A DNA stretch of 64,000 nt from a virus (Duplodnaviria > Caudoviricetes), in IMG/VR virus record IMGVR_UViG_3300033121_001571; one strand, given 5' to 3'. Numbering within the stretch: position 1 is the first letter of the stretch; each line of letters opens with the position of its first letter. The notes beneath the pieces were generated by a model. The model did no database searches, was not told the DNA's origin, and worked only from the letters and a program-made list of their open reading frames with translations. Of this stretch, positions 1 through 64,000 are shown in pieces. Position numbers and translations under genes: made by a program.

Positions 1-1
1 A

Positions 2-2947
2 AATCTTTATGAGAATTCTCCAAATTTTAGTTCTGGATCTTTCTTTGTTTCGGGCACACAAATAACTGAAGTTGGTGATGGGTTATCACAATCACTTAGA
101 TCTAAATCAAAGATCAAAATCAACTTGTCAGTAGAAAACAACGTTGTTGTTTTACCAGAAACAGCATCAATGTACTACTATAACAGAAATATGCACACGT
201 GGAACATACCCGTAAATTCTAGTTACACAATCACCAACACTAGCACAACAAACAACTCTGGAATTTCAAAGGGTGATCTTGCAAACCCAACCGTAGATTC
301 TTCTAACATCAGATTGCTGGAAGATGCGAGAGGATGGGGACCAGTCGGTAACACGGTCACTTCTGGTACAGTTAGTCCTGGTTCAACTGAAGCTCAAACT
401 GATGAAGTTATTAACTCAACATTTTCACTCAACAACGTTTCTATTGCGTTGACTCAAGAACTGAACAACTCTATCACAAAAAATGCAAATTACGAAGCAG
501 CAAAACAAGAACTTATTCCTATAGACATTGATTATCCGTTTGTTGTAGAAAAAGCAACAATCGATATTCCACTTTGTTTTGGTTCAAGGTGGTTCTTAGA
601 TAAGACTTCTACATTTATTCCTCTTGAAACTAGAACAGGAAATAACTTTGATTTTGGTGGTCCAGCACTTACTGTTGGTCTTATGTGTCAACACAAATTT
701 GCAACAGGTTCTCTAAGAGACGTAATATTGACGGGCACTATCACACATGCAAATGATAACGTTTCTAACATTGTTTTCTCAAATTTCCCTGATATCACTC
801 TGTCGCCAGAGTCTGGAACTTATCAGATTAGAAGAGAGGGATTTCTAGCATTTTCCTCTAATCCTTCAGCGGTAATTCCGTACACGGGTGGAGCATTTTC
901 TGGTACTGTTTCTATGAACCTAGAAGCGCAAGTTTCAAATGGCGTTTCAACTGTGTTGAAGATGCGGATGAATAGTAGCAACACTGCGATAAACAGATCT
1001 GGTGTTTTAGATCTGTTTAATTTGCGTGAAATAGACCTTGCGTCATCTTATGCATCTTTAATCACTCAATCTGTAAGAATTGGTTATGTCAATAACTTTG
1101 GTAGAGCAGGCACTGGATTTGAACCATCATGTCGCTCTATATTTGGAAAAGAATTCACGACATATCAAAATTCAAGTAGTAAATCTAGAAATCCTTTCTT
1201 TTTGACTGAATCAAATGGCACTATGACATTTGGAAACCTTTTTAACACTATGCCATCTTATTACAGGCACTTTGCAAATAACATTTGTAGCGGTTCAAGA
1301 TTTATTGCACACACCGTTGTGCCGCTTCAGACAACAAAACCATCTCCTTATCTCTTGCTTCCAGGAGATAAACTTGTTCTTGCATTGTCAAAGACAAAAC
1401 CATTCATGTTTTCTAGTTTATCAAATTGGACATCAGGAACTGTAACCCACGATGTCACATTGATGACTGGAACAATATCAATCACTCTTTATGGATCATA
1501 TCTAAGAGAAAACAAAGAAATTTCTATAGAAACAGATAAAACATATCAAACAGATGATGTCTTCACGGTTATTGGTGATGAACCAGTTCTTGATGAATTT
1601 GATTTTAACTACAGTCTTGCGTATGCAAGTAGCACTTTTGACGATTACGTCGCTGGTGATATGATTTCTAGATACAGAACGCCTGATGGTTCTGTAAAAT
1701 TTGTAACTGGTTCAATACTTGGATTTGTAAATGGCTCACCAAACAGCTACGGTACAAGAGGAAGAGTCTTCGGCAAAAATTCTGCTAGGTATAGTTCTCA
1801 GCCTGGGACAACACTATTTGATTTTACACGCTCTAGAAGCTATAGAGCGCAACCTAATATCGAACGAGCAGGATATAGTAACATTTCTCAACACGATTGC
1901 ACGAGTGAAAGGTATTGGGACTCTTGTGTACCGTCATTCGATCAGTGCATGTCGAGAGATTCTACTGGAATATTTGTTTTCGCGTCACAGTCACAAGCAG
2001 GCGTGATTGGTGATCTAACAACAACTGATCAAGACTGTGGTTATCTTCTATTTGATTTTATCTTGTCTGGGTGGAATGACTCAATTCATCCAGTTGTTAA
2101 CTCCAACTGGACAAAAGCATATCCTTTTGAACCAAGATATTCAACGGTTATTCGTCAAGAGACTCCAAGTAAAATTTTCACAGCAAATTATTCTATGACA
2201 GTAGCAGGTACAAGTCCTAACTTTACTTACGCTCTGTCTTCTATTGCAAGAAAACAAGTCACTGGCCTTTTCTTTGGTCCTGTGGGAACTAGAAATCCAA
2301 GCGTCCCATCGATTGATCCTGTTGTTAACAACCCATCTTCATATAACCCAAGAAATTTGATTGTAAGTGATGCGTTTTTAGTTTCAGATGGTGCAACTAC
2401 AAATTTGACTACATCTGTTGGAAGTAACGATTTCTTGAAATGTGTGTATGGATTTGGTGATCTTAACACAATGATGTCAACAAGTCTTGGCACCGGAAAC
2501 ACAGTTATAGGAACAAATCACTTTGCAGATTTTAGAAATAAGTTTTTAGACACAAACAACTTTGGTACTAATTTTTCAGTATCGCCTGTCATAAGAGGAT
2601 GGAAATATGGTCTTGTTTCTGCAACTCCAACGTTCACTAAGTGTGTCTTCAGAAGAAATAAATTTGGACAATTTAGAGACATGCTTGAACAAAGAGTTTA
2701 CACTAGGTTCAACAATCCAAGTGAAAGCGATATATCAACATCACCAGTAACTATTCGATTTGTAAAACCTGATGGCACAACAACAGATCCAGAAAACACT
2801 TGGTCTCAAAATGTGAGCACAGAAGCTACGTCTTCTGTTCCTTATTTTGACGGAGAGACAAGAAACAGACAAGAAGTTAATCCTCAGATTGTCAATTCTT
2901 CGATAGTAACAGTCAAGTTAGCGACAAACAACTTAGTTGAGATATGA
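2..2947 (+). CDS. Large virion structural protein (5'-partial; frame open from window start)
   Basis: The 940-aa ORF is Ser/Thr/Gly/Asn-rich, and its frame is open back to base 2. It is first in a tightly coupled + strand run with tail-fibre-like genes. Confidence 0.55.
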   Translation, partial: NLYENSPNFSSGSFFVSGTQITEVGDGLSQSLRSKSKIKINLSVENNVVVLPETASMYYYNRNMHTWNIPVNSSYTITNTSTTNNSGISKGDLANPTVDSSNIRLLEDARGWGPVGNTVTSGTVSPGSTEAQTDEVINSTFSLNNVSIALTQELNNSITKNANYEAAKQELIPIDIDYPFVVEKATIDIPLCFGSRWFLDKTSTFIPLETRTGNNFDFGGPALTVGLMCQHKFATGSLRDVILTGTITHANDNVSNIVFSNFPDITLSPESGTYQIRREGFLAFSSNPSAVIPYTGGAFSGTVSMNLEAQVSNGVSTVLKMRMNSSNTAINRSGVLDLFNLREIDLASSYASLITQSVRIGYVNNFGRAGTGFEPSCRSIFGKEFTTYQNSSSKSRNPFFLTESNGTMTFGNLFNTMPSYYRHFANNICSGSRFIAHTVVPLQTTKPSPYLLLPGDKLVLALSKTKPFMFSSLSNWTSGTVTHDVTLMTGTISITLYGSYLRENKEISIETDKTYQTDDVFTVIGDEPVLDEFDFNYSLAYASSTFDDYVAGDMISRYRTPDGSVKFVTGSILGFVNGSPNSYGTRGRVFGKNSARYSSQPGTTLFDFTRSRSYRAQPNIERAGYSNISQHDCTSERYWDSCVPSFDQCMSRDSTGIFVFASQSQAGVIGDLTTTDQDCGYLLFDFILSGWNDSIHPVVNSNWTKAYPFEPRYSTVIRQETPSKIFTANYSMTVAGTSPNFTYALSSIARKQVTGLFFGPVGTRNPSVPSIDPVVNNPSSYNPRNLIVSDAFLVSDGATTNLTTSVGSNDFLKCVYGFGDLNTMMSTSLGTGNTVIGTNHFADFRNKFLDTNNFGTNFSVSPVIRGWKYGLVSATPTFTKCVFRRNKFGQFRDMLEQRVYTRFNNPSESDISTSPVTIRFVKPDGTTTDPENTWSQNVSTEATSSVPYFDGETRNRQEVNPQIVNSSIVTVKLATNNLVEI

Positions 2948-4185
2948 CCGTTAAGACACTAGACGTAAATGAGTCAATCTTTGTCGTAGTAAAAGACAAC
3001 ATTACTAACGAAATATCTAGAGTTGCAATCCAACATGACACTCAAGTTGGATTAAAAAATAAACCATCTGAATTATCTTTGCATGGTCGATTATCGTATA
3101 AAGTACGAGAATTTAAAACAGATAGCAAGAATGATGGCAATTGTTACGTTGATCCAAATGATTGCGTCATACTCGTGTATGTTGATAAAGTTCCTGTTTC
3201 TAGTAAAGTAAATGTTTATCTTCCAGAGTCTTGTCGCAATGGACAAACTATTACTATTAAAGATTCATCATTTACAGCAAATGTTTATCCCATAAATGTT
3301 TATGCTAAAGACTCACAAATTGATCAATTTAGTTCACACACTGTATCTGACGTTGGGTCAACTTGTACTTTTGTTTTTTATGATACAAGATGGTATATCA
3401 TCAATTCTGGAATAGCTACGTATTTAACTGGTACAAGTGGAGGCAGCGGAGCACCAACAAATGCTTCTTATTTAGTTCTTGGCACTAATGCTTCTCTCAC
3501 GAATGAGAGATTATTTTCAGCAAGCAACGGATTAATTGGCACAGATTACGGAGCAAATGTTAGATACGCTCTTGAAATAAACCAAAGCATTGTTCCAACG
3601 TTCACAGCTTCTATTAACAGTTTTACTGGAATTTTGTCTGCTGAAAATGGATTTTCTGGATCATTAACGAGATTAACAAGTGGAATTTCATATATCCAAG
3701 CTGGTACTGGTATCTCTGTTGTATCACAAAGTAATGGTTCAATCACAATATCATCGACGGTGTCAGGAAGTCAGTTAAATCCTGTGCCTTTCATAGTACC
3801 CATATTGAATAGCAGAACAACAGTGTCTACTAACGTTTTTGATGATGTTGCAGCATTTGAATTTAATCCAACAGGAATAGAGACTATGGCTCCCAGTGGT
3901 AGCACTAGATGGTCAGCATTCTTTAGACCGATTGTAGAGGTTTATCCAACTGGATCTGTTGTAGAAACTCGCTTGTATAACGTCACCGCAAGCCGAGTTG
4001 TTACGAATTCTTTGTTGTCTAGTTCTGCAATGACTGTGACTCGGTTGTCAAGTAGAGATCTAACAGGAAGTCTAGCAAATGGAACAAATTTATACACGAT
4101 GCAGATGCGTCTTCAGTCTGGCGGACAAAATGTTTTTGCAACTGCAAAAGGCGCGTCTTTGTTTGTAACTTGGTTTTTTTCATAA
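2944..4185 (+). CDS. Tail-fibre-like structural protein
   Basis: ATGA overlap with the upstream gene. Contains 'VYLPES..NGQTITIKD', 'GAPTNASYLVL..NASLTNER' and 'AGTGISV' segments typical of phage fibre proteins. Confidence 0.55.
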   Translation: MTVKTLDVNESIFVVVKDNITNEISRVAIQHDTQVGLKNKPSELSLHGRLSYKVREFKTDSKNDGNCYVDPNDCVILVYVDKVPVSSKVNVYLPESCRNGQTITIKDSSFTANVYPINVYAKDSQIDQFSSHTVSDVGSTCTFVFYDTRWYIINSGIATYLTGTSGGSGAPTNASYLVLGTNASLTNERLFSASNGLIGTDYGANVRYALEINQSIVPTFTASINSFTGILSAENGFSGSLTRLTSGISYIQAGTGISVVSQSNGSITISSTVSGSQLNPVPFIVPILNSRTTVSTNVFDDVAAFEFNPTGIETMAPSGSTRWSAFFRPIVEVYPTGSVVETRLYNVTASRVVTNSLLSSSAMTVTRLSSRDLTGSLANGTNLYTMQMRLQSGGQNVFATAKGASLFVTWFFS

Positions 4186-4204
4186 TTAGATTAGAAGGGT
4201 TTAG

Positions 4205-5353
4205 ATGGCAGGTCCAATAGTCGGCACGATTGAACACTACTTTGCAGGTGCGGGTTTAACTACGGCATCAGTGCAGACGTTTTTTGTCAACTGTTACAAC
4301 TTTTTAAATAACAACACGGGATCACTTGGTGTTCAGAGAATTGCTTTTAACACTGGTTCACAAGACACTGGTATGACGTTGACAAGAGGTATGAATTTTT
4401 ATGATCAATCAAATCCTGCAGGTCAGAACGCATTTGCTTGTTTTAGATTCTTAAGCGCATCAGTACCGTTTGATGTGCTAATTCAGTGGACGGGTGGATC
4501 TGCGGCAGGAACAGCCCCAGGTGCACCAGCACAAATAAATGGATCTACGCCAACAAACACATTTGGCATTGCTTTTGCACAAAGATCTGGAAGTACAGCT
4601 TGGGGTGGTACAACTGGAAATGCTGGGTCTGATGCAAAATCAACACCAGTTTGGACATCTGGTGCTGTTGAACAAGCGTACTATCCAAGAAGTAATGATG
4701 GCGTTAGAGCTGGAACTCACGCTGCATCAAGACAAAACATGATGGGTTTCAGCGTTGGTTCTTCAACTGATTATAGAGCACATTTCATAGCTGATTATGA
4801 TCACTTAGCTATACTTTATGACGCTGGTGCAGATGGAACATATGATATGATATTTTTTGGAACTTACACGCCTATGTCAGGATTGAGTCCAACTATTCCA
4901 TACTTTGCATTCCATGCAAATGCATCTATAGCCCCTGCAGCCGCGACAGCATATGGAACAACAGTGGGAAACGTTCCAAATGGTGCTGTGCCGTATCCTA
5001 ACACAGCAGTATCTGGCACTTGTTCTGTTGGATTTGATCGTTTAGGTACTGGGTTTTTACAAAACTCAAACGCTCAAGCAAATAAAGCATTTGCAACTCC
5101 ACGTTGGGATGAGTTTCCTGTCGTTGTTGGCATATTTGAGTCGCCTTCACAAGTTGGAATGTTGGGACAACACAACACTTTTCTTAGAGAAGTCTATAAC
5201 ATAGCAGTGCATGACACAAATGGTGATGGTTCTAGAGCGGTGTTTGGATCGTCACTGACATTAGCAACTGTCAAGATGACACTGCCATTTCACACTGGCA
5301 CGACGCCAGGTTCAGGTGTCACAAGAACTGGTGTTCGTTTTAGCGTACCTTGA
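4205..5353 (+). CDS. Putative virion structural protein (Gly/Ala/Thr-rich)
   Basis: 382-aa ORF in the structural operon. The call rests on composition and context only. Confidence 0.45.
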   Translation: MAGPIVGTIEHYFAGAGLTTASVQTFFVNCYNFLNNNTGSLGVQRIAFNTGSQDTGMTLTRGMNFYDQSNPAGQNAFACFRFLSASVPFDVLIQWTGGSAAGTAPGAPAQINGSTPTNTFGIAFAQRSGSTAWGGTTGNAGSDAKSTPVWTSGAVEQAYYPRSNDGVRAGTHAASRQNMMGFSVGSSTDYRAHFIADYDHLAILYDAGADGTYDMIFFGTYTPMSGLSPTIPYFAFHANASIAPAAATAYGTTVGNVPNGAVPYPNTAVSGTCSVGFDRLGTGFLQNSNAQANKAFATPRWDEFPVVVGIFESPSQVGMLGQHNTFLREVYNIAVHDTNGDGSRAVFGSSLTLATVKMTLPFHTGTTPGSGVTRTGVRFSVP

Positions 5354-5363
5354 TTGGAACAAA

Positions 5364-5600
5364 ATGGCAGCTAGAAACACCGGTTCAATAGGAACACTTA
5401 ACATCACAAATGTTAATAACCTTGGTGATAGAAACTTTAATATCGTGCAGACAACTGTACAAAGTGTATTGTATAAGATGAGAGGTTATAACGCTAGCAC
5501 AACTCAATTTGAACATTGGGTCTCATATTCACCAACAACTCCGCCACCGTCTGGTGCAAGTCTTCAGAACATAGCAATTGCAGTTATTTTGACTATTTGA
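5364..5600 (+). CDS. Small hypothetical, probably structural, protein
   Basis: ATG (MAARNTG...) lies 10 nt after the upstream stop and avoids the overlap given in the ORF track. Confidence 0.5.
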   Translation: MAARNTGSIGTLNITNVNNLGDRNFNIVQTTVQSVLYKMRGYNASTTQFEHWVSYSPTTPPPSGASLQNIAIAVILTI

Positions 5601-5793
5601 TCTCAACTTCAACTAATTGAAGTTGTAAGTCAAGAAGTCTGAAATTTTCGATCTTTTCTTCTTCAGAAGATTTTGGTTCTTGGTTTACAACAATCACATC
5701 ATCTTGGTCGTTAAAAAGATCAATGATCACCATGTTTTTAAGTATCTCCTTAATTCCTCTCAGTGACACACAGAATATTCATTACACTTGGCT

Positions 5794-6996
5794 TTAGGTA
5801 CCCTCACCCACCGCTCGAAGAATATTCTGTGCCGCCCCTGAGGGGAGGCAACCGTCCTTTAACAGGCTCTGGATATACTCTGAACTCGAGGTGAACTTCT
5901 TGTCATACATCAAGAACATTGGTGTAGTCCACACTCCGCTTTTGAGAACCAGTTCTGCAAAGTGTTTCTTGCTGACGGCTTCAGCTCGAAATTCGTGAAA
6001 CAAATGATCGATTTCTAGAAGAGTCTTTGCAAGTTTTGCTCTGATTCTGTTGATGTTGTTAACGGTTTCTGAATCTAGAAGAGGAATAACATCATCAATT
6101 GTGTTGTTAACGATAGCTTCAATCAAGTTTTTCTTCGAAGCACACACGTTACTCTTTGCTCTAGACAGCAAATTCCACGATGGGTGTTTGATCTTCAGTC
6201 TGTTGAAGTTTTTGTCTACGACAACAACGCCTTCGAATTTAGAAGGATCATTTGAATTGACGTAGTCAATGATCTCTTTCGTGAAACGAAGATTCCAACT
6301 ACGTGGAATTGGAATCATATCAGATAGTTTTTCGATGTTTTCTTCTTTTCCGTCAGAATTTCTGATAGCTAGAAGCGTCACTCTAGTGTCTGGGTAGAAC
6401 ACTACTACTTGATTGTAGGGCGATGTCAGTTCGAATACGTAAGTTTTTTCTTTGTCAAAGTTTGACATCCACTCTTCGTAAGAAAGAGTCAACTTCAAAG
6501 ATTCGAATGTGTTTTGTAATCCCTTGAAGAACAGATCACTAAAAGTGATATCTTGATCATTGATTGGAAGATCTGCTTCCGAAATCGATCTTGTGGCTAC
6601 GAACCATTTGTTCGTATCGAAATACATTGAACACATAGTGCCGTCAAGTTTTTCGAAAACTTTAGAAGAATTCCAATCAATTTGTGCCGCTGCAGGGTCA
6701 CCATAGTTAAAAAATCGGTTCAATGGCCAATTGATCACGTAACCGTCAATATTGATATTTTGCCAACTTGAGGGATTTTCTTTGATTCTTTTGCAAGAAT
6801 CATCAGATAGTTTGATAACAACGCCTCGACACGAGGATGCAATATTGTCTTCATTTTTAGCAGTGAGCATGTCATAATTTAAAGACACTTTTGTCTTGTC
6901 GTTTGATAGTTTTGCACACACTCCATGGTTTTCCTCTAGAGAATTTAGAGTGTTACAACGAAGAAAATCAAGCACAATGTGATTTGTGTTTTTCAC
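5794..6996 (-). CDS. RNA ligase, T4 Rnl1-like
   Basis: Motifs RFFNYG, EKLDGT (motif I KxDG), ATRS, YVFELTSP.N.VVV.Y, EGVVV and KIK. Likely GTG start at 6996. Confidence 0.9.
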   Translation of the reverse strand: MKNTNHIVLDFLRCNTLNSLEENHGVCAKLSNDKTKVSLNYDMLTAKNEDNIASSCRGVVIKLSDDSCKRIKENPSSWQNINIDGYVINWPLNRFFNYGDPAAAQIDWNSSKVFEKLDGTMCSMYFDTNKWFVATRSISEADLPINDQDITFSDLFFKGLQNTFESLKLTLSYEEWMSNFDKEKTYVFELTSPYNQVVVFYPDTRVTLLAIRNSDGKEENIEKLSDMIPIPRSWNLRFTKEIIDYVNSNDPSKFEGVVVVDKNFNRLKIKHPSWNLLSRAKSNVCASKKNLIEAIVNNTIDDVIPLLDSETVNNINRIRAKLAKTLLEIDHLFHEFRAEAVSKKHFAELVLKSGVWTTPMFLMYDKKFTSSSEYIQSLLKDGCLPSGAAQNILRAVGEGT

Positions 6997-7420
6997 GTGT
7001 CTTCTTTTTGCAGATTGTCTTACGACAGATAGCACCTTTTGCCGTAATACCACACAGGGTTTTAAGGTTCACTTGAAAAGTACGGTGTGTTGTCTTCTTG
7101 TGAGTGTCGTGTGTTAAGACAAATTCAACAAAAGAATCTTTTTCTCGAGAAACATAGATCAACTTAGCGATATCATTAGCTTTTTTGTAATCTAGATCTT
7201 GGATCTCTACACAATATAGGTTTTGTTTTTTATCAGTGCTGTTGTGTACACACCAAGTTCCGTTTTTTGTATCATATACTTTTGCTATGTCTTCTAATAA
7301 AATTCTGATTTTTCTGACAGAAAGTCTGTAAGCATTGTGAGAAAAATAGAAACACAGTAACCTCAGTTTTGAGGTTGTTTTTCTTACGAAGACTTTGTTT
7401 AAGTTTGTTCTATACGCCAT
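6968..7420 (-). CDS. Hypothetical protein
   Basis: 150-aa ORF in a - strand operon. Confidence 0.5.
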   Translation of the reverse strand: MAYRTNLNKVFVRKTTSKLRLLCFYFSHNAYRLSVRKIRILLEDIAKVYDTKNGTWCVHNSTDKKQNLYCVEIQDLDYKKANDIAKLIYVSREKDSFVEFVLTHDTHKKTTHRTFQVNLKTLCGITAKGAICRKTICKKKTREKHKSHCA

Positions 7421-7443
7421 AGATGTTTTTGAGTGATTAGAGA

Positions 7444-7755
7444 TCAGTTTTTTTCTATTGTTGAAAACAATTCGTGCATTGAAGCCAAATAACGAACTTC
7501 TTCAGCGCAATCTAATTCTTCATAATCACCTTCTGAATTTCTCTTTTTGACTATATTTTCAGCAGCACACTTGTCACAAGTGTGTGTCTTGTCAATTTTG
7601 TTGATCAATGTGGAAACTGACTCGTTGCAATACAAACACTGATCTAGTTTTACCATAATGACTTTAATGAGTTTTATCATAGTAGAAGCAAACACCTTGA
7701 TTGATTCTTGGTTCTTTAGGAGAAGATCTAATACTTTCTTAGTATCATCATTCAT
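7444..7755 (-). CDS. Hypothetical protein with CxxC...CxxC
   Basis: Start is probably MNDDTKK, immediately after tRNA-Gly; the upstream part of the ORF-track call overlaps the tRNA. Confidence 0.55.
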   Translation of the reverse strand: MNDDTKKVLDLLLKNQESIKVFASTMIKLIKVIMVKLDQCLYCNESVSTLINKIDKTHTCDKCAAENIVKKRNSEGDYEELDCAEEVRYLASMHELFSTIEKN

Positions 7756-7830
7756 GGAGCAGACGATCGGACTTGAACCGACACCATGCAGCTTGGAAGG
7801 CTGCAGCCCTACCAATTAGACCACGTCTGC
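7755..7830 (-). tRNA. tRNA-Gly(TCC)
   Basis: Cloverleaf; anticodon arm GCAGC-CTTCCAA-GCTGC; encoded CCA. Confidence 0.92.
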
Positions 7831-7831
7831 G

Positions 7832-7906
7832 TGGAGCAGGTGAAGGGAATCGAACCCTTGAAGTTCTCCCTGGCAAGGAGATGCACTACCATTATGCGAC
7901 ACCTGC
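7832..7906 (-). tRNA. tRNA-Gly(GCC)
   Basis: Anticodon arm TCTCC-TTGCCAG-GGAGA; GGTTCGATTCC T arm; CCA. Confidence 0.92.
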
Positions 7907-8317
7907 TTGTGTCTTATAGAATAACTAATACTTTCTAGATAGAGTGTATTGCTCTTCTTTGAGCAATGAAACGATAAATTCCCCTGTCTTACAAGCACTC
8001 TTGTCTTTGACGTACTGATCAACAGAATCAAGTGCTTCTTTGAGAAGTTTCATCTTTTCTTTTTCAGAAGCACCTGCCTCTAAGTGTTCATTGATGTTGC
8101 TGATCGGATTAATCTGACAGATGTAACACATTAGCAGTAAATTTCCTGTACGTTGAAGATTGTTTGTTGACGACAACTTGGGCACGTGTGAACATGCACG
8201 CCTGGACGATAGACCATAAATTGAGGTGGATTATGACTTGGATCATGACATAAATTTTTCCATGTATTTTCTTTTTCTGAATTTTTCAATTTGTTATCTT
8301 TGTTCACAAACACTTTG

Positions 8318-8402
8318 CGGTAACTACAGGATTTGAACCTGTGGACCCTTTCGGATCGCCTGTTTAGCAAACAGGTGCCTTAAGCCTCTCGGCCAAGTTA
8401 CC
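8318..8402 (-). tRNA. tRNA-Ser(GCT)
   Basis: CCTGT-TTGCTAA-ACAGG with a long variable arm. Confidence 0.92.
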
Positions 8403-8424
8403 AACTTAAATTTCCAACATTTAG

Positions 8425-8510
8425 TGGAAATGGAGGGAGTCGAACCTTCAAGGGCTTTTGACCTCAACTGTTTTCTAGACAGCTGCCATCACCAATTGGC
8501 TTGCACTTCC
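8425..8510 (-). tRNA. tRNA-Ser(AGA), A34 anticodon
   Basis: GCTGT-CTAGAAA-ACAGT with a long variable arm and GGTTCGACT T arm. Confidence 0.8.
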
Positions 8511-8511
8511 T

Positions 8512-8600
8512 TGGAGGAAACGGTGAGATTCGAACTCACGGATGTTTTTAGCATCTGCGGTTTTCAAGACCGCCGCCTTAAACCACTCGGCCACGTTTCC
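8512..8600 (-). tRNA. tRNA-Ser(TGA)
   Basis: GCGGT-CTTGAAA-ACCGC with a long variable arm; CCA. Confidence 0.92.
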
Positions 8601-8726
8601 ATTAACTTCAATGATTTTCTGCAGTGTGAGACCAATAACACCAAACACAGATCAACTCTTTGCAGAAGAGGCACTTCCAAACGTCTTTTTCAAAGACATT
8701 TTTTCCGCAGCTGCACTGAACGTATT

Positions 8727-9038
8727 TCAAATGACCTCTTCAAAAACTTCCTCTAGAGAGAGCTCGTATTTGTCGTCATCATTGACTGGAGGTGCATCAT
8801 CTGCTGACGGATCACACAGTCCCGGCGTGATGACGACAAATACGTTATCTTTCACAGTGATGACAACTTCTTGCTGCCCCTGCCTACAAGTGTCGTCCTC
8901 TTTCACAGAATCTGTCTCTACCGCTGACGGTTCTTCTTCGTAGACTACGACATCGTCTACTTTCTTCTTACTAGAGAAACTGTGTGAATTTTCACATGCA
9001 CTCAAGAGAAGAGTAAGTAGAACAATCAGCTTCTTCAT
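8727..9038 (-). CDS. Putative lipoprotein
   Basis: MKKLIVLLTLLLSAC signal peptide with an LSAC lipobox. Confidence 0.65.
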   Translation of the reverse strand: MKKLIVLLTLLLSACENSHSFSSKKKVDDVVVYEEEPSAVETDSVKEDDTCRQGQQEVVITVKDNVFVVITPGLCDPSADDAPPVNDDDKYELSLEEVFEEVI

Positions 9039-9059
9039 ATGGATATATTAACACGTTGA

Positions 9060-9320
9060 TCAGCGTTTTTCACTCCTGCGGGAGCTTTTTATTTCTTTTG
9101 CTTCGATTAGCTTCAGAAGTCTTGCTCTCTGTTTTTTTGCACCGACTCCTACTCCGAGCCTGACGTCCAGTTGCTCCAACTGTTGTTCAGCGGAAAGTGA
9201 TCTCCACGCAGCATCTCTCTCTATAGCTTCTTTTCGCTTTAGATCAGTAAGATCTGGTCGAGGACCTCCACCCTTGTACTTTCTATAGTTGTTTTTCTTG
9301 CCACTCTTCAGTATGTCCAT
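9060..9320 (-). CDS. Small basic hypothetical protein in the tRNA array
   Basis: 86 aa, Lys/Arg-rich; starts just after tRNA-Arg. Confidence 0.6.
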   Translation of the reverse strand: MDILKSGKKNNYRKYKGGGPRPDLTDLKRKEAIERDAAWRSLSAEQQLEQLDVRLGVGVGAKKQRARLLKLIEAKEIKSSRRSEKR

Positions 9321-9322
9321 CG

Positions 9323-9394
9323 CGCTTCCGGCCTGAATTGAACAGGCACACCCAGCTTAGGAGGCTAGTGTTCTCTCCGTTAAACTACGGAAGC
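9323..9394 (-). tRNA. tRNA-Arg(CCT)
   Basis: CTAGC-CTCCTAA-GCTGG. Confidence 0.88.
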
Positions 9395-9399
9395 ATCTT

Positions 9400-10197
9400 T
9401 TAGTCGCAGTCTTCAGCAACAATTTCTGCTCTTATCTTCATAAGAATCTTACCCAGATGATTCTGACCCTCACCTTTACAGACACCCCAGAAGTTATCTC
9501 CCCACCAATTACCTTCAATTATTCGAGCGTCTCCAGTCTGGAGAAGAAGCTCTCTTAGCATTGGATTTTTGAACTTTTCTCTTACTAGATCTTCCATAAT
9601 GCTAAGCTTTTTAGCATCCCAATCACTTGGTAACTTAGCAGCTGCACCAAGTTTTTTAGCTACATAAGGACTTTGTTGTTCTCTTATCAGATTAATTGTT
9701 TCTTCGTCTGAAAACTTTGATGCTTGGTATGCGTGCTCTACAGAGCGCCAGAGTTTACCGTTGTACTTGATGTTACAAGCATACATGTTAGATAAAAATC
9801 TATAGTTGTCTTTAAATACAGATATCACAGAAGGAGTACATGGTTTTCCTATGTAAATTTGGATGTCAAGGTTAGAGACAGTCTCTATGATGAATTCAGT
9901 TTTCTGAATATCAGAATAAAAAAGCGCAATATCGGTGATTGGTTCGTGTTTTTCGTTCTCTGCGTCTAAAAACTCTATTAAAGCATTTTTTGTGAATGCA
10001 GAAGTTTCTGCAAAACGTTCGGAACGAAATCGACGTGATTTAAGCTTGTATCTAGCACATAGATCTACAACTATGTCTTGAAAACCAAATCCTGCTCTAA
10101 CTAAGCATATAGTGTCATTGGGAAGAGTCTTAACATAAGATTCTATAGATTCAATATCCCTCCACGATCTCTGCCCAAGGAACATTATTTTTTTCAC
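9400..10197 (-). CDS. SLOG (DUF2493/YspA-like) - NADAR (YbiA-like) fusion protein
   Basis: C-terminal FLSNMY, SVEHAYQASKF, REKF, LLQTG, IEGNWWGDNFWG and GQNHLGKILMKIR are NADAR motifs. N-terminal 'FLGQRSWRD' resembles SLOG. GTG start at 10197 avoids the tRNA overlap. Confidence 0.85.
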   Translation of the reverse strand: MKKIMFLGQRSWRDIESIESYVKTLPNDTICLVRAGFGFQDIVVDLCARYKLKSRRFRSERFAETSAFTKNALIEFLDAENEKHEPITDIALFYSDIQKTEFIIETVSNLDIQIYIGKPCTPSVISVFKDNYRFLSNMYACNIKYNGKLWRSVEHAYQASKFSDEETINLIREQQSPYVAKKLGAAAKLPSDWDAKKLSIMEDLVREKFKNPMLRELLLQTGDARIIEGNWWGDNFWGVCKGEGQNHLGKILMKIRAEIVAEDCD

Positions 10198-10199
10198 AG

Positions 10200-10269
10200 T
10201 GCCAGTTAAGAGAATCGAACTCTTCACGAGGTGTTTATGATACACCTTCTCAGACCACTGAAAACTGGC
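10200..10269 (-). tRNA. tRNA-Met/Ile2(CAT) with atypical D arm
   Basis: GGTGT-ATCATAA-ACACC; GAGTTCGATTCTC T arm. Confidence 0.7.
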
Positions 10270-10275
10270 TTATTG

Positions 10276-10347
10276 TGATCCCAGTGGGATTTGAACCCTA
10301 CAACTCCTGTTTGAGGGACAGGTGACTTACCATTTGTCGATGGGACC
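10276..10347 (-). tRNA. tRNA-Glu(CTC)
   Basis: CCTGT-CCCTCAA-ACAGG. Confidence 0.85.
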
Positions 10348-10353
10348 TCACTG

Positions 10354-11020
10354 TTACCAAGTACCTCGCAACCAGTCAGAAAGTCTCCAAGAGTTTCCTG
10401 TGCGATGGTCTTTTACTTGGTCTTCTTGTGTTCTGTAGGTTCTAATCTTGTCGCCTCGCATCCCAGAACCCACTTGATCTTTTCTGTCTTTTTCTTTTTC
10501 TTTTCTAGATCTCTCTAGTTCTTGTTCACTAAGTTTTGCAGCAAGGATCTTGTATGCTGTTGCTTTGTTTTGGTGCTGAGATCGTTCGTTATCAATTCTA
10601 ACTTGAAGTCCTGTTGGTTTGTGAGTCGCTATTACGCAACTCTCAGTTTTATTTCTGTTTTGACCACCAGGTCCCGAACCTCTCGCTGTTGTGATCTCTA
10701 CATCTCTATAATCGAGAGAAAAGTTTGTTTCATCTGAATCTAAGATAGCAACAGTGACTGTAGATGTATGAACTCTACCACGTTTTTCATTTGGTGGAAT
10801 CCTCTGCCAACGGTGTCCACCAGACTCATTTTTAAATATTTCTTTTACGTTTTTGCCGCTTATAAAAAGCTGTACATAACCCGGTCTTGAATCAACGACT
10901 TGACAGTCAAAGACACCTCTTGACAGAGATGTTTGTGTAAGCTTTCATCTGTTCAGACACAAGTGACTTTGCATCATCGCCGCCTTCAGCAGCTCTTATT
11001 TCTAAGATTATTGTTTCCAT
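10354..11020 (-). CDS. Class I peptide chain release factor (RF1-like, lacking domain 1), expressed through a +1 programmed frameshift; about 221 aa
   Basis: Frame 0 is METIILEIRAAEGGDDAK...KRCL, then TGA. The +1 frame continues DCQVVD...ESGGHRWQRIPPNEKRGRVHTSTVTVAIL...GSGPGGQNRNKTES...ERSQHQNK...GSGMRGDKIRTY...DHRTG to TAA at 10354. The gene is missed by the ORF track. Confidence 0.92.
10906..10921 (-). promoter_or_regulatory. prfB-type +1 ribosomal frameshift cassette AAGAGG-TGT-CTT-TGA-C
   Basis: Internal SD-like AGAGG, 3-nt spacer, CUU-UGA-C: the same geometry as the bacterial RF2 frameshift site. Confidence 0.88.
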
Positions 11021-11061
11021 TAGTTTTCAACTCCAACTCTCAGAGTTATGTATTAAAAATT

Positions 11062-11173
11062 TGTAGTTGTGACTAGGTTCGAACTAGTAACTAGAGTCCT
11101 TTCAACTCTAACTCTACCTTGCTTTGTTACACAAGACGTCACGTGAACAAAGACTTGAGTTTACACAACTACA
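11062..11173 (-). ncRNA. tRNA-like RNA with a ~35-nt hairpin inserted in the D loop
   Basis: AGTTGTG/CACAACT acceptor, ACTC/GAGT D stem enclosing CTTTGTT...AACAAAG, AGAGT-TGAAAGG-ACTCT arm, ACTAG-TTCGAAC-CTAGT T arm. Confidence 0.65.
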
Positions 11174-11174
11174 G

Positions 11175-11255
11175 TGCCAGAAGAGGGACTTGAACCCTCA
11201 AGCCTTTCGGCGCCGGCTTCTAAGACCGGTGTGTATGCCGTTCCACCATTCTGGC
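11175..11255 (-). tRNA. tRNA-Leu(TAG)
   Basis: CCGGT-CTTAGAA-GCCGG with a long variable arm. Confidence 0.92.
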
Positions 11256-11375
11256 GTTGAAAAAAAATTCAATTCATAGCTGGCATAGTGCAGATCTATG
11301 CTGTGACTACAGGTCGACTGGGGTTCGGTAACCAGAACACAAACTGACTAAGGGACAGCTTTCCCAACCGACTAG

Positions 11376-11458
11376 TGTCATCGGAGGGAGTCGAACCCTC
11401 ACGTTCTTTCGAACACATGCACCTCAAGCATGTGCGGCTGCCGTTACGCCACGATGAC
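11376..11458 (-). tRNA. tRNA-Leu(GAG)
   Basis: CATGC-TTGAGGT-GCATG with a long variable arm. Confidence 0.9.
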
Positions 11459-11464
11459 ATTGAA

Positions 11465-11582
11465 AACGTAATTTTGGGACTCGAACCCATCTCCCCTCGC
11501 AACCGAGATCCGTCTCATGCACGAGTCGAACGTGCCAGTTACTACTCCGTCGAGGCGTAGCGCCAACCTACCCAATTACGTT
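11465..11582 (-). ncRNA. tRNA-like RNA with two T-arms (anticodon loop replaced by a ~50-nt domain)
   Basis: AACGTAATT/AATTACGTT closing stem, GTAG/CTAC D arm, CCTCG/CGAGG stem enclosing GCACG-TTCGACT-CGTGC, terminal TGGG-TTCGAGT-CCCA T arm. Confidence 0.65.
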
Positions 11583-11584
11583 AG

Positions 11585-11652
11585 AGCCCAATCAAGGAAT
11601 TGAACCTTGTCTCTGCTTATGATCGCAGTGTGTTTCCGTACACTAGTCGGGC
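11585..11652 (-). tRNA. Degenerate tRNA (CAT-containing 8-nt loop)
   Basis: GCCCGAC/ATTGGGC acceptor, CTGC-GATCATAA-GCAG, CAAGG-TTCAATT-CCTTG T arm. Confidence 0.55.
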
Positions 11653-11739
11653 ACTTGAATTTGTCTCTACTCACTGTTGAAGTGAGCTAACACGCCACGT
11701 TACTGGAACTTCTTCGTTTTGTAAGCGACGTAGAGAAAA

Positions 11740-12047
11740 CTGTTGATTGCTTGATCACTCGGCAGAGATCTCACTCTCTGCACCTCAACAACAAAGTCAC
11801 GTTGTTCTGTCACAGAACTCAGTCGCTAGCTAAGCGACATCAACATTCTGGTGAGAATTTACTCACATGCACCCAAGTTCTGAGTCCATTGTCGGTGCAC
11901 TAGTTACGATAGTGAATAAGGAACTGCCTGATCACTTCGTAACTGACATTACGCTTCCTCATTGTATTAGACCTGACCAGTTCCTGGCGTCAGTGCTTTA
12001 CTCCGAACAGAGTTAAGTTCAGCCACGAGTGATCAAGCAATCAACAG
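11740..12047 (-). ncRNA. 308-nt structured non-coding RNA of unknown class
   Basis: Perfect 22-bp terminal inverted repeat (11740-11761/12026-12047), several internal hairpins, no ORF, embedded in the tRNA array. Strand is inferred from the flanking tRNAs. Confidence 0.7.
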
Positions 12048-12121
12048 AGTCGAGAGTGAGAATCGAACTCACATGTTCACGGAGTTTGCAGTTCCGCCGC
12101 TGGCCTTTGGCGTTTCTCGAC
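12048..12121 (-). tRNA. tRNA-Cys(GCA)
   Basis: CGGAA-CTGCAAA-CTCCG; U73. Confidence 0.85.
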
Positions 12122-12196
12122 AAAAATCGATAAAACACTTTTCATTCAGTGTCAATCGATTAGCGTGAATCTCAAATTTTAACTTGAGATTCACAG

Positions 12197-12268
12197 TCAG
12201 GAAGGAGGGACTCGAACCCCCGCCCACCGGTTTCCAGAACCGGGAGTCTGCCGCTGACGTACTTCCTG
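12197..12268 (-). tRNA. tRNA-Pro(TGG) with C33
   Basis: CCGGT-TCTGGAA-ACCGG; C1:G72 and A73 as in tRNA-Pro. Confidence 0.75.
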
Positions 12269-12273
12269 ATTGT

Positions 12274-12355
12274 AGTTAACGACAGGATTTAACCTGTATG
12301 CTTTTCAGCGTCCCCTCGCACTTGAAGAGATGTGTCTACTTTCCACCACGTTAAC
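12274..12355 (-). tRNA. Degenerate Leu-like tRNA (CAA in a 9-nt loop, 6-nt T loop)
   Basis: GTTAACG/CGTTAAC acceptor, Leu-type GTGGAA..GTAGACAC D arm, long variable arm. Confidence 0.5.
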
Positions 12356-12358
12356 AAG

Positions 12359-12432
12359 CGCTCTCGGTAGGATTCGAACCTACGACCTCACCGTTCGAAG
12401 CGGTGCACTCTATTCCACTAAGTTACGAGAGC
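12359..12432 (-). tRNA. tRNA-Arg(TCG)
   Basis: CACCG-CTTCGAA-CGGTG. Confidence 0.92.
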
Positions 12433-12437
12433 AATTG

Positions 12438-12508
12438 TAACCGCAGTTAGACTCGAACTAACACTTTTACCGTGTCGAGGTAATGTTCTACCTTTGAACT
12501 ATGCAGTC
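12438..12508 (-). tRNA. tRNA-Val(GAC)
   Basis: TTACC-TCGACAC-GGTAA. Confidence 0.85.
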
Positions 12509-12510
12509 AT

Positions 12511-12585
12511 TGGTGGGAGTGCTTGGAGTTGAACCAAGCTACTCGAGCTTATAAGGCTCGATGGGTCGACCGGTCCCACACTCCC
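12511..12585 (-). tRNA. tRNA-Ile(TAT)
   Basis: CGAGC-CTTATAA-GCTCG; CCA encoded. Confidence 0.85.
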
Positions 12586-12593
12586 AAACTAAC

Positions 12594-12669
12594 TGGTGAC
12601 CTTGACGGGATTCGAACCCGTGTAAAGACATTGAAAGCGTCTTGTCCTGGACCGCTAGACGACAAGGCC
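12594..12669 (-). tRNA. tRNA-Glu(TTC)
   Basis: AGACG-CTTTCAA-TGTCT; CCA. Confidence 0.9.
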
Positions 12670-12677
12670 AAACTAAC

Positions 12678-12754
12678 TGGTGCCACAGGTGAGATTCGAA
12701 CTCACAACAAATCGTTTTTGAGACGATCACCTCTGCCGATTGGGTCACTGTGGC
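12678..12754 (-). tRNA. tRNA-Leu(CAA) with a short variable loop
   Basis: ATCGT-CTCAAAA-ACGAT; CCA; no long variable arm. Confidence 0.85.
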
Positions 12755-12757
12755 AAT

Positions 12758-12833
12758 TGGAGCTAGCGAAGGGAGTCGAACCCTCAACCTACTGCTTACA
12801 AGGCAGGTGCTCTGCCGGTTGAGCTACGCTAGC
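12758..12833 (-). tRNA. tRNA-Thr(TGT)
   Basis: CTGC-CTTGTAA-GCAG; CCA. Confidence 0.93.
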
Positions 12834-12943
12834 AAACCCATCTCTTGTTGAAAACCAACATCTCCCTTTTGGTGTGTGAGGGTGTTTTTTCTTAAACTAA
12901 AGAGATGGTAAGTAAAGCAAAGACACACGTCTTTTACGTTACT

Positions 12944-13029
12944 TGGTAGCCCTGGTCGGACTTGAACCGACACGTCCTTACGAACAGAGGATTTTAAATC
13001 CTCGGCGTCTGCCTTTCCGCCACAGGGCC
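12944..13029 (-). tRNA. tRNA-Leu(TAA)
   Basis: GAGGA-TTTAAAA-TCCTC with a long variable arm; CCA. Confidence 0.93.
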
Positions 13030-13038
13030 ATGTATCAG

Positions 13039-13111
13039 AGCTACACGTGAGAGTCGAACTCACCGCACCTTGCTTACCATGCAAGGATTTCCCCACGGAA
13101 ATCTGTGTAGC
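13039..13111 (-). tRNA. tRNA-Thr(GGT)
   Basis: CTTGC-ATGGTAA-GCAAG. Confidence 0.85.
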
Positions 13112-13116
13112 ATTTG

Positions 13117-13190
13117 AGCTAACAGCGAGATTCGAACTCGCTCAATCTCACTTACGAAATGAGTACTCTGTCCTTACGAGCATTGTTAGC
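13117..13190 (-). tRNA. tRNA-Thr(CGT)
   Basis: CTCAT-TTCGTAA-GTGAG. Confidence 0.87.
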
Positions 13191-13193
13191 ACT

Positions 13194-13270
13194 TGGGTGA
13201 AGATCGGGAATCGAACCCTGAACCGACTGGGTCACAACCAGTCATGCAGAACCACTACAACATCTCCACC
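13194..13270 (-). tRNA. tRNA-His(GTG)
   Basis: ACTGG-TTGTGAC-CCAGT; G-1:C73; CCA. Confidence 0.9.
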
Positions 13271-13317
13271 ATGTTAGAAGACTATAACACCCTTAGAACC
13301 GTGTTACACTCCGCCGG

Positions 13318-13389
13318 CGCCCAAGAAGAGATTCGAACTCTTGCTTTTGGTTTCGTAGACCAATGTTCTATCCACTAAACTACAAGGGC
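13318..13389 (-). tRNA. tRNA-Arg(ACG)
   Basis: TTGGT-CTACGAA-ACCAA. Confidence 0.88.
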
Positions 13390-13394
13390 ATTAG

Positions 13395-13467
13395 TGTTGG
13401 AAGTCAGAATCGAACTGACCTATTCTGGGCTTCAACCAGACGCTTTCACCAGTACAGCTTTTCCAAC
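13395..13467 (-). tRNA. tRNA-Phe(GAA)
   Basis: TCTGG-TTGAAGC-CCAGA. Confidence 0.85.
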
Positions 13468-13535
13468 ATTTCAGAGTCTCTCCTCTGTGTCACGTTTTGA
13501 AGCCAACGTTGTGCCCAGCGTAAAGCTGGCCTTCG

Positions 13536-13608
13536 TCGGCCCGGCAGGATTCGAACCTGCGACATCTGCTTTGTAGGAGCAGCGTTACTACCGCTGAACT
13601 ACGGGCCG
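13536..13608 (-). tRNA. tRNA-Val(TAC)
   Basis: CTGCT-CCTACAA-AGCAG. Confidence 0.87.
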
Positions 13609-13631
13609 TGAAGACACAAATTTTCAAAGAC

Positions 13632-13708
13632 TGGTCTGGGTGGCAGGATTTGAACCTGCGGCCCCGAGCTCCCAAGGCTCGTGCGCTACCAGACTACGCT
13701 ACACCCAG
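13632..13708 (-). tRNA. tRNA-Pro(TGG)
   Basis: CGAGC-CTTGGGA-GCTCG; CCA. Confidence 0.92.
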
Positions 13709-13949
13709 TCAACTTACTTTTTTCTTTTTCTGACTGTCTCTGTCAGAGAGCCGATTTCAAACTCTTTTGAGTCACGGCTTGTTATGTTCGGTTGGAAGAA
13801 ACAGCTCACTAGGGACTAAAAATCCCGTTAGAACTGTACGTGTTATTTCCAACATCAACATCTGAAGAACCGAAGTGCTTGTAATGATAAGATATACCAC
13901 ACAGAGCTTTTGTGCACTCAGAGTGTGCACTTTTTCACTTTTTTATTTT

Positions 13950-14720
13950 TTATGACTTTGGTTGTCTTGAAACGTTCAAAACACCCTCTGAAGAAATTGC
14001 GTGACAAAATCTTTCGTCTCGAAGTAAATCGAGAATATCCATTCTGTTGTTGTCAAGTAAACACTCTCTAGCAACTAACCTAATCCCGTGTGAATAGTCT
14101 GCATAAGTTGATTCGTGACCCAAGTACAAAGGTTGTATATTTTTTCCTGTAGATCTGTGCCACCCATATATTGCAACCTGATCTGGGTGTTTTGATAACA
14201 GATTGGTCAGTACAACATCTTTTTTGTGTCCAACTATAAGAGACTTAGGATCAAAACCTAAATTTTTGATCTGGTTGTTTATCCTAGAATTGTGTTCTTT
14301 GTAACGATATGAACTCATCATAGACGCGTCGTAAGGTGCTCCCCACGGCATTGGTTCTAATTTTTGATCCGTCGCGCGCCAGATCAGTGATACGATCGAA
14401 CTTGTGGGTAGCGTGCAATTATATGCATCCATCACTTGTTGTGCTGATAGTGGAGACATTGGTATTCTTACGTAATCATCATCAGTACCGATACAAAGAT
14501 AATCTTTTGCTACACTTAAAGTCAACTTCGAAGCTTCTTTAGAGTCTTTTGGCAAAAAGAACAACGATATGTCTTCTAATTCTTTTAGAAATTCAGGAAC
14601 ACACCCGTCTAACAGGTGTTCTACTATAAGTTTTTCTCTTATATTTCTTTTCACAGACCAAATTTTGTTCATAAATTCAGTGCCAGTGACAACCTTTTTT
14701 GTCTTGATCTCAAGTTTCAT
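13950..14720 (-). CDS. Conserved hypothetical protein, possible cell-wall hydrolase
   Basis: Blocks DYLCIGTDDDYVRIPMSP, GHKKDVVL, VAIYGWH and YADYSHGIRLV look like a conserved enzyme family. The function is a guess. Confidence 0.45.
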   Translation of the reverse strand: MKLEIKTKKVVTGTEFMNKIWSVKRNIREKLIVEHLLDGCVPEFLKELEDISLFFLPKDSKEASKLTLSVAKDYLCIGTDDDYVRIPMSPLSAQQVMDAYNCTLPTSSIVSLIWRATDQKLEPMPWGAPYDASMMSSYRYKEHNSRINNQIKNLGFDPKSLIVGHKKDVVLTNLLSKHPDQVAIYGWHRSTGKNIQPLYLGHESTYADYSHGIRLVARECLLDNNRMDILDLLRDERFCHAISSEGVLNVSRQPKS

Positions 14721-16351
14721 TAAAGTTTTAACGGTTCTACGTTCAAGTCTTCAAAAAACTCTGGGAAAAATTCAGAGTTCTGTTTTAACAGATCTATGAA
14801 GCACTCGTCTAATATGTATGTCTTCGTCCAATCTTGGTGATTTCTAACGCACCTTCCGACTGTCTGCACTAAAGTTCTGACGGTATTCCAGGTGTACCAC
14901 TCTGGAGATTTTGCCATTTTTATTTTTGTGACTTCATCTCCTATGTAAGGAAATGGAATTTTGCAGATAACTTGAAATCTACCCAAATCATCTTTTAGAT
15001 CTAGCCCTTCCATCATTGCTGGTGAAACTATGACTGTTGGTTCTTTTGAAGAAAAGTGATTCTTAAGAATCAGATCTCTATCATTAGATGATTTTTGTAC
15101 TAACAATCTTGGGTCTTTGATCTTTGATATTTCATCTGTGATATTGTATGTCACAGTGTGAATTACACCCTTTTCATTTTTGTGATTTTGCAAGATCTGC
15201 TTGATAGCTTTAGCAATTTTTGGAGATGTGTTTTGAATGTCTTTTTTTGCCATAGAGCCAACAGGAATGTATGTTAGCCCGTATGAGCTAGACTTAAAAG
15301 GACTCTGTATACTGATGAAATCTGTTTTGCTGTCATCTAAACCACAAGATTTATAGAATATGTCCTTTTTCAAAACCGTAGCAGACAAGAATAACTTCTT
15401 CTTACCCATAACGTATAGTAACTTGTTTGCACCTTCTCCAACTTCAATCGGTTTTACTGTGCATTCTCTAGCGTTCTTATTGTAGTCGTTATAAACACAC
15501 ACATAGTTGTCTTTAGACGATGTTTTATCTAACAAAAAACGATTGAGTTGACACAAGTGTTTGTCTAACATCTCGTTTTTCTTTGCAAGAGAAAGAAATA
15601 AAACATCATTCACGCTGTTCTTTTTCACTGCTTTGACAAGCTTCTTGCTAGTTTTCTCTAACAATTCTTTTAAAGCAGGAGCATATTCGTTTTCTAACCA
15701 CCACATAAAATTTTCTCTTTGTCCAAAACTGATCTTCAGTTCTTTATTACAAAATTTCTCTTCTATAAGAGTTGAAGACCACTTTCTAGTTTCATTTTCA
15801 ATGCAGTGTGCTTCATCAAAAACAACTAGCTCTCTTGGTTGAAGAGCACCAGCATACACAGTCTCAGACAGAAGATAGGAGTAATTTGTGATTCCAACAC
15901 ACGCTGCTATGAAACTTTTTTTGCACTGTTTATAAGCACAGTCAGAATCTTTTTTTGCACATGGAATTACTCTGTGAGCTTTTTCACCAAATAAACCTAT
16001 GATCCTAGAAGTTTCTGCACAACTCTGTTTAGAATTCCAAGAACAAGTAAAATTTGAAGAAGAACGTATGTCTCTGACTACGTCACTAAAATCCTTGATA
16101 TATTGATCTTGAAGAGATTTCTGTGAAGTCAATACATACGCAGAACCAATTTCATCACTAGATGAAAATTGTTCTGACATCTTACCCAAAGTAACCGCTA
16201 TTGCAGATTTTCCAATCCCAGTACCAAGTTCAGCGACTACGTAATCTTTTTGTTTGACGTAAAAACTGTCAACAATAAAATCAAGTGCTCGAGCTTGTTC
16301 ATCTCTGACCTTATCAAATGGAAAATGCGGCCGCCAGTCAAGACTTTTGCT
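14720..16351 (-). CDS. DinG/XPD-family SF2 helicase
   Basis: Q motif R.EQ, ELGTGIGKS (Walker A), LQDQY, DEAH, LSAT, EGLDL..DLGRFQVICKIPFP and QTVGRCVR. Confidence 0.9.
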   Translation of the reverse strand, partial: SKSLDWRPHFPFDKVRDEQARALDFIVDSFYVKQKDYVVAELGTGIGKSAIAVTLGKMSEQFSSSDEIGSAYVLTSQKSLQDQYIKDFSDVVRDIRSSSNFTCSWNSKQSCAETSRIIGLFGEKAHRVIPCAKKDSDCAYKQCKKSFIAACVGITNYSYLLSETVYAGALQPRELVVFDEAHCIENETRKWSSTLIEEKFCNKELKISFGQRENFMWWLENEYAPALKELLEKTSKKLVKAVKKNSVNDVLFLSLAKKNEMLDKHLCQLNRFLLDKTSSKDNYVCVYNDYNKNARECTVKPIEVGEGANKLLYVMGKKKLFLSATVLKKDIFYKSCGLDDSKTDFISIQSPFKSSSYGLTYIPVGSMAKKDIQNTSPKIAKAIKQILQNHKNEKGVIHTVTYNITDEISKIKDPRLLVQKSSNDRDLILKNHFSSKEPTVIVSPAMMEGLDLKDDLGRFQVICKIPFPYIGDEVTKIKMAKSPEWYTWNTVRTLVQTVGRCVRNHQDWTKTYILDECFIDLLKQNSEFFPEFFEDLNVEPLKL

Positions 16352-16403
16352 CATCAATATTTTGTACAAAATACTGAAGCTGTGTATTGTTTAAAGTTCT
16401 TAT

Positions 16404-17555
16404 ATGTTGGATATGTATGCAAGTCTAATGTTAAATGACAAGAACAGATTAAGAAAGACGTATCCAAGTATAAGACAAAAAGAACTTAATCTAGATGAAC
16501 AATATACGTTAAATTTTGACAGAAATCGACTTAGAAAAATATACAGTAATTTACGAATTCGACCACCCGTATCACTTTTATCAACAGAAATAAATTATCT
16601 TGATTTACGTGCAGCAATTATTACTGAAAATTGGGGAAGTTCTCTTCCAACTAGTACGCCTTCTGTAGTCACAAATCAAACTGGTGTTGGTAACGCAAAA
16701 GACACATGGCCATCAGATTGTTCTCGTGTTGATCAAATTACTGTATCAACGCAAAGAGGCGGCGTAAGTAGAGTTCATTTATGTTACCCTGCGGCTTCGC
16801 CTGCTCTTCACGCTGTACGTAATCGTTTAATTTTAATGCACAATGGACACTCAGAATCATATCTTTCTGATAGAAATCCTGGCACTGGTAGTGCATACCT
16901 AATGTATAGATTATTACGACAAGGATACCACGTACTATCACCATGTATGCCAACAGATGGGTGGAACGCAAGTCAAAGTTTCACTAAACTTGACTCTACA
17001 CCAGTAACAATATCAAATCACGATTTTTCTGTCTTAGAGACTGACGGTGCAAAACCTCTAAGATTTTTTGTTGATGGCTCTTTAGTAGCAATAAATTATG
17101 TTCTTAACCTGTTTGGTTGGACGTATGTTGATGCAGTAGGAATATCAGGCGGAGGATGGACCATTGATTTTATTTCTTCACTTGATACTAGAATTCGTAG
17201 ATCTATACCTGTATTTGGTTCATTGCCTTTTTACCTCAGACAGGCCGCGGGGGGTCCAGGTGATAATGGCGACTGGGAACAATCATCTAATAGACCGTGG
17301 TGGACTATATTAGGTGATTATGAGTCAACATGCATTCTAAATTGTATTGATAATGGAAGAAAAAGAATTCAGTGTTTAGGTATGACAGATACCATCTTTC
17401 CAGCAGCTACAATTTTACCACAGATAAGTGCTTATCAAGCATTTGTAGATTCAAAAGTTCCAGTCGGACAACACGTTATTTGGATTGATTCTACAGCCGC
17501 TGGGCATTGGTACACTGAATCAATGATTGATCAAATTGTCAATTATCTAGAGTAG
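16404..17555 (+). CDS. Alpha/beta-hydrolase fold protein (esterase-like)
   Basis: HNGH oxyanion region, GISGGG nucleophile elbow, Asp in 'DTIF' and C-terminal His (GHWY). Confidence 0.7.
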   Translation: MLDMYASLMLNDKNRLRKTYPSIRQKELNLDEQYTLNFDRNRLRKIYSNLRIRPPVSLLSTEINYLDLRAAIITENWGSSLPTSTPSVVTNQTGVGNAKDTWPSDCSRVDQITVSTQRGGVSRVHLCYPAASPALHAVRNRLILMHNGHSESYLSDRNPGTGSAYLMYRLLRQGYHVLSPCMPTDGWNASQSFTKLDSTPVTISNHDFSVLETDGAKPLRFFVDGSLVAINYVLNLFGWTYVDAVGISGGGWTIDFISSLDTRIRRSIPVFGSLPFYLRQAAGGPGDNGDWEQSSNRPWWTILGDYESTCILNCIDNGRKRIQCLGMTDTIFPAATILPQISAYQAFVDSKVPVGQHVIWIDSTAAGHWYTESMIDQIVNYLE

Positions 17556-17561
17556 ATAATC

Positions 17562-17864
17562 CTATTTTATGGGAGTTAGAAGCCAAGAAGATTTATCGCT
17601 TTTGGAGTGCATAATCATTAACAATTCGTTAGAATCGATCGAAAAACAAAGCAACATATAGGTTGATCTAGCGTAAAAAATATGATCACTCAAATTTCCA
17701 AGATCAACGTAACCAATCACTAGCAACTTCGTGTTTGGTTTAATGATCTTTTTGATGGGTGGAACATGAGCTGTTTTTCTAAAAGTGTTTAACTCATTTA
17801 TGTCATAAGAGATAGTGTCATAATCTTTTAAGATGATTATCTTGCCAAGAAGATTATTTTTCAT
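17562..17864 (-). CDS. Hypothetical protein
   Basis: 100-aa ORF. Confidence 0.5.
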   Translation of the reverse strand: MKNNLLGKIIILKDYDTISYDINELNTFRKTAHVPPIKKIIKPNTKLLVIGYVDLGNLSDHIFYARSTYMLLCFSIDSNELLMIMHSKSDKSSWLLTPIK

Positions 17865-18045
17865 CTTTTCTCACGCCCAAAGTCTCAATAGCTTTTGAGA
17901 CTATATGCACTAACACGTAACTGTTCAAAACGAAAAAGGTTGGATCGTAACTGTCAACTTTCTTTGAAACAAAGAAAGAAAACACTACAACGACCAACCA
18001 CAACACGTCAAAAATTGAACTTGAGTTTTTCATATTCTAAATAAA

Positions 18046-18077
18046 GCAAAAGCTGGCTCAAAAGAGCCAGCTTTTGC
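18046..18077 (-). terminator. Intrinsic terminator downstream of the vWA gene
   Basis: GCAAAAGCTGGCTC-AAAA-GAGCCAGCTTTTGC hairpin 12 nt after the stop. Confidence 0.75.
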
Positions 18078-18089
18078 GCTAAAGATCAC

Positions 18090-19751
18090 TCAGCGCCAAG
18101 CGCCCTTGAGGATCTTGTTTTTGTCAACGCAGATCTGCAACTCAGATGATTCGAAGTTCAACTTGCATCCACTTCCCAGTACCCAACCACGTCGACCACG
18201 GCATGCACCGGGTGCAGGAGCGATACCGTCAGTCATGATCAATAAACCGTCCCACATACCACGGTTAACCGGATCATTAAAGACATTAGTTGGAGCATCG
18301 AAGTCCGTACCTCCCATCTTGTCTCTACGAGGGTTCAACTTCTGCCCTCGCTTCCACTCGTAGACGTCTTTAACGTCCGCGGCACAGTCAAATGGCAGGA
18401 TCGAGATGTTGACTTTCTTAGTCAACGTTGCCAGCTCAGCAAAGAACTGAACGAGCATCTCATCACCAACCGATCCACTCTGATCAATGGCAATCAACAG
18501 CTTTGCGACTCTCGCTCTCTTCATCCCGGGATGAATGTAGGGGAATCGTCTGTTGATTCGTTTGATCGAAGTAGTGCGACCAGCGGGATTCAAGTTCCCA
18601 ACGAACTGTCGCAAGACCATTCGCCAGTCAATCTGATTGCTGACGCTCCTGCGGATTTCATCACGGACAGACGCTGGGATGCTTCCCCATCCGTCAGAAC
18701 TCTGATCTGCCGCAGCGACCGCTGCAGCGACGATCGAGTTGATCTTTGCTTCGATTGCATCACGTTTCTCATCGGGAATGTTGTCCCACACGTCGTGGTT
18801 ATCGAGCGTCTCGATACCGACGTCTTTCAGACCGTAAGGATCGTCGCCAGTGTGACCCTCGTCACAGTCTTCTTCGTGATCACACGGATTTCCTTGCCCG
18901 TGAGTGTGATTGGGATCGTTCTCGTCTCCATTTTCACCCTCACCGTCCGAGCCGTTGTCAGACGGGTTTTCGCCAGGCGAAGAGCCCTTCTCGCCCTTAC
19001 CCTTCTGACCCTTGTCTTTCTGACCCTCGGGCTTGTCGCTCGGATCGTTACCGTTGTCGCCTTGAGTGCCGTCTTTTCCGTCACTCTGAGAGTTCGACGG
19101 ATCACTTTCACTCTGGCTCTGACTTCCCGAGCCAGAACTCTTCTGAGTGATCTTCCCGGGAGGACCAGACATGGGATTGCCACACTTCGAACAGAACTCC
19201 TCCTTCTGCCAGAAGCCGAGAATACTACCGTAGTAGTACTCCGATGCTTCGAGCGTGGGCATCTTTTCAATGTGTTTCGCGAACTTCGTTGCTCCGTTCT
19301 CAGTCTTGGTAGCTTTCCGATCCTTGGGAGGAGTGGGAAGCTTTCCAGGGACAAGAACACAAGAGGGCAGGTGGTTCTTCTCGTTAGAAGTAGCGTTCTT
19401 GTCGAGAATAACGCTGTTGATAGCCAAGTCAGTACTGATGTTCCACGCGACGGGCGGGAACTTTCTACGAGTAGTGAGATGACCGAAAATAGCGTGGTAA
19501 AACTCGTGCTTCACCACACCCACAAGCTCGTTGTCTGACAGACCATCGAGAAACTTGGGATTGTAGTACATGACGAGTTCGTCATCACTCGATTCAAACG
19601 TGATAGCTGCGGTTGGAATGTCGTCTGTGGCAATCTTTCGCGTTCTACGCGAAATCTCAGCCCAGAATGGAGTCTGGAAAATTTCCGACTTGATGATCTT
19701 TCGATCGAGGACCTCTGGGTCCGAGTCGGTTGGTCTAAAGGTTCTTGCCAT
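18090..19751 (-). CDS. HEXXH metallopeptidase-like plus vWA domain protein (DUF2201-like)
   Basis: TAAI...YNPKF...HEFYH..FGH...WNISTDLAIN, a low-complexity G/S/D linker, and vWA MIDAS DQSGS, GGTDF and MTDG. Confidence 0.88.
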   Translation of the reverse strand: MARTFRPTDSDPEVLDRKIIKSEIFQTPFWAEISRRTRKIATDDIPTAAITFESSDDELVMYYNPKFLDGLSDNELVGVVKHEFYHAIFGHLTTRRKFPPVAWNISTDLAINSVILDKNATSNEKNHLPSCVLVPGKLPTPPKDRKATKTENGATKFAKHIEKMPTLEASEYYYGSILGFWQKEEFCSKCGNPMSGPPGKITQKSSGSGSQSQSESDPSNSQSDGKDGTQGDNGNDPSDKPEGQKDKGQKGKGEKGSSPGENPSDNGSDGEGENGDENDPNHTHGQGNPCDHEEDCDEGHTGDDPYGLKDVGIETLDNHDVWDNIPDEKRDAIEAKINSIVAAAVAAADQSSDGWGSIPASVRDEIRRSVSNQIDWRMVLRQFVGNLNPAGRTTSIKRINRRFPYIHPGMKRARVAKLLIAIDQSGSVGDEMLVQFFAELATLTKKVNISILPFDCAADVKDVYEWKRGQKLNPRRDKMGGTDFDAPTNVFNDPVNRGMWDGLLIMTDGIAPAPGACRGRRGWVLGSGCKLNFESSELQICVDKNKILKGAWR

Positions 19752-19844
19752 GGCTGCACTCTATTCTAGGCAAAGATTCTTTGCACTGTGTGCGCTTTCT
19801 CTGACGCACCACACGCCTCCTTTGGACACCGTCTTTGCTCAGTG

Positions 19845-19954
19845 ACTGCTTCAGCCCACCGTGGGCCCACGGTGGGCTTTGTAACGCACTATAACAGTTA
19901 CCCCTTACTAGAAATAAAAAAGCCCACCGTGGGCCCACGGTGGGCTGAAGCAGT
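19845..19954. repeat. Double-palindrome inverted repeat element
   Basis: The perfect 26-bp palindrome AGCCCACCGTGGGCCCACGGTGGGCT occurs at 19853-19878 and 19921-19946, inside ~36-bp inverted arms. Confidence 0.9.
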
Positions 19955-19964
19955 GAGCTGGAAA

Positions 19965-20357
19965 TTATTGATTCAATCTTTCATAGATGTCTTTCATAAG
20001 TTTGAAAGATAACACGCTGATTTCTTTTGAAAGTTGAAAAAGGTACACAAGTTTAGGAACGTGTTTGACTGGAATAAGCAAGCGTTCATAATATGAACTT
20101 TCAGGTATGATTGCTACAGACCCATCATTCAACACAACTGTGAACGTGTTTTGAAACATATCATCTTTGTAAGAGTGATCAATGACCACACACACTGTGT
20201 ATGCTGTACGTTGATCGCTTGGATCACCAAAGTAAACATTCGTGAGATTTTGAAAATTAGAGTGTTTATTTTGCGACACATCAGCAGTGTGTTGCAAAGC
20301 ACAAAGACATTGTACATAAACAAGATCTCCAACTTTTATCTTATATCTGTCTAACAT
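19965..20357 (-). CDS. KOW/SH3-like hypothetical protein (paralog of 20362-20766)
   Basis: MLDRYKIKVGDLVYV versus MLDKYKIKAGDLVWV. Confidence 0.6.
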   Translation of the reverse strand: MLDRYKIKVGDLVYVQCLCALQHTADVSQNKHSNFQNLTNVYFGDPSDQRTAYTVCVVIDHSYKDDMFQNTFTVVLNDGSVAIIPESSYYERLLIPVKHVPKLVYLFQLSKEISVLSFKLMKDIYERLNQ

Positions 20358-20361
20358 TAGA

Positions 20362-20766
20362 TCATCTTTGTGATCTACGTTTTAGTAGATTTTTACATTC
20401 AAATTTTAACGTCTTATAGAGACAACTCAACGTCTGTTCTAAAAGCAGCACGAACACTAACTTGTCTGATATGGGTTCTAACGGCAACAGTGAATTGTCA
20501 AAACGAAATTCATTCACAGAAAGCTTGACACCAGTGCCAGACAACACTAGATCATAGCAACAATTTTCAGGATTTTCATCATCAACGTGTTTGATGATCA
20601 AACACAAAAGATACTTCTCGTGGATTTGAGATGTTTCATTGAAGAACATACAAGATCTTGTGTTCTTAAGAGAAACATTTATGTTATTTTTGAAAAAATC
20701 ACTCAATACAGTGTTGAAATTTACCCAGACAAGATCACCAGCTTTTATCTTGTACTTGTCTAACAT
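20362..20766 (-). CDS. KOW/SH3-like hypothetical protein
   Basis: KIKAGDLVWV N-terminus; tandem paralog of the next gene. Confidence 0.6.
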   Translation of the reverse strand: MLDKYKIKAGDLVWVNFNTVLSDFFKNNINVSLKNTRSCMFFNETSQIHEKYLLCLIIKHVDDENPENCCYDLVLSGTGVKLSVNEFRFDNSLLPLEPISDKLVFVLLLEQTLSCLYKTLKFECKNLLKRRSQR

Positions 20767-21512
20767 TAGAACTCACGTGCCATCCCACGGAAACCACGCG
20801 TTTTTACTTATGTCATATTCTTTTGTTTTGACAAGCCATGAAAAAAGAGAGATAAAGTAAAGTGCTAATTTCACTTGATCGACTTGAAGTACGCTTGTAC
20901 AGTTATGTACCTAGCTTCATAGCGTGGTATTTTACAGTGCTTTACTATCTCAGACATCACAGATTTTGGTGAATACCCTTGTGATATCATCTTTTTTGCA
21001 AAAAGCACAATTGTAGTGTCGTAAATCATTGAAATGTTCTGTTGAACTCTGAAAGAAGAGTGTTTATTTCGTTGTTTAAGGATGTCAGTATTGACATAAT
21101 CTGAGTGCGAGTTTTTGGATCACTTGTCTGTGCGGATAGAGACTGTAATTCGCACTTCAGATTATCTAGCAACCTTATTCCCTTATAGATCCCAGTAGCG
21201 TGGGATCTTTCTTCACTGTGGGAGTACTTCATAGTGAATTTAATTTTGTTCTTTTTACTCGCTTTTTTGAGAAGATCTGAAGATCTTCGTCAGGCGTTGA
21301 CTCTTTGTCTTCTGGTGTTTGAACTTCTGCTTCAATTTGTTGAGACTTCTTTTGAAAGAAGTCTCCGTTCAATACATCGTTCACAACAGAATTCAGAAAA
21401 CAACTTGATTCTAACTGTTCTAAAGTCAGAATCTCATTCTCTTGAAGATAATCTTCTATTGACATATTTCTACGCATTAAGAACTTGCTTAATGGAGTCT
21501 TGTTTTTGTTCA

Positions 21513-21776
21513 TCAAATTTCTTTCAAGAGGTGTAATTTTGTCAGAATTTCTGACACAACAGATTGAAATTTTGGAGACCTAGCAAGCGCTTCTGCTTGT
21601 TCTTTGGTCATACATAAATTATTCGCTGCTGATAGTTCTGATACAAATTTTCTCATAACACGAAGAACATAATTTCTAGCAGAACTGTGGTTCATTTCAA
21701 AACCAATTATTGTCATAGCTTTAGCGATATCTCTATAGTTGACGCCATCATCATCATTTACTGTTGCGTATTTCAT
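21513..21776 (-). CDS. Small helix-turn-helix protein, sigma region-4-like
   Basis: 'GVNYRDIAKAM...MNHSSARNYVLRVMRKF' has the pattern of a sigma 4.2 HTH. Confidence 0.55.
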   Translation of the reverse strand: MKYATVNDDDGVNYRDIAKAMTIIGFEMNHSSARNYVLRVMRKFVSELSAANNLCMTKEQAEALARSPKFQSVVSEILTKLHLLKEI

Positions 21777-22211
21777 CAGTAAATTTTTCTCTTTCTATTT
21801 GTTGACTGTTTGTGAGACACGAATGTTAACTTTGGTAACGGTTGGTTTGTGATATAGATCCAGTCTGGAATTTGACCGTCATACAGACTTGTGAGAATTT
21901 TATTCACAAAATCGCTGTTTGATGGTACAGTAAACAGTGGCTCATCCATGACTGTGCGTCTGTCGTACACGTAGTATGTCATTTTGTCTTCTCAACAAGA
22001 TTTTTACCCGCATTGTTCATATCAATGAATCGTTGCATCAACTGCGCACTCAAGTCTTCTGTCATATCTTTTTTTCTTGGAGAAGTCTGTTCTCTTTTTA
22101 AGAGAGACAACATCTCTGATAGGTTTTTAACATTCATGATTAACACGATGTTTGTCACTAAAGTCGCAGCTGACACAATCATCAAAAACATAAGCATGAA
22201 AATTTCAGTGT

Positions 22212-22904
22212 TCACAGTAAGTTGAACCTTAGCTTTAAGACTGCGAGCTCTTTTGGAGTCAAAGTCTTAAGTGCTGCTGCGATAGTTCTTTCAGCTTCTT
22301 TTGAAACTAACATATCGTATGGATCAGAGTGTTCAGATTCATCAACTAACCGATCTATTTCAGATCTCTTGTCTGGAGATGAATCGCTAAGAGAAACAAC
22401 GTTCTCTTTGATGAGCATAGCAGCTTTTAACACTTTTTCGCTGACGTCAAGAGTAGAAGCAAGTTCCTCAACAGTCGGTTCTTGATCTTCTTCTAAGTGA
22501 AGACGATCTTGAACGTTCTGAGCAGCACGCTTCTGCACGTTATCAGCGTGAGCTGGCAATCTGATCAGACGTTTGTTATTCAACAGGTGTGTACCTATTG
22601 CTTGTCTGATCCACCAGACTGCATAAGTTTTGAATTGAAATCCCTTTGTTGGATCAAATTTTTCAATAGCTTTTAGTAAACCAATATTTCCTTCTTGGAC
22701 TAGGTCGTCCAGAGGAATTCCCTTAGACTTGTACGCCAAAGCAAGTTTATACACTAAACGTAAGTTTGATTTTACAAGTTTATCTCTTGCAGAAGAGACA
22801 TCTTTACCTGATCTAAGCCTAGAAAATAGCTCGTTTGTTTCTTCTTTTGAAAGAACGTTGTTTTTTGAGATAGTTTCAGATAAAAAGCTTTTGATTTTCT
22901 TCAA
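22212..22904 (-). CDS. Phage sigma70-family RNA polymerase sigma factor, ending before region 4.2
   Basis: LSKEE, NLRLV, DLVQEGNIGLLKAIEKFDP.KGFQFKTYAVWWIRQAI, RLIRLPAH, EPTVEELA; ends LTPKELAVLKLRFNLL-stop. Confidence 0.92.
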   Translation of the reverse strand: MKKIKSFLSETISKNNVLSKEETNELFSRLRSGKDVSSARDKLVKSNLRLVYKLALAYKSKGIPLDDLVQEGNIGLLKAIEKFDPTKGFQFKTYAVWWIRQAIGTHLLNNKRLIRLPAHADNVQKRAAQNVQDRLHLEEDQEPTVEELASTLDVSEKVLKAAMLIKENVVSLSDSSPDKRSEIDRLVDESEHSDPYDMLVSKEAERTIAAALKTLTPKELAVLKLRFNLL

Positions 22905-22914
22905 AAGAAAAACC

Positions 22915-23157
22915 TCAGTAGTCTACTTGGTTGTTTTGAAGCCACGTTTTGTGATATTCTGCTCTTTGAGCTCTCATAGAAAGCTCACGTTGAACATAAC
23001 ACAAATACTCTTCAATATCTTTTGACTTTTGTTTTGTCTTATAAGACCGCACGATATCACTCTTCACAGCTTTTTCTTCTGCAAAGAGTTCATCATCAGT
23101 CAGTAATGCGAGGTGTTCAGCCCACGAGATCTCAGTCACAGACTCTGTCTTCTTCAT
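22915..23157 (-). CDS. Hypothetical protein upstream of sigma
   Basis: 80-aa ORF. Confidence 0.55.
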   Translation of the reverse strand: MKKTESVTEISWAEHLALLTDDELFAEEKAVKSDIVRSYKTKQKSKDIEEYLCYVQRELSMRAQRAEYHKTWLQNNQVDY

Positions 23158-23195
23158 CTATTCTATTGTTGATTGAAACGCACTTAATTGTGCAG

Positions 23196-23266
23196 CTGGT
23201 GGACAAGGATTCGAACCTTGATTCAGCGGGTCAAAGCCGCTCGTCCTGCCGTTGAACGATCCACCA
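23196..23266 (-). tRNA. tRNA-Gln(TTG)
   Basis: AGCGG-CTTTGAC-CCGCT. Confidence 0.92.
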
Positions 23267-23302
23267 ATGAATTGTAACAGATGTAAGTTACATCAAACTA
23301 AG

Positions 23303-23370
23303 CGTGCACAGATAGAATCGAACTATCTTCGAGAGTTTTGGAGGCTCTCTCGTCACCTTGACGTGTGCAC
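23303..23370 (-). tRNA. tRNA-Trp(CCA)
   Basis: AGAGC-CTCCAAA-ACTCT with a short D arm. Confidence 0.75.
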
Positions 23371-23375
23371 ATTTG

Positions 23376-23449
23376 TGGATCCGACGAGATTTGAACTCGT
23401 AACCTCCTGAGTGCAAAACAGGCGTTCTCCCAGTTAGAACTACAGACCC
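23376..23449 (-). tRNA. tRNA-Ala(TGC)
   Basis: TTTGCAC anticodon loop; G3:U70. Confidence 0.88.
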
Positions 23450-23450
23450 G

Positions 23451-23522
23451 TAACAGCGGTGGGACTCGAACCCACGACCTCCGGGTTATGAACCCGGCAA
23501 GCTGCCACTGCTCCACGCTGCT
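23451..23522 (-). tRNA. tRNA-fMet(CAT)
   Basis: CCGGG-TTCATAA-CCCGG (three G:C pairs); mismatched 1:72. Confidence 0.88.
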
Positions 23523-23524
23523 AG

Positions 23525-23595
23525 CAGTTCTTGAAGGATTCGAACCTTCATTCTCTGGGTCAGAGCCAGGCGTCCTGCCGTTGGACGAAAGAACT
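23525..23595 (-). tRNA. tRNA-Gln(CTG)
   Basis: CTGG-CTCTGAC-CCAG. Confidence 0.9.
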
Positions 23596-23648
23596 GTGTT
23601 GTTAGTAACTATACACTACTTGTTTCTGTGTACATCATGAAAATCACT

Positions 23649-23724
23649 TGGTGGGTGCGGAGGGAGTCGAACCCGCAACCTACTGGTTAAAAGCCAGCTG
23701 CTCTGCCGATTGAGCTACACACCC
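23649..23724 (-). tRNA. tRNA-Lys(TTT)
   Basis: CTGG-CTTTTAA-CCAG; CCA. Confidence 0.93.
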
Positions 23725-23729
23725 GTTTG

Positions 23730-23806
23730 TCGGTCTGAAGGGATTCGAACCCTTATCTGTCTCCTTAAGAGGGAGCTATGTTAAGTACCATTAACACCAC
23801 AGACCG
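23730..23806 (-). tRNA. tRNA-Lys(CTT)
   Basis: CTCC-CTCTTAA-GGAG. Confidence 0.85.
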
Positions 23807-23810
23807 TTAG

Positions 23811-23882
23811 CTTACGGGGTGGGAATCGAACCCACGTTGGACAAGTTAACAGCTTGTTGCCTGGCCTCTAGGCTACCCGTAA
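23811..23882 (-). tRNA. tRNA-Asn(GTT)
   Basis: ACAAG-CTGTTAA-CTTGT. Confidence 0.9.
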
Positions 23883-23889
23883 ATGATTG

Positions 23890-23969
23890 CTGGCATGACT
23901 GGATTCGAACCAGTATCTTCTTGGTTAACAGCCAAGCGCACTTCCTGCTTTCGTTTGTGCTACACGCCA
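23890..23969 (-). tRNA. tRNA-Asn(GTT), second copy with an enlarged D loop
   Basis: CTTGG-CTGTTAA-CCAAG. Confidence 0.85.
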
Positions 23970-23978
23970 ATGATTAAG

Positions 23979-24050
23979 CGCTTCGTATGGGATTTGAACC
24001 CATCTCACGTGATCGACAGTCACGCAGCATCACCAGATGCTTTACGAAGC
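23979..24050 (-). tRNA. tRNA-Asp(GTC)
   Basis: CGTGA-CTGTCGA-TCACG. Confidence 0.88.
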
Positions 24051-24078
24051 AAAAACACCTCTCTAAATTTTCAATCAG

Positions 24079-24160
24079 TGCAGTGTCTGAGAGTCGAACT
24101 CAGTTGGCCAGCGACAGATGATTTACAGTCATCCCCCGAACCCTACGGGACTACCACTGC
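24079..24160 (-). tRNA. tRNA-Tyr(GTA)
   Basis: GATGA-CTGTAAA-TCATC with a long variable arm. Confidence 0.85.
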
Positions 24161-24330
24161 AGACTCAGGATTTATTTTTTTTTCACCCCGAGTTGATCTC
24201 GAGGTTGACTCGAGATCAAAAGTTCTGCCAATAATCTTGGCAAGCATACGCTTGCTTTTTATTTTTGAACTTGTTATTCATGATCTCTCTCGTAAGTATA
24301 CAACAATGCGTAATTATTTACATAATTTTG

Positions 24331-24403
24331 TGAGCTGAAGAAGAATTGAACTTCACTCAAGATGTTTATCAGACATCTTAGGTCAACCTGACCGTCTCAG
24401 CCC
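24331..24403 (-). tRNA. tRNA-Ile(GAT)
   Basis: GATGT-CTGATAA-ACATC. Confidence 0.8.
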
Positions 24404-24409
24404 ATTCTA

Positions 24410-24438
24410 AGTATAACTACTCTTTGTGAGGTGTTCAC
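24410..24438 (-). promoter_or_regulatory. Promoter of tRNA array 2 (GTGAAC-17-TATACT)
   Basis: Same geometry as the recurrent phage promoter; the -35 box overlaps the TGA stop of ORF 24435-24677. Confidence 0.7.
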
Positions 24439-24673
24439 TCTGCGGTTTTTAAATTCACTAACACTCTGAGCGTGCAATTGCACTGTGACTCAACAACTTT
24501 AGATTCTAACCAAAAAACAACAGTCTCTTTTTTGCACTCTTCGCAAGAACCAGGATGATTTGATATCACTATGAACTGTGTTAATCCTCGAACGTCGAAT
24601 CCTATGTAGAGTTGTCCAACAACTGGTGGAGGTTTTTTATACCAGTTTTCCCACCTGTTGCGGGAATTTTGTT

Positions 24674-24907
24674 TCACGTAGTGTCCTCTTCAGAAGTAGA
24701 AGACACTTCACCCTCTTGTGAACTGTTAGAATTTGTGTCACCAGTCAAGGCTGGATGTGCCATTGGCAGTCCAGCCCTGGGTCTCATTCCCAAGTAATCA
24801 TATGGATCTTGCGGTCTGCCAGGATTATCTGACGGATCTGTGTTTATTTCAAACAGAAACTTTCTGATTTGAGTCTTCAATTCTCTTACAGAGAGAACTA
24901 ACTTCAC
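24674..24907 (-). CDS. Small hypothetical protein with an 'ELKTQIRKFLFE' leader
   Basis: The leader resembles that of ORF 55030 (MKITKKQLVSLIRES). Confidence 0.5.
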   Translation of the reverse strand: MKLVLSVRELKTQIRKFLFEINTDPSDNPGRPQDPYDYLGMRPRAGLPMAHPALTGDTNSNSSQEGEVSSTSEEDTT

Positions 24908-25856
24908 ATACTAAATATTCGTATCTCTTGTCTGAAAAGAAAACACGAACTATTTCCTCCGCTGGACCAGCGTTGATCTTACCTTCATTTAGATCTAACT
25001 CTAGAGTGTTTCTTATATTTTCAAATGCTTTGTACAGTGCCATGCTGTTTGGATGTGTTTTTAGATCTGATACTTCAAATGATTCGATGATCTTTCCCAT
25101 TGTGTATTTGGGCAATTTTTTCATAGCATCAAGTGCTAAGACACGCTCTACTTCAAGTTCAAGTGCATCTGTTGCTTTTTTAAACTTGATTCTCTTGTGT
25201 TCGTGCTTTGTTGTTGTGTCTGCTCTTGACAGAGCAATCAACATACGAAAATTTTCAATTCCTTCGACATCTTTCAACAAACGTCTACAAGATGATTCTG
25301 TCAAATTTTTTGACAACTGCGCAGGTCTCAAGTGATTCAGAACTAAAATTGAGACTGTTTTTCTAAGAGACTCTCTGCCAATAAACAGACCTGACCGATC
25401 GTCCATGTTAGAAACCATGTGATATCCGACGATATCGTGGTTGTGAAACGTCACTCTTCCACGGTTGATTTTTCGTGTCTTTGCTTTGCCAATGTCATGA
25501 CAAAGTGCAGACCAACGCAACTCTAAAGTGTTAGGTGCATTATTTATGACGTGAAGAGTGTGTTGCCACACGTCTTTGTGTAAACCATCAGCATCACCAA
25601 GATTTTTGATAAATTCAAATTCTGGAAGAACTGCACCAAAAAATCCGGACTCCATCAACACGTGAAGTCCATTTATAGGATTCAATGATGTTATGATTTG
25701 ATCGATGTAATCAGTGAAAGCTTTTCTGTCTTTCACCCAAGCTCTAGTGAAATCTTCCCTCGGAAGTCTTATAGGCACATACAACTTATCAGACTTTCGT
25801 TCTGTTGCAACTTTTGTTGCTATATCAAACACATCTTTAACTGTTAACTCAGACAT
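24849..25856 (-). CDS. HD-domain phosphohydrolase related to the C-terminal half of CCA-adding enzyme (no NTase domain)
   Basis: GL..L..SG...VLPE, HKDVWQHTLHV, LRWSALCHDIGK..TR, TFHNHDIVG, NHLR and LSRAD are present; no N-terminal GG..RD..DxD motif. Confidence 0.85.
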   Translation of the reverse strand: MSELTVKDVFDIATKVATERKSDKLYVPIRLPREDFTRAWVKDRKAFTDYIDQIITSLNPINGLHVLMESGFFGAVLPEFEFIKNLGDADGLHKDVWQHTLHVINNAPNTLELRWSALCHDIGKAKTRKINRGRVTFHNHDIVGYHMVSNMDDRSGLFIGRESLRKTVSILVLNHLRPAQLSKNLTESSCRRLLKDVEGIENFRMLIALSRADTTTKHEHKRIKFKKATDALELEVERVLALDAMKKLPKYTMGKIIESFEVSDLKTHPNSMALYKAFENIRNTLELDLNEGKINAGPAEEIVRVFFSDKRYEYLVCEVSSLCKRIEDSNQKVSV

Positions 25857-27382
25857 GTTTATGTGTCCACGTTTTGGAGGTTATCTACTATAATGTAGAG
25901 TTCTTTTTCTGTTTTTTCATAATTAAAACCTGCATCAAATGTCATCCACCATAAATTATCCATTGTTTCTTGAGAGAAAAAGCCAGGTATAGATCTGTAC
26001 AACGCGTATTTTCCGTTACATAACGTGACAAAAATAGAACCATACAGACTGGAAGTGGGATGAAATCCGACGTACCCTTTGTACGTCTGATCACCAACTG
26101 TCACAACAGTGACAGGAACACCATTTCTATACCAAAATGAGATCTTATCCACTTCAGCTTTTGTCTCTGTTCCTCACTAACACATCAACGATAAAAACAA
26201 CAGCAAAAGTTATAACGCCCCACAGTATGCCGCTGATGATTTCAGTCATTCTTTCTTGCTCTTTTCCTTCGAACGCTTCGAAAGCTCTTCTTTGACTCTC
26301 TCGTTGATCGTCTTTTCCACTCGCTTTCGAGCTCCTACACGCTCGGGATCCAGCGAGTCTCGAATCTGCATCAAGACCCCCGCGCTGAAGACAGCTGCTT
26401 CTTTTTTCTTGGGATCTTCTTCACACGTTGCTTCACGTGTAGTCAAAGACAAACAGTACGACAAAACTTTCTCAATGATATCTTTTTCATCGTTAGGCAT
26501 GAACACCATAGCACCATTCGGATTAAAACTGACAAAAAGCTTCTTCAGGATCGTAGGGTCAATTTTCATTTGAGATCTCCAGGTATTATTTCCAAGTACA
26601 CCAACAGTTCTTTAGCGTACTGGCACTCTTCTGCTTCAGTTGAAGTTTCATGTACGTCACACGTACATGCTGCAAAACCTGATTTATCGCTGTCAGAAAA
26701 GACGTACAGTTTGTACGTCCCGTCTTGTTTTCTTTGTAGACGAACTTTGTCTACTTTCAGTTTACCTGACACAGTTTAATCCACTCAGCAAACAGTTGCA
26801 CTTAAAACAAATCTTTCACATATGAAGCATCAAAGTTATGAATCATAGTGTAAAACTTACAATTTGAAAGCTCAAACAACAGTTGTTCTTTGTACGTAAG
26901 GTTAAAAGTGTCTCTCATATCATTGATTAGATCTGGCTTTATTTTGTTCAGCTCTTTGAACGAGATTGGTTTCTCATTTAAAAATGAGACAATGTTACCT
27001 GGTTTAACAAACAACGTTCGAGACGTTGCTATCTGTGCAACTTGATTCATCTCTGACACAGAGACGTAGATCAGATCATAACCATACGATTTCGCAATTT
27101 CATGATCAAATAAAGTTAAAAACCTGGGTTTGTTGACTATTGTTGCCAATTGTACCTAGACAATTTTGCAGTTTTCAAGTGACTCTAGCCAACTGCAATT
27201 TTTACTCCAAAGCATCAGACCTGAATCTGATTTGCAGTTGACTATTCCTATGTAAGAATAAAGTATGCTAGAGATCGCGTGTGCGTCTTGCAAACTGATC
27301 TCAGTAAAGATAAATGTGAATTCACGGTTTTTATGTATCGAAAAATATTCTGACCACGCACCGTTATTTGGTGGTGATATGA

Positions 27383-27943
27383 TTATTCTTCCGATGAGGC
27401 TTTGGAGTTTTTTATGATCGTACATGCTTCTTGCAAGTAATCATCGTATTTATAGTTGTCTAGAATACCTGCTTCAGCGTCCCAACACGCTGCTACAATC
27501 TTATTTTCAAACAAGAAAAAATATCTCTTTCTTGAGACAACGTTCCACAAACCAGCGTTTGAAAACGCTTCTGTGACATTTTCTTCTGAAAGAAAAAGAA
27601 ACGGTGTAATTTTACCGTTGCTGCGGTTATCTTTACCCATGATGTGCACATAATTAACACCATTGTACGTCTGGTTGTCAGATATAGTCTTGATCTTAGA
27701 TTCCATGATCAAAGGATCTCTCACCAACAATAGATCACCCGGCGACAAATCATTATCATCAAAGTAACTTGTGAATTTATCTCGTTTATAACGAGGATAT
27801 TCAGAGAATGTTAGCGTGTGAGGGTTGTTCACAACGCTATAAGCATTAGTGAATCGTGATCTTGTCTGATTCAGAGAGCCGTGCAAAACTTTGATATTTT
27901 TGCGAGATTTCTTGTTTGGAAGAGAACCACTCAAGATCTTCAT
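27383..27943 (-). CDS. Hypothetical protein
   Basis: 186-aa ORF with an 'LSPGDLLLV' segment. Confidence 0.5.
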   Translation of the reverse strand: MKILSGSLPNKKSRKNIKVLHGSLNQTRSRFTNAYSVVNNPHTLTFSEYPRYKRDKFTSYFDDNDLSPGDLLLVRDPLIMESKIKTISDNQTYNGVNYVHIMGKDNRSNGKITPFLFLSEENVTEAFSNAGLWNVVSRKRYFFLFENKIVAACWDAEAGILDNYKYDDYLQEACTIIKNSKASSEE

Positions 27944-28289
27944 GTTACACTCCCTCTAACATAGAGATACCACGCAAGAAAGCGTGTTACACAAGGACAA
28001 AAACATCTTTTTCACTATAATATGGGAGTGCTAAAACTCTAGCACAAAATCTGTTTTTATCTAGTTTCAGTGTTACAAGTTCAAACAAATAAGACGACGG
28101 TTCTTCAAACATATTGATCTTTAGAAGCAATTCTAGCGTATTTGATAGCAAATACAAATTATTTTCAGAAAATTGAAAAAATGTGAACATATTTCCAGGA
28201 CGAAGTGAAATACATTTCACTTTTTGCATTCTTTGCAAGCACATAGTTAATCATACCACAGAAAAAAAACTATTACACTGCCCTTACAC

Positions 28290-28841
28290 TTACTTTAGCG
28301 TCTGTAGCTCTTGCAATAGCATCAACTTAATAGCATCAACTTCTTCTCTCTCTTTTTGCCGTCGGAGTTCATTCTTTTCCATTATATCCATAGCTTCTAA
28401 TATCAAATCGGGATTTTGGTGCCAGTTGTCATCATCGTAAGAGATCTGCAAGAACGGTTCAGCGTCTTTGTCGTCTTTCGTACATGCTACATACTTTTCA
28501 AAATCAACTTCATTTTTAAACTCGATGTAAGATCTTTTTTTCCACTCAATCTTAAATCCAGAGTCATCTAACAGATAGTTGGAAACAAAAAACGTTAACC
28601 AACCAATAAATCCAACGTGTGACATTTTAAATCCGTTGAATTCACGCGTAAATTCCCACAACAACTGTTGATTGTTGATCCTCCAATCAAGAAACTTGAA
28701 TATGACTCTTGAAATATTCGTGTCAGCATTTTCTTCACACTGCTGTTTTAATCTAACGATCTGTCCTTCTAACTCGTTAACAGCATACGTTATCAAGAGA
28801 TCTATGTTTTTTTGTATCAGATCTGACTCAAGTTGGTTCAT
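28290..28841 (-). CDS. Hypothetical protein
   Basis: 183-aa ORF, translationally coupled to the upstream gene. Confidence 0.55.
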   Translation of the reverse strand: MNQLESDLIQKNIDLLITYAVNELEGQIVRLKQQCEENADTNISRVIFKFLDWRINNQQLLWEFTREFNGFKMSHVGFIGWLTFFVSNYLLDDSGFKIEWKKRSYIEFKNEVDFEKYVACTKDDKDAEPFLQISYDDDNWHQNPDLILEAMDIMEKNELRRQKEREEVDAIKLMLLQELQTLK

Positions 28842-29368
28842 TATTTCTCGTCAGTTGAGTTGAGTTTGTTTTCGACTGCTGGCAGAAGATCTTTGTTTCG
28901 TTCATCGTGAAAAGCGCCTTCAACATATGAAGCATCAACGTTTTTCCTGCGCTCAAGTTCTAGTTTTATCTTGTCATAAGATGAACTCTTCTGTAGGTTA
29001 TTCTCGTGCTTGTAAGCCATGACCATAAGATCTGGCGTAGAACAATTTGCAATCACTTTATCTATGCTCCAATTAGGGAATAGACTGTCAAGTTCTTCAC
29101 GTGACAATTTCGTAAGATCTTCCCGACCGTATTTTTTCATGTCAAGAATATCAGAATCTTCTGGGAATAAGTAGTTACCAATTCTGGCGTTCAACTTGAA
29201 CGTTGCAAACAACGCAACAAGACATTGCTCACACATTGAAAAACGATACACGTCACCGTCAATAAAATCTGCAGAACAATAACCACCCGACACTTCACAA
29301 TCAACTAACCCATATCCATCTTGGATGTGCCTACCACACTTGTTACAAAACTTGTCTGTTTCTTTCAT
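28841..29368 (-). CDS. Hypothetical protein with a CxxC...CxxC zinc-ribbon N-terminus
   Basis: CNKCG...GGY.S....DG..Y.FSMCEQCL. Confidence 0.55.
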   Translation of the reverse strand: MKETDKFCNKCGRHIQDGYGLVDCEVSGGYCSADFIDGDVYRFSMCEQCLVALFATFKLNARIGNYLFPEDSDILDMKKYGREDLTKLSREELDSLFPNWSIDKVIANCSTPDLMVMAYKHENNLQKSSSYDKIKLELERRKNVDASYVEGAFHDERNKDLLPAVENKLNSTDEK

Positions 29369-31342
29369 TTGCGTTTTTTCTGTTAGTATCCAACTAGGTT
29401 TTTGTCGTGTCTAAACTCTGTGATCACAGATGATAATAACTTAAAAAAAGAATGTTCAATGTGTAGATAACATCCGTCATACACACACACCCAAACTGGA
29501 TCATCGAAAGACGTAGTATCACGCTTGATATTCACTGTAGCAAGAAACAAAAACAACCCTCTGATCTTATTCACTGTTTTCCTCGATCTTTCGTTTGTTC
29601 AACTTAGTAAGAACACTCAAGACACACAGAATAATTTCTGAATTTAGTCTCAGTAACCATCACCCACCAGACAAAGAATATTCTTAAGTCACTCAGTGGG
29701 CTCTACAGAGGCTCTAAAAGAATAGAGGGCGTAGTACCAACTATGCTAGTTGGAAAAATTAGAGATTTAAGGGTTTGACTCAGATCTGTGTAAAAAGTTA
29801 TTCACCATCTGACGAGCTTCATCATTGATTTGTTTCTCTTCGTTGCTTTTGATCATGCGCTTAGCGTGTTCTAAAGCTTTACGATCATAAAATTCATGTA
29901 AGTTTGTTACCTCTTGCAACGCACGGTCAACAGACAAGTTTTCTACTTGACGATCATACCAATCTCCGTTGTGTCCTGATTCCATGTAAGACAGTAACTG
30001 TACCGTACTAGTCAAAAAGTTGATAATCAAATACGCATCGTCACGGTCTTTTGCTTTCCATGGAAAGGAAATACATCCGTTTATGTCAGGTGAAGGCATG
30101 TGTTCTCCACAAAACCTTTTTAGTAAAAGTACCGACGATACAAGTGAAAACACTTTTGCTAATTTTTCATTTGTCATGTTTGAACCTTTGTTAAGAAAGA
30201 AATGTTACTGTATTTTCTGTCCTAGAGCCCACCATGTGACAGTTTAACACACTTGACTTTGCATAACGAGAATAAGGTTTTACGTTTAATGATATCATCA
30301 CAAACTTATCTTTTCTGTCACCTTGATCAATACACCACAGTATGTCCAATACAAAGATTGGAATTTTACTAGTAGTGTCTGCGTATACATACGGTTCTTG
30401 TCTTCTGTTTAAGACAACACCATAATAGTCATCTTGATCAACAGTTACAGTGACAAGTTTACCAATAACGTTCATGTGCACTGCCTTATTGTGTTATACT
30501 TTGTATATTTTTTGTTGATCCAACAACAAAAATTGTCTTCAATGACAAAGATCTTTATCACGTCTCTTGCTGTTCTTAGCACAAGAGCAATCTTGCTATT
30601 TGGAAACATATATGCTTTTGAAAATCTGTTTGAACTCGATACTCGCGCCGCGTCTTCTCTATTTTTGAAATATGTAACAAAACCTTCGGGTGAATTCACC
30701 CTGATCAAGTTTCCTTTCTTGATTTTTTTAGCGAATTTCACAAATCTTAAAGTTCTTTGAAAGTTTCTTCACCAACAACAACCCAGCCAACAAGATTTTT
30801 ATTGACTGAAACAATCAACGCTGATTTTGTCACTATGTGTTCGTTAACAGCTAACAAAAGAACAATATCACCTTCATAAGAAATAGTTGGTGTTATACTA
30901 GACGAATATCTCTCGTTTGTATGCGCAGTGATCACATCTTGTGGTTGTATCATAAAATCAGTGATCGCTCGATAAAGTTTTCCACGAGTGAGTTTTACTT
31001 CATTACTCAAGTTTACCCTTGTGGTTTGTTGGATTGTGTGCTACAATCGTGTTAAACTTGACTCCGGGTGTAGTTGACAGGTGTGTTCCAAGCTGACAGG
31101 ATTTTCCCTTGTTAAACCCACTGTTGTTTTTCCAGAACTTAGCATATTGTTCTCTTTCTGCTTGAGAAGAAAATTGCAAAACAGTCACTTGTGACTGTTT
31201 GCCATCAGCAGCAGATGCTCCAAAATACTTTACAGTGTTTTCTTCTGCGCACAAGTGACACTCAGTGATTCTACCGCCTGCTCTGATCTTTTCAGTTGAA
31301 TACAGATCAAATTCACAATCACACTTCTCACAGATTCTGATT

Positions 31343-31750
31343 CTAGAAGAACGTGTTGTCATCTGCAACTTTCTTGTTTCTGAACCAAGCACTTGCAACA
31401 TAGTTGTATGCCCAGTAAGAAACGCTGGGATTCGTGATCTCTGACCAATTTACCCACTTCACCACAGCATTTGATCCAGGCTCCTGACGAAGTTCTCCTG
31501 AAAATTCTTTTGCAGTGAAGCAGCCAACTTCTCTTAGTTTAGATCCTGCCGGACCTACGTAGATTGGCTGCTCCTCAAGAACAACAGTCAGACCAGTCTC
31601 TTCAAAGACTTCACGTGTTGCTGCATCAATTGGAGTTTCACCCTCGTCGATCTTACCGCCAGGAAGTCCTAGATCACTAGGATCATCTTTCCTAGAGACA
31701 GCCAAAACTTGACCAGATGGGTTAGTGATGATTGTTACGACGGCGTACAT
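31343..31750 (-). CDS. Nudix hydrolase
   Basis: Nudix box PGGKIDEGETPIDAATREVFEETGL. Confidence 0.93.
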   Translation of the reverse strand: MYAVVTIITNPSGQVLAVSRKDDPSDLGLPGGKIDEGETPIDAATREVFEETGLTVVLEEQPIYVGPAGSKLREVGCFTAKEFSGELRQEPGSNAVVKWVNWSEITNPSVSYWAYNYVASAWFRNKKVADDNTFF

Positions 31751-32076
31751 TTGTTTTTCCTCGAGTAAAAGATTCTCTCTGCGGAGATCATTCCCAAGAC
31801 CATGTTTTTCCGACCAACGGGATTAGCAGAGTGAATTTCCCACGCTGGGCAATCAATCTTACCTTCAAAGACAAGTTTCTCAATAAAACGAACAACAGTG
31901 TAACCATTTCCAAGCACGTTTTCACCCAAATCATGGTCTAGCGAGATAGCAGTCACTTTACCTTGTTTGATAAGACGGCACGCCTGCATTGCAGTCGAAC
32001 ACCCGCTCCAGCCAATTGGAGCGTGACGACCCGGCGCAGAAGCGTCATTAACTTGATCATCTAACCAAAGTTTCAT
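31735..32076 (-). CDS. Cyclic-phosphate-processing receiver-like domain protein
   Basis: KLWLDD, ISLDHDLG, GY.V and IHSANPVG motifs. Confidence 0.8.
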   Translation of the reverse strand: MKLWLDDQVNDASAPGRHAPIGWSGCSTAMQACRLIKQGKVTAISLDHDLGENVLGNGYTVVRFIEKLVFEGKIDCPAWEIHSANPVGRKNMVLGMISAERIFYSRKNKCTPS

Positions 32077-35000
32077 CTTTGAACTCCCAATTCAATCTTA
32101 CAACACAGTGCAAAGTATTGCACTGTCAACACGAGCAGATCAAGTGTATTTTTTCACAAATACTAACTCTTTAGAAGAGATTCTATAGATGATTTTTGTT
32201 TCGAAGTTGAAATATCTTGCAAAGTGTTCATTCAGTGACAACAACATACAATTTGGTCTTGTGCTAAAGATGTGTGATATCAGATCACCTTTTGAAAATC
32301 GTTTTTTTATTTCCATTTCCGCTAAGAACAATCGTCGTTAGTTCTAAATTTGATAGATCAAAATAACTCAAATGGTAGTGAGGTTCACTGCTAAAGAATA
32401 TTTTTTCGCAGCTTTCTTCACACATATCACAATAAACAACTAAACAACGAACTTCATTTGGTAGGAATAAAATGTCACCAACTTTAGTTGTGTGAATATC
32501 AAAGTTTTTCATTAACGTTTTCAGGGTTATCTTCTTGAATTCGAGCAGCTCGAGTTCTAGACATAGTGAAATAACGTTTCTTGTTTTTCAACACTTTTCT
32601 CAAGTCTTCATACGGTTGACAAACAAAACATTCGATTTCGCACTTTTCACAGTATTGTACGTAGCTGTGCTCTTTACAAAAGACAACAGTGTCGCCGTGC
32701 ACTGGGCAAGTTTTAAGTTTTGTGTTTTTTTGACACTTTAACTTCATTGATTTTTAAGTCAAAGACTCAATTGTTCTAACAAATTTTCTCTCTAAACATA
32801 TATCATTGCCCACAAATTTTTCTCCCCAAGTGCGCGTGTCAATATCATAAGGACGCACTTTGAGGTTAACGTGTGGAATAACTAGTACTCTAACTGCATC
32901 TCTGGTGGAGAAACAATTTTTGTACTCTAGAAAAAGAAAAACCATGTTTTCAAGGTCATACTCGCCTTTGATCAAATCATCATCAGGGACATCTCTTGGA
33001 AATGGATTTTCTTTACCACCACAGAGAATCTCTGGAAATTCGATATCAATATCTTCTTCTTTGGGTCTATAATTTTTAGTTAGAGGCAATTGACTGTTGT
33101 AACAAGTCACCATCTTCATAAGAGTGCCTGGGATTAAGATCTCATTAGTTAATTTACTTTCACACTTCAAACAGTGACAACAACAGTGAACTGCACCCTC
33201 AATTTTTACTGTTTTGTGTAATTTGTAGTTGTTTTCGATCATCTCACAGATACTATCATAAAAATCTATTTGATTTTGGAACTTACTCATCTGGAGCTCC
33301 TGTGAACAGGTGATCGTCTATGACAAACGAGTATCAAGCTAATATTACTGTCTGTGTAGAAGTCTTACACTCTAAGCACTCTATGTTAGTATCTTTTTGA
33401 ACCCCCTGTCAAAGCACCCAAAGTACTTTGGTTTAATCATGTCATTGTTTAGTGGTCCAAATACCATACAAATATGACCAACTCTTCTAGCTTTAACGTA
33501 CTTGATAAAAACGTAGATGTCACTGTTTCCGCGAAAACATAGTTCGCCAGAAGAAAGAAAACAGTTATTCTTGTTCATAATCAACTCCTCTATAGAAGAA
33601 CGCACAGTATCTAGTTATCACTGTTGGTTTTGATTGGTTACAATCAGAAAACATAGTCACTTTAGATTGTAAGACACTTATGGGTCCGTATATTTGTAAA
33701 TCTTCTTTAACGTCATCAACATTTAAAACAAAGAAAACTTCTTTTGTGTAAAAATTAACAACAACATCTCCACGATTAAACTCGTGTTTCATCAACCTTT
33801 AATTTTCTTAACTTTAATGTGTAATAAGTTTTTATTTTCGCTGTGGGTGTTTCAGAAGACGACCACGATAATGGTCCAAAAACTCTAGAATTTTTAAAGA
33901 CTGTGTTACTTGTGTTTATTGAAAGAACAATATACACGTTGTCTTTTTCGGGCTCCTTTACGGTAGAAATTATACCCGATTTATCACGACGGTATATAGA
34001 AATTGGCTTAACTAGGCTGCCAATGAGTGGCAAATCTTGTAGAAGTTCATTTTGACACTTTAGACAAATACAATAATATGTTTCACCACCTTCAACGATT
34101 GGTTCATGCATCTAGTTTAGAAATTTCTCTCGTGCGCCACATTTCTACACGACATATGTTTATTTTGCGAAAATTGTTGTTTAATGGTCCATATGCTAAA
34201 CACCATCCCTTTTCTACGCCTTCTAACTCGTTAAACACGACAGTGTTGCTTAACACCATGTACATTAATCCATCGCTGCTAGACGGGATCAAAAGTGGTT
34301 CGTGAGAACCGTAAGACCGTGATAATGGAGAATAAAAAGAAATACACTGGATAAGTGTACCTGGAATGTATTTCTTGCTATTTGCTACACTGTAACAAAT
34401 AGAACACATACAATAAAAAGTACTACAATAAAAAGATTTATCATTTGCTGTGATTACTTTGTTACAGCAACTTGCAGTGACCGTCATTACACAACACCAA
34501 TTTTTTTGAGTTGGTTGACGTGAAGTTTAACTAAGTGCATTTTATGCCCATCACCAAGGGGTCCATAAATAGACGCTATGTTGCGAGAGTTGATTTCTAT
34601 TATTATTCCAAGTTTTCCAAGTTGAAAATTAGAACAATCTTTGTAGTATAAGACATCATAATATGCTGTAGTGACTAAGTCACCGATTGCTATGCACTTT
34701 TTCACTTTGAATCTTTTATGACTCTTGCAACGTTGTCACTATTTAAGCTCTCTAAGTGTCCAAGAGAAACAAAACGATGCTTGTTGACAGTATTTTTGAC
34801 ACACACTAAAATATAAATTTCTGCGTACTCATCGTCAGGTTCTGAACTAGGTGATAAAAAAATACACAACTTAGAAAGACCGACGAAGTTACGAAGCTTC
34901 GGCGTGAAGACAACCAGTTGACCTGGTTTATATCGACTTTTCACTTTAACTTAGAAGAAACTTCTTTTAACTTCAAGACTTTGTCTCTCATCTCATCCAA

Positions 35001-36602
35001 GAGATCTAGGACAATCTGAAGACGGTTATCGCTCAGATCCTTAATTGAGTTAATTAACTCAATAAGTCTTCTTAGATCTGACGGAAGCGAATCTAATCTG
35101 ACATATCTTTCAACCTTGTCTTTTCCTCCCGGCGTCTCTGGGGGTGTGATGAACAAAATTCTATTGGGAAGTTCTGCATCGTTCATATACTCATCAACAG
35201 TCATAATAGTCGTAAGTCTAGATATTTTGTTTTCTGTGATTGGTTTGACACCTTCAAGAATTTTGCTTACATCAATACTCATTATTTTTTCCTTGTGTAA
35301 TCATTTAAGTGTGTTTGCAACATCTTGTTTAGCGTCTCGCACTCTTTTATGCAGTCTTCAACAGTTCCTTCAAATATTTCATATGTTTCAAATCCTGGCG
35401 CATCAAGCACGACGAGAGCACACGGTGATTCATCATCAGCTACGCTAGTCTTCATATCATGAGGACATACTTTAAAGGGCCTAAAAAGCTTTTTGGGTTC
35501 ATATAGACGAAGTTCTCCTAGTTCAGGTAACTTACCAAAACCGATCCAATCACCGATCATCATGACTCTATAACCGCTAGCTTCGTTAGCGAAATTTTGA
35601 GCTTCACCCTCAAGTTCAAGCGGAAAAACGCCTTTAGGAATTGAACGACCACTTGGGGTGTGAGAAAAAACAAAAATGTACTTCTTCGATTTAAACATGT
35701 GGGTATCCTTTCTGTTCCCAAGTGTTAAATTGTTTCAAAGCTTTTTTGTAAAGCGGAAAGATAACGTCTATCTGTTTTACTAATCTTGAATGGCTTTTGG
35801 AGCTTTTTCCTGCGTTTCTGATTGTGCAAAGATCTCTGTGGAGAAAACTTAAACCAACGGTGATCTCTGAGATACCGTACTTAGCTCTGTTACTAAGTTT
35901 AGCATGAGTCTCTGAAGTCAGACGTTCTTCAGGAAGATGTTTCATTGCTTTTTGGAACTCCGTTGGATCGATTCCAACTGAAGGAAGTTTATCACACAGA
36001 TCAGTCAAATAATCTTTCCAAGTCTTCTTCACTTTCCCACCAAACCTTTCAACCAAGTTTCGTTGTCATCTGGAACAAAATTTTGTTCGGAGTCCCAAAT
36101 AACTGTAAAATTCTCTGATTCAATCATTTCAAATAGATCTGTCTCACTCCAGTCTTCACTTACCCAACCCTTGCTAGGATCATGGTGATCAAGTTTGTAG
36201 TTATCACCGTAAAACTGTGGAACATTGGTGATGATGTGTAGAGTGTTGCCCACTCCAGTGAAAACAGTGTTGTGTGAGAAAGTGTGCTCTGGTTTGTCGT
36301 TCAGATTAACGAGTTCTGATGCAATCTTTTCACCCTTGAGAAGATTCAACATGATCTTGTCAGCACCAACTGAATCATAACGAGTTGCACTTTCAACATC
36401 ACTCACCCAACCTTGGCCAGATTCACTGTAGAACATGGGTGAATCATAGTAGTGATCTGAATTAACAATGTTGGAGTGAAAACGAACCACAAATTGGTAA
36501 GATGAATCTTTTGGAGAGTTTTTTTTACTATTTTTCTTAGTTTTCATGTTTTTCTAAATGTGATTTATCTTGTAACAGAGATGAAGATAGTGTGCATGCA
36601 TT

Positions 36603-36676
36603 GTTCTAACTGTGTTAGAATTTACTGCTAACACTACACGTTCTAACTGTGTTAGAATTTACTGCTAACACTACAC
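36603..36676. repeat. Perfect 37-bp tandem duplication
   Basis: GTTCTAACTGTGTTAGAATTTACTGCTAACACTACAC x2. Confidence 0.95.
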
Positions 36677-39600
36677 AAGTTTCACTTTTAGTATCAACAC
36701 GTACTACTAGCACAAATTCTACAACGATCTTATCTGTTATGACATCATAACTTGTGATCTCCACAAGATTACCGACTTTGAGTTTGCTGATATCACTTCT
36801 TAATTTCATGTCTAACAGACAACTCATTAGACAATTCATCAAGCTTGACAAGATATTCTACAGCGACAGGGTAAACTCTTTTGGAGAATATTCCTAAAAC
36901 TGTGTAGTATAGCACACCAAATTCACTTACACACATATCACTTAAGACTAACTCTAAACGAAGTCCAATAGTTTCATCATCAATATATTCACTCTCTGAC
37001 GGTCTAACCCAAGCAACTAAATCACCTATTCTAAACTTAGACAACTCGAATACGCCTTTCCTTGATAAGATCTAAGCCAAAAGAACGATCTAAGGTTGTG
37101 ACTTCATGATTTGTCAAGTTTAAAAGCAATATCGTATCAGTTGTTCTCAAGACGAGATAATATGAAAATTCGTCCAAGAATGTATGATCCAAGAAAATAA
37201 AGTGCCAGGGTTTAGCTGTGTGTTCACAAAACACCTCTTTGTTTCATGTCATCTAACGGTGTAAGTTCATAATGTGTGATGATAACTTTTCCTTTCATAG
37301 TCAACACAACGTTGTAAAGAGTGTACGCAGGATTAATTCTTAAGTGCAAAAACATAACAAGACATTCAAAAAAATATTTTTGCTTTGCTTCTTTGTTAGG
37401 AATTCTTGAAAAATAAGCGTAATTAAAGTTATAGAGAAACAACTCTCCACGTTTAGATAGTCTCATTGTTGAGAGTACTTCATCTTCAATCGTTAAGATC
37501 ACGATCTAGTTCAGTTAGTTTATACAAGTAATCATATTTGAACTGTGTAACACCATTTCTGGTATACCGTCTCGTTTTGAAATTCTCTTTCAGGCCCTTA
37601 CTGAGGGGTAGCACGTACGGGTACCATCCGCTAAAACCAAGTTTCACAATAATTCCTATATGATTTTTGAGAAAATCTTTTGTAAACGGGGGAGATACAT
37701 CAGAAATAACAACAAGATCACCAGGTTTAAAGGATTTAGGCGTTTTCTTCATCTGGCAAGAAGCTCATTAGGTCTGTAGAGACTGAACGCAGTGTAAATT
37801 TGACAACTTTCGATGTCAAACACAACATTTATATCTCCTTTCTTGTAAAGAAACAAACAGAAAAAACGTATATCAAAAGAATAACGTAACAGCTCTCCAG
37901 GTACAAAGTTAAAATTTCTCATAAACGATAAACATCTAAAGTATCGGAAACAATCCAAAAGTTATATCGATAATTACACAACTGTCAATAACTAACACAT
38001 CGTAACATAGGACTCTATGTTCTATTCTAGACTCTGCCAGTTCTCTGCTCGGAAGTATTATTTTTAATATCATGCAAACATGTCCCCAAGCATACACTAG
38101 ATCACCAACATTAAATTTCTGATTTTTCATGCTTACTCAAGGTGCTTAAGATAAGCAGAGTTTATGGGATAAGCGATTAAGTAATTTGTATCAAAAACGT
38201 AGTATGTGTTAACACAACTATCTTTTCTCAAGACAAGAACTATACGTTCTTCCCAACCTCGAGACACCATTAGACTTCCAACGTAGATTGTTTTTTGCAC
38301 TTGTGTTTAAAACTAAAAAATCTCGATTAGATTATTGTTTTCAGAAGAGATCCAATACACATTGTTAGCCTAAACGATTCGAAATCTTTTATCTGAAGAA
38401 CATCGTATATGTCAAGATTTTTAGCAATTTTATCCTCTCCTAAGACAACATACAAGTACTTCTTTGGATAAGAACAATCATAAGGTATCACTAAATCTCC
38501 AGTATTAAATTTTTTCATTTCCATTCTGAATATCTCAGCGTTGACGCTTCAATGCACTTGTCACGCTGGACTTTATGTTCTTATTTTACTATGGTTGTAA
38601 CAATAGTAGATTTCTGTTCAGTGACAAAACGACGAGCTTCTAACAATAATTGTTCAGTAATCAGATTAGTTGCATGTATTTCATTTAGAAACTCAATATC
38701 TTCAAACTCAAATTCGCCCAAAAAAATTTCTGCTAACTTCCACTCAACAGATTCATTGTTGTATTTGACGCACAATAAATCTGTTCCTCGAATTTCAAAC
38801 TTTATTCCCATTTTATTCTGATTCAATCCTGATTGAAATGATCATTTCACCGTCATCTAACACAACCGCTCGCAGCTGATCATCATACGGCAAACAATCA
38901 AATTCACGGACAAAACGAGCTCCAGAATTTTGTTCGTGCAAACTTGCTCGCCGTTTATTGATTCTTTTCCAATTTGAAATATTCAAGGAAGGTTTCTCGT
39001 CTTCTGGCGGAAAGAATTGACTTGCGACACAACCTGGATTTTTCTGAATAAATTTCACTATTTCTTCTTTGCACAACTCAGTTGTGATTTTTTTCATGTT
39101 CTCATTTTACCATTCAACAGCACATCTTGCACTCAGCAACAACGGCACTCGTTGCTCCCAGATTTCCCTCAGAATAATCTTCTTGACTTTTATTGAGTCA
39201 CCCCAACACAAACATGATGAATTTTCTAAACCAGCTTAGAACCTCACTGTCAGAAGTCACTCTAAGAAATGAAGCGTCCCACTCGCTGCTGCGCCATCTC
39301 CAAAATCGATCGCTTCAGATTCACTGATAGTGACTCCGTACTCTCTTTGTATCAGCTCTCGAATCTTGTGGATGTCACCGTTGTCATAGTACGTGCTAGA
39401 CACGTCATTTCTAATCTGAAATGCTTTTGACACAAGTTTTTGATCAATCTTCACAAGAGCTCCTTTTTAATGATGAAGTGTTATTTCGTAGGATATGTTC
39501 AATTTTTTCATGAACACATAACTTATTATAACAACTTTATTTCGATCAAGATCAAAAACGCAACAGGAGTCCCACTGACACTCTGACAAGACTAAAACTA

Positions 39601-42600
39601 TCCGTTCAGCCAGTGACGTCTTGCCAGCGTAGTGAAGAACTAACTCTCCAGTTTTGTAACTATTTCTAAGTGTTGTCATGTGATTAAAAACCAAAGATCC
39701 ATATCACGTTGGAATACTGCGGAAATTGTGTTGTAACTAAGTGAATAGGTGTGATACAAGTCACCGTACAGTGAATTTGTAGACGTGATCTTCAAGATCA
39801 AGAAAATTTCACTGTAAATTTCTAAAAATATCAGTTGACCAACTTTGAGTTTTGTGTGTTTAAGTTTCAACTGTCTTTAATAGATCGTCTCGAACAACGA
39901 GAATGATATTTGTGGTGTAAGTGATAAACAACACAGTTATAAGACACACAAACACCAATATTCTAGGGAGAAATCTTCAGTCATAATCACAACCAGGTGG
40001 CAATGGCGGAAACAAGCAGTCAGATCTAACACGCATATATCTTTTCTTAGACAGACAAAAGATCACAGAGTTACCACTCAAAGTGTCTGGTCCCAAATAG
40101 ATTGATGGTTGATCAAAGTGTAGCTGACACGACGCTTGAATGTTTGCCGGGATGTACTCCAGGTACACGATATCACCAAGAGAAAACTTGTGTCTACTCA
40201 AAGAACACTTTGTCGAGCGGGTAGAGACACGTAAGTGGAAAAGAACACACTGTGTTATCTGATACACAAAACACTTTGTAAAACTCATTCCTATATACTT
40301 TTATGTCCTTGTTGTTATCGATCTGCATTATGATGACTAGATAATGTGAAAACTCACTTTGCTCTGAACGTAAAAATGTTATCCATGGATGAGAAGTACT
40401 TGAGCAGGCTGCTCCGATAACACGGAACTCACCACAGGTTGGTTTTATCATGATCGCAACTTGTGTAGATGACAGTTTGAAACAAAAAAAGTTTGATTTT
40501 TACCATAGAAATCAAAGACTAACGAACCCGGCCAACGCGTGTTAGTGTTCAATATCAACACTATATTTGGACAACGTCGTCCGTTAAATACAACATCTGT
40601 ATTAACATCTGATCCCCAAACAACTATGTCTCCAACTTTCACTCTATACGCCTTTGTAAACTGTCAACTTGTGCAGATAACTGGAAAAAGCGTAGTGGAA
40701 CGTGTTGTCGTATATCGCTAACACTAAACATATGTTGTTGACAATCTCTAAGATTAGCACTAGATCAGAAATGTTAAATTTTTCAAGATCACTCTCAGAG
40801 AAGAACTCAGAGTCAACAGAAATAAAGTTCCAAACAACTATGTCTCCAACTTTCAACTTAGGCATCACTGCACAACAGCAACTGTCACTTTACACAAGTG
40901 ATGAAATGAATAGTAACGAACAGTGTAGGTCGGCAGGTGAATAGCTGCAACAACACTCTCAAGTATTTCTAATACTAACACCATGCCAGCGTTTTCTTCA
41001 CGTATACGTGAAGGTAAATCTCCATGCGAATAGTGGATGTATGCCAAATCTCCGGCTCTTATGTTTTTCACATTTCATTCTATCACTTAGAGAAAAACTT
41101 TTCACCCAAAGCGGTTTATGCTTTTTGCACTATCTCATTATCAAAATTAGAATTAGTCTGAATAGCGAACAATCACCAACTTGAAATTCATAGATCAGAT
41201 CAAGGATCTTTCAATAAAGGCATTCAACGAAGGTACAAAGTGTAATTCTTGGATCTTCAAAAATTGAATAGACGGTATGTTACTTTTAACATATAGACTT
41301 CCATCCACAATACAAAGAATGTTAACATATTGCTTGTTCTCTGAAAGAATAAGCACGAGGTTTCTGACAAAGTAATCTTTTACAAAAGGTGGAATTAGTG
41401 TTGTCCACAAAACAATCTCGCCGGGTTCAATGATCCTAGAGTGTCTGTCTTTCACTTGTTCTTCAACTCTGCGTACGTTGTTGTCATGCCACTTTTCAGT
41501 GCAACTTGAAAATATAACTCTTCTATTCTCGTTATCACCATTTTCACTCTTCAAGTCTTTCAGTGTGCGAATCGATCTTAACCAGGCAGCTCCCATTTTG
41601 AATAAGCTCAAAAACTTTTTTGTGTTCCAAACCCATAAGAAGCCAGTTGTTTAGTTTGTAGCCAAAAAACATAAAGACAAAATAGTGTTTAAACCAGTCT
41701 TTGTCTTCGAAGACATAGTTGCTTACTGGTTTTAGAGCTACAACACACAAGTCTCCGACTTTTATGTTTTTCATTTCGCTTAAATCGAAATGTCTTTGAT
41801 CTTTAACAGGTGATTTTAGTTATTTGATGCTTAACAACTGGACATCTGCCACCCGGAGGAAACAAGTATAAGACTTCACAATAAAGATCATTGACAATTT
41901 TAAGAATCATGACAACGTTCCTGCTAAAGTAACCTCTTGGAAAAGGTGAATCTAACGTTGTCCACAAGACTATCTCTCCAACTTCTATGTTCTGTTGTTT
42001 TTTGTCTCTCATTTCTTGAATAACCAATTTGTGCTTGACGTTACACCTTTGATGTTATTGCTTAAATAGCAAGTGTCATAACACTCTTCTCTACGCAGTT
42101 TGTGAAGATGACACAAAAAAACTTCTTTTACACGTGCTTTGCGTTTAGCGATGAGATTATTCAGAGATAAGACTTTACACTTGAGATCACCAACTTCAAT
42201 GACAAACACAAGTGCGTCAACAGCGTCCTTTACAGTTAGAGGAGAAAGATAGTGCAATGAAACTAGATCACCAGCTTTTATCATCTTACTTTGTTCTTAA
42301 GAGCAATAATGCACAATGAACTGATTAAATCGTCTGTCTTGAAACATCACTTAACGAAGATCACACTGTCAATAGAGTGCAACACTCTGTTGTACACAGA
42401 AAAAGTTTCGTTCCTCATGTCTAACACGAAGAAAAAAACGTCCGAAAGAGCATCCGGATCTTTACACAAGACCACAACTAGTCTACCGTGGAGATCTTCT
42501 GAGCAATTTGTCACGGGCGCTCCAGATGACAGCAAACACAAGTCTCCGACTTTGATCTCGTTATCTTTCATCTTTTGCACTTTTAATGGCTATCTCTTCA

Positions 42601-45600
42601 AGAGGGCGTAAATAACTTACGTACTCATTAAAAACCCTCCCGTGCATGTCTACTAAGACGCACCGACCGTTCTTCTTTTTACGCAAAAACATGACCAAAT
42701 ATTCAAAAACGAAATCTACTGTGATGAGGAACTTCCCGTAAGGAAACAACGCTACAACACACAAGTCTCCTGGTTTAAAGTGTTTCACAGCTCGTCAAAG
42801 TCAAACAAAGAGCGTGAAGCGACATACACAACTGAAGGTCTAAAATCATCTCTAAAATCATAGACTGGTCTACAACCGTCTCTAGGAACGTTCTCAAGCG
42901 CAGGACTCAACACGAGTATGCCTATTAGGCTGTCACGTACGTAGCGTAGCGAAGCGAGGACGGGACAGACGTCCAACACAAGAACTATCTTCCAGTCGCC
43001 AGTCGAACTGTTGATCCAACACATGAGTTTTCCAACGTCACTCTCTTTAACGATTGCTATGGGGAACATCTTTAAACTCATGACAAGGCAATCTTAACCA
43101 ACTTGTGACTCTTACGTCGTGGTTGCCACGATTTCACTCTGATCTTTGCCTCTGCACCCAGTTCTAAAAGAGAACACTGTTTTCTGTTGTTCTTGTAACC
43201 CAAGAAGACGTAGACGCAGTAGTAAAGGTGCCAAAATTCATCAAGTGAATCTCCGTGAGAGATGATGCACAAGTCTCCGATCTTGATCTCTTCACCGTTC
43301 ATCTCTTGAATTTCAGCCCAAACAAGCTCCACATCGATACAGTGTGTACTGTTCTATCATCAATCTTAAAGACTTTGTAATAAACACCGTATCCTGTGGT
43401 AACACTGATAATCATCACAATATCAGACATCTGAGGCCTTGCGAACTGCTGAGGTGTAAAGTAACACAAGTTACCCACCTTCAGACCCGAGCTGTCACTC
43501 ATATTGCACTTCACCAAACTCAAGCAAGAAATCTTTGTGCACTACTCTCACTTTGAGAGTGGCAGTGCACAGCACGATAGCACAACTGGTATCACTGTAA
43601 AAAGGGGGGAAAGTATAAGCTCTCAAAAAGACCACAACTCTCAACGTTGGGTTAGCCCAGAGCATCAAGCTTCCCGGGTCTATCTCTCTAGTTCTCGTGG
43701 TCTCGTTTTGAGAGTGTCGTCTTATCACAATCACAAGACTGTCCTAGATCAGATCAAACAAGTAAATCATGCTGACTCTGTACACAATGCGCTTGTTAAA
43801 AGAATACACAGTGTACAAGTCACTCTGATGGGACACACGTCCCAAGACAAACACAATGTTCCAATTTTGTCTATGGTCATGTGGAATCTCCTCGTCCATC
43901 AATTTTCCCGGGATTATCAGCATTTTCTTGTCCAATTTACAGGAACATTGTCAAGCGAGACAACGTAATTACGTACATAGACACCGACGTGGAGATTATT
44001 CAAATTTAACACGTAACAGAGTTCATAGTGATTTTTTTTGTGTTTCAACATGCCAAGATAAACACTGAGTGTCTTAGAGAGTTCATCGTTGCTAAAAGGC
44101 GGAACTTTGGTCCCTACGGAGACCACGCACAAATCTCCTACTTTGATCTCGTTATCTTTCATCTTTTGCACTTTTCTTAGTGTCTCCCAACGAACAACGT
44201 CACTCACTCTCGGCTGTCAACTGAAATTCAGTGTCAGACAGAGGGAAGTACTTGTGATAAATCTTCATAGTTGTGTCATGAAAAGTTTTCGTCAAGCGTT
44301 CAGAGAGCAAGAAAACTATGATGGAAACGTAGTCAGTGCTCTGTTTGCAAACACACAGAACAATCGCTAAGTTATCTTTGACGTACTCTCGAGAGATCCT
44401 CTGTTGAGGATCAACACGCTCGTCTTTATATCCAAACACCACAAGATCTCCCGGCTTGACCATGACTTTCACTCTTTGCTTTGAAGTGGGAGCTTAACAA
44501 ACTTCCAGTAAAAACGATCCAAGACTCTACGCACTTTAAAAATATTGTCTTCTATGTTAAGAAAACAGTAGTGTTTGTCAGAACCCTGTCGACCCAAGAA
44601 CACGTACACGTACCACAGCGATCGCCAATCTGGATCAGCGTTTGGATCATAGTCACGGTCAACAATCAAACACAAGTCTCCGACTTTGATGTTCTTGTTA
44701 AATTTCATCTTTTGCGATCTAGTTGATGATCACTCTGTGAATAGAGTGAACAACGCGGCGAAAGTGAATCACGACTCTTAATGTTGTCAAATCATATACA
44801 TAACACTTTTGCCAAGCACTCGACTGGGAGACTACAGTGCACAGATAGATCACAAGGCTATTATAAAGATCACCTCTCTGGATGTGTACTTTGTAATAGC
44901 CGTCGACGAGGTCTCTGCGTGCTACAACGCACAAGTCTCCTGGTTTGTGCTGATCGTAGTTCATGTCAGGATCTGACACACTAGCGTGGGAGCTTAACTA
45001 TCTGAAAGATCTTAGGGTTATAAATCGTACGCACCCACGCACCCTCTGTTTCCAAGATCAAAAGATTGAACTCACTCTTGTTGCTGTTCCAGCCCAAGAA
45101 GACACAGATCGGGTAACGCAAGTGCCAATCTCTTTGAAAAGCAGGACGTTCTCTTGCTCCGGTGCACAAGTCTCCCACTTTGATCTCTTGATCTTTCATC
45201 TTTTGCACTTTTCTTGGTAGTTTCCCACGCGTTACCCGATCTCGCTCAGTCTACAGTTCATCAAGCTCAAACAAGAGATCTACGTTTGCATAGAACACTT
45301 TGTGAGTCGACAGACAGAACACACGACAAGATTCAGACGAATAGATGTCATTAACTCTTGGATCGCTCAAGACAATCACAGTGCTCATGCTCAGTTCTGG
45401 TGTTCGAGGCGCGAGCATCAGCTTCCCTTTGGTGATCGCACTGACTCTGTCTGATCTTGAGACTCCGCTCTGAGAACGTCTGTTAACTAAGTCAAAAACA
45501 ATCTTTGAAAACACGGTGATTTACTCCAAGTCAGACAACTGAGCTGCTTTTGTTGTGAGCACTCTGCGAGTTTCAGTGCAGAACACTCTGTACAGACTGT

Positions 45601-45734
45601 CGTCAATAAAATCCAACACAAGAACAGTCGTTCGTGCGTGATCATAGTAAGACACGGTGCCTGGCTGACTAAACCAGCGCATACTCACCAGCTTTCCTCT
45701 AGCTATCGTTGTGATCAAACTTTGACCAGATTTC

Positions 45735-45905
45735 TGCTCGGGATTTTTTCTGCTCGGGATTTTTTGAGTGCTGCAGATCTGCGTACAACTTGACTTTGCT
45801 CGGGATTTTTTGAGTACAGCGTGTGAAAGCTACTTCTGACTTAACTTTGACCAGATTTCTGCTCGGGATTTTTCTGCTCGGGATTTTTTCTGCTCGGGAT
45901 TTTTT
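45735..45905. repeat. Iteron-like direct repeats TGCTCGGGATTTTT x6
   Basis: Copies start at 45735, 45751, 45797, 45860, 45875 and 45891. Confidence 0.92.
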
Positions 45906-46050
45906 GAGTGCGATGAGCCCTGGCGTCCTCTGCTCTCTAGTTCCCTAGAAAGGTTGCCAGACCCCACCCAGCCCCGGGGCCAAATATGGCCAAATATAAG
46001 GGGCCCCCTGTGGCTGTACACTGACACTAAAACAGGGGGCCTTTTGAGGG

Positions 46051-46380
46051 CTAATCTTCGTCCACTGCGTCCATGAAAGCATCGAAGTCTGGACCTTGAA
46101 CGCTGTACCAGCACGCGCCGTACACGAAGTCGAAGATCTCGAGACCCGTCTTCTTGCTCGTGTAAGAGACGCCCTTGACTGTCTCTCCAGCGCTCAAGTT
46201 GATCGTGACAGGGTTGTTCCTTCCGAACATCTTGGTCACTGGACGACCGTCTTCCCAGGTGTCGCGGGTGTACTGAGCTTCGACCTCGACGTCCTCTCCC
46301 AGCGTGCACTCGACGATCGCAGCACCAGAGTTCTTGAGATCTTCGAAGTGCTTCACGAACGCTAACTCTTTGTTCTTCAC
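46051..46380 (-). CDS. Hypothetical protein (leaderless promoter)
   Basis: GTGCAC-17-TACGTT-6-GTG start. Confidence 0.65.
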   Translation of the reverse strand: MKNKELAFVKHFEDLKNSGAAIVECTLGEDVEVEAQYTRDTWEDGRPVTKMFGRNNPVTINLSAGETVKGVSYTSKKTGLEIFDFVYGACWYSVQGPDFDAFMDAVDED

Positions 46381-46632
46381 GATCTCAACGTACCACGTTG
46401 TTGCACGCCGTGCACTGTAGTTCTCTGTGCAGAGAGTGCATATTGTTTCTCGACGTAGTATGTGTTAAAAATGCTCAAAGACCGATCTCATAACACTATT
46501 GGTGACGGAGTGTGGGCAGCAAGATCTCATCAAATCTCACTAAATAAACTTAGTGAATGTTCAAAAAGGGATCTTTGAAAGATCCCTTTTTGCGTTAGTG
46601 CATAATTTGTCTCAAGGTGATACAGTAACTCT

Positions 46633-47265
46633 ATGCCGATCATCAAGTCTCTCAGCGACAACGGTCCCCAAGTCGTGTTGTTCGTCGGGCGGGTCGTCCG
46701 GATCGAGACGGGCACCGAGACGCGGAACTGTTCGGACACTCTGGACTTCACCGACTTCCAGTCGGTGAACGTCACCTACGCTCTCGTCTACATCGACGAG
46801 ACGCTCGTTCCTCTCTCGAGCGCCGAGAGAGAGTACACCAAGTACGCTCGTCACGAACACGGTGACAAGTTCGTGCGGGTCGACTGCACGAACATGTTCG
46901 TCTGGCGTGGTTCTCCCAGCATGACGCCCGTCGTCGACGAAATGGAGTGTACGGTCTTCGCCTCTACGTGGAAGAAGGATCTCGAGACTCGAGACGCTCT
47001 GAAACTCGAGGCCGAAGTGAAGGCGCAGCAGCTCCAGGAAGAGCGGCGCCGACTCGCTATCGAGGAACACGCTCGAAAGCTCGCTAACGTTCCGGTCCTG
47101 GGCAAGCAGATGCGAGTCGCTCGCGGGCGCAAGGTCAAGGTCGGGACGGAGGGCACCGTAGCGTTCATCCGGGGTGACAGCGTCCTCCTGAAGGAGGACA
47201 CGGTCTGGCGTGACCGCAAGGCACAGGGCGTCTGGGTGCCCGCTTCGTACCTCGAAGCTCGCTAA
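46633..47265 (+). CDS. Hypothetical protein with a C-terminal KOW-like 'RGRKVKVGTEGTV' domain
   Basis: Leaderless promoter at 46598, downstream hairpin at 47283-47316, strong C/G third-position bias. Confidence 0.75.
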   Translation: MPIIKSLSDNGPQVVLFVGRVVRIETGTETRNCSDTLDFTDFQSVNVTYALVYIDETLVPLSSAEREYTKYARHEHGDKFVRVDCTNMFVWRGSPSMTPVVDEMECTVFASTWKKDLETRDALKLEAEVKAQQLQEERRRLAIEEHARKLANVPVLGKQMRVARGRKVKVGTEGTVAFIRGDSVLLKEDTVWRDRKAQGVWVPASYLEAR

Positions 47266-47538
47266 GTCATTCACTGTTGTTGTTCAAGAGTTGGTGGTTC
47301 CCCACCAACTCTTGAACTCATTTTGACACTAGAGAACCCGTGTCAACGCTCTGGAACTCCTCGCAAGTTAACGTTTTTCTCAAACATAGTAGATTCAGTC
47401 AGAGAGGAGGACTAACGAGCTGTGAAGAGATGGGAACATCCCAATCCGAAGTGGGACTGCGTCTGGAACGCATGGTTCATGTTCCGCGCTTCTCAGACTC
47501 TTCGCGAGGCTTCTTACTGGCTCAGCGAGTTCCAGGCC

Positions 47539-48024
47539 AGGCGGCGTAGGGTCAAGGGAGTGAACATCGCTGAACAAGTAGTTAGGATCTAAAACAGAGG
47601 AAACAGATCATGTCGCAACCCTTTTACCCCCTGCGAAACTGCAGAGGGAAGATCGACGACGCTGAGGGGGAAATCCGACGTGCCGTGTACCCGTTGGAGA
47701 TGTGGTTGGTCTACGACAAGGTCGAGCCCCCGTACTGGGAGATGGTGGAGATGTCGTCCACCCCCACCCTCACAGACGATCGTCGTGCAAGCGTGTACCT
47801 AACTCAGCGCGAGGGCGTCTGGCGAAGTGTGGCGTACGGGACGGGTCTTGTGGGTACCCACAAGACCTTACGGGAGGCCATGTTCTACGCCGAAGAAAAC
47901 GCGCGCGTTTTCTTCGACTGAAGAGTAGAAACAGGAGACATGGTTGAGGCGGCGTAGGGTCAAGGAGTGAACATCGCTGATCCGATAGTTAGAATCTAGA
48001 ACGGAGGAAACAGATCATGTCGCA
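47539..48024 (+). repeat. Duplicated ~78-bp promoter/RBS module (47539-47617 and 47947-48024)
   Basis: AGGCGGCGTAGGGTCAAG..GTGAACATCGCTGA...TAGTTAG.ATCTA.AAC.GAGGAAACAGATC-ATGTCGCA precedes two unrelated ORFs. Confidence 0.88.
47610..47921 (+). CDS. Hypothetical protein
   Basis: Promoter plus GAGG RBS. Confidence 0.7.
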   Translation: MSQPFYPLRNCRGKIDDAEGEIRRAVYPLEMWLVYDKVEPPYWEMVEMSSTPTLTDDRRASVYLTQREGVWRSVAYGTGLVGTHKTLREAMFYAEENARVFFD

Positions 48025-48241
48025 CCGTGCTCGAGTCTACCACAACATCGAGAGTCTGGCTCGTATCACCCACGCTCGCCGGGCTCGTCGTCGGTGGAAG
48101 CTCCACGTGGAGAAGCACGGGAACGTCCCTCTGGTCGACAAGTGTTCGATCTGTCGCGAGCACGACGCGAAGAGCACTCCGAGGCGCTACCTGGAAGGCG
48201 AGGCGCGCATTCCCAAGCGCGTCCGCGATCTCACGGAGTGA
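48017..48241 (+). CDS. Small basic hypothetical protein
   Basis: Promoter plus GGAGG RBS. Confidence 0.65.
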   Translation: MSHRARVYHNIESLARITHARRARRRWKLHVEKHGNVPLVDKCSICREHDAKSTPRRYLEGEARIPKRVRDLTE

Positions 48242-48272
48242 ATAGACGACCCAATTGGGATAGATTGGGTTC

Positions 48273-48632
48273 ATGAAGACCACCACCAAGAAGCGTCTCA
48301 CCAAGAAGCGTCTCGCCGAGTCCAGCATGGAAGAACTCGTGTGGGACCTGTGGAGTTCCTACTCGGAGTCGGACGTCGACGGCGTCTGTGGAGTTCTTCC
48401 CTGTTGGGGTCCCTACTCCGACGAGAACGGCGAAGATATCGATCAGGACAAGGCGCGTGAAACGTTGAAGGAGACGATCAGGAACAAGTCTCACCTCAGC
48501 GAAAGTGCACTCGACGATGTCCTGTTCTCGATCGAGGCGCTCCGGGAACGCACTTCCTACGACGAGCGATGGGTTGCGAAGAACGTGAAGAACTGGACGA
48601 TCATCCTTTTGGATGACCAGAAGTCCCAGTAA
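48273..48632 (+). CDS. Hypothetical protein (leaderless)
   Basis: GTGAAT(48238)-17-TAGATT-6-ATG. Confidence 0.7.
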   Translation: MKTTTKKRLTKKRLAESSMEELVWDLWSSYSESDVDGVCGVLPCWGPYSDENGEDIDQDKARETLKETIRNKSHLSESALDDVLFSIEALRERTSYDERWVAKNVKNWTIILLDDQKSQ

Positions 48633-49752
48633 AGTCCAAGTCCTAAACTCGACCTGAGTTAACATTCTCTCTGGTTGGGATATAGTTGTCTCAACCAGAG
48701 AAAAGGTCGAAACCCCCGCAAGGGGGTCGCACCGTCACGCGGTGCCTGACGAGACCTGAAGGTGAACATGAACCAGATTCTCAACGAGATCTTGTTTGGT
48801 CTGTTGCGCCGTCACGCTCCCGATCGTAAGCGATACCTCTTCTTGCGGATCGAAGATCCCTCTGGCGCGGTGACGTTCTCTGTCGTCCCCGTGGATGACC
48901 GCAGCGTTCACCCGATGCACATGATGGAGTCGATGATCGGGTGGCAGAACGATGACTGGGACGCTCAGGTGGCGCTCTCTCGTCGAGTCACCGTAGAGCG
49001 TCGTTCCTGACAGTCACTCTGCGAGATTTCTCGCGAAGAGCTTTCTCTGCAGTTTTTCTCTTCGCGTGCAAGAGGTACACGATGTAAGCGCGTGACCGTA
49101 TGAGCGCCGGGGCGAGCGACATGTCTGTGATTATCTGTTCGATCGCTCGAAGACGTGCCACGTAGCTCTGCCTCAGAGCGACTTCTATGTCCAAGAGATC
49201 TTGGAGATCTTGCTTGATGAAGCGCGAGACGTGGTACCAAAACTTCACTTTGTCTCCTTTGGTGTCACGTTTAGATCACTCCCACATCAGAGCACGCCAG
49301 ACTACGTCTGCGTACATGTACGCGATGAAGAATAGCACGAGGAACGCTACGAACCCACCGGGTTCATAACCTCCACGGAAGAATCTGTTTCTTGTGTCAA
49401 GAGGCTCCGCCAGCGGAGGTCCTGATCGAGATCCAGTTCCTGAGCCTCGAGCGAGAATCACTGCTTCCACCCAAACGCGGCCGCGACTGCAACCACTGCT
49501 GTGAGCAAGAAGATCCACGTCAGGACCACTCTGCGATAGCGAGCGTCTGCTCGCTCGTTCGCAGCAATGACTTCATCGAGTCCCATCAAAGGGCACGGTT
49601 CATAGGGAGCGATAATGGGCGGGGGTGGCGGAGCTCGTCTCCCGTAACGTCTCTTGTGCTCTGGCACTTTGTGGACTACGTACTCACAGTCTTCACAGCA
49701 CACGTGATCGCTAGAGCGAGACGTTGCCTCGCCACAGTGTCGACAACGTGCT

Positions 49753-50220
49753 TCAGTCATGATCCCATTCTTCGACTTTAAAGCCCTCCGCAGTCGCGAC
49801 GACGAGCACGTGGTCACCGAACACGTCAAGCAGGACTTCGTCACACCTGTAGCACGCGGCTTCGAGGGCCTCGAACTCCTTCACCAGCTTCTTCTCGGCG
49901 GGCGTACCCTTCTTGTGATCGAAGAACCCAGACGCGCACCCGTCACCGTGACAGTACTCTTCAGTGTTGTCTTTGAGATTGATGTCTGACCTGACCTGAC
50001 TGGGATCGATCTTCAACTCAAATGTGTTGACAGAGAACGTGCAGGCTTCTCCGTCGTTCCAGTACGGCGTGTACTGAGTCCACATGACCGCTTTGGCCAT
50101 AGGGTTCTCAGAGAAGAACTCCTTGAATGCGTTCTTAAGTACAGACTCCCCCTCGCGTATATACTTCTTGCGAGCCTCTTCGATTTCCTCCGCAAGCTTC
50201 TCCATCTTATTCGTTAACAA
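49753..50220 (-). CDS. Conserved phage hypothetical protein (WTQYTPYWNDGEAC motif)
   Basis: Motif-rich 155-aa ORF next to the DUF6915-like gene. Confidence 0.65.
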   Translation of the reverse strand: MLTNKMEKLAEEIEEARKKYIREGESVLKNAFKEFFSENPMAKAVMWTQYTPYWNDGEACTFSVNTFELKIDPSQVRSDINLKDNTEEYCHGDGCASGFFDHKKGTPAEKKLVKEFEALEAACYRCDEVLLDVFGDHVLVVATAEGFKVEEWDHD

Positions 50221-50245
50221 GCTCTTTGTCTCCTTTGTCTAGTGT

Positions 50246-50599
50246 CTAATCAATCTTAATGAACTTTGTGGGTGACTTCCGGCGTACGCCACCCATCCAG
50301 TCTTCCACTTTCATGTTCCTGAGCCACTTCTCAGGCGTGGGAATGAAGCCAAGATCTTCAATCACGTGGTCTTCACCCAAGTCTCTGACGCAGACTTTTC
50401 GTCCGTCACTGTTCGTGATCGTCGGACCAAACACGCGCTCGAGCACGAAGATGCCGAACGTGGAGTGAAGCAGAGCTCTGTGACGAGTGTCAGCGAGAGT
50501 CGCTTTCGACGAGTCGAAGAAATCGTGAACGGCTTGGTAGTCTTCCGGAACTCCACCGTACTTCTTGGCAGAGTTCTTCGCGTGTTGGTACGGTTTCAT
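50246..50599 (-). CDS. DUF6915-like protein
   Basis: HAKNSAKKYGG..DY..VHDFFDSSK...D.RHRALLH..FG...HV.ED.GFIP. Confidence 0.7.
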   Translation of the reverse strand: MKPYQHAKNSAKKYGGVPEDYQAVHDFFDSSKATLADTRHRALLHSTFGIFVLERVFGPTITNSDGRKVCVRDLGEDHVIEDLGFIPTPEKWLRNMKVEDWMGGVRRKSPTKFIKID

Positions 50600-53049
50600 T
50601 GCCCTCTCAGAGGAGACGTTTTCGTATCGCTAGCGCGTCTGCAGCAACGTCTTTGCTCGCTCGCAGCTCGTCGAGAGCAAGACGGTACGCTTCGGAGTAC
50701 TCCGGGTGCTCACAGATCTTGATCAACCTGTGCTTGTGTTCTGGCGCAAACTGCAGAGCGCCAAGCAAGTAGAGCAAAGACGTTTTTTCTTTGTCGTTCA
50801 TGGCGCACGCGGTTCGGAGCAAGTGCTCCGAACCGTGACTCTACCCTTTCTGAGAGAGACGTACACTCAGTACAGAGGAAAGTCTTCGACCTTGTAGACC
50901 CTCAGGGGTTCGCAGAACCACATGCACTCGTTGAAGTGCTCGAGTGCATCACGCACTTCGTCCTCCTGCAGGAGCTCACCGTCGACCCCTCGCTTTCGAA
51001 GCACTCGAGCGTTGCGCTCCATCACGAGACGCTCTGCGTCGGAGAGCGACGGGAGCACACCGATGAACCTGACCTCACGATCCGAAGTGGGATCGAGATC
51101 TTCCGAAAAGACGATCGTCATTTCCGAGTTGTTGGAGGTGTTGTCCATGAACTAGTTCTACCCTCAAGAGGGAAGAGATTCACTCCGCCGCGAGCGCAAA
51201 CGTGTAACAACAGTGCCACCTGACTAACTCAGGATTGGGTGAAAACTTAAGTACGAGCAGGAAGCCATCACTCATGGCGCGCAAGTACATACCAGTGACA
51301 AAATCAAAGTTAATGACGTTATATGCTACGATATCACCCACTCGGGCGTCATCAGGATTAAAGGCTGGTATGTGCTTGCGCGAGCTTATCACCATTCACC
51401 TAGAACGGTTCTCTGTCACTTCTCAGTGACCCACGAATATCTTTCAATGACTTAGGGTGGGTACCTATGGCTTAAACCCAAGTGTGTTTGTGGGTCACTC
51501 TGTGGGTTTGCACAGGTGTGCACACCACTCGCCCGACCAGTAACTGACTTTCCCAGTTGGGAGTTCTATCACTATGTACTGTGGATATCGAAGAGGTCGA
51601 TAGACAACTCCTGCAACAAGCGCTACGTACTCGCGACTGAGGTTAGTCGCGTGGTAAACCAGGTCGCCGACTGAGATCTTCACGCTTAGAGATCACTTTC
51701 ACGAAGTCGTTCCTAAAGATCCAGATGACTTTGCATGAAGACGTTAAGACAATGTAGTCAAACACGCTCTTCACGTAAGAAGGTCGCGTTAACACGACTC
51801 CTATGTGATCTGGAGCACCGTAACCGTCATAGTCGGCAAGGTCTTCATCTAGACACCAGACTGCAACCAGATCGCCGACTTTGACCTCTTTCATTTCACT
51901 GTGCTCTCTTGAGCAGAGAGCTTCACTCTTGAGTTCTTCAAGTGCTTCTGACACTCTTCCAGAGAGTCATTGCAAAGGGCTGCTAATAGCTTCACTCCCA
52001 AGCAATTATCTGCGTGGTACGGAAGCTCCATACGACCGGAGTTCCAAGACATGCAACAGAACGCGCACGTCCGCCACAACGAATGCTCCTGGTAATCGTC
52101 GACTTGCTCGAGCAGACACGGAACAGTGTTCCGAAGTTCCTCGATTGAGGAGGAGTCTGGAAAGAAGAGAATGTTCTTGTGAAGGATCACTTCAGTGAGA
52201 TCTTGATCACGTCAGTTGGAATGCCCTTCCACCCGTCTGTTGGGTGAAAGAAGACTGTTGCTACGGTGCCATTCCCAGCGACGAGACGTGGGCCCTTCGA
52301 GGTGAGAATCTTTCCGAACCGGATCTTCCCACCCAAGTACTTTTTGATCTTTGGGATCTCTATGTCCGGGAGACCCAACGCGCCAGATGAGGCGTACGTT
52401 GCAGCGGAAGCATCCAAGAACGCCTCTGCTGCTTTCTCTGAAATGATATTTGCTGTCTTGATCTTCATTGCTCTCGGGTCTACGTATACGAGAGCAAGAG
52501 ATCGTTAACTGATGAAGCGTTTCTTGTCTTTCTTGTTAACTCTATCTTTCTTGAGAGAAGAGTTCACTCTGGCAAGAGACAACCGTTGTCAGACAACCAC
52601 TTCATATTCTTCTCGTACGTGGCAGCGTCTGCTTTGACGAAAGGAACACTCCCTGACCAGACCCACTCGTCTCCCATCCAGACGTATACGTCCATCACGT
52701 CTGTGAAAGCAGGTACGTTGCGCTTAGGAAGCACGCAGAACTCCCAAGCGTAGATGGGATTCTCCGACTTGTGCTTCTCACAGTGATCCACGAGATAAGC
52801 GTGGAAAGACTCGTACGCTCCGGGCCATTGCTTCCACATCTTCTCGATGTCGTCGAGACTGAGTCCTCTGTGGTTTAACATCTTTTTTCCTTGGGACTTG
52901 GTCTCCATGAACCCAATCTACCATTTCAAGGACGAAAGTTCACTCGTCCTCTTCGTCTTCTTTGCCGTAGTGAAACTCTGCGGCTTCGTCACCGTACATG
53001 CTGGCTAGCAGGGCAAATTAAGCGTTAAGGAAGGAGAGAAGAATCAAGC

Positions 53050-53273
53050 GCGGGCGCAACCCGCGTGAATAAATCCAGAGTCTGCATGACCTTGTCCCTT
53101 CTTCTCAGCACAGTTCGTCGTGGTGAGTGCTTTCTCTAGACGCTGGAAGCGAACAACTAGAGACAAGCGAGTTTCACTACATCTCACCTAAGAATTGCTC
53201 TAGGTGAGGAACAATGTCATGCGGGCGCAACCCGCGTGAATAAATCCAGAGTCTGCATGACCTTGTCCCTTCT
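53050..53273. repeat. 53-bp exact direct repeat in an intergenic region (53050-53102, 53221-53273)
   Basis: GCGGGCGCAACCCGCGTGAATAAATCCAGAGTCTGCATGACCTTGTCCCTTCT x2. Confidence 0.95.
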
Positions 53274-53684
53274 CCGTTTAGGAATAGACCAGGCCTTTGG
53301 CAACTGGTCCTTGTTGCATCACCACCTGACCAGAGTATACTCTGGTCAAGAGAACCTTACACCGAGGAGAAAACCTTCGCCAGGATCTCGTCGTGATCCT
53401 TCGTGGTCATCTTGAGCCACTTGTGGTACAACCCGCGGTGCTCGCGAGGGAAGTCGCTCAGCGAGAGCTGATCAGCAACGATTTCGCTCACCTCTTCGCT
53501 TCCGAAGCTCCCGTCGGAATCACCCGCATCGGAAGCGATTCCGCTCCAGACAGAGAGAAGAACTCGTTCGAGAACGTTGAACTCTTCCTTCGTCAGATTG
53601 ATTCCCATGAACTAGTTCTACCTCTTCTAGACCTGCGATACACTGCGAGTGCAGGGACCTTCGCGCGCTACGCGCGCGGGAGTT

Positions 53685-54002
53685 TCACTTCCACTCGCAA
53701 TCCCGGACCTTCTTGTCCACGGGACCCATGTTCATGGAGTGAGGCTCGCCACAGACGTACACCTTCTTGTGAAGAGGGACGTACGTCTTCTTCTTGTTGA
53801 CGCTCACGATGAGCTCGGGAAGCACGACGCTCGTCATCGGCGCAGCTTTCACTGCGGGAGGATCCTCGCGGTGATTCGTGGTCTTCTTGTTCTCCGAACG
53901 CAGAGCAGCGCTCTTCCTCTCCCAGCGAAGCTCGTCCTGAGCCTGCGACACTGCGGCGTACGAGAGAACCAGAGCGATGATGGAGAGTGCGGTGGTCTTC
54001 AT
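53685..54002 (-). CDS. Secreted hypothetical protein
   Basis: Signal peptide MKTTALSIIALVLSYAAVSQA; leaderless promoter. Confidence 0.7.
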   Translation of the reverse strand: MKTTALSIIALVLSYAAVSQAQDELRWERKSAALRSENKKTTNHREDPPAVKAAPMTSVVLPELIVSVNKKKTYVPLHKKVYVCGEPHSMNMGPVDKKVRDCEWK

Positions 54003-54380
54003 GAACTAGTTTTACCCTTTAGGTGACGAAGGTTCACTCACTTTCTCGTCTTCTAGAACTAGAGTGTAACGTTTACGTAAACCAGAATAACATCTGTCCA
54101 TGCCCAGAAAAATGTCGGATGATTGTGGTGGTGATTTCGATGCAACGATCGAAAACATCTCCCGTCATCTTCAGGACGCAAGTTCCCTCCTGGATTTTCT
54201 GCACCTCCTCGAGGAAGAGAAGTGTGCAGGTTCACCGTTGTCTCAACGCCTCAGTGAACTTGCGTCCAAAACCGATCAAATCCTTTCTCACGTGAGCTTG
54301 CTTCGCAAGTAACTCTGCTCAACTGAGCAGTGCAAGTCGCTGCTCAACGTTGTATAGTCTCTATACACAGGAGGTACCAG

Positions 54381-54899
54381 ATGTCAGTTGCGAAGTCTCC
54401 AGAACGTCAAGCGGCGATCGCTCGCCTCAACCAGAGAATCACAGAAGTGAATGCGCTCGCGGAGCAGCGATACGCAGAGGCTCTTCTCGAGTACCAGAAG
54501 AAGCCAATCTTCAGCTGCGACGAGAAAATCGCTCACGTAGTGAACGTCGACGTGGTCATGGACTATCTGCGACGATCTCCTTACAAGTACGTGACGTACG
54601 TCTTGAAGTGCACCACGTCGCCACATATCTGGAAGACGGATATTTGGCTGGAACCTCAGCCCATCCACAAGATCAAGAGCATCTCTGATCACGACTCTGT
54701 CATCGAAGAGTCGGTGGAAAACGAGATCCAGTGCTTGGTGCTTCAGCTGGAAAAAGAGACGTTTCTCCCACGCTTCAACACGGTGAACGCCTACCTCAAA
54801 GGCGTGTTCGAAGTCTATATCCGACAGGTAGACTACGAAGATCTCCGACGGCGTAATGCCACGCTGATGGAAATCGTCTCGTATCTCGAGAAAAAGTGA
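54381..54899 (+). CDS. Hypothetical protein
   Basis: AGGAGG RBS before ATG (MSVAKSPE). Confidence 0.65.
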   Translation: MSVAKSPERQAAIARLNQRITEVNALAEQRYAEALLEYQKKPIFSCDEKIAHVVNVDVVMDYLRRSPYKYVTYVLKCTTSPHIWKTDIWLEPQPIHKIKSISDHDSVIEESVENEIQCLVLQLEKETFLPRFNTVNAYLKGVFEVYIRQVDYEDLRRRNATLMEIVSYLEKK

Positions 54900-55029
54900 G
54901 CGACTGGCTGGGGTGGATGGGGATGTGAAAGTCTCGTCCACCTGTTGTAGATCTAGGTCATGGACAACACCAGTGTAGAAAAGTTTCTTTCTTTTTGGAG
55001 GTCAAGATAGTTATAGTGCGAGGCGCTCA

Positions 55030-55521
55030 GTGAAAATCACCAAGAAACAGCTAGTCTCTCTCATCAGAGAGTCGATGTACAACACCAACACTCTCCAACG
55101 AATCAAAAATCTGGTCAAGGCGGAACGGGGCAGTGACTACGATGACGATTTCGATGACGAAGAAGAGATCGAAGTCTTCAAGCACCCGGTCATTCCAAAC
55201 GTCTACGGTGCAGTTGCAGGTAATAGCGGGTGGGTCATCTTCGATGGGAAAGATCCCACAGTTCTTCCTACCGAAGATGTCTCTTATGGCAAAGAGAACT
55301 TCTTCTTGGAAGTCACTATCGCCGCAGACGGTACGTGGTCTTATCCCGGCGAAGACTACAAGTTTCACTGTTTCAAAAAAGACAAAAACGGGAACTACGT
55401 TGCCACTCGGTTCCACGTCGGTGAAAAGGTTTACCCGGTGATCTTCCACGAGAACACCGCTGGTGGTTGGACTGTGTTCGATTCCACGGGAGAATACTCA
55501 GAATATTGGCAGTGTGAGTAA
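55030..55521 (+). CDS. Possible internal head protein (MKITKKQLVSLIRES leader)
   Basis: Short basic amphipathic leader ending in Glu, as on phage internal proteins processed by prohead protease. Followed by a terminator. Confidence 0.5.
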   Translation: MKITKKQLVSLIRESMYNTNTLQRIKNLVKAERGSDYDDDFDDEEEIEVFKHPVIPNVYGAVAGNSGWVIFDGKDPTVLPTEDVSYGKENFFLEVTIAADGTWSYPGEDYKFHCFKKDKNGNYVATRFHVGEKVYPVIFHENTAGGWTVFDSTGEYSEYWQCE

Positions 55522-55524
55522 GCG

Positions 55525-55553
55525 AAAAGGGCACTTTAGAGTGCCCTTTTTTT
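55525..55553 (+). terminator. Intrinsic terminator
   Basis: AAAAGGGCACT-TTAG-AGTGCCCTTTTTTT. Confidence 0.85.
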
Positions 55554-55620
55554 GTTTTCTAAACACAGAAAACTGTGAGAGTACACTCTCACAGTTTTCA
55601 TTTGTCTCTCAGCGTTGAGT

Positions 55621-56013
55621 CTATTTCTTGTTGACGATCAGGTCGTACCTGGGTACCATCAGCCCCATGAGCTCCCGCTTCTTCTTCCGCGTGGCAGCTG
55701 CTTTCTTGCCAGCTTCTCGGCGACGACGAGTGATCATTGCTTTCTCCGCTGCCTGGAGACGCTTCAGCTGATCACCAGGGATGGCGCGGAACTCGGCGAT
55801 CTTGATCGAAGATTTCTTCGAAGAAACAGCCTTAGCGTACGACTTCATGACACGGTTCGTGATGTACTCGTTCGCCCAGTACCATACCGCTTCCATCACC
55901 GGGCCCTCGAACCAATCCTCGATCTTGATCGAGAATCCTCGACGACCAGTCTTCGGCGACCTCGGGCGGTGAACAGAGACTACGTAAACCCTGTTGGATA
56001 CTGTGTTTTCCAT
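55621..56013 (-). CDS. Basic hypothetical protein (leaderless)
   Basis: GTGAAC-17-TAGATC-6-ATG. Confidence 0.7.
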   Translation of the reverse strand: MENTVSNRVYVVSVHRPRSPKTGRRGFSIKIEDWFEGPVMEAVWYWANEYITNRVMKSYAKAVSSKKSSIKIAEFRAIPGDQLKRLQAAEKAMITRRRREAGKKAAATRKKKRELMGLMVPRYDLIVNKK

Positions 56014-56044
56014 GAACTAGATCTACCCTTTCAAGAGAGAAGGT

Positions 56045-56389
56045 TCACGCGAAGTCTTCGTCGCCGACACTTTCCTCGAACACGTACGGAACACCAGGGA
56101 AGTACACGATCGTACCCAAGCCCATTGCGTCTTGGCACATGGAAGACAGGGCTTCTGCGATCTCTTCTGCGATGTCGGAACGATCGAACTCTTCGTTCTC
56201 TGAGAAATTGGCTGCACGAACACTACCATTGAAGAGCGCACGGAGAATCTCCGCGCAGAACACTCCGACGGTGTTGTAGATCACGATTCCGAGACACTCT
56301 TTCCCGTACATCCCTCGCCCAGAGTACGAGCGCGTGGTTCCGATTTCAGGGTCGAGTTCACAGATAATCTGCATCGGGTGCTTCTTCAT
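56045..56389 (-). CDS. Conserved phage hypothetical protein (RSYSGRGMYGKECLG...DAMGLG.IVYFP)
   Basis: Leaderless promoter; motif-rich ORF. Confidence 0.7.
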   Translation of the reverse strand: MKKHPMQIICELDPEIGTTRSYSGRGMYGKECLGIVIYNTVGVFCAEILRALFNGSVRAANFSENEEFDRSDIAEEIAEALSSMCQDAMGLGTIVYFPGVPYVFEESVGDEDFA

Positions 56390-57206
56390 GGTCTAGTTCT
56401 ACCTCCTGTTGAGCAAAGGTTCACTCATGTGGCGCAGTGATCAAAGTCTTGAGTGATCTAACGCACAGCGTCGTACGAATCCAGATCCAGCGCGAGCGTC
56501 CGACCGCGAAGATCCTTCACTTCCTTGGCAGAAATGCCATACTTGTTGGTGATATCCTTCCCGATCATATCGTTGAGCTCTTCGACACTCATCTTCGTCA
56601 CGGGAACGAGAATCGAACCCTTGTAGGGACCGATTCGGTACGAGAACAGATGCAGCTTCTCGGTCATGGTCTAGTTTTACCTCCTGTTGAGCAAAGGTTC
56701 ACTCAACACTCGTGCTAGCACGGAGATCCAGACCCGCACACACCAAGTGTTTCACACTCGTAGAATCAACGTCTACGACTGCTTCTTCTCTCACGAGAGT
56801 ACACGCCTTCTTAAACGACACTCCGACGTGCTGTTGCACTGCCTTGATCAAGGCAAACTTTGACATGAATGGCGCAAGAACCAACTTGACACGTTGAGTC
56901 ATGACTTTTCTTACTCCGAAGAGTTTCACAACGCGAAGAAGATCTTTCCCACGGAATACGCCATCATCCCCCACAGAAAGCAGAGGACGAGATCGATGCT
57001 CGTGTCACGACCAGAAGGTTCCTTCAACCACTCGATGACCTTGCTCTTCATGGATCCAATATATCCTCCCCGCTCGAGGGCTTCACGTTGACTCAAGAAT
57101 ATTCTTCAGCGGGAAGATTATGGTTACTGCACAGAAAAAACAAAACTCCCTAGAGTGAATTCTAGGGAGTTTGTCGACTTGACGCTGACTTACGCTTGGG
57201 GCTTCA

Positions 57207-57563
57207 CTAGCGCTGCGGCGAAAGAATCCGCGCAGTGCGACACCCGTTGTTGAGAGTGAACGCTCCCGCACACTCGATGGGAATGATCTCAATCGACTTG
57301 TCACTCTTCTCGACGCTGACATTGCAGCTGACGTAACCGTCGCCGTCGCTGTCAGAGTTTGCACAAGTCACTCTGTTGGGACTCACACCCATCTCTGCGG
57401 ACCATGCTCGTGCAGCAGTGAGGGCTTGAGCGTGACTCCTGCCGCTTGCGGCTCCGATAGCGTTGCACCCCGCGGCGAGAACGATCAACGCAACCGTGGC
57501 TCCTCCGAGGAGCATGATCAAAAAAACCATCAAGCCGAAGACACGCTCGATGAGTTTGTCCAT
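57207..57563 (-). CDS. Membrane-anchored protein with a DSDGDGYVSC motif
   Basis: N-terminal hydrophobic helix and a Dx(DN)xDG Ca-binding-like loop. Confidence 0.6.
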   Translation of the reverse strand: MDKLIERVFGLMVFLIMLLGGATVALIVLAAGCNAIGAASGRSHAQALTAARAWSAEMGVSPNRVTCANSDSDGDGYVSCNVSVEKSDKSIEIIPIECAGAFTLNNGCRTARILSPQR

Positions 57564-58692
57564 GTGACTGTCTGTCATCACTTGATTCTACTCACTTAGC
57601 GGTGGAGTTGCACTGTCGGCTCTCGATCGCTGCTGCGACGAGGGCGTAGAGAGCACCCGCGGTGTAGCGGATGTACACTGCTTCTTCGGCCCTGTTATCG
57701 AGAGAAAATCTTGCGCCAGCATGCATGGCGTCATACACTGCGTCGAAAACCCTCCCTGAATTGACGACCCGCACCATTTCGACTGTGCGATACCAGTGCT
57801 CAGGGCGTCGGGAGGCGAAAATCCTCTTTGCTTCCTCGTGAGCCTCTTGCAAAACGTCCATCTCAGCCTCCGTAGAGAGACTCTACACCCCCAACGGTGA
57901 AGTTACACTCTCACAGACACTGTTTGTTAACGAAGTCTCTGAAAGCGTTTTTCGACGCGAGGTTATGAACCTCGACAGCCTTGAAGAAGTACTGTTTCTT
58001 ATAGCTATCGTCGGTAAAAACGAGCTCCAACGGAGCACCGTCTTCCACCCAGTAGGGCCACGAAGAGATCTGATCTCTTGCTTCACGTATGAGAGAACTG
58101 TGACCCAAAACAAGAAACTCCTCGGCGAGCTCTTTGGCTTTCGCAAAAGAATCCACCACGATGAAATCTTGGTAGTGAGTTTCGTCCGAACCACAGTATG
58201 GACGAAACCCGTACGTGATCAAAGTGAGTTGCATGTTTTCTTTTCACTCACAGAAGTGAGAGTCCACTCCAAAAAAGTAACGAGAGAACATGAGCAACGG
58301 CGGCCGACGGCCACTCACGGCATGATCAATGCAATTGCAGTGTACCGAGAGCAGGGTTCTGGTCCTGATCGATGACTACAACCATCCTCTCGTCACTTTT
58401 TTGGAGTGAACTGTTGTCTCTTGATAAGAGAGATACTACCTCAAGCAGAGAGACAGTTCACTGCGGGTCAACACTAACGTAGAAAACGTGACCCTTTTCA
58501 CAGACATACGGAATCACGTTGTCATCCCAGGAGTACGAACCCGTGAGCTCTTCTCCGTAAACGACACCGATGTCTGTACCGAGCACGTAGCCCTCCAGAT
58601 CGGGATCGTTGAACTTGATCTTGTCTGTCCCGCACTCGGGGCAGCACTTCACTCCAAAGTCACTTGGAGTTTTCTTTTTCTTTCCCACGTGA

Positions 58693-58860
58693 TCAGTCGT
58701 CCTTCTGAGAGAGGAGCTTGTTCAAGCGCCTCTGAGCCCGAGCCGAACGGTTCTTCGCGTACATCTTCGCGGAGCTCTTGCCAGAGCACCCTCCCATGTC
58801 CTTCCCCAGAGTGATGTACTGAGCCACGCGAGCCTCGACCCGACGGATCTGCTTGACCAT
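58693..58860 (-). CDS. 55-aa basic protein (below the ORF-track cut-off)
   Basis: GTGAAA-17-TAGATT-6-ATG; MVKQIRRVEARVAQY...QKDD-stop. Confidence 0.6.
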   Translation of the reverse strand: MVKQIRRVEARVAQYITLGKDMGGCSGKSSAKMYAKNRSARAQRRLNKLLSQKDD

Positions 58861-58920
58861 GAACCCAATCTACCACTCTACGCTCACAGTTTCACAGTTG
58901 CCTGTATAATAGGCTGTTGA

Positions 58921-59507
58921 AAACAGAGATGCCCACGGTGAAGTCACCGTGGGCATTCCTTATTTGCCTTCACGTAGTTTGAATTCTTTGGGCTCTGTGT
59001 AAGTTGCAGGAGAACCTTGTATGATAGTATCATGATCAGCCGCCGCGACGAAGTCCTCACTCTCCTCACCGCATTCCGCCATGGCTACCACACGAACGTG
59101 GCCAAGAGCGTGATGAACAACCGCGATGCTTGTGCCCTCATCCTTTGGAAGATGGGTCCTCAGACGAAGTCCCAACTCACCTCAATCCTCAATGCCTGGC
59201 GCGGAAAGCCTCGCGCGCAAACGTACCTCTTCAACTCGTCTCACTCTGGCGGGTATGGGTGCGTCGCTGTCGATCCCATGCAGCGTGGATGGACCATGTC
59301 AAACGACGGTTGGTCGGGCATCGTGCGTCAGCCCTCTCCGGGTTTCAAGACGTTCTTCCGTAGAACTTACTGGTATCGCATCTCCAAGGGAACCTACGCC
59401 CCCACCGCCGAGTGCACTAAGCGGATGGCCGAACTTGGTTTCATCTGAGTGAATTATCAAGAAACAAAGATGCCCACGGTGACTTCACCGTGGGCATTTC
59501 TTATTTG
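58921..59507. repeat. Pair of 46-bp palindromic direct repeats flanking one gene
   Basis: ATGCCCACGGTG-(AAGT/ACTT)-CACCGTGGGCAT cores at 58921-58966 and 59462-59507. Confidence 0.9.
59032..59448 (+). CDS. Hypothetical protein (leaderless)
   Basis: GTGTAA(58997)-17-TATGAT-6-ATG places the start at 59032. Confidence 0.7.
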   Translation: MISRRDEVLTLLTAFRHGYHTNVAKSVMNNRDACALILWKMGPQTKSQLTSILNAWRGKPRAQTYLFNSSHSGGYGCVAVDPMQRGWTMSNDGWSGIVRQPSPGFKTFFRRTYWYRISKGTYAPTAECTKRMAELGFI

Positions 59508-59516
59508 AGAGATTGT

Positions 59517-60134
59517 CTAAAACACGTGCCGCCGGAACGTAAGAGAAACTCGAGTTCCAGTGCGTTCGGGTTGTTCCGGAATGCCGTGCTTGAACAGTGA
59601 ATCACACTGCCCATACATGATGAGCAAGTCACCATGGCCCAACTCTAGATCAATGGTTGGTTTGCTACGATCATACTTGTTCGTCACTGGATTATGAGGG
59701 TGAAGCTGAAAAGTTCTTGTGGCACCGAATGAAACAGCGACGATAGTGGGATCACTGCCCAATTGGGGAATGTATGTAGAGTCTCTGTGTGGATAGAGAC
59801 CAGAGCTTGGTTCGTATGAGTTGACAACAACGCAGTTTGGCGCCCAGCCCAGTTCTTCACTCACTAGTTGCTGTAGCGTAGTGAGTGTGGGGGTCATTGG
59901 ATGCATAGGCTTAGACTTACCCTTGTAAGTGTAAGTGATGCCGCGGTCACCAAAACGCGCCATAGCGTGACCACGATCGAAGCCCCGCCCAAATTTGAAG
60001 TGGCTGGCCCAACGCTGGTGTGTTTCTTGAACAACAGCGTAACCGTATTGGTCAGCTTCGACCTGAGTCAACCACGCAGGTACGTGAACAACTGCGTTCT
60101 GTACGATAACCTGTCCGCGCGGAGGAGTGTTCAT
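59517..60134 (-). CDS. AlkB-family 2OG-Fe(II) dioxygenase
   Basis: N..VVN.Y, HRD (HxD), VSFGATR.F, L.HGDLLIM, KHGIP and RVSLTFR. Confidence 0.92.
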   Translation of the reverse strand: MNTPPRGQVIVQNAVVHVPAWLTQVEADQYGYAVVQETHQRWASHFKFGRGFDRGHAMARFGDRGITYTYKGKSKPMHPMTPTLTTLQQLVSEELGWAPNCVVVNSYEPSSGLYPHRDSTYIPQLGSDPTIVAVSFGATRTFQLHPHNPVTNKYDRSKPTIDLELGHGDLLIMYGQCDSLFKHGIPEQPERTGTRVSLTFRRHVF

Positions 60135-60207
60135 GAACAGAATGTAAGCTTTGCCTAAGAGCTGTTCACTACGACAGGACAAATCTTACGAGTAACCGAA
60201 AGATGAG

Positions 60208-60377
60208 GTTTTCCACAAAAGAACAGTGCCGAACTGATCCCTAGCGCTAGGGATTAGGTCTGCATGCAAGACAAAGAGTTACACAGCGTTCCAACTAACA
60301 CAGAGATTGCTACCACTCTGTTAGGGATCGAACCTACCTGTGTACTTCTTTTTCGGCACTGTTCTTTTGTGGAAAAC
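60208..60377 (-). ncRNA. Circularly permuted tRNA-mimic (Y RNA/YrlA-like) ncRNA, copy 1
   Basis: Perfect 26-bp closing stem. Inside: TACACAG / TAGG-TTCGATC-CCTA (T arm) / ACAGAG..CTCTGT hairpin / GTT-AGTTGG-AAC (D arm) / CTGTGTA. Confidence 0.7.
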
Positions 60378-60384
60378 TGTTCAT

Positions 60385-60548
60385 TCCAGAAGAGTGATGA
60401 CAGAACCGTTATCTCTTGGCCGAGAGACAACGAGTGTGTACAAGCACAACTGTGCTTCAGTTTGGGCACCAAGCCGCCACCCGAAAAAGTGGCTCAGGGA
60501 TCGAACCTGATAACCTCAGCGACGATCTTCTGTCATCACTCTTCTGGA
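60385..60548 (-). ncRNA. Circularly permuted tRNA-mimic (Y RNA/YrlA-like) ncRNA, copy 2
   Basis: Perfect 21-bp closing stem. Inside: TCAGG-TTCGATC-CCTGA, GCCAC..GTGGC hairpin and GGC-TTGGT-GCC D-like arm. Confidence 0.65.
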
Positions 60549-60571
60549 GAGAACGTTTCTAACCTTAGTTG

Positions 60572-60600
60572 ACCCTACACCCCTGGAGAGAACTGTTCAC
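60572..60600 (-). promoter_or_regulatory. Promoter for the ncRNA pair (GTGAAC-17-TAGGGT)
   Basis: Matches the phage promoter geometry; the -35 box overlaps the TGA of ORF 60597-61037. Confidence 0.6.
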
Positions 60601-61600
60601 TGCGGTGGGATGAGAAACCCGTCTTGGTTCGTGACCAAGAATCCATTTTTGCTTAAGGTGTTGCACGCATTCACGACTGCATTGGAATCGTGATGAACAA
60701 AAAGAGTCAAGATCACGTCACCCAGGAGTTTGTCGCCCCCAACCGAGGCGTCCATGATCTCTTGAGAGACTTTCACTTCGTCTTGCGAGGTGGGAAAAGG
60801 TCTCGTGCTCCTACCTTCACACAAAGCGCAGTCTAGATCACTGCAAGCGCTATCGTTCCACGTGTTGCACGTGAAACACGCGTATGAATCCCGAGCTGAC
60901 GAATAAATGCACTCTCGGTTGCACCGGGAACAGAACTTACCTCGCTGCCTGTTTTCTCTCTTCTTCTTTGTGCCACCAAAGATCGTGGTGACGTGAGAAG
61001 AGAAAACTTCTTGAAGCCTCTTGAACATTTCTTTCATGAACTTGAAGTCTCCAAGAAGATTGGCACCCCGCCTCTGAATCGAACAGAGAGCTCTGAGCTT
61101 AGAAGGCTCTGGCGCGGGTCCACCGCGCGGGGCAAGTACTGGATATGTATACCTCAGACGCGAGAGTTGTACTCTGCGTTGCGAGGCTGCTCCACGAAAT
61201 TGCTCGAGCGGAGACGCTCGAGCATGTTAGCAGCGTCCAAGAAAAACTTGAGTGCGTCGGTGAGCACGAGCGCAAACTGCTCAGTGTTCTTGTTGTTGCG
61301 AACAACGTTGAACCACAGTTCGTACTTTTCCACGTCGAAAGACACCGTCAGCGACGACACCCTGCTGTTGATCTCTGCGAGTTTGATCAACGGAAGTCGA
61401 CGACGAAACTCGATCACGTCTCCCATGAGGAGATCTCCTTGTTCTCTAGCTCTCGTTCTCGACGAAGCCTTCGATCACGAAACTTCTGCTTTCGCGGGTG
61501 GCGCTTTGCCATAGCAGCTACCACGCTCAAGCGTTTATTGCGTTTCTTCACCGTGTCCTCCAGTTGAGCTAACTATAATCAACTGTAGAACTTTTGACAC

Positions 61601-61846
61601 TCACAGAGAGGAGATCTGACCCTTCACGATCTTCAAAATCGTTCTTGAGTCGACAAGAGTACACTTTGCCGTGATCTCTTCGATCCTCTTCTTGGGAATA
61701 TCGTAGTGCTTGTACACGCTGGATGCATGAAACCAACACCTTTTGATGTTCAGTTCCTGCGCCATTCTGTGGAGATTTTCCACAGTGTACGGGAGGCAAA
61801 CCAAGTGCCTTGCACTGTCACAGACGTACTTGATCTCACTCACCAT
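61601..61846 (-). CDS. DUF4031-like protein
   Basis: HLV...LHRMAQELNIKRCWFH...HYDI. Confidence 0.65.
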   Translation of the reverse strand: MVSEIKYVCDSARHLVCLPYTVENLHRMAQELNIKRCWFHASSVYKHYDIPKKRIEEITAKCTLVDSRTILKIVKGQISSL

Positions 61847-61910
61847 GATGAGATCATACTCAACTTGACGTTCTCTTGCACTCACGTGCAAGAGAACGTC
61901 AAGGCAACTG

Positions 61911-62279
61911 TCACTTACAGCTTTCCTTGAGCTTGGCGAAATCGTTCTCGAGAAGAGCCTTCTCCAGAGCGCTCTCGTGCTTCCCCAACGCCTCGCGAGC
62001 TTTCTTGATCTCCTCGAGACGAGCCTTGCTGTACATACCCTGTGCGGGCGAGCCGTCGGCGTTGAACAACTCGTTGTCCGGCTTATCGACCTTGCGAAGC
62101 TCGGTCATCAGATGGAAACGCTTCTGGAGTGCCTTATCGAGCAGCGCGACGCGCTCGCTGACCTCTTTCTCGACCATCGCATCGCGTAGTCGATTGTAAA
62201 CTTCCGGGCCTGAGTCCTTGATACGATTCGCCACGTCGGCAAGCAGACCCTGCGTCTTCGTCTCTTTCGTCTCGCTCAT
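61911..62279 (-). CDS. Helical hypothetical protein
   Basis: About 122-aa ORF with strong codon bias. Confidence 0.65.
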   Translation of the reverse strand: MSETKETKTQGLLADVANRIKDSGPEVYNRLRDAMVEKEVSERVALLDKALQKRFHLMTELRKVDKPDNELFNADGSPAQGMYSKARLEEIKKAREALGKHESALEKALLENDFAKLKESCK

Positions 62280-63216
62280 GATCATGTCCTATCGGTGTTG
62301 CACCCAGCAGGTGCATGGGGTGGAACGGTACACGCTTCTGACCTTGTCACGTGCCTCTTTGGCACGCTCAACAAGCTTTACCACTGAAAGGTACTCGGTA
62401 TCACTTACCGAAGTGATATAATCTGCGTACGTAAGACGCTGCTTCTGCTTCGTCAAGTGGATTTGTGCCTCTACGTACACTGACAAATATGTGGAATGTC
62501 GTTCACACGACAAGAGACCAAGACGGTCATCTTGAAGAAAATTCTCGAGAAGTCGAGGAAGCAACTCAGACGTAGCTTGATCAGCTCGAGACTTCACCTC
62601 TGCATCGAGTGCATCAAGAAGTTTCATCAAGAACCATCCTATCTCACGTAGAGGAGCAGTTCACTGTTTGATTGCAGTGAAGACTGCGGGATATCCTTCT
62701 GCGATAGACGCGAAACACTCGTCACTGTCACACACGGGCGTACGCTGCGTGAGCCCGATCTGAGTTTCGACAGTGCCAACTGCTTTCTTCTGGCAGTTGT
62801 ACACTCCCGAAACACCATTTTTCGTCTGGCGGCGTTTACCCTTGCACTTTTCTTTGGACATGAACAGACTTTACTCTGGTCACGTTCGTCGTTCACTCTC
62901 CCCCATCGCAGGCATCTCGCGAACGTCGTCACCCATGTCATGGTCCAGATAGGCGATGATCTTCTTTTCCATCTCTTTTAGATAGAGAAGTTCGCACCAT
63001 TCCTCCTCGTCGTTGAGATCCCAATCATTTATCTCGAGACGGTCTCTGATCAGGTTCAAGACGAAGTTAACTTCGTCTTCGTGAAAGATCAACACTTTTT
63101 CTGCCATGAAAAGATCTTATCTCTCGACGAGATAACTTGCACTCTTGATCTCCTCTTTGCTGCGATTCAAATGACAGCGATGTGAATCGTAGTTCTAGAT
63201 AGATTAAGTTCTGTTC

Positions 63217-63513
63217 ATGAAGAAGTGGAACGCCGAAGCCATCACGCTCCTGTTGGACACCAACGACAAGGCGGTCGAGCGAGCGATCCTCGTCCTCTTT
63301 CAGAGGCAGACGCTCGACGAGCAGGCTTCTCGCACCACTCGCTGGAACAACAAAGTGGGGTTCCGTGCAAACCACGCGAGCAAGGGCACCTACTACGCTA
63401 AGTGGATCAAGAGCGGCCGCCCCTTGACCGGTTACCACTTGGCCAATGCTCGCAAGATCACGAAGCAGTACACTCGCCAGCTCCTCGAAGCGATCGCTGA
63501 GAAACAGAAGTGA
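63217..63513 (+). CDS. Conserved phage hypothetical protein (leaderless)
   Basis: GTGAAT(63182)-17-TAAGTT-6-ATG; RAIL.LF.RQT.DEQ...N.VGF motif. Confidence 0.75.
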   Translation: MKKWNAEAITLLLDTNDKAVERAILVLFQRQTLDEQASRTTRWNNKVGFRANHASKGTYYAKWIKSGRPLTGYHLANARKITKQYTRQLLEAIAEKQK

Positions 63514-63562
63514 ACTCTGCTCCTGAGCGAGATAGTATCACTCAACAGGAAGGAAACGAATC

Positions 63563-63835
63563 ATGAAGAAACTCCGAGATCTCATGCTCCGCACCGAAGG
63601 CGAGGAGGCAGTGGAAAACCTCTGTGCAGTGTGCGAAGCGTTGCACAAGCCAGTTTTCAAGCAGTTGATCAACCGGAACGGCTCGTGCGTCTCGGCGCTC
63701 ACCGAGTTCCTCGCAGACAACCCTGGTGCCGTCGAGGTTCTTTTCGACTGGATCGAGGAGAACTACACGGATGAGCTCGACGACGAAGACATCGAGGACG
63801 ACGAAGACTGTGACGGAGAAGAAGACACCGAGTGA
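63563..63835 (+). CDS. Acidic-tailed hypothetical protein
   Basis: GGAAGG RBS; EFLADNPGAVE..FDWI. Confidence 0.7.
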   Translation: MKKLRDLMLRTEGEEAVENLCAVCEALHKPVFKQLINRNGSCVSALTEFLADNPGAVEVLFDWIEENYTDELDDEDIEDDEDCDGEEDTE

Positions 63836-63931
63836 ACCTTAGCTCTGGCTAGGGTACAACTAGACCATGGAAAACACGGTATTCAAGTCCTTCATCGGCA
63901 AGAAGATCGAGCTCATCCGCACCACCGCCCT

Positions 63932-63982
63932 GGTGCGCTTGCACAAAATGGAACCCACGGTTCCATTTTGTGCAAGCGCACC
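63932..63982. mobile_element. Perfect 24-bp-arm hairpin inserted in the ORF starting at 63867
   Basis: GGTGCGCTTGCACAAAATGGAACC-CAC-GGTTCCATTTTGTGCAAGCGCACC; CACCG is repeated at the junctions. Confidence 0.55.
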
Positions 63983-64000
63983 GACCCTTTCACCAGTCTC

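Follow-up and report, generated by a model that had tools for sequence, protein, structure and literature searches.

A predicted prfB-type +1 frameshift gate in a phage family of release-factor genes descended from RF1

Introduction

Why should a phage gene that resembles the gene for release factor 1 (RF1) be broken, 37 codons after its ATG, by what looks like the frameshift site of prfB, the gene for RF2? The question is raised by a locus in the 64,000-nt stretch of phage DNA analyzed here (IMG/VR record IMGVR_UViG_3300033121_001571; referred to below as the window). The textbook example of autoregulatory recoding is the prfB frameshift. In E. coli, the shift occurs after codon 25 (codon 25/26), in domain 1, at the cassette AGGGGG TAT CTT TGA C. 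In a 2025 survey covering more than 12,000 genomes, programmed frameshifting was detected in prfB, and no evidence of it was found in prfA, the gene for RF1 (PMC12421855). A 2016 review of recoding listed the RF1 counterpart as unknown and a giant-virus gene of the eRF1 type as the sole viral case (PMC5009743). For RF1 genes, programmed frameshifting is accordingly reported as absent or unknown (PMC12421855, PMC5009743, PMC1586002). We found no published description of a frameshift gate in an RF1-type gene in the literature, which does not prove its absence.

Results

The interrupted gene is located on the minus strand, with its ATG at positions 11020-11018, and the 3' end of its 0 frame (ORF1) reads GTC AAG AGG TGT CTT TGA C. 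A preliminary description of the locus had reported this ATG, the 37 codons leading to AAG AGG TGT CTT TGA C, the 184-codon +1 frame (ORF2) with its GGQ motif, and a prfB-type cassette comprising a Shine-Dalgarno (SD)-like sequence, three nucleotides, and CUU-UGA-C. All of these elements were recovered from the sequence, the cassette as AGAGG, 3 nt, and CTT TGA C. The AGAGG at 10920-10916 is a partial SD match of 4-5 nt. A +1 shift at the heptamer would skip the T at 10909, and the next codon read would be GAC (Asp38), from position 10908. We refer to this site as the gate.

ORF1 corresponds to the helix-alpha5 region of RF1 and contains the motif EIRAAEGGDDA (11002-10970). ORF2, which matches the Pfam families PCRF and RF-1, corresponds to the remainder of domain 2, to domain 3 with the GGQ motif, and to domain 4. 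The two frames hit a single prfA model colinearly, residues 3-32 of ORF1 aligning with model positions 113-142 and residues 12-181 of ORF2 with positions 165-336. The 221-residue product obtained by skipping one base matched positions 113-336 as one stretch, was colinear with residues ~108-335 of RF1 (domains 2-4), and aligned without gaps with P0126, an uninterrupted relative. No ATG, GTG, or TTG is present in the +1 frame until 39 codons before its end. Thus, ORF2 cannot be initiated by itself, and a split gene is unlikely. ORF2 alone is also not a working factor since the conserved alpha5 motif sits in ORF1. Transcriptional slippage was considered and is unlikely because the run of T is only 3 bases long. 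Domain 1 of RF1 interacts with RF3. This domain is missing from the phage gene, as had been noted from the sequence: the match to prfA begins at model position 105-113, and the ATG is preceded by an in-frame TGA 3 codons upstream and, further upstream, by a tRNA-like element and then by a tRNA-Leu gene.

Table 1. Positions of the features of the locus (window numbering, unless another stretch is named).
Feature	Position	Strand	Remarks
ORF1, 0 frame	10910..11020	-	37 codons, ATG to P-site Leu codon CTT
Likely initiation Shine-Dalgarno sequence, GGAG	11031..11034	-	10 nt 5' of ATG, from sequence only
Internal SD-like sequence, AGAGG	10916..10920	-	3 nt 5' of CTT; 3' end 6 nt before TGA
Shift heptamer, CTT TGA C	10906..10912	-	P site CTT 10912-10910, A site TGA 10909-10907
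ORF2, +1 frame	10354..10908	-	184 codons + TAA (10356-10354)
Stop-codon recognition loop, GGHRWQRIPPNEKRGRVHTS	10762..10821	-	tripeptide PPN at 10797-10789
GGQ, peptidyl-tRNA hydrolysis motif	10660..10668	-	intact
tRNA-Leu(UAG)	11174..11255	-	upstream, same strand as release-factor gene
tRNA-Glu(CUC)	10275..10347	-	5' end 6 nt past release-factor TAA
tRNAs with UCA and CUA anticodons, L015 phage	L239 3568-3642 and L021 7728-7803

In the database, this gene is entered as a 206-residue protein (P0002), called from a start in the +1 frame and with an in-frame TGA read as Trp (...NRWKLT...). Thus, automatic annotation both shortens the gene and reads it with the wrong code.

Comparison with release-factor models placed the gene on the RF1 side, in agreement with the RF1-like identity first proposed for it. 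The NCBIfam scores were 213 and 209 bits for prfA (cut-offs of 400 and 423), 147 bits for prfB, and 92 bits for prfH (cut-off of 166.65), all of them below the curated cut-offs because about one third of the protein is absent. Among PDB chains, those of RF1 ranked first (161-127 bits), followed by mitochondrial RF1 forms (125-116 bits), RF2 (105-95 bits), and PrfH, which had the lowest rank (59 bits). The gene does not belong with RF2, as indicated by the lack of an SPF tripeptide and by a prfB score lower than the prfA score. It shares with RF1 the GGQ motif, a decoding loop of the form Q...PxT-like...T, the best HMM and PDB matches, and its grouping in a tree rooted on RF2. It differs from RF1, which has domain 1 and PxT, in reaching half of the equivalog cut-off, in having PPN, and in requiring recoding; in score, domain 1, and tripeptide it falls outside the prfA equivalog. 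PrfH is a domain-1-less release-factor homologue acting with RtcB2. The phage gene resembles it in the absence of domain 1, in the GGQ motif, and in a size of ~200 residues, but differs in the decoding region and in its score. At the window locus itself, the adjoining genes are tRNA genes and a NADAR-domain gene, with no adjacent RtcB gene. We know of no frameshift reported for prfH. Together, these results indicate that the gene is a phage gene of RF1 descent.

The recognition loop of the window gene retains the Gln and Thr residues that surround the RF1 tripeptide, with PPN (in IPPNE) at the PxT position. The replacement of PxT by PPN, noted in the preliminary description, is present in the window but is a minority variant: the 73 frameshifted genes described below have PPT, a canonical PxT, in 42 cases and PPN in 16. 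Changes in the decoding elements that are the family's own comprise GGxDA for GGxEA, HRW for HRV, PPT/PPN/SPT, and H to Q before TS. In one relative (L107), the N-terminal motif is EIKAADAKDL, without the EGG of the conserved alpha5 tip, and the +1 gate is still present. Alignment with E. coli RF1 and RF2 matched Met1 of the phage protein with RF1 E108 and the P-site Leu37 with RF1 W144 (RF2 F161). The gate is therefore located at RF1 W144/R145, equivalent to RF2 F161/K162, in domain 2, and not at codon ~26 of RF2. The two sites are non-homologous, as had been suggested, and the gate is convergent with that of prfB.

Conservation of the gate was assessed in IMG/VR, in which 496 viral stretches matched the gene, the best 80 of the 496 being examined. 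This set, the window, GenBank huge phages, and two further IMG/VR loci provided 79 distinct genes from phage contigs, 39-71% identical. A +1 shift is needed at the same codon, with a CTT-stop gate, in 73 of the 79, and the other six harbor in-frame TGA codons nearby. Thus, the cassette is as described for the window but is not specific to it. Among database matches, the top 120 relatives came from metagenome contigs no longer than 345 kb and were 59-75% identical to ORF2. Nearly all of them had been called in the +1 frame, with proteins starting with GGVFD or GGVFE, which results from the +1 reading of GG GGT CTT TGA N. The GenBank huge phage LR745208 (485 kb) has an ATG followed by 37 codons and then CGG AGG GGT CTT TGA C.

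The P-site codon of the gate is CTT in 72 of the 73 genes and TTT in one, although CTT accounts for 17% of the Leu codons elsewhere in the same genes (binomial test, 4e-54). At the third codon before the stop (-3), AGG is used in 43/73 genes, versus 12.6% of the Arg codons in the rest of these genes. In 61/73, at least 4 nt match an SD sequence, the commonest arrangement being GGAGG followed by a 3-nt spacer; in this arrangement, the SD ends 6 nt ahead of the stop, as described for prfB (PMC10732093). The gate stop is TGA in 60 genes, TAG in 11, and TAA in two, and the base that follows is C in 51, G in 15, A in 6, and T in one. Since the GC content of the 73 genes spans 0.33 to 0.69, the constancy of the cassette reflects selection at the nucleotide level rather than shared composition. 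Counting against the cassette, no clear SD was found in 12 of the 73 relatives, and the AGAGG of the window is weaker than the family consensus GGAGG. Inspection of five of the loci revealed no second gate, each of them being single-gated.

The six relatives that do not require a shift have their in-frame TGA codons within ~10 residues of the gate position. In three of them, L002, L003, and L004 (LR756501, LR756504, and LR745206), one or two in-frame TGA codons are aligned with Trp residues of uninterrupted relatives. Wider sampling of LR756504 and LR756501 revealed the standard code, with TGG for Trp otherwise; in the 49 kb sampled from LR756504, there were 155 in-frame TGG codons, and TGA terminated 4 of 63 ORFs. 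The release-factor genes of these huge phages look like cases of gene-specific UGA decoding. In L015 (G001; IMGVR_UViG_3300044957_000763, complete, 478,840 bp), an in-frame CTC TGA CTA replaces the frameshift. This phage has tRNAs with UCA and CUA anticodons (Table 1) and a tmRNA, among 64 tRNA-like genes, and uses the standard code in the 60 kb sampled. Members of the family with an in-frame TGA are apparently made by suppression of the stop codon, as judged from these sequences. The occurrence of a frameshift in most members and of in-frame TGA codons in some indicates that synthesis in this family has repeatedly been tied to termination failure.

A tree was built with IQ-TREE, with bootstraps, from 122 sequences comprising the family, uninterrupted short relatives, full-length RF1, and, as the outgroup on which it was rooted, E. 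coli and Gram-positive RF2. The gene fell on the RF1 side, as the preliminary description had implied. All 96 short RF1-like genes form one clade nested among RF1 (support 95/95). The genes on its basal branches either are uninterrupted or have an in-frame TGA. One clade of 76 (support 96/93) contains all 73 frameshifted genes, the three others being L015, with its in-frame TGA, and P0126 and P0186, which are uninterrupted. The gate stop switched at least 10 times on the tree. The simplest reading of this topology is a single loss of domain 1, followed by a single origin of the gate and few reversions. In the large phage clade that carries it, the gate is ancestral.

The SD of the gate is made from the codons of a conserved Arg-Arg-Gly that precedes RF1 W144. 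This makes it plausible that the gate arose in place, and a graft from prfB is unnecessary. Of the two origins first envisaged, an independent one and a graft, the former is in keeping with the non-homologous site, and the latter would not be needed. A search of 185,579 bacterial and archaeal species genomes identified one gated gene among the best 80 matches, the others being ordinary RF1. On such evidence, the family belongs to phages. The sole gated gene among those 80 (L150; Hydrogenophilales MAG NCIF01000008.1, 25 kb) reads GGGGGCAC CTT TGA C, and its contig probably comes from a phage and was binned with the MAG. Two contigs of Patescibacteria MAGs (L186 and L196) encode an RF1 seemingly devoid of domain 1, with canonical TGGxEAA and RGW motifs and no gate.

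UAG or UAA gates are found in relatives with identical recognition loops; for example, the loop of L041 (TAG) is the same as that of L031 (TGA). A general co-variation between the gate stop and the loop was sought and rejected, loop divergence being 0.185 versus 0.127 at similar overall divergence, without effect. In one pair, L052 and L057, of which one is TGA-gated and the other TAG-gated, 6 of 20 loop positions differ (RVPPTEHKGR versus HVSPTDKNKR), in comparison to 12% elsewhere. This pair may be one case of the loop and the gate changing together and is offered as a lead only. As a weak trend, phages with a TAG gate are richer in TAG stops (16-43% versus 14-22%; one-sided p of 0.007, kinship ignored).

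The release-factor gene lies within a tRNA array, the window containing 38 tRNA genes. The close relatives L005-L008 also have tRNA-Leu(UAG) upstream. This tRNA is a fixed partner for the closest relatives only: some tRNA is found within 400 nt in 18 of 80 loci, with mixed identities. A 110-nt tRNA-like fold (11063-11172, minus strand; energy z-score of -2.6) is located upstream of the release-factor gene, 43 nt from its ATG. This fold comprises a 9-bp closing stem, a T-arm-like hairpin, an extra hairpin, and, at the position of the anticodon arm, a 7-bp stem capped by a 5-nt loop. One possible role is that of a processing signal releasing the mRNA from a tRNA precursor. An odd tRNA is located at 11584-11652 (minus strand). 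ARAGORN assigns it a 2-base "anticodon", its fold has an 8-nt anticodon loop, GAUCAUAA, and its score with the Rfam tRNA model is 28.1 bits, for a gathering score of 29. Inside the array, the release-factor gene and tRNA-Glu are closely followed by the NADAR-domain gene (9400-10245, minus strand), which encodes a 281-residue protein with the NADAR domain at its C-terminus.

Of the 130 ORFs crudely called in the window, 69 end in TGA, as had been noted in general terms, and TGA accounts for 53-55% of the phage's stops. The phage reads as standard code. Genome-wide recoding of TGA was rejected for the window and its relatives because translating TGA as a sense codon added little coding coverage. 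No near-identical phage genomes were found among GenBank phages.

Discussion

We propose, with a probability of about 0.8, that this phage gene encodes a 221-residue RF1-derived factor that would be made in full only through a prfB-type +1 shift tied to termination at the gate. When the P site holds peptidyl-tRNA-Leu on CUU and the A site a slowly read UGA, the SD-like AGAGG located 3 bases upstream would pair with 16S rRNA, the tRNA-Leu would re-pair on UUU, and decoding would restart at GAC. As frameshifting competes with termination, the yield would depend on the rate at which the gate codon is read, and output of the factor would be expected to go up when UGA termination is slow and down when it is fast. 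We infer both the occurrence of frameshifting and the coupling of synthesis to termination capacity from comparison of the sequences. The site shares with prfB the slippery Leu codon CUU, the skipped U, an A-site stop with C as the next base, an internal SD ending 6 nt ahead of that stop, and a class-I release factor as the gated gene. It differs in that the prfB site controls RF2 and lies in domain 1, whereas the phage genes are of RF1 descent, carry the gate in domain 2, and belong to phages. Both the gene family and the position are new for a prfB-type device. A further difference is that UAG was not detected at the prfB site (PMC12421855), although it occupies 11 of the 73 phage gates.

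Because UGA is not among the codons read by RF1, the RF1-like recognition elements (Q, PxT-like, and T) imply that the classic logic of autoregulation does not apply directly to UGA gates. This codon is read by host RF2. In contrast to prfB, the factor reading the UGA gates of the phage genes is probably not their own product. We favor, at about even odds, the reading that the gate cross-senses the load of host RF2 for an RF1-type factor dedicated to UAA and UAG. Ribosomes waiting at UGA, because RF2 is overloaded or disabled, would lead to production of more of an RF3-independent, RF1-type terminator for UAA and UAG, and this terminator would relieve RF2 of its UAA load. The basis of this cross-sensing reading is the activity of RF1 without domain 1, which is reported to catalyze peptide release with unchanged codon specificity and to be functional in vivo, without being stimulated by RF3 (PMC1586002). 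The preliminary description had suggested a backup that senses the loss of host RF2. In its pure form, as a sensor of UGA and RF2, this suggestion fails family-wide because UAG and UAA gates occur with the same loop.

Other explanations of the frame break and of its role were considered. Assembly errors most often take the form of a single-base frame break, and the gene might also be decaying. However, the same break recurs at the same codon, with the same heptamer, in 73 independent contigs, from many metagenomes and at 39-71% identity, both frames are conserved as protein, and the cassette is conserved as nucleotide sequence. Neither an assembly error nor a pseudogene can account for this recurrence, and we give such an artefact next to no credence: the break is, on this comparative reading, a conserved programmed +1 frameshift. 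The gate might then act as a fixed attenuator that senses nothing and keeps the yield low and constant for a factor that could be harmful in excess, a stop codon being the best available pause. The preference for the weakest termination context (stop then C), the interchangeability of the gate stop, and the reported harm of release-factor overproduction in bacteria (PMC12421855) would be consistent with this. Nonetheless, a weak promoter or ribosome-binding site would suffice for that purpose, a stop codon is present at 73/73 gates and a rare sense codon at none, and competition with release factors makes the yield follow the rate of termination, prfB frameshifting being increased at low RF2 (PMC12421855). 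A fixed attenuator is therefore quite unlikely. We also doubt strongly that the protein is a rescue factor akin to PrfH or ArfB, which would free stalled or damaged ribosomes and be switched on when ribosomes queue at stops. Like PrfH, it has lost domain 1; its gene is in a tRNA array, such arrays being often tied to host-phage conflict over translation; and a tmRNA is also present in the phages of some relatives. Yet the prfH score is well below its cut-off and exceeded by that of prfA, the PDB chains of PrfH rank last, the adjoining genes do not include RtcB, and the RF1 decoding elements have been kept, pointing to stop-codon reading.

It is also possible, if improbable, that the gate is autoregulatory in the manner of RF2 because the factor has broadened: the short protein would read UGA as well as UAA and UAG and terminate at its own gate. 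Such a factor would explain the use of three stops at the gate and their swapping between close relatives with the same loop, and the family's own changes in the decoding elements would fit it too. As a weak trend, SP[TL] tripeptides were found in 5 of the 13 genes with non-TGA gates versus 3 of the 60 others (Fisher test, 0.0035, kinship ignored), and the phage ends most of its genes in TGA. Against this stand the equivalents of Q181, PxT, and T194, which are RF1-like in most members, and the risk that a factor reading both UAG and UGA would also read UGG. In addition, the ungated basal members already have the same loop, so that the gate did not arise together with a change in the loop. We consider it unlikely, on balance, that the short factor reads all three stops and that every gate variant (UGA, UAG, and UAA) is thus a genuine self-limitation. 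If this were true, a single RF3-independent terminator would free these phages from both host RF1 and host RF2.

Recoding of viral release-factor genes has a precedent in Mimivirus and Megavirus, in which a release-factor gene is reported to be expressed via a frameshift and readthrough (PMC3521657, cited in PMC5009743). The giant-virus gene resembles the phage genes in encoding a class-I release factor in a virus and in needing recoding at stops; it differs in being an eRF1 homologue of the eukaryotic and archaeal type, from amoeba viruses, with an unrelated family and unrelated signals. RF1 and RF2 genes have also been listed in huge and stop-codon-recoded phages, where they were tied to genome-wide recoding and no gate was described (PMC7162821, PMC13037316). 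Those genes are phage-borne and located beside large tRNA sets, as is the window gene, but the window phage uses the standard code. As for annotation, gene callers shorten gated genes of this kind or translate them by the wrong code.

The gate described here represents a second, independent origin of the prfB-type cassette, at a different codon, in a large family of phage genes descended from RF1. It poses the puzzle of an RF1-type factor gated mostly by an RF2-specific codon. The answer would be either a circuit by which phage and host termination are cross-sensed or a bacterial-type factor with broadened specificity, which, if true, would also be relevant to genetic-code engineering.

Follow-up and report, generated by a model that had tools for sequence, protein, structure and literature searches.

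Evidence for a stable, structured RNA of about 310 nt encoded between the tRNA genes of giant phages

Introduction

What is specified by a 308-nt stretch of phage DNA that lies between tRNA genes, is bounded by perfect inverted repeats and appears to encode neither a protein nor a tRNA? The question is raised by positions 11740-12047 of the window, by which we mean the whole stretch of 64,000 nucleotides analysed here. The original prediction took this element for an RNA with a tertiary fold, as yet uncharacterised, that is released along with the tRNAs. To our knowledge, large and intricately folded RNAs with conserved junctions are rare, those known being ribozymes, riboswitches, cores of ribonucleoproteins (RNPs) and RNA-only cages. 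We conclude that the element is very probably the gene for a stable non-coding RNA (ncRNA) of ~310 nt, which belongs to a family outside Rfam and to one clade of phages of ~280-370 kb.

Results

An inverted-repeat element within a tRNA array

The source of the window is an uncultured giant phage; its helicase reaches at best 52% identity to any sequence on record, and no cultured phage comes closer than ~31%. All 38 tRNA genes of the window lie on the minus strand, in two arrays, and the element sits on this same strand, with tRNA-Cys (12048-12121) on one side of it and an aberrant tRNA-like gene (11584-11652) on the other. Its predicted location inside a tRNA array is thus confirmed, the element beginning one base after tRNA-Cys. 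Proteins encoded nearby are an RNA ligase like T4 RnlA, a helicase of the Rad3/DinG type, NADAR and DUF2201 (metallopeptidase/VWA) proteins, and one with an HD domain that resembles a tRNA nucleotidyltransferase. The same phage carries other RNAs (58261-58412 and 60208-60554) with perfect closing stems of 26-27 bp.

The two arms of the element (11740-11761 and 12026-12047) are 22 nt long, 100% complementary and 264 nt apart, and the 22-mer occurs at these two sites only in the 64-kb window (0.00 expected in shuffles), so that the terminal inverted repeat is as perfect as predicted. Also present where they had been described are hairpin A (CTGAC/GTCAG, 11973-11993) and hairpin B (AGTTACGA/TCGTAACT, 11902-11944), with complementary 8-mers in their loops (11978-11985 and 11919-11926); when the loops were shuffled 5000 times, 5 shuffles reached an 8-bp Watson-Crick run between them. 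Read from the minus strand, the 308 nt fold with a predicted free energy of -125.9 kcal/mol (z = -7.5), the interior without the closing stem giving z = -2.6. Ensemble pair probabilities are ~0.85 or more for all main helices, namely the closing stem, seven hairpins and a central stalk.

The absence of an open reading frame and of a T arm, likewise part of the prediction, is borne out: neither ARAGORN nor Rfam calls a tRNA or tmRNA inside the element, and the sole reading frame is a trivial one of 50 aa, starting with TTG on the plus strand. No promoter-like site turned up in a consensus scan of the element and its surroundings, and four terminator-like matches on the plus strand did not exceed the shuffle level.

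Homologues in the tRNA arrays of other giant phages

All homologue searches used R2, a covariance model (CM) built from the single sequence of the element, which has probably missed distant members. R2 identified homologues in seven other giant-phage contigs of IMG/VR, with scores of 71-213 bits and all inside tRNA arrays. The matches are as follows.

L288: 190.6 bits
L265: 166 bits
L278: 124 bits, cut by the end of the locus; the full-length version in record G001 scores 171 bits
L319 and L340: 212.8 bits, identical RNA sequence
L363: 185.5 bits
L297: 71 bits, the most distant member

Three of these loci (L288, L265 and L278) came from an RNase P motif scan, and the remaining four from motif scans based on those matches. 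Whole-record searches of G001-G005 found one copy per record, G001 being a 369-kb record with terminal repeats (100% complete), G002 one of 331 kb (99% complete) and G003 one of 309 kb (91% complete). Members are 56-68% identical to the copy in the window, and in the phages of L265, L288 and L278 the NADAR and DUF2201 proteins share 50-61% identity with their counterparts in the window.

Position relative to tRNA genes is largely shared. In 6 of 7 members the 5′ first base of the element adjoins the last base of a tRNA or its encoded CCA, and the identity of this tRNA varies: Cys in the window, Pro(GGG) in L288, L265 and G001, and Val(CAC) in L319 and L363. CCA is not encoded by tRNA-Cys of the window; L288 and G001 encode it at the junction with the element. 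At the other end, the next tRNA begins 3 nt past the 3′ last base in L288, G001 and L363. The exception is L297, in which the nearest upstream tRNA is 221 nt away.

Relatives were also sought through the helicase. The closest ones, at 47-52% identity, are mostly Logan assemblies. A helicase-anchored scan of 80 IMG/VR loci found a syntenic tRNA array only in L001, a search of genome contigs returned cellular helicases only, and a metagenome scan yielded L161 (VFSW01000729.1), L163 and L166, with L161 the closest relative fetched. R2 found no copy of the element in L161, L001, L166 or L163, which shows that it is dispensable within the clade. At the level of DNA similarity, blastn against the phage collection gave no match, and neither did a 19-mer of the stem arm in IMG/VR. 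R2 did not match the other long-stem RNAs of the same phage. Candidates from pattern scans that proved to be chance matches (L296, L298-L304 and 60 of the 63 new loci of the last scan) were discarded; in L333, R2 gave a partial match of 18 bits only.

Comparative support for the structure

Numbering of the RNA follows the minus strand, position n of the RNA being window base 12048-n. The parts of the element, with the basis of each assignment in brackets, are the following.

11740..12047, minus strand: whole RNA gene, 308 nt (self-match of CM R2; homologues of 313-327 nt align end to end)
12026..12047, minus strand: closing helix P1, 5′ strand, RNA 1-22 (perfect 22-bp repeat; 19 of 22 pairs change on both sides; 93.8% of cells paired)
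11740..11761, minus strand: closing helix P1, 3′ strand, RNA 287-308 (as for the 5′ strand)
12003..12025, minus strand: invariant junction GUGGCU followed by hairpin H1, RNA 23-45 (GUGGCU in all members; 4 of 6 H1 pairs change on both sides)
11973..11993, minus strand: hairpin H2, RNA 55-75 (100% of cells paired; 3 of 5 pairs covary)
11978-11985, minus strand: loop L2 with AGGAACUG, RNA 63-70, in H2 (pairs with L3)
11902..11944, minus strand: hairpin H3, RNA 104-146 (carries loop L3)
11919-11926, minus strand: loop L3 with CAGUUCCU, RNA 122-129, in H3 (pairs with L2)
11945..11964, minus strand: central stalk, 5′ strand, RNA 84-103, including invariant GGAA.CGUAA (pairs with RNA 237-259)
11789..11811, minus strand: central stalk, 3′ strand, RNA 237-259, in near-invariant GUGAC(A/G)GAAC(A/G)ACG(U/C)GACU (RNAalifold, covariation, invariance)
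11813..11900, minus strand: distal junction hairpins H4, H5 and H6 (H4, H5 and outer H6 100% paired; 4-5 covarying pairs each)
RNA 148-181, minus strand: H4, distal junction
RNA 182-197, minus strand: H5, with GUAAA loop, distal junction
RNA 198-235, minus strand: H6, with conserved GUUGA/CUGAG internal loop and UAGCU apical loop, distal junction
11762..11781, minus strand: hairpin H7, with GUGA (GNRA-like) loop, RNA 267-286 (5 of 7 pairs covary)
12048..12121, minus strand: tRNA-Cys(GCA), whose last base U73 directly precedes RNA position 1 (ARAGORN; Rfam tRNA)

The comparison shows an architecture in which P1 (~20-22 bp) leads into a basal junction with H1, H2 and H7, from which a three-segment stalk extends to a distal junction with H3-H6, and in which an 8-bp helix joins the loops of H2 and H3. 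The conserved three-segment stalk linking two multi-helix junctions was absent from the earlier description of the element.

This architecture rests on alignment A12, which holds 7 distinct sequences, five of them fairly close to one another. Standard pairs occupy 93.3% of its pair cells, and 69 of 100 pairs changed on both sides; no measure was reached by any of 500 shuffles, and sliding the partners by 1-3 columns left only 8-19 pairs. The nested helices were aligned by fitting them to the structure of the model, which inflates their pair counts; neither the stalk nor the loop-loop helix was part of that model. RNAalifold arrives by itself at 85 pairs, 54 being compensatory; these include the closing helix, H1-H7 and all three segments of the stalk. 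The stalk helices, predicted independently in this way, are 84-96% paired and mostly invariant, with 1-4 covarying pairs. All of A12 meets the family definition of a closing helix of ~20-22 bp, H1-H7, a three-part stalk and the motifs GUGGCU, GGAA.CGUAA, UGAC.GAAC and GACU.

The loop-loop helix, which is not part of the CM, has 97.5% of its cells paired and is present in all 7 distinct sequences. Four of its 8 pairs change on both sides: RNA 63/129 is A-U or G-C, 65/127 is G-C or A-U, 66/126 is A-U, G-C or G-U, and 68/124 is C-G or U-A. L319 has one U-U mismatch, G001 keeps 8/8 pairs with two G-U among them, and L297 carries an unrelated pair of 8-mers in its loops, UGAGUGUU/AACACUCA. In each of four members tested, a run of 8 bp between the loops arose in only 3-5 of 5000 loop shuffles (p ~0.001). 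The kissing loop, proposed as a candidate from one sequence, is accordingly supported by covariation and by its rarity in shuffles, and covariation is likewise seen for the fold as a whole. The same cannot be said of the pseudoknot added to that model. Its crossing pairings, TGCACC/GGTGCA and ACTCAG/CTGAGT, exist as sequence and have no comparative support: TGCACC pairs locally within H4, where 5 of 7 pairs change on both sides, and only the UCAG/CUGA part of the second pairing is conserved, being invariant and without covariation.

Invariance is concentrated outside the helices, at 37% of unpaired compared with 18% of paired positions. The runs without any variation are GUGGCU, GCAC, GGAA, CGUAA, UGAC, GAAC, GACU and GUGA. 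Such a pattern is typical of RNAs with tertiary or ligand contacts. Invariant G-U pairs occur on one strand (GU in 7/7 sequences, for example) and therefore identify the tRNA strand as the coding strand.

Known RNA families and RNase P RNA

No Rfam family matched the element at E<=10, even in a search restricted to 318 nt (801 nt were also searched), and three homologues gave no match at E<=1. Under these thresholds GOLLD, ROOL, OLE, raiA and HEARO were all negative, and Rfam likewise matched no self-cleaving ribozyme (hammerhead, twister, HDV-like) and no group I or II intron. The element neither matches YrlA (RF02553) nor has a T-arm, and ARAGORN and Rfam detect no tRNA-like domain or tmRNA model match in it. 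A strong hit to a known family would have refuted the novelty that had been claimed, and none was obtained. We found no paper on the element, the candidates of a set of 10,006 csRNAs not having been compared, and no family for it in Rfam 15. Short likenesses to SRP RNA, the 23S GTPase-associated centre and group II domain 5 were rejected; they lie in covarying helices or loops and are absent from homologues.

The known RNA that deserved most attention was RNase P RNA, since the syntenic arrays of relatives carry a class A form (L161, 261 bits; L001, 167; L166, 163) and Rfam detects none in the window. The L161 RNA is full-size, those of L001 and L166 being reduced to ~288 nt. The element could then be an RNase P RNA of this phage that has diverged too far to be recognised, or what is left of one. 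In favour of this, the P1 arms of the L166 RNA are 265 nt apart (264 nt in the element), the RNase P RNA directly follows tRNA-Cys in L256 and L250, as the element does in the window, and GGAGUAAAGCAC and GACAGAAC look by eye like the conserved regions CR-I and CR-V. The sequence comparisons nevertheless all went against it. RNase P families gave no match at E<=10 in the 318 nt or 801 nt, membership of RF00010 being defined as a score at or above gathering (100 bits) or a significant local match; CM R1, built from phage RNase P RNAs and run with filters off, returned pieces of 4 bits or less; Smith-Waterman scores between element and RNase P RNA equalled those of shuffles (z ~0); and nhmmer found no match. 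CR-I (GAGGAAAGUCNGGGC) and CR-V (ACAGAANNCNGCUUA) of helix P4 are absent, the element having GGAGUAAAGCAC and ACAGAACAACGUGACUUU instead, and the putative P4 partner CUUU, which is CUGA in homologues, belongs to the paired bases of the stalk. CR-V is kept by the phage RNase P RNAs whose alignment we examined; 54 such RNAs were fetched through their CR-I. The by-eye likenesses of the element to CR-I, CR-V and P8 are thus attributed to chance. What decides the matter is that L288/G004, L265 and G001 each carry a canonical RNase P RNA (260-277 bits) and a homologue of the element in one array, a few kb apart. This coexistence refutes orthology and marks the element as a separate RNA, so that we give the RNase P reading almost no credence. 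The two RNAs are not strictly linked either, as no class A RNase P RNA is present in G002, and a 21-bit fragment is all that G003 has.

Independently of the element, class A RNase P RNA genes are common in giant-phage tRNA arrays, with about 50 such loci in IMG/VR, and we found no paper that describes them there.

Accumulation as a discrete RNA and variation between strains

Eight studies, on samples from rivers, sludge, wastewater and other aquatic sources, have runs that contain the wider stretch. Four metatranscriptome runs on sludge, which come from two studies, cover just 0.25-0.30 of the 1.2-kb query, and the two RNA runs examined contain stand-alone contigs of 272 nt and 278 nt that are identical to the element.

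11746..12024, strand not given: stand-alone metatranscriptome contigs (X17, 11746-12017, depth 73.8; X18, 11747-12024, depth 54.5)

In the same RNA runs the flanking spacers and the adjacent release-factor-like gene have a depth of 0-8, and no loose ends were found at the RNA contig ends among those listed. DNA carry-over cannot explain a depth of 0-8 in the flanks against 54-74 in the element. A discrete RNA species thus accumulates far above its flanks in two metatranscriptome studies. These data are Logan contigs rather than raw reads and do not give the strand, the exact ends or the expression level. The RNA contigs are without the first 23-30 nt of the element, which may be an effect of the library, and the contig end that both studies share, at 11746/11747, is only a weak hint to the 3′ end.

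Two DNA-like contigs differ from the window at six positions over 2 kb, five of them within the element, which evolves faster than the neighbouring tRNAs by this count. Two of the differences, 11767 G>A (in H7) and 12029 G>A (in P1) on the plus strand, turn a G-C into a G-U pair in the minus-strand RNA and would give an A-C mismatch in a plus-strand RNA; the other three cluster in the loop of H4. Outside the element, a strain allele has 410 nt where the window has 12435-12485.

Discussion

Taken together, the results strengthen most of what had been inferred from a single sequence: the fold is supported, no known family accounts for it and a discrete RNA accumulates, while its release together with the tRNAs remains an inference. 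We rate the element as a new RNA family of a known kind, that of large structured phage RNAs co-located with tRNAs.

It could be objected that the element acts as DNA, as a MITE-like insert, a cruciform or a recombination site, or that its transcript is a stable by-product without function. Perfect terminal inverted repeats, the absence from L161, L001, L166 and L163 and a divergence between strains above that of the flanks would all suit such an origin. A mobile or recombining DNA, however, is difficult to reconcile with the lack of a second copy in the window, the single copy in each complete genome, the absence of any target-site duplication or direct repeat at the ends and the absence, in the four runs examined, of any read joint that skips the element. 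The P1 arms differ wholly between phages and are paired all the same, and G-U pairs are found on one strand only; covarying arms and one-strand G-U pairs indicate selection on RNA, not on DNA. Invariant single-stranded motifs that persist at 56-68% overall identity also speak against these readings, and we regard this whole group of explanations as very implausible.

Two further readings accept the RNA and differ in what it does. It might be catalytic, cleaving itself or processing the ends of neighbouring tRNAs such as the abutting 3′ end. Its size and conservation are ribozyme-like, with two multi-helix junctions, GNRA-like loops and invariant junction strands; its first base follows a tRNA directly in 6 of 7 members; and tRNA-Cys of the window has no encoded CCA, so that its 3′ end needs precise processing. 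Yet no known ribozyme family matches and there are no cleavage data, tight packing is general in these arrays, so that abutment on a tRNA is nothing special, and in L297 no tRNA lies close upstream. We therefore consider catalysis improbable. Alternatively, the L2-L3 helix might form between molecules, giving head-to-tail dimers or larger RNA-only particles in the manner of ROOL and GOLLD. Two different loops with mutually complementary, covarying 8-mers would be suited to this, the RNA is abundant in metatranscriptomes, and the kissing loop of ROOL, first taken as tertiary, proved to be quaternary (PMC12286853). Covariation, on the other hand, cannot tell intramolecular from intermolecular pairing, structural data are lacking, and the dimensions inferred for a single molecule fit, a stalk of ~15 bp plus internal loops being flanked by H2 (5 bp), the 8-bp loop-loop helix and H3 (13 bp). 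Self-assembly through the loops thus seems to us unlikely; like a catalytic role, it is not excluded.

Returning to the preferred reading of a stable ncRNA that folds on its own, we envisage the following biogenesis, inferred in all its steps, in which (i) the element would be transcribed within a polycistronic tRNA precursor; (ii) 3′-end processing of the abutting tRNA would create its 5′ end; (iii) its 3′ end would result from RNase P cleavage of the next tRNA followed by trimming, or from cleavage within the stem; and (iv) the blunt terminal duplex of ~20-22 bp would shield both ends from exonucleases. RNase III could be the enzyme that cuts within the stem, although this has not been shown. 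Protection of the ends by the terminal duplex fits the high accumulation of the RNA. Within the folded molecule, H2, the loop-loop helix and H3 could stack into one helix parallel to the stalk.

As to function, for which there are no data, we hypothesise that the RNA may serve the phage translation module as a particle folded in advance, with a protein, a tRNA or the ribosome as its binding partner. This is the likeliest function we can name, and it is put forward tentatively, at somewhat less than an even chance; such a particle might be a counterpart, on a smaller scale, of ROOL and GOLLD, which are RNAs of tRNA islands. A bolder reading, to which we allow only a modest chance, is that of an RNA on the scale of a ribozyme, which would either work beside RNase P on tRNA precursors or tRNA 3′ ends, as a catalyst or as the core of an RNP, or assemble itself into a particle through its covarying loop-loop helix. 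Were it true, giant-phage tRNA operons would hold a second, previously unknown large functional RNA. Our remaining belief goes to some other RNA function, the RNase P, DNA-element and by-product readings jointly receiving a very small share. Among candidate motifs, the element offers a rare combination of strong covariation that includes a loop-loop helix, high accumulation in natural communities and a sharply defined niche, between tRNA genes in giant phages whose genomes also specify RNase P RNA and tRNA-repair enzymes. Its modest length (~310 nt) brings probing, cryo-EM and in vitro assays within reach, which makes the long-standing question of what the RNAs of phage tRNA islands do more tractable.

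Several known systems invite comparison. Stable RNAs C and D of phage T4 (species 1 and 2) and the RtT RNA of the E. coli tyrT operon are co-transcribed with tRNAs and released by tRNA processing; they share with the element an unknown function, but are much smaller, and the T4 RNAs are partly tRNA-like. YrlA-type Y RNAs and the long-stem tRNA-mimic RNAs of the same phage resemble it in that their 5′ and 3′ ends form a long helix round a module; the element differs in having no T-arm or tRNA-like module and no match to RF02553. Phage class A RNase P RNA (RF00010) likewise occurs in giant-phage tRNA arrays, abuts tRNAs and measures 287-360 nt, with a closing helix, a multi-junction architecture and conserved junction strands; what separates the two is that homology tests are negative, that the element is without CR-I, CR-V and P4 and that both RNAs coexist. 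The closest parallel in kind is with ROOL and GOLLD, in which kissing loops assemble cages made of RNA only (PMC12286853). Like the element, they are ncRNAs of phages or prophages, often near tRNA islands, with many helices, a kissing-loop architecture and no known protein partner or function. In contrast to them, the element shows no similarity in sequence or to their CMs, is shorter (~310 nt against ~580 and 800 nt or more, as the original prediction had remarked), possesses a long closing helix, is wedged directly between tRNA genes and has so far been found in one clade of giant phages.

RNase P RNA genes in giant-phage tRNA arrays

Class A RNase P RNA genes were identified within the tRNA arrays of giant phages, both in relatives with syntenic arrays that lack the new RNA (L161, L001 and L166) and in loci that carry both RNAs (L288 and L265):

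L161:7681-8037, class A RNase P RNA gene in the tRNA array
L001:16417-16704, class A RNase P RNA gene in the tRNA array
L166:7996-8282, class A RNase P RNA gene in the tRNA array
L288:6330-6684, class A RNase P RNA gene in the tRNA array
L265:7367-7724, class A RNase P RNA gene in the tRNA array

The same class was found in the giant-phage arrays of approximately 50 further IMG/VR loci (L241-L295), and our literature search found no paper describing a phage-encoded RNase P RNA. Some of the phage RNAs are reduced, with a length of approximately 288-300 nt and without P13/P14. The array-borne genes frequently sit flush against tRNAs; the RNase P RNA of L256 and of L250, for example, starts immediately after tRNA-Cys.

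Two whole phage records with one copy of the new RNA each differ from this picture. The 331-kb record G002, which is 99% complete, gave no class A RNase P RNA match, and in the 309-kb record G003 (91% complete) the sole class A match is a fragment of 89 nt and 21 bits (G003:C1:262137-262225), located 3 kb from its new-RNA copy. Judged from these two genome sequences, some members of the clade appear to have lost RNase P RNA or to retain it only in degraded form.

Strain variation and aberrant tRNA-like genes in the array

In sequencing runs X9 and X16, a strain contig replaces 51 nt of the window (12435-12485; the 3' portion of tRNA-Val(GAC) plus the spacer preceding tRNA-Arg(TCG)) with 410 different letters, a net gain of 359 nt. 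An RNA contig from the sludge metatranscriptome X18 has the window's form. The change lies where the RNase P RNA of the relatives sits, beside Val and Arg(TCG).

Immediately downstream of the new RNA (11740-12047, minus strand) lie three aberrant tRNA-like genes:

11465-11582, aberrant tRNA-like gene
11584-11652, aberrant tRNA-like gene
11063-11172, aberrant tRNA-like gene

One is approximately 118 nt long with an additional T-arm-like insert, one is assigned a 2-nt anticodon by ARAGORN, and one has a D-loop hairpin. Non-canonical RNAs are clustered in this part of the array.

Inverted repeats and long-stem RNAs elsewhere in the window

Between 26000 and 64000, no ORF of at least 250 aa was present under any stop-codon reassignment tried, and near 46 kb the GC content rises abruptly from approximately 0.36 to 0.52. 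Inverted repeats in the window, apart from that of the new RNA, include the following:

19845-19954, perfect 36-nt inverted repeat with a 38-nt spacer, upstream of the DUF2201 gene
58261-58412, element closed by a long stem
60208-60377, element closed by a long stem
60379-60554, element closed by a long stem

The first is composed of GC-rich palindromes (CCCACCGTGGG), and a related pair occurs at 58920-59506. In the other three, perfect or near-perfect inverted repeats of 26-27 bp enclose 100-122 nt; none was matched by R2, the covariance model built from the single sequence of the new RNA. Closure by a long stem seems to be a recurrent feature among the RNAs of this phage.
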